A stretch of DNA of 14,304 nucleotides from NCBI GenBank assembly GCA_031409655.1, contig JANNXQ010000020.1:1-14304 (forward strand). Direction: 5' to 3'. Source of the stretch: Chthoniobacteraceae bacterium (lineage in GTDB: Bacteria; Verrucomicrobiota; Verrucomicrobiia; Chthoniobacterales; Chthoniobacteraceae). The translations under genes were made by a program, and so were the position numbers. The notes under the pieces are model-generated. The model made no database searches. It was not told the origin of the DNA and saw nothing but the letters and a program-made list of their open reading frames with translations. Below are positions 1-14,304 of this stretch, piece after piece. The number at the start of each line of letters is the position of its first letter. Positions within the stretch are counted from its first letter, which is position 1.

Positions 1-206
1 GAATCAGAAAATACAGACCCGCTAGCTAGTCATCGTAAGATTGACTGGCTTGACAGTTACTCCGTGAGCTGCCACCGTTTGTGCGGTTACTAACTCACAG
101 GCGTCTCCGCTAGGGACTTATCTGGATTGGTGACCGATTGCGGCGCCGGCCGCTATGCAGTTAGCGCTCCGCGTTTGCAGGAGCGCGCTGCCGCGCCGAG
201 CGTTCC

Positions 207-242
207 GCCCCGTCGTCAGTTTGCGCTGACGGCGGGGTTTTT
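207..242 (+). terminator. Rho-independent terminator-like hairpin
   Basis: Stem CCCCGTCGTCAG (208-219), loop TTTGCG, CTGACGGCGGGG (226-237) with one G-U pair, followed by TTTTT (238-242). Confidence 0.65.
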
Positions 243-346
243 ATCGCCCACGTTGTGGTTCAAATGTGTTGGTCGATCAGTTTGGTTGCTTTGGTTTTGC
301 GGCCATCGGGCCGCGGTTTGAAAAGTGGTGAATCACCCGGAAACGA

Positions 347-380
347 AGAACCCTGCTCGCTTTGCGGCGGGCAGGGTTCT
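347..380. terminator. 14-bp hairpin, possible terminator of the minus-strand lysis operon
   Basis: AGAACCCTGCTCGC / loop TTTGCG / GCGGGCAGGGTTCT. On the minus strand it is followed by TCGTTT, about 290 nt downstream of the endolysin stop. Confidence 0.45.
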
Positions 381-669
381 CGAAATTTCGATGATCTGTG
401 TGAGATCTTGAACTACCTGCCTGCCTCCTTGGTAAAGTCTTCGCCTGCGTAACTCGGCCGCGTATTTCTTACGTCGGTGCCGAGCCCCATACCGGGTTTG
501 CCAATACGCAGGGACATACCCGCGCAACGCAACCAGGCGGTCGCTTGCGAATGTAATTGGGATGTCTGGAATGACTTCATTGGTAGTGAATATAACGCTC
601 AATAGGCCCGCGAACTTAGACAGTCAACAACGAACTTTGGATATTTCGAGTTATGTCTATGACCGCCGA

Positions 670-1272
670 CTATGCCACGAACACCGCAGCTCCTTGTGAG
701 TTGCGCCGACGCAGTTCCGCGAGCATGTCGCGCTCACTCAGCTCACGCGCCCACGCGGGCCGGAGTTGGAAGTGCGGCTCGTCCTGGATCGTCTTCCAGT
801 TGCCGCCCCATTCGAGGCCGAGCTTCATGCCGAGCGCGCCCACGGCTTTGTAGGCCGGGGATTCGTCGAGGTAACGACCGCCCTCGAAAACGCCGATGTC
901 GAACGCGATGCCGAAGTTGTGATTCGAATAGCCGCCGCGCGCGTTGGTGACGATGCGCCCGGCTTTCGCGCGACCCTGCTCGTAGAGGGCGTTCTGCTCA
1001 TCGTAGCTGCGCGTGCCGCTGATGATCTTGATGGCGATGCCGATAGCGGCGGCGCTTTCGATGAGCGCACGCGCGAGCGGCTGAACCTGCGGCAGCAACG
1101 TGCCGATGGTTCGCTCGCTGCGCTCATCGGCGAGCGTCGTGGGAGCAGACGGAACGGGAGGCTCGCCGACAAGCGAGCGGTAGATGGAATTCCACGTTTG
1201 CGGCCCGGGATTGCCGTCCACGGTGACGCCGAGCTTCGCCTGCACCGCGCGGATGGTGGCATCGAGTGTCAT
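670..1272 (-). CDS. M15-family (L-Ala-D-Glu-type) peptidase endolysin, 200 aa, with a short N-terminal peptidoglycan-binding-like segment
   Basis: Motifs SNHNFGIAFD (SxHxxGxAxD), EWGGNW and DEPHFQL; N-terminal VQAKLGVTVDGNPGPQTW. The start is re-called to ATG 1272 (GGAGG at 1283-1287, ATGA overlap with the upstream stop) instead of 1590. Confidence 0.9.
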   Translation of the reverse strand: MTLDATIRAVQAKLGVTVDGNPGPQTWNSIYRSLVGEPPVPSAPTTLADERSERTIGTLLPQVQPLARALIESAAAIGIAIKIISGTRSYDEQNALYEQGRAKAGRIVTNARGGYSNHNFGIAFDIGVFEGGRYLDESPAYKAVGALGMKLGLEWGGNWKTIQDEPHFQLRPAWARELSERDMLAELRRRNSQGAAVFVA

Positions 1273-1448
1273 TTCGCGTAGCCCTCCTTTTTCGGCAGCG
1301 CGAACTCGACGGCACCTCCGCCGTATTTCGGATTCTGATACTCGACGCGCACGAGCGAGCCGCAGCCGCTGAGCAGCCAGGCCAGCATCACGACGGCGAG
1401 GAAACCGAGGATGAGTTTGAGGGGATAAAGAAAAGAGTCCTGCTTCAT
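1269..1448 (-). CDS. 59-aa predicted lipoprotein in the lysis cassette (not in ORF track)
   Basis: MKQDSFLYPLKLILGFLAVVMLAWLLSGCGSLVRVEYQNPKYGGGAVEFALPKKEGYAK*. Hydrophobic stretch plus LSG/C lipobox. ATGA overlaps with both the terminase stop and the endolysin start. Confidence 0.8.
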   Translation of the reverse strand: MKQDSFLYPLKLILGFLAVVMLAWLLSGCGSLVRVEYQNPKYGGGAVEFALPKKEGYAK

Positions 1449-3274
1449 GCCGGCTCCGCCGCGTCAACCGCTGCGTCCTCGCCCGGCGGTTCTGCGGGCA
1501 CGACGGCCTCGCGTCCGATGAGCTTGAGCATCGTCGCCGCCGCGGCCTGCATCGCCTCGCAGTCGAGGTAGTGGTTCGGTCGCTTTCCAACTTGTCTCCA
1601 GAGCCACTTGCCGCCGTCCTTCACTCGCTGCTCGTTTTCCATTTGCGCGAGATAATCGTCGTCGATGTCGTCGGGAACTTCCCACGTTGCGCCGCGCTCC
1701 GGGTCTTGATTGCGCCGCAGCCTGGCCAGCGCGTTCTTGCAGCCGGGATTTGCGAAATAGAACGTCGAACAGGGCTGGTTGTGGCCGAGCACGACTTTGC
1801 GGCGGGGCGAATAGAAGCGCTGCACGCTGCGACCGGACTTGGTCTTGTGAACGAAGGTGGGCCGGCGATAACCCATCAGCACCGTCCAGCCGCGCCTGGT
1901 GCATTCGCGATACACATCGTAGGTCGCGTAACCGGCATCCACGAAGACCAGGCTGAAGTGGATGCCGAAGCGTTCCTACAGCGCCTCCACGTCGTCGAAG
2001 GTCAGCAGCCGCTCGAACCACACGAGCCGCGACGAACCATTGGCGCTCCAGGGACGGATCAGCGCCCAGAGGTGATCCATCTGACAGTCCACGGTGAGGA
2101 TCCGGAGCGGCACGGCGATATCGCCCGGCTCGAAAGGGGCGGCCACGATCTGGCCGCGTGCATTCACGCCAGCCTCGTCCTCCCACATCTCGCCCTTGCG
2201 GTAGCCGCCGCGCGTGATCTCCAGCTTGTAGTCCTCCTCATATTCGCGCCATGGCTGGGCCAAGCGTTTCTGGTGAAATTGTTTGAGCGCGCTGATGTCG
2301 CCGCGCCGGGCAATGGCCTTCGCCCGCAGATAAAGCTCCGCGAGCGTGCCCCAGCTCATCGTGCTCAGGCTGTTCCAATGGAAGCCCACGTTCTCCTTCG
2401 CCGCACGCTGGTCTTGCGCGACGAAACAGCCGGTGGCGTTCAGCTCCCGCCGGGTGCGGTCGGAATCCTCGAAGTAGAAATTGCACGACACGCAGCGCAT
2501 CGCCGCCGTGCGCCTCACCTCGGCGAAGTCCCATTCGCCGTTTTCATCGCGGGCCGATTTGGACCATTCGATCTGCTCCCAACTCCACGGCTGCCGCGTC
2601 CGGCAATGCGGACACTCGAAGGTCCACTCGCGCATGTTGGTCGTCTGGAACTTGCGATCGAAGTCATCGCCCTCCTCGCCGCCCTGGCTCATCAACACGC
2701 ATTTTCCCAGCCAGCCGAAGGCGGTCACGCGCGCCTCGGCCTCGGCCATGTGGCCCGGCGGGTATGCCCAGCATTCGTCGGCGAAGATCCAGCGGATGGA
2801 GCGGCGCTGAAGGTTCGTTTTGTTGTGCGCGCCGAGCACCCAGAGGGTCATGCCGTTGGCGCAATGAATGGTGGCCGTGCGTTTCTTGTGGCGATCGCGG
2901 GGGAACAGCGCGGAGACCGGCGCGCACTCCTCGAAGAGCTTGTGGAGGCGCGACTCGGCCTGATCCCTCGCGTCATCGTCCGTCTCGTTGAGCCACAGGG
3001 TCGGGCCGGGCAGATTGGCGATGACGTAGCAGAGGGCCAGCTCCGCCGCCGTGGTCTTGGAGGATTGCACCGAGGCGAGGAGGCAGACCTGCCGCACCGC
3101 GGGATCGACGATGGCTTCCAGCGGCTCGCGGATGTGCGGCGAGTTCTCGATCCGGAAGCGGCCCGGCACCGGCGAGTAGGGGATCGCCGCGATGTGACGG
3201 TGCGCCCACAGCCACGGCGGCGAGGGATCCGGTGGGCGCCAGGCGTCGCGCCAAATGCCATGGATGGCGTCCAT
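1445..3274 (-). pseudogene. Phage terminase large subunit, GpA (lambda-like) family, with in-frame TAG at codon 433 (1976-1978)
   Basis: ORFs 1976..3274 and 1445..1942 share a frame (DVEAL*ERFGIHFSLVFVDAGY). Walker A-like ASVQSSKT, Walker B IFADE, CPHC/CVSC, GFHWNSL, nuclease motifs TVDCQ, VDAGY and NHYLDCE. Confidence 0.88.
1449..1467 (-). promoter_or_regulatory. TTGAC-N14-ATG motif, copy 1 (before lipoprotein gene)
   Basis: Minus strand reads TTGAC GCGGCGGAGCCGGC ATG, inside the 3' end of the terminase gene. Confidence 0.55.
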
Positions 3275-3293
3275 GCACCTGGCGGTGCGTCAA
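3275..3293 (-). promoter_or_regulatory. TTGAC-N14-ATG motif, copy 2 (before terminase)
   Basis: Minus strand reads TTGAC GCACCGCCAGGTGC ATG. Confidence 0.55.
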
Positions 3294-3310
3294 CCCCTCC
3301 AACCCCTCAC

Positions 3311-3328
3311 GTTCATTGCGCAATGAAC
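3311..3328. promoter_or_regulatory. Perfect 18-bp palindrome, putative protein-binding site
   Basis: GTTCATTGCGCAATGAAC is its own reverse complement and lies between the HTH and terminase genes. Confidence 0.5.
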
Positions 3329-3369
3329 CTCGGGCCGCCCGAGCTACCGCTTCTTGCGACGCTGCGCCT

Positions 3370-3567
3370 TCACCTTCGCCGTGGCCCTGGTTCCTGGATG
3401 ACCTTCAGCATCGCTGCCAGGCCAAATCCCTGCGGGATCGCACGCTCCTGCTCCCAGTTTTCCAGCGAGCGTCGTGACACACCCAGCCGGTCTGCCGCTT
3501 CCTGCTGCGTGTAGTTGTTTTGCTCACGCCAGGCGACGAGTGTCTTCGCGAACTGCTGGTGCGTCAT
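3370..3567 (-). CDS. XRE/Cro-family helix-turn-helix regulator, 65 aa
   Basis: WREQNNYTQQEAADRLGVSRRSLENWEQERAIP matches the HTH_3 pattern. Confidence 0.9.
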   Translation of the reverse strand: MTHQQFAKTLVAWREQNNYTQQEAADRLGVSRRSLENWEQERAIPQGFGLAAMLKVIQEPGPRRR

Positions 3568-3575
3568 GAGCGCCG

Positions 3576-3604
3576 AGTGTCCGCAGGTTGCGGAGCCCGG
3601 TCAA
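3576..3604 (-). promoter_or_regulatory. Sigma70-like, probably leaderless promoter of the HTH gene with a palindromic operator
   Basis: Minus strand TTGACC-N17-GACACT-N8-ATG. The palindrome TCCGCA-N3-TGCGGA (3580-3594) overlaps the spacer and -10. Confidence 0.5.
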
Positions 3605-3615
3605 GGCGGTGCGCT

Positions 3616-3634
3616 TTGACAGCACCTGCCGTGT
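3616..3634 (+). promoter_or_regulatory. TTGAC-N14-GTG motif, copy 3 (before ParB-N gene)
   Basis: Plus strand reads TTGAC AGCACCTGCCGTGT GTG. Confidence 0.55.
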
Positions 3635-4438
3635 GTGAAGATCCACAGCGCCCACAATGCCCTCGTCGATCCGGCAACGCTCAAGCCGAACCCGGTCAAT
3701 CCGAACCGGCACAGCGCGCATCAGATTCAGCTTCTGGCATCCATCATTCAGGAGCAGGGTTGGCGCGGGCTAATCACGGTAAGCAAACGCAGCGGCCTGA
3801 TCGTGCGTGGCCACGGCCGCCCCGAGGCCGCGTTGCTCATGGGCGCGGAGAAGGTGCCGGTGGATTATCAGGACTACGCGAGCGACGCCGAGGAGCTGGC
3901 AGACTTGCTCGCTGACAACCGCCTCTCCGAACTCGCGGAGCTTGATGAGGACGACCTCAAGCGCGTGATCGAATCCATTCGAGCGAGCGACCCCAGCTTC
4001 GGCGTGGAACTCACCGGATTCATGGAGGATGAAATTGCGCGCCTCTACGATGAGCAGCCGGAGGACGACGTGGAAACCCTGCCGCGCATGGAGATTCAGG
4101 CGTTCGAGCACCACGACTACCTCGTTTTCATGTTTCACGACCTTCGCGACTGGATGCTCGCGCTCCAGCTCTTCGGCGTCCGCGAAGTGGATTTCTCAAT
4201 CACCCGCAAAACCAAAAACATCGGCATTGGCCGTGTGCTTCATGGAAAACGAATCCTCGACCTCGCCCGCCGTGCTGCCGCCGGCGGAAATCAACCTGCT
4301 CTCCCTGAAGGACTGGCCGGAACTGGCTCCGCTGAGCCTGCGCCTGGTGATCATGTCCCGGAGCCGTCCGCGGGCGATCACCAGCCACCGCCTGTTCCCG
4401 ACAGCGACGCTCGTCGTTCCCGAAAGCGAGCTGGCTGA
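3635..4438 (+). CDS. Phage ParB/Srx N-terminal domain protein, 267 aa
   Basis: LKPNPVNPNRH...LLASIIQEQGW...IVRGHGR...LLADNRLSELAE...ELTGF, typical of terminase-adjacent phage ParB-like proteins. The low-complexity tail overlaps the next gene. Confidence 0.85.
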   Translation: MKIHSAHNALVDPATLKPNPVNPNRHSAHQIQLLASIIQEQGWRGLITVSKRSGLIVRGHGRPEAALLMGAEKVPVDYQDYASDAEELADLLADNRLSELAELDEDDLKRVIESIRASDPSFGVELTGFMEDEIARLYDEQPEDDVETLPRMEIQAFEHHDYLVFMFHDLRDWMLALQLFGVREVDFSITRKTKNIGIGRVLHGKRILDLARRAAAGGNQPALPEGLAGTGSAEPAPGDHVPEPSAGDHQPPPVPDSDARRSRKRAG

Positions 4439-5072
4439 TTACGCGCACGTCCCGCTGGAGAAGGTCACGATCTCCGATGAAGTGACCGGCGTCAGTCCGG
4501 TGCGAAACTGGATTCTGCGGCACTTCACCGACGACGCCATTGTGATGCTCGACGACGACATCACGGCCTGCGTCTGCATGGTGTCGCTCCGCTGCCGCAA
4601 GCTCTCGACCGATGAGACGTTCGCCATGCTCGAAAACAGCGTCTACGGAGCACGCGGCGCCGGAGCTCGATTGTTTGGCTGGCACCAGCGCAGCGATCCG
4701 CGCCTGCTTCAACGCAATGATCCGTTCGGCGTTCACCATTGGGTCGGCGGCGCCGTGGGCGTCGTGCGCGATACGAATGGCGGAGTTCCAAAGTGGGATG
4801 AACTGCTCAAGTGCAAGTGCGACATCGACGCCACACTCGAAGAGTTGATGGCGAATCGTCTGGTCTGGAAGGAGGCCCGGTTCTGCTTCGTGCAGGAGCG
4901 GGACAAGAAGCTCGGCGGCAATTCACTTTTTCGCTCTGCCGAGCGCATCGCGGCCGAGAAGCGTTACCTCAAGCGGAAGTGGAAAGCCCACGTCCGGTTC
5001 GAGAGCTATCAAAGTCAGGACAAGACCGCGATTGATGTCCCGCGACGCCAGTCCTTCAGCCTCGATGCGTAG
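4242..5072 (+). CDS. GT-A fold glycosyltransferase, GREB1-related / TET-associated (TAGT-like), about 276 aa
   Basis: LVIMSRSR, RNWIL, VMLDDD (DxD), CDIDATL, GGNS and YLKRKW motifs. Start inferred at ATG 4242, same frame as track ORF 4029..5072. Confidence 0.7.
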   Translation: MENESSTSPAVLPPAEINLLSLKDWPELAPLSLRLVIMSRSRPRAITSHRLFPTATLVVPESELADYAHVPLEKVTISDEVTGVSPVRNWILRHFTDDAIVMLDDDITACVCMVSLRCRKLSTDETFAMLENSVYGARGAGARLFGWHQRSDPRLLQRNDPFGVHHWVGGAVGVVRDTNGGVPKWDELLKCKCDIDATLEELMANRLVWKEARFCFVQERDKKLGGNSLFRSAERIAAEKRYLKRKWKAHVRFESYQSQDKTAIDVPRRQSFSLDA

Positions 5073-5228
5073 CGCGATGCAAATGGAGCCATTCAGCGTT
5101 GGACTACACGCGGCCCGGACGACGAGGAGGAAGGAATGCCTTCATCACCACCGTCTGACCGCTCGCGGCACCCCTCAACACCCCCCTTTCTTTTTGGCCT
5201 CACGTTTTTGGCGAACGACCATCAAGAC

Positions 5229-5777
5229 ATGTGATTTCTAACTAAACGCGGCTATGAGTTTGGTGAGGTTTCCTCGGCGATGCAAAAGGCCATCCGCCGT
5301 GGAGACACTCGCCTTGCGGGTTATTGGGCGCTGGAACTCTGGGCCAGCGGTTACGGCAACTATGTCTGGAAGCGGTTGCTCACCGTGAGTGCCGAAGATT
5401 GCTGGGGAATTCTGACTCAGGAGGTAAAGGCGCTCCATGATGGTTACGCGCTCGTGAACGCCAACGTGCCCGCGAAGCAAGCCAAGGGCCGCATCTTCAT
5501 CAGCAAGGCCGTGATTCTCCTGTGCGCGGCTAAGAAGAACCGGGACGCCGATCATTTGCAGAACTTCGTCTATGACCAGTGCGCTGGGCTGGACGCTGAT
5601 AAACTCGCTGCCGAATTGGAGAAAGCCGGGCGTGAGAAAATTCCCGACTACGCCTTTGACTGCCACACACAAAAGGGTCGCAGAATGGGCAAGACCAAGG
5701 CCGAGTTTTTCCGCGATGAGCAGGCTGCACTTGAGCCCTTCCAGCCCGGTCTCTTCGATGACCTGATCGACGGTTGA
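5229..5777 (+). pseudogene. Stand-alone RarA/MgsA C-terminal-like protein with in-frame TGA at 5232-5234
   Basis: ATG TGA TTT CTA ACT AAA CGC GGC TAT is in frame with 5280..5777 (M*FLTKRGYEFGEVSSAMQKAIRRGD...YW...WKRLLTVSAED), resembling the MgsA_C pattern SAxxKSIRG...YW...RRL...SED. No Walker motifs. A further in-frame ATG lies at 5136, and restart at 5280 is possible. Confidence 0.65.
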
Positions 5778-5859
5778 GGCTCACGGAGCGGAAATCAATT
5801 CTTTCGAATCCGCGTTGGTCGCGGGTTAGCGACACTGTACCGCCGCGGGCATTCGGTGC

Positions 5860-8800
5860 TCATGGCGGGGAGAAGATTTTCAGGCGCACAAAGCATTGTA
5901 CTGCGCTGCCGACGGGGAGCGTGGCCTTTACCACTTGCACCGTGCCATTGTCGCTGAGGACCTGCTCAGTCACGCCACTTGTAATCCACAGGTCAGGGCC
6001 GGGCAACGTGTTGCTCCACTCCACAATGAAAGTTGCCCCAGCACTCACCGCAGCGATGCTGCGCGTGTAGGTAAATTCGAGGTTTGCGCCGTTGCGCATC
6101 ACGCTGGTAGGCAGAGGGGTGCTGGTGGTGGGGTCAAGATGGCAGGCCCATTCGATGAGATTGACAAGTCCATCACGATCGAAGTCAAAGTCATCGCCGG
6201 CGTTCCCGCCGTCGCCAGTGGTGCCGAAATATGTCTGCCGCCAGCTCTCCTGCGCTGTGAGCCCGATGCCTGCGATCACATAGGTGAATGGGTTTTCGTC
6301 GCTATCGTCGCTGGCAATACTCACGGTGGCAGTGGCGGGACCGGCGGCGCTGGGATTGAAAGTAATGGTGAACGTGGCTGTGCCGCCGCTGGCGGCGACG
6401 GCGGCGGCCGGTTGCGCAGTGACGCTGAAGGCGCTGCTGCCGCTCAGCGTGACGTAATTCGGCGCACTGCCGGTAAGTTGGAGAATACCGGTGCCGCTGT
6501 TGGTAACGGTGAAAGTGCGCGCCACAGTCCCACCGCTCACCGCCGTACTGCCGAAGTCGGTGTGATTCGCTGCACTTGGCGTGGTTTCGCCATTTGCAAT
6601 ATTGGTGCCGTTACCGCTTAGGGCGACCTCGGGGGCGGTCTCGCCTTCATATCGCACCACGGCAAAACTGTTGCCCGACCTGCCCGCAACAACGAGCATC
6701 CCATCGTGCTGCACTGCCACGCTGGACCCGAAGTCTTGTGCGCCGCCAAAATCTGTGCTCACTTTGCCAGCCTCGCCGAAGCTGTTATCCAGCACCCCGC
6801 TGGTTGTGTAACGTGCTACGGCAAAGTCCGACGACCCGAGTTTGGAGGTAGACCCAGCAACAAAGATCTTTCCGTTGGCCTGCAACGCCACACTGCTGGC
6901 GTAATCACTACTGCCATCAAAGTCGGTGATGATCCTGCCATTCGTGCCGAAGGCCGTGTCTAGCGCGCCACTGGACGTGAAGCGCACCACGGCGAAATCA
7001 TCGTTGGATGAGTAGCCCGCGACAAGTATCTTCCCGTCGCTCTGCACCACCACGCTGTTGCCCGACTCGTCGAGATCGAAATCAGTCACGACCTTGCCAC
7101 CCGTGCCAAAGGTTGGGTCCAGCGCGCCGCTCGCCGTATAGCGCACGACTGCGATGTCGATGTTAGTGCCGTTGTCGGACTCCCCTGCGATAACGATCTT
7201 ACCGTCGGTCTGCACTGCCACGCTATAGGCCCACGCATATCCACTGCTGCCGAGAGGCGTAGTTACCTTGCCACCCGTGCCGAACGTCGGGTCCAGCGTG
7301 CCGTCGATATTGTAACGGGCGAGGGCGAACTCCCAGTCGCTGCCGTTCTCGCAAGCGCCTGCGACGACGATCTTTCCATCGCTCTGTAGCGCCACGCTGT
7401 AGCCTTCGTCCCAGCTGCCGTAGAAGTCCGTGGTGACCTTGCCCTCCACGCCGAAGGTTGTGTCTAGCGCGCCACTGGCCGTGTAGCGCACCACGGCGAA
7501 ATCGCTGCTGTTCTCGTCGGATGAGTAGCCCGCGACGACGATTTTTCCGTCGCTCTGCACCACCACGCTGTTGCCAGACTCGTCGTTGAGATCGAAATCA
7601 GTCATCACCGTGCCGCCCGTGCCAAAGGTTGTGTCTAGCGTCCCGTTGGCATTGTAGCGGACCATCCCAATGTCGTAATTAACAATGAAATCTGTGCCGT
7701 TCATCACATAGCCTGCCACAACGATCTTGCCGTCACTTTGCAACGCTACATCCAATCCATTGCCGCCGCTTTGGCCAATGGGAGTCGTTGCTTTGCCGCC
7801 CGAACCAAAACTGCGATCAAGTCCATCTACTACGGTCACCGCGACGGTGGCTTCGTTGAGCACGCCCCACGAATCGATGACCCGATATGTGAATCGGTCA
7901 CTGCCTGCGAGCATCGCGGGAGTGCCAGCCGTATAGATGATCGAATTCCCGTCGATCGTCGCCGTCCCGCCTAGAGGCTGCGAGACACTGTCGATGGATA
8001 ATGTGCCGCCGGAAAGCGCGACATCGTTCGCCAGAATCGGGATGGTGAGTGGGAGCTTTCCATTTGTCAAAGCGTTGTCATTGGCTGCCAATGGCGGCAC
8101 GCCTCGGGATTCCACGTTCACCCGCGTCTGAAAACCATCTAGGGAAATGGTGAGTCTCGCGGTACCAGGTGTCAGCGCGGTGATGTTCAGGCCACCATCT
8201 ACGCGCACCACTGTCGTACGCGAGGAAACTACGGAAAGATTGGCCCCGGGGGACACATAGGCAGGCAACTGGGTTAGATCCGAGTAAACCTTCCGAACTC
8301 CGAAAGTCGTCGAAGTGCCTGCCGCTATTGTGATCGTGTCTGGATCCACCGAAATCCCTTCCTGAACAACCGGGGGTGGGCGGGAAACGGCCACGATTGG
8401 CGCGGCGACTACGAATACACCCGCTGTAGAAATGTAGGTGGCACTCAGAACGACCTCTCCGAGAAAATCATCCGCAACGACCAAGGTTACTTGCCGCGCA
8501 TCAGTCTCCGAGATCTGTAATGACACAGGTTCCGCAGAGGTGCCGAAAATGCCGAGAGACCAATTCAGCGAACCCATTTCAATCTGGCTTTCGTCCACCG
8601 CGAGATGGAATTCGGAAGTGGTCTGCGAGGCAGCCAGCCCTAGTTTCTGTGGAGCCTGTGGCGATCCCGAGCCGGGCGCGATGGGGCCAGGAGCGGCCTC
8701 AACGGATGGGACGAGACTCCTAACCCAATTCGCATCAGTCATCGGTCTGAGGTCCTGCCGAAGAAAAGGTCCAAAAGGAAGACGATCTCCCTCAAGTAGA

Positions 8801-10746
8801 GTTGCGACGTAACGCGCGAGGTTCGCGTTCCGGGTTTGGGAATCAGGCAACTGGGATCCAATCCCAAATGCAAGTCCCGGACCGGCGTGTTGTGCATCTT
8901 CAACACGCCACTTCAGGGCGCTGCGATTACCAGGAAATGCACCCGCGAGACTGGAATCAGGTTCAACAACACCGTCGGATCCGTGGGGCAGCAGCATCGT
9001 ACCTCTGAGAGATCTCAATCCAAGAGCATTGTAAGCTCTGATTCCCGGCCCTTCATTCGGTGAAAAACCGTCGTTCACATACGTGGCGCTGAGATGTAAC
9101 GGTGCATCTGGATCGGTGATATACTCAGGGCGATTGATGTGGCGGACTTGAACTCCGAACGGATCAAACTTCCCCAAGACTCCTTGGTTCCACAAATCGG
9201 AGATCTGTTTTTGGACGACGTATCTGTAAGCCTGCGGTAAGGCCTCCGTTCCTTTAAGTCCGAGCTCGTGCATGTAAGGGTCCAGCACGTTCCCGTTATG
9301 TGGCGAGCCTATGGTTACAATCCTCCGGAACCGCCCACGTTCAAAGTTCGTCGCATTGCGAAAGGGCTTCTGGAGACCCCAGTACTTCGAGCTGTTCCGA
9401 GCGATCGACAACATACGCAAGATCACACCCCCTTGACTGTGTCCGACTACATCGAACCGGGTCATAGCCCACTTCATAGATGGTGCTAGCCCCGCGTCTC
9501 CAAAAACAGCGTTGTCTAGCGTCGCATCAACATCTTCGGCGAGGTTCGCGAGCGATTGACGAATGGCACGAAGCCACTTTTCCCCGTCACGAACATCCGG
9601 ATTTCCATAGTCGATTGCCACGAAATCCCTGCCTTGTTCACTGAATTTCAAAAGAAAACTTTCACTCCAAGTATCGGCGTTTGAGGCAACTCCATGCACG
9701 AAGACGATCGGCGGCTTCCTAAACGAGATACGGGCGCGTGCCAGTTCTCCAGCTTGGCCGTCAACCACCGCGACTAAGTCCGCTGTGATCTCCTTGCTGC
9801 CTAGGAACATACTGAGTGCGGATGGTTGCAATGCACTGATCATCGCGAATCCAATTCCCGATGAGTCAAGTTGGATTACCCTCGAGAGATCCCAATCGGT
9901 GGCGCCTAGAGACCGAATGACGGGCATCTGGAGGGGCGGAGGCTGCAAAAGCGTTCCGCCCTCCTCATTCTCATACGAAAGCGTTACTGTGGCTCCCGGA
10001 GGTCCAATAATTCGAATCACCAATGGCGTGACGCCATCTGCGACCAACCCTGAATCCACCACGGGGAGCGCAAGGAGCCGGTCGCGCTGAGTCGTTGGAA
10101 TGAGAGCGTCGTCAATACCGGCATCCAGGTTGAGGACATCATCCGGCTGGGACAAGCGTTTGAAGGAGATCGGGCCGCCAGTTACACGGACTGAAAACGA
10201 GCCCTGATTGTCCGCGAAAATATCATCATTGATTCCCAACTGAAGGAAAGATGCTCCGGCAGGAACAAGCATCTCAGTGATCCCGTGACCAACCTTGAAC
10301 GGAGCACCGATGACCACACCATTCGCGTCTGCAAAGGCTCCCATTAACGCCATAAGCGAAATCGGCCAGGTAGCACCTGCATATTTGCTCGGAAAGGGCT
10401 GCCCGCTGCTGCCCAACTTTTCATTCGCAGGTGACCATGCATCCCAGCCAATGCCTCGGGGATAACCGTCAGGCCCGCAAAACGTCCCTCTCCCGTCGGC
10501 TGCCACCAGGCCTCCAAGCACGGTCACGGATACTCGAGAGCCCGCTTGGACAGCGAACCTTACCGGCGGCTGGTGGTCGTTCACTCCAAACGGTAGCGTA
10601 GGATTTGAACCGCGCTCCCATGGCCCCACTTTGCTGGAGACGGTAAGCGTCGCTGTAGCTGCCACCGCAACGTGTGAAACGATCAGCCACGCGCAGGTCG
10701 CCACAAGAAATGCGCTACTAAAAAAACGATGCTTTTTGCTCCTCAT
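5860..10746 (-). CDS. 1628-aa secreted multidomain protein: signal peptide, lectin-like beta domain, alpha/beta-hydrolase (lipase-like), Ig-like domains, 7 delta-60 repeats, choice-of-anchor-D-like Ig domain, Verrucomicrobia-type C-terminal domain
   Basis: Basic plus hydrophobic N-terminus; PIVFVHG, GHSQGG (9427-9444), TIGSPHNG, SDGVV; PPLAANDNA...FTY; LDxxFGxGG/QxDGKIVVAG repeats; DFGS...RTFTVTNSG; WRQTYFG...DFDRDGLVNLIEW...LDP...FVRLKI. Confidence 0.9.
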   Translation of the reverse strand: MRSKKHRFFSSAFLVATCAWLIVSHVAVAATATLTVSSKVGPWERGSNPTLPFGVNDHQPPVRFAVQAGSRVSVTVLGGLVAADGRGTFCGPDGYPRGIGWDAWSPANEKLGSSGQPFPSKYAGATWPISLMALMGAFADANGVVIGAPFKVGHGITEMLVPAGASFLQLGINDDIFADNQGSFSVRVTGGPISFKRLSQPDDVLNLDAGIDDALIPTTQRDRLLALPVVDSGLVADGVTPLVIRIIGPPGATVTLSYENEEGGTLLQPPPLQMPVIRSLGATDWDLSRVIQLDSSGIGFAMISALQPSALSMFLGSKEITADLVAVVDGQAGELARARISFRKPPIVFVHGVASNADTWSESFLLKFSEQGRDFVAIDYGNPDVRDGEKWLRAIRQSLANLAEDVDATLDNAVFGDAGLAPSMKWAMTRFDVVGHSQGGVILRMLSIARNSSKYWGLQKPFRNATNFERGRFRRIVTIGSPHNGNVLDPYMHELGLKGTEALPQAYRYVVQKQISDLWNQGVLGKFDPFGVQVRHINRPEYITDPDAPLHLSATYVNDGFSPNEGPGIRAYNALGLRSLRGTMLLPHGSDGVVEPDSSLAGAFPGNRSALKWRVEDAQHAGPGLAFGIGSQLPDSQTRNANLARYVATLLEGDRLPFGPFLRQDLRPMTDANWVRSLVPSVEAAPGPIAPGSGSPQAPQKLGLAASQTTSEFHLAVDESQIEMGSLNWSLGIFGTSAEPVSLQISETDARQVTLVVADDFLGEVVLSATYISTAGVFVVAAPIVAVSRPPPVVQEGISVDPDTITIAAGTSTTFGVRKVYSDLTQLPAYVSPGANLSVVSSRTTVVRVDGGLNITALTPGTARLTISLDGFQTRVNVESRGVPPLAANDNALTNGKLPLTIPILANDVALSGGTLSIDSVSQPLGGTATIDGNSIIYTAGTPAMLAGSDRFTYRVIDSWGVLNEATVAVTVVDGLDRSFGSGGKATTPIGQSGGNGLDVALQSDGKIVVAGYVMNGTDFIVNYDIGMVRYNANGTLDTTFGTGGTVMTDFDLNDESGNSVVVQSDGKIVVAGYSSDENSSDFAVVRYTASGALDTTFGVEGKVTTDFYGSWDEGYSVALQSDGKIVVAGACENGSDWEFALARYNIDGTLDPTFGTGGKVTTPLGSSGYAWAYSVAVQTDGKIVIAGESDNGTNIDIAVVRYTASGALDPTFGTGGKVVTDFDLDESGNSVVVQSDGKILVAGYSSNDDFAVVRFTSSGALDTAFGTNGRIITDFDGSSDYASSVALQANGKIFVAGSTSKLGSSDFAVARYTTSGVLDNSFGEAGKVSTDFGGAQDFGSSVAVQHDGMLVVAGRSGNSFAVVRYEGETAPEVALSGNGTNIANGETTPSAANHTDFGSTAVSGGTVARTFTVTNSGTGILQLTGSAPNYVTLSGSSAFSVTAQPAAAVAASGGTATFTITFNPSAAGPATATVSIASDDSDENPFTYVIAGIGLTAQESWRQTYFGTTGDGGNAGDDFDFDRDGLVNLIEWACHLDPTTSTPLPTSVMRNGANLEFTYTRSIAAVSAGATFIVEWSNTLPGPDLWITSGVTEQVLSDNGTVQVVKATLPVGSAVQCFVRLKIFSPP
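6645..7824 (-). repeat. Seven intragenic delta-60 (DUF5122-like) beta-propeller repeats, about 55 aa each
   Basis: Seven Q(S/T/A/H)(D/N)G(K/M)(I/L)xxAG motifs, with near-identical DNA between ~6956-7110 and ~7460-7630. Confidence 0.85.
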
Positions 10747-11034
10747 AAAAGTTCTTTTAACTGCTCGGAAAGGTCACATCCAATCCTTTTGGGGGAGTGG
10801 GAATAATTAAGCGAGTATTTAGACGTGAACCAATGAGCGTCAAGAAGTCGAACGGCTCGCCGGACTCTGGGCACTCTGGGATGCGGGAAGAATCCCAATT
10901 TCTCGGGATGGAAGAAGGTGTCCAACCGGCTCACACCACCTTTCGCGCCAACCGAACGCTGCTCCGAAAAATGGCGAAAAATTTGGCGTTCACTTCCGCT
11001 TCCCGTTCGCGGGCCGGCTGAACGAGGCAAGGGC

Positions 11035-11805
11035 ATGTCTGCAACATCCACCACAAGCCATGCGCAAAAGATACGCATTCTGCGTAGTCTGCGGAAACCC
11101 GAGGACGTTGAAGCGATGAACATCCGCTTCGGCGTCGAACTTGAAACCAAAGTGCCACGCACCTGCGGCCTCGCCGCCGGCGGCTAACACGTCGGCTATC
11201 CGGTGAGGACGGCCCGCGCGATCAACGGACAGGAACTTGCCGCGCCCACCTTCAACGGTGCTACGTGGCGGGCCGACCGCGACGGTTCCATCACGTCCGA
11301 GCCGGGCGAGATGCCCTGCGAATTTGTGTCGCCCATTCTTCACGGAGCTGAGGGCGTCGAGAACCTCTGCCGGTTCATGGAATGGATGAACGCGATCGGC
11401 GCCACCGTCGATAACTCGTGCGGCGTCCACATCACCGTGGGCATCGAGTCGGTGATCGGCAGCCGGGAGGCGGGCAAGGTGAGCGAGTTCGTGCGCAAGC
11501 TGGCGCACATCGCGCAGTGGCACGCGATGTCGCTCTATGGTCAGACGGGCACTGGCCGCCACCTGAGCCGCTACAGCCACACGCTCGCCGTCGACGTGGA
11601 GCGCCGCATGAAGAAAATCGTGAACACGAGCAGCGTGGCGGACAAGGAAGCTGCGGCGGCGGCCTGCGGGCGCGGAATGGTTTCGTTCCAAAAGGCGTTC
11701 AGAATGCGCGGCGATGAGTATGTGGGCGCGGTGGAGTTCCGCGTGTTCGCCGGCACCACGAGTCTCATGAAAGTGCTGCATCACTTGGCGACGGTGCTCG
11801 GGCTT
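11035..11805 (+). pseudogene. Putative amidoligase (Amidoligase_2 / COOH-NH2 ligase-like), in-frame TAA at 11185-11187, 3'-truncated
   Basis: ORFs 10918..11187 and 11203..12120 share a frame (AAGG*HVGYPVR). Motifs FGVELE, DGSI, EFVSPIL, SCGVHI and VEFRVFAGT. The frame becomes Arg-rich and non-protein-like after TVLGL (11805). Start at 11035 or 11116. Confidence 0.8.
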
Positions 11806-11809
11806 CCCG

Positions 11810-12714
11810 CGCACCGGTCCCGGCCAAGACGAGTGTTTCGCACTTGTCTTCGAGTCGGCATTCGATCTCGCGCGGCGCGAACCGGATTGGGCCGCGGCAG
11901 CGCTCGATGCGTGGCCTGCCGCTCGCGAGCGGCCCGCGCTTGCCATGCTCAAATCCCACACCCAGGTTCGCGAAATCAGTCACGCTGCGATCGTGGCCGC
12001 ATTTGCCGCGCAGACTGCACCGATGCGCGAGACGGAGAAAAAGTGGCGCAGCGAAGGCTGGGTCGTTTTTTCCGGCGAAGTATGGTTCTGGGCCGGATTG
12101 CACGCCGCCTAACTGCCTGAGGAAGATCGGTTCCTGCCGCGCTTTCGCGAAGCCCTCCAAGCGGCGAGTGGCCAAGTCTGGGACGATCCGCGATCGCACA
12201 CGCGCGTCATCCGCCGCGCGCCGTGGCATTCCCCCTCCACTTCCCGCGCCGAACTGCAGGCCCACCCAGTCCTCCGGTTCGGACGATTGTTTTGCGTCAG
12301 CCATGCCGAAGAAACTGCGGTCCTGGAGTTCTTGAACGCGCAATGCATCGCCGAGGACCTCGAGAGCGAAGGACACTACAGCACCAGCGACCTCGTTCTC
12401 GCGCGGTGGATCCGCAATGCACGATCGGGGGCCGAGCGACTGTTGCGGGAACAACCGGACCGCGTGAGGGCATTCATCGAAGTGCCACTCGGCGGTGATT
12501 CCCGAGAGTTCCTGATCGAGCAATTCGGCCCGCGGCCAAAAAGATCGATGACATCGAAGCCACCGAGCGCTGGATCGACTGGCATTCGAAATGGCGCGGA
12601 CACCGCTTCTCGCGCAATCGCGGCGAGAGCGTCGAGGCCGCTGCGCGAGCGATGGACTCCGCGCTCTGGCTGGGCTGGCTCTTTCCGCGTCGCATCCGCT
12701 CTCACCGTAAGTGA
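11810..12714 (+). pseudogene. 5'-truncated relic of an unknown protein gene
   Basis: A protein-like frame (DECFALVFESAFDLARREPDWAAAALDAW...) has no start, a TAA at 12110-12112, continues into track ORF 12287, and apparently frameshifts at the A5 run 12538-12542 into KIDDIEATERWIDWH...RK*. Confidence 0.45.
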
Positions 12715-13020
12715 TCCGACCTGTCTCGAGAGAGTTCAATGGGAGCTGCGGATTTCCGCTCAGCTCGAAAACCGAACTGACACGCCGCCTCCGCATGATA
12801 ACCTCGGTCCTGAACCCCGATGCCCGGACCCCGGAATTACAAACACGCATTCCCATTGGTCGCCGCGGCCTGCGAGGAAGCGATTCCACAGAAGTCATTT
12901 ACGAATTGGCATAAAACGACATCACTTTCTAATTTCCATCGTCCCTCCGGGACCCCGCGCGCATCCCGCATGGCACCACATTTAGTCACACCCAAGGGGC
13001 CGGATGCCGAAGGTCCGTGG

Positions 13021-13049
13021 TTGACACGGCGGGCGCAAAAACCTAAAAA
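13021..13049 (+). promoter_or_regulatory. Possible sigma70 promoter of the lysyl-oxidase-like gene
   Basis: TTGACA (13021-13026)-N17-TAAAAA (13044-13049), ending 23 nt before ATG 13073. The -10 is weak. Confidence 0.35.
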
Positions 13050-13072
13050 CCAAGTTGTCAATCCCTCTTGTT

Positions 13073-14304
13073 ATGCACACTCGCATCTCTCGACCGGTCG
13101 TGGTCCTCCTGCGGTTTCTGCTCCTCATCGGAGTATTCGGATCAAGCGCCCAAGCGCAAACAGCCCTGACCAATGGCGTGGCCGTGGCCAACCTTTCCGG
13201 CGCCGCCGGCAGCAGCGCGTATTACAAAATCGCGGTGCCTGACGGACGGGCGAAGTTGGAGATCCGCATCACGGGGAGCGGCGATTGCGATCTTTACGTG
13301 AAGTACGGGGCGCAACCCACCACTTCGAGTTACGACTACCGCCCGTACACGTCGAACAGCAATGAAACCGTCACCGTCACCAATCCCCGGGGCGGTGAGT
13401 GGTTCATCATGCTCCGCGGTTACAAGGCTTACTCGGGACTGACTCTCTTGGCGACTTATCCCGACGCGACTGCTCCGACAGCGGCCACCCCGACTTTCAG
13501 CCCGGCACCTGGCACCTATCCGCAGCAGCAATATGTGACCCTCTCCTCGGCGACCGCCGACGCGATCGTCCGCTACTCGACGAATGGCTCGGACCCGAAC
13601 TCCAGTTCCACGGTCTATAGCGCGCCGCTCATCCTGAGCAGCACGACGACGATCAAAGCCCGCGCCTTTAAGTCCGGCATGACGGATAGCTCGGTGGCCA
13701 CGGGGACTTACACCATCGTGGGAAGCGGGATCACCGATCTGCAAAATGGCAGCCCGAAAGCCGGACTTTCCGGTGCGAAAGGCAGCCAGACCCATTTCCG
13801 GATTAGCGTGCCCGCCGGGCAGGCTTCGCTGGCGATCACGATCCAGGGCAGCGGCGACTGCGATCTCTACGTCCGCCGCGGATCACAACCGACGCTCGCC
13901 CTCTACGATTACCGGCCCTATCTGAGTAACAGTAACGAAAGCGTGACCGTCAACAGTCCGGCCGCCGGGGATTGGTACATCTTGCTCTATGGCTACGCTG
14001 CTTACAGCAACGTCACCCTCAAGGCGACTTACTCGACCACCGCCAAGCCGGACCTTATCCCGGTTCTCACGTCCCTGAATGCCTCCACGAGCACAGAGAC
14101 CTTCAGTGGCGGAGCCTGCGATGTCACGGAGGGATTGGTCACCTCGGGTACTCGACGGCTGCTCCGTTTCACCACGGAGACGCGGAATGTCGGCACCGCG
14201 GACCTCGTGCTGCGCAGCCCGGCTGGCAATCCGCTCTTCACCTACGCGCCCTGCCACGGCCACTACCACTTCAATGGCTTCGCCGAATACAAGCTGCTCA
14301 ACTC
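13073..14304 (+). CDS. Secreted PPC / chitobiase-Fn3-associated / PPC / lysyl-oxidase-like protein (partial, runs off the window; not in ORF track)
   Basis: 410 stop-free codons from ATG 13073. Signal peptide ending SAQA; two GSGDCDLYV...YDYRPY..NSNE.V...G.W PPC-type domains; ATPTFSPAPGTY...YSTNGSDP...IKARAF; then RRLLRFTTETRNVGTADL...CHGHYHFNGFAEYKLL. Confidence 0.88.
   Translation, partial: MHTRISRPVVVLLRFLLLIGVFGSSAQAQTALTNGVAVANLSGAAGSSAYYKIAVPDGRAKLEIRITGSGDCDLYVKYGAQPTTSSYDYRPYTSNSNETVTVTNPRGGEWFIMLRGYKAYSGLTLLATYPDATAPTAATPTFSPAPGTYPQQQYVTLSSATADAIVRYSTNGSDPNSSSTVYSAPLILSSTTTIKARAFKSGMTDSSVATGTYTIVGSGITDLQNGSPKAGLSGAKGSQTHFRISVPAGQASLAITIQGSGDCDLYVRRGSQPTLALYDYRPYLSNSNESVTVNSPAAGDWYILLYGYAAYSNVTLKATYSTTAKPDLIPVLTSLNASTSTETFSGGACDVTEGLVTSGTRRLLRFTTETRNVGTADLVLRSPAGNPLFTYAPCHGHYHFNGFAEYKLLN

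Follow-up and report, generated by a model that had tools for sequence, protein, structure and literature searches.

The prophage block and its genes

The window, by which we mean the whole 14,304-nt stretch of Chthoniobacteraceae DNA analysed here, is contig C20 of the source assembly (G000). Its left 5.8 kb is a decayed prophage block: its small terminase gene (TerS) has been deleted in frame and a TAG codon lies inside its large terminase gene (TerL). The block encodes an endolysin, a lipoprotein, the stop-broken GpA-type TerL, a helix-turn-helix (HTH) gene and a divergent unit of ParB-N, glycosyltransferase and MgsA-C-like genes (Table 1), and its relatives with named records come from Chthoniobacteraceae, Luteolibacter and other Verrucomicrobia. 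An ATGA overlap couples the endolysin gene, which lacks its own copy of the motif described below, to the lipoprotein-like gene, for which no Pfam or PHROG match was found.

The remainder of the window includes a gene for a 1,628-aa secreted-type protein (5860-10746, minus strand) with a DUF5122 propeller, a hydrolase and Ig domains. It is flanked by two phage blocks (to ~5777 and from ~10925), and relatives carry other genes at this place. In an amidoligase-like phage gene (11118-12120, plus strand), a TAA at 11185-11187 breaks the frame and a second break is apparent near the end.

Table 1. Genes and sites of the prophage block (window positions)
Feature	Position	Strand	Details
M15-type endolysin	670..1272	-	PF13539 2e-13; phrog_2649 1.5e-35
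59-aa lipoprotein-like gene, led by site 1	1269..1448	-	lipobox read from sequence
GpA-type large terminase (TerL), TerS-derived start	1445..3274	-	in-frame TAG at 1976-1978
Motif site 1	1446..1467	-	TTGAC (1467-1463), 14-nt spacer ending GGC, lipoprotein ATG
Motif site 2	3272..3293	-	TTGAC-N14-ATG, small-terminase (TerS) head in relatives
XRE-type HTH gene with normally spaced promoter-like site	3370..3567	-	profile matches
Ordinary host-type promoter-like site, HTH gene	3565..3604	-	TTGACC, 17 nt, GACACT, 8 nt, ATG
Motif site 3	3616..3637	+	TTGAC-N14-GTG, head of ParB-N/glycosyltransferase/MgsA-C-like unit
ParB-N-domain gene, led by site 3	3635..4438	+	phrog_498 8e-32, phrog_620 4e-27
TET-associated-type glycosyltransferase, downstream of site 3, without own motif	4242..5072	+	
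MgsA-C-like gene, downstream of site 3, without own motif	5280-5777	+	

Three TTGAC-N14 sites in the window

The pattern TTGAC-N14-RTG has exactly three matches in the whole window, on both strands and every one heading a phage gene, at the places that the original prediction had described. That prediction also held that the spacers lack a -10 box and a strong Shine-Dalgarno sequence, which both the sequence and a promoter scan bear out: neither a -10 hexamer nor a good Shine-Dalgarno sequence occurs in the three spacers, and the scan of the window found no sigma70-type promoter at the three sites.

Site 1 is embedded in the final TerL codons, and the TerL stop shares nucleotides with the lipoprotein ATG; the N14 spacing of the site is kept in 15 of 15 non-redundant homologs among those listed. 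Site 2, previously taken for the terminase start, does lie at the start of a phage gene, but the motif and the MDAI codons behind it belong to the TerS of relatives. Its counterpart in 14 listed relatives, TTGAC-N14-ATG-GAY-KCN-AT, heads a TerS of 197-203 aa; here about 600 nt of TerS have been deleted in frame (3256-3293, minus strand), leaving its first four codons fused to TerL. Site 3 marks the first gene of the divergent unit, where the 67-nt intergenic region has no TA dinucleotide on the plus strand, so that no TANNNT is possible before the ParB-N gene. Among homologs of this site the spacing tracks the start codon despite differing N-termini and unrelated spacer letters. The assembly has five further N14 sites, spread over three more contigs and likewise leading prophage genes. 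Judged from the window alone, the three sites are borderline, because shuffled windows gave a mean of 0.78 matches, with three reached in 10 of 200 shuffles, and because the pattern was picked after looking.

Spacing in related elements and in the host genome

Inclusion of relatives made the signal decisive. Counts of TTGAC-Nk-ATG followed by an open reading frame of at least 50 aa, in 132 loci collected through TerL and ParB, were 129, 69, 23, 73, 29 and 17 for k=14 to k=19 and at most 18 elsewhere, and five control words showed no comparable peak. A motif-blind sample, in which coding statistics were the sole basis for calling the 2,797 non-redundant starts of 232 loci, gave 202, 64, 36, 78, 28 and 9 at the same distances, 3 at k=20 and at most 6 at every k up to 13, along with small ordinary TTGAC peaks at k=30-33 and 38. 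A repeat in 80 further loci from named genomes placed 59 sites at k=14. These loci are mutually related, so that these counts are not independent events, and they span more than 20 gene families. The claim of a spacing of exactly 14 nt thus stands for the three window sites but not for the family, which uses 14 to 19 with its mode at 14.

At k=14 and 17 the TGA within TTGAC falls in frame as a stop codon, which, like the shuffled windows that reach three matches, could speak for chance or a gene-calling artefact. This TGA does not create the peak, because the same-frame distances 8, 11, 20 and 23 are flat. Together with the enrichment at the out-of-frame distances 15, 16 and 18, the flat control words and spacer letters that vary while the length stays, this rules out such an origin, to which we assign a negligible probability.

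In the host genome (G000), TTGAC peaks 29-33 nt before ATG (hexamer at about -37/-38), the same distance as the 32 nt found at the HTH gene of the window, and TANNNT lies at -12/-13. Shine-Dalgarno words show no peak before ATG in this genome; these three features suggest that G000 commonly uses leaderless transcription. TTGAC at k=14 is at background there (0 of 73 windows), and the motif is not a host feature. The host peak and the HTH-gene site, set against the phage motif, place the same hexamer at two distances about 16-18 bp apart. The original prediction had suggested plotting the TTGAC-to-start distance in homologous elements against host genes; the result is a sharp peak at 14 that the host lacks. 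Its proposal of a non-canonical expression signal is supported by this positional enrichment in related elements and the absence from host genes. In sum, the motif is real and widespread in mobile elements of one phylum, namely Verrucomicrobia prophages and small integrative elements.

Anatomy of the motif

In the family-weighted consensus, a stretch rich in G+C separates (G)TTGAC(A/G)C from GG(G)C, after which comes the start codon; nothing is conserved upstream. Its bipartite form is TTGAC(A/G)C-N7..8-GG(G)C with a purine behind it. It includes a TTGACA-like -35 hexamer, as a canonical sigma70 promoter does. The logos show no TANNNT 16-18 bp downstream of TTGAC, a slot that is filled by codons 2-4, and the -12..-7 slot before the start codon is G+C-rich without -10-like bases. 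GGAG, GAGG or AGGA occurs 4-11 nt before the start in 7% of 201 k=14 sites, which does not amount to a Shine-Dalgarno signal. The mini-hairpin originally proposed as part of the motif, seen as stems of 4, 5 and 3 bp in the window, is not a family trait: stems of at least 4 bp occur in 11% of 64 non-redundant N14 spacers, two shuffle controls giving 8% and 10%, and spacer position pairs at k=14 show no covariation (best z 2.1).

Motif-led genes include those for the small terminase, ParB-N, gpW-like, head protease, scaffold, head-tail, tail tube, tape measure and tail fibre proteins; other motif-led genes are lysis genes, a DUF559 nuclease gene, an LmbU-like gene, integrase and excisionase genes. 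Some of these identities come from Pfam or PHROG matches, others from gene order and sequence. Motif-led genes are followed by closely coupled genes without the motif, and the motif itself is found at 2 of 283 starts lying 1-10 nt behind the upstream gene and at 94 of 322 with gaps of 11-25 nt. A satellite-like element (G003:C26 30586-51148; L141, L142) with integrase, excisionase, primase, scaffold and capsid genes carries the motif at k=14-18. In a phage of 49% G+C (L306, 400-13300), six motif spacers share a single 16-bp sequence, a perfect palindrome that overlaps the box and is likely an operator superimposed on the promoter.

Promoter or ribosome signal

The spacing is one-sided, with a hard lower edge at k=14. 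At k=15 the GG(G)C block shifts with the ATG, which we read as a spacer that may simply be one base longer; at k=16-18 the block remains 10-13 nt past TTGAC and does not adjoin the ATG. Enrichment is confined to purine-initial start codons (ATG 157, GTG 85, TTG 8), and bacterial transcription usually starts at a pyrimidine-purine step (-1/+1). Canonical promoters were found at 4% of 112 motif-led divergent heads compared to 3% in shuffles, and at 15% of 372 other divergent heads compared to 5%; similarly, TANNNT occurs in the last 20 nt of 1% of the 112 motif heads versus 17% of the 372 others. A terminator-like hairpin ends no more than 45 nt upstream of 10 of 129 motif genes versus 5 of 807 others, two of these five being mis-called motif sites, and the hairpin cases stem from few junctions. 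The spacer is G-rich and predicted to fold over the start (-10.7 versus -4.3 kcal/mol). The one-sided spacing, the TTGAC-anchored block, the purine starts, the missing canonical promoters and the upstream terminator-like hairpins favour a leaderless promoter, and we consider the motif to be probably such a promoter rather than a ribosome signal.

Act, a protein of the elements with a predicted sigma-region-4-like fold

The candidate reader of the motif is Act (family P0001), a 189-aa element-encoded protein with a predicted sigma-region-4-like HTH fold. Act belongs to no named family. Sigma70_r2 matched none of 108 Act members, whose N-terminal helices (5-40) were barely covered by the fold search. 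Motif enrichment was observed in 21 of 45 regions with Act versus 0 of 11 prophage regions without it, and Act is absent from eight of ten partial contigs. The cultured strain Chthoniobacter flavus Ellin428 (L132/G001) carries both Act and motif sites; no Act gene was found in the source assembly, and tblastn gave no match in 50,697 phage records. The box stays TTGAC though the Act helix varies, and one prophage of genome G029 has CTGAC in place of TTGAC while the host sigma70 region 4.2 is unchanged; an Act homolog of G029 lies at L364:1249-1791. An LmbU-like gene is present in 19 of the 21 enriched elements.

Several observations concern individual elements. The LmbU-family-like gene L134:7153-7815 (P0002; E 1e-22, below the curated cut-off) lies directly after Act in most of these prophages. 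Four small integrative elements of an Opitutaceae-like family in G029 (f10: L485, L489, L494 and L497) have TTGAC-N14 before integrase and excisionase; f10 elements of G029 also carry an Act-like HTH gene, and L494 a relaxase-like gene as well. It is possible that these elements are satellites answering a helper's factor. Act-less Terminase_6N prophages show other words: ATTAA/TTAAC 17 and 24 nt before starts at nine sites in L521-L522 (G068), and TAACC fixed 16-17 nt before starts in L517-L518 (G212).

Proposed mechanism and alternatives

The reading to which we give the most weight, at a probability of roughly 0.45, is that the motif is a compact leaderless promoter without a -10 box that is switched on by Act, with the helix of Act on the box. 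Act would recruit host RNA polymerase to the TTGAC box, contacting the box through its own helix, and transcription would start on a purine, either the A or G of the start codon or up to ~5 nt before it. Expression would follow induction, because the motif heads packaging, head, tail, lysis, DNA-modification, integrase and excisionase units. Without a helper that provides Act, the three window copies are probably silent, since the prophage is decayed and its assembly yielded no Act gene. The original prediction had offered a short leaderless promoter read by a phage factor as one option, which the TTGAC-anchored second block, the missing canonical promoters and the co-occurrence of the sigma4-like protein now support. 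A bolder and rather doubtful version casts Act as a "mini-sigma", a region-4-like protein without a recognisable region 2 that would start host polymerase 14 bp past a -35 word, a helix change switching TTGAC to CTGAC; packaging, virion, lysis, integrase and excisionase units would then each get their own leaderless message without any -10 element.

The same promoter could instead be read by host sigma70 region 4, repositioned by Act and/or the LmbU-like protein: region 4 would be pulled off the flap tip and set beside region 2, the element factor giving positioning and opening but leaving the bases unread. This seems unlikely, though it is the strongest of the competing accounts. The box is the host -35 word and stays constant while the Act helix changes; a start at ATG puts the hexamer at -19..-14, directly upstream of the -12..-7 slot; the LmbU-like gene is nearly always at hand; and the geometry matches the one described for sigma region 4 in the paused Q-lambda complex (PMC9388147, PMC6606751). 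However, the slot lacks the -10-like bases that the lambda case needs, CTGAC is used in G029 with an unchanged host region 4.2, Act itself has the predicted region-4-like fold, and the lambda case is paused elongation, not initiation. Far less probable is a hairpin signal or a half-site operator to which a repressor would bind: the shared palindrome of the six L306 sites and a GTCAA that is often present upstream of the ParB site point this way, but that GTCAA serves the divergent HTH gene as its -35 and lies at varying distance, k=14 spacers show neither hairpin excess nor covariation, and a repressor site leaves the missing promoter unexplained.

Two accounts that place the signal in RNA, the second of which extends to a promoter read by some other protein, appear improbable to a similar degree. 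UUGAC in a longer message could be a translation-initiation element bound by an element RNA-binding protein or a ribosomal component, an option that the original prediction had left standing. The scarcity of the motif at the shortest intergenic gaps, the little use of Shine-Dalgarno sequences in host and phage and the constant register with the start codon are compatible with it; the anchoring of the second block to TTGAC, the one-sided spacing, the lack of TTG starts, the motif-led divergent genes without alternative promoter, the terminator-like hairpins just upstream, the structured, G-rich spacer and the non-use of the motif by host genes all argue against it. A nuclease cutting long late transcripts 14-15 nt past UUGAC, with leaderless messages as the product, or a promoter read by a protein other than Act, also predicts the hard lower edge and the TTGAC-anchored block, and the partial contigs that lack Act fit here. 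Processing, however, presupposes a promoter further upstream, and motif-led divergent genes have none; sites lie directly behind terminator-like hairpins, and Act-less prophages of the same class are without the motif.

Comparison with known systems

In the Q-lambda paused complex, sigma70 region 4 lies immediately upstream of region 2 (PMC9388147, PMC6606751). The leaderless promoter proposed here shares with that system a -35-like word that adjoins the -10 slot rather than lying ~17 bp away, and an HTH protein encoded after the phage replication genes that is linked to late-gene control. Lambda Q acts at one site per genome, on a paused elongation complex with a real -10-like element, and in antitermination, whereas the Verrucomicrobia motif has many sites per genome, no -10-like bases, a tie to start codons and, presumably, a role in initiation. 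As a Q-type antitermination site the motif fits in position, and the logos lack the -10-like pause element; profile searches gave no Q-family match for Act, and Q is not among its fold-search rows.

Leaderless sigma70 promoters, a type also seen in the host, are described for Deinococcus (PMC4007540) and mycobacteria (PMC4633059). The likeness lies in a start codon at or next to the (here presumed) transcription start, the use of ATG and GTG only and the absence of a Shine-Dalgarno sequence. Those promoters have TANNNT at about -12 and the -35 element at about -36, whereas the phage motif has TTGAC 16-18 bp closer and is depleted of TANNNT.

A short phage-specific motif before many late genes, absent from host genes, is also what phage late specificity factors read. 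Those of T4 (gp55), SPO1 (gp28/gp33-34) and phiKZ (the non-virion polymerase) are region-2-type sigmas or whole polymerases that recognise new words at the -10 or start; here, in contrast, the host -35 hexamer itself serves as the word, at -19, and a region-4-like protein is the candidate factor. RinA/ArpU/LtrC, P2 Ogr, Mu C and SetCD/AcaCD, the late or excision activators of temperate phages and islands, resemble Act as small HTH activators encoded after the replication module and common to phages and int-xis satellites; they bind upstream of or over the -35 at one or few promoters that retain a -10, and Act matched none of these families in Pfam, PHROGs or NCBIfam. The start-associated sequences of cluster K mycobacteriophages likewise recur a short, constant distance ahead of certain start codons, but they are Shine-Dalgarno-like, 3-8 nt from the start and read as translational, whereas the Verrucomicrobia motif has no anti-Shine-Dalgarno match and its second block is anchored to TTGAC.

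Searches of the freely readable literature found no description of the motif. Initiation of the sigma70 type depends on a -10 element and on a set distance between -35 and start, and a promoter with its -35 word 16-18 bp closer and no -10 would, if true, require a new holoenzyme arrangement and offer a direct test of how polymerase, in the absence of region 2, can open DNA rich in G+C. As far as we searched, it would be the first regulatory scheme proposed for phages of this widespread soil and freshwater phylum, in which, judged by the phage records searched, no cultured phage carries Act. In practice, start codons can be assigned by the motif, which also flags the genes of prophages and islands in Verrucomicrobia genomes, and a one-protein, 20-bp switch could become an orthogonal expression tool. 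Although it lacks the -10 element that sigma70 promoters and the Q site possess, the motif resembles both the late promoters read by phage factors and leaderless promoters.
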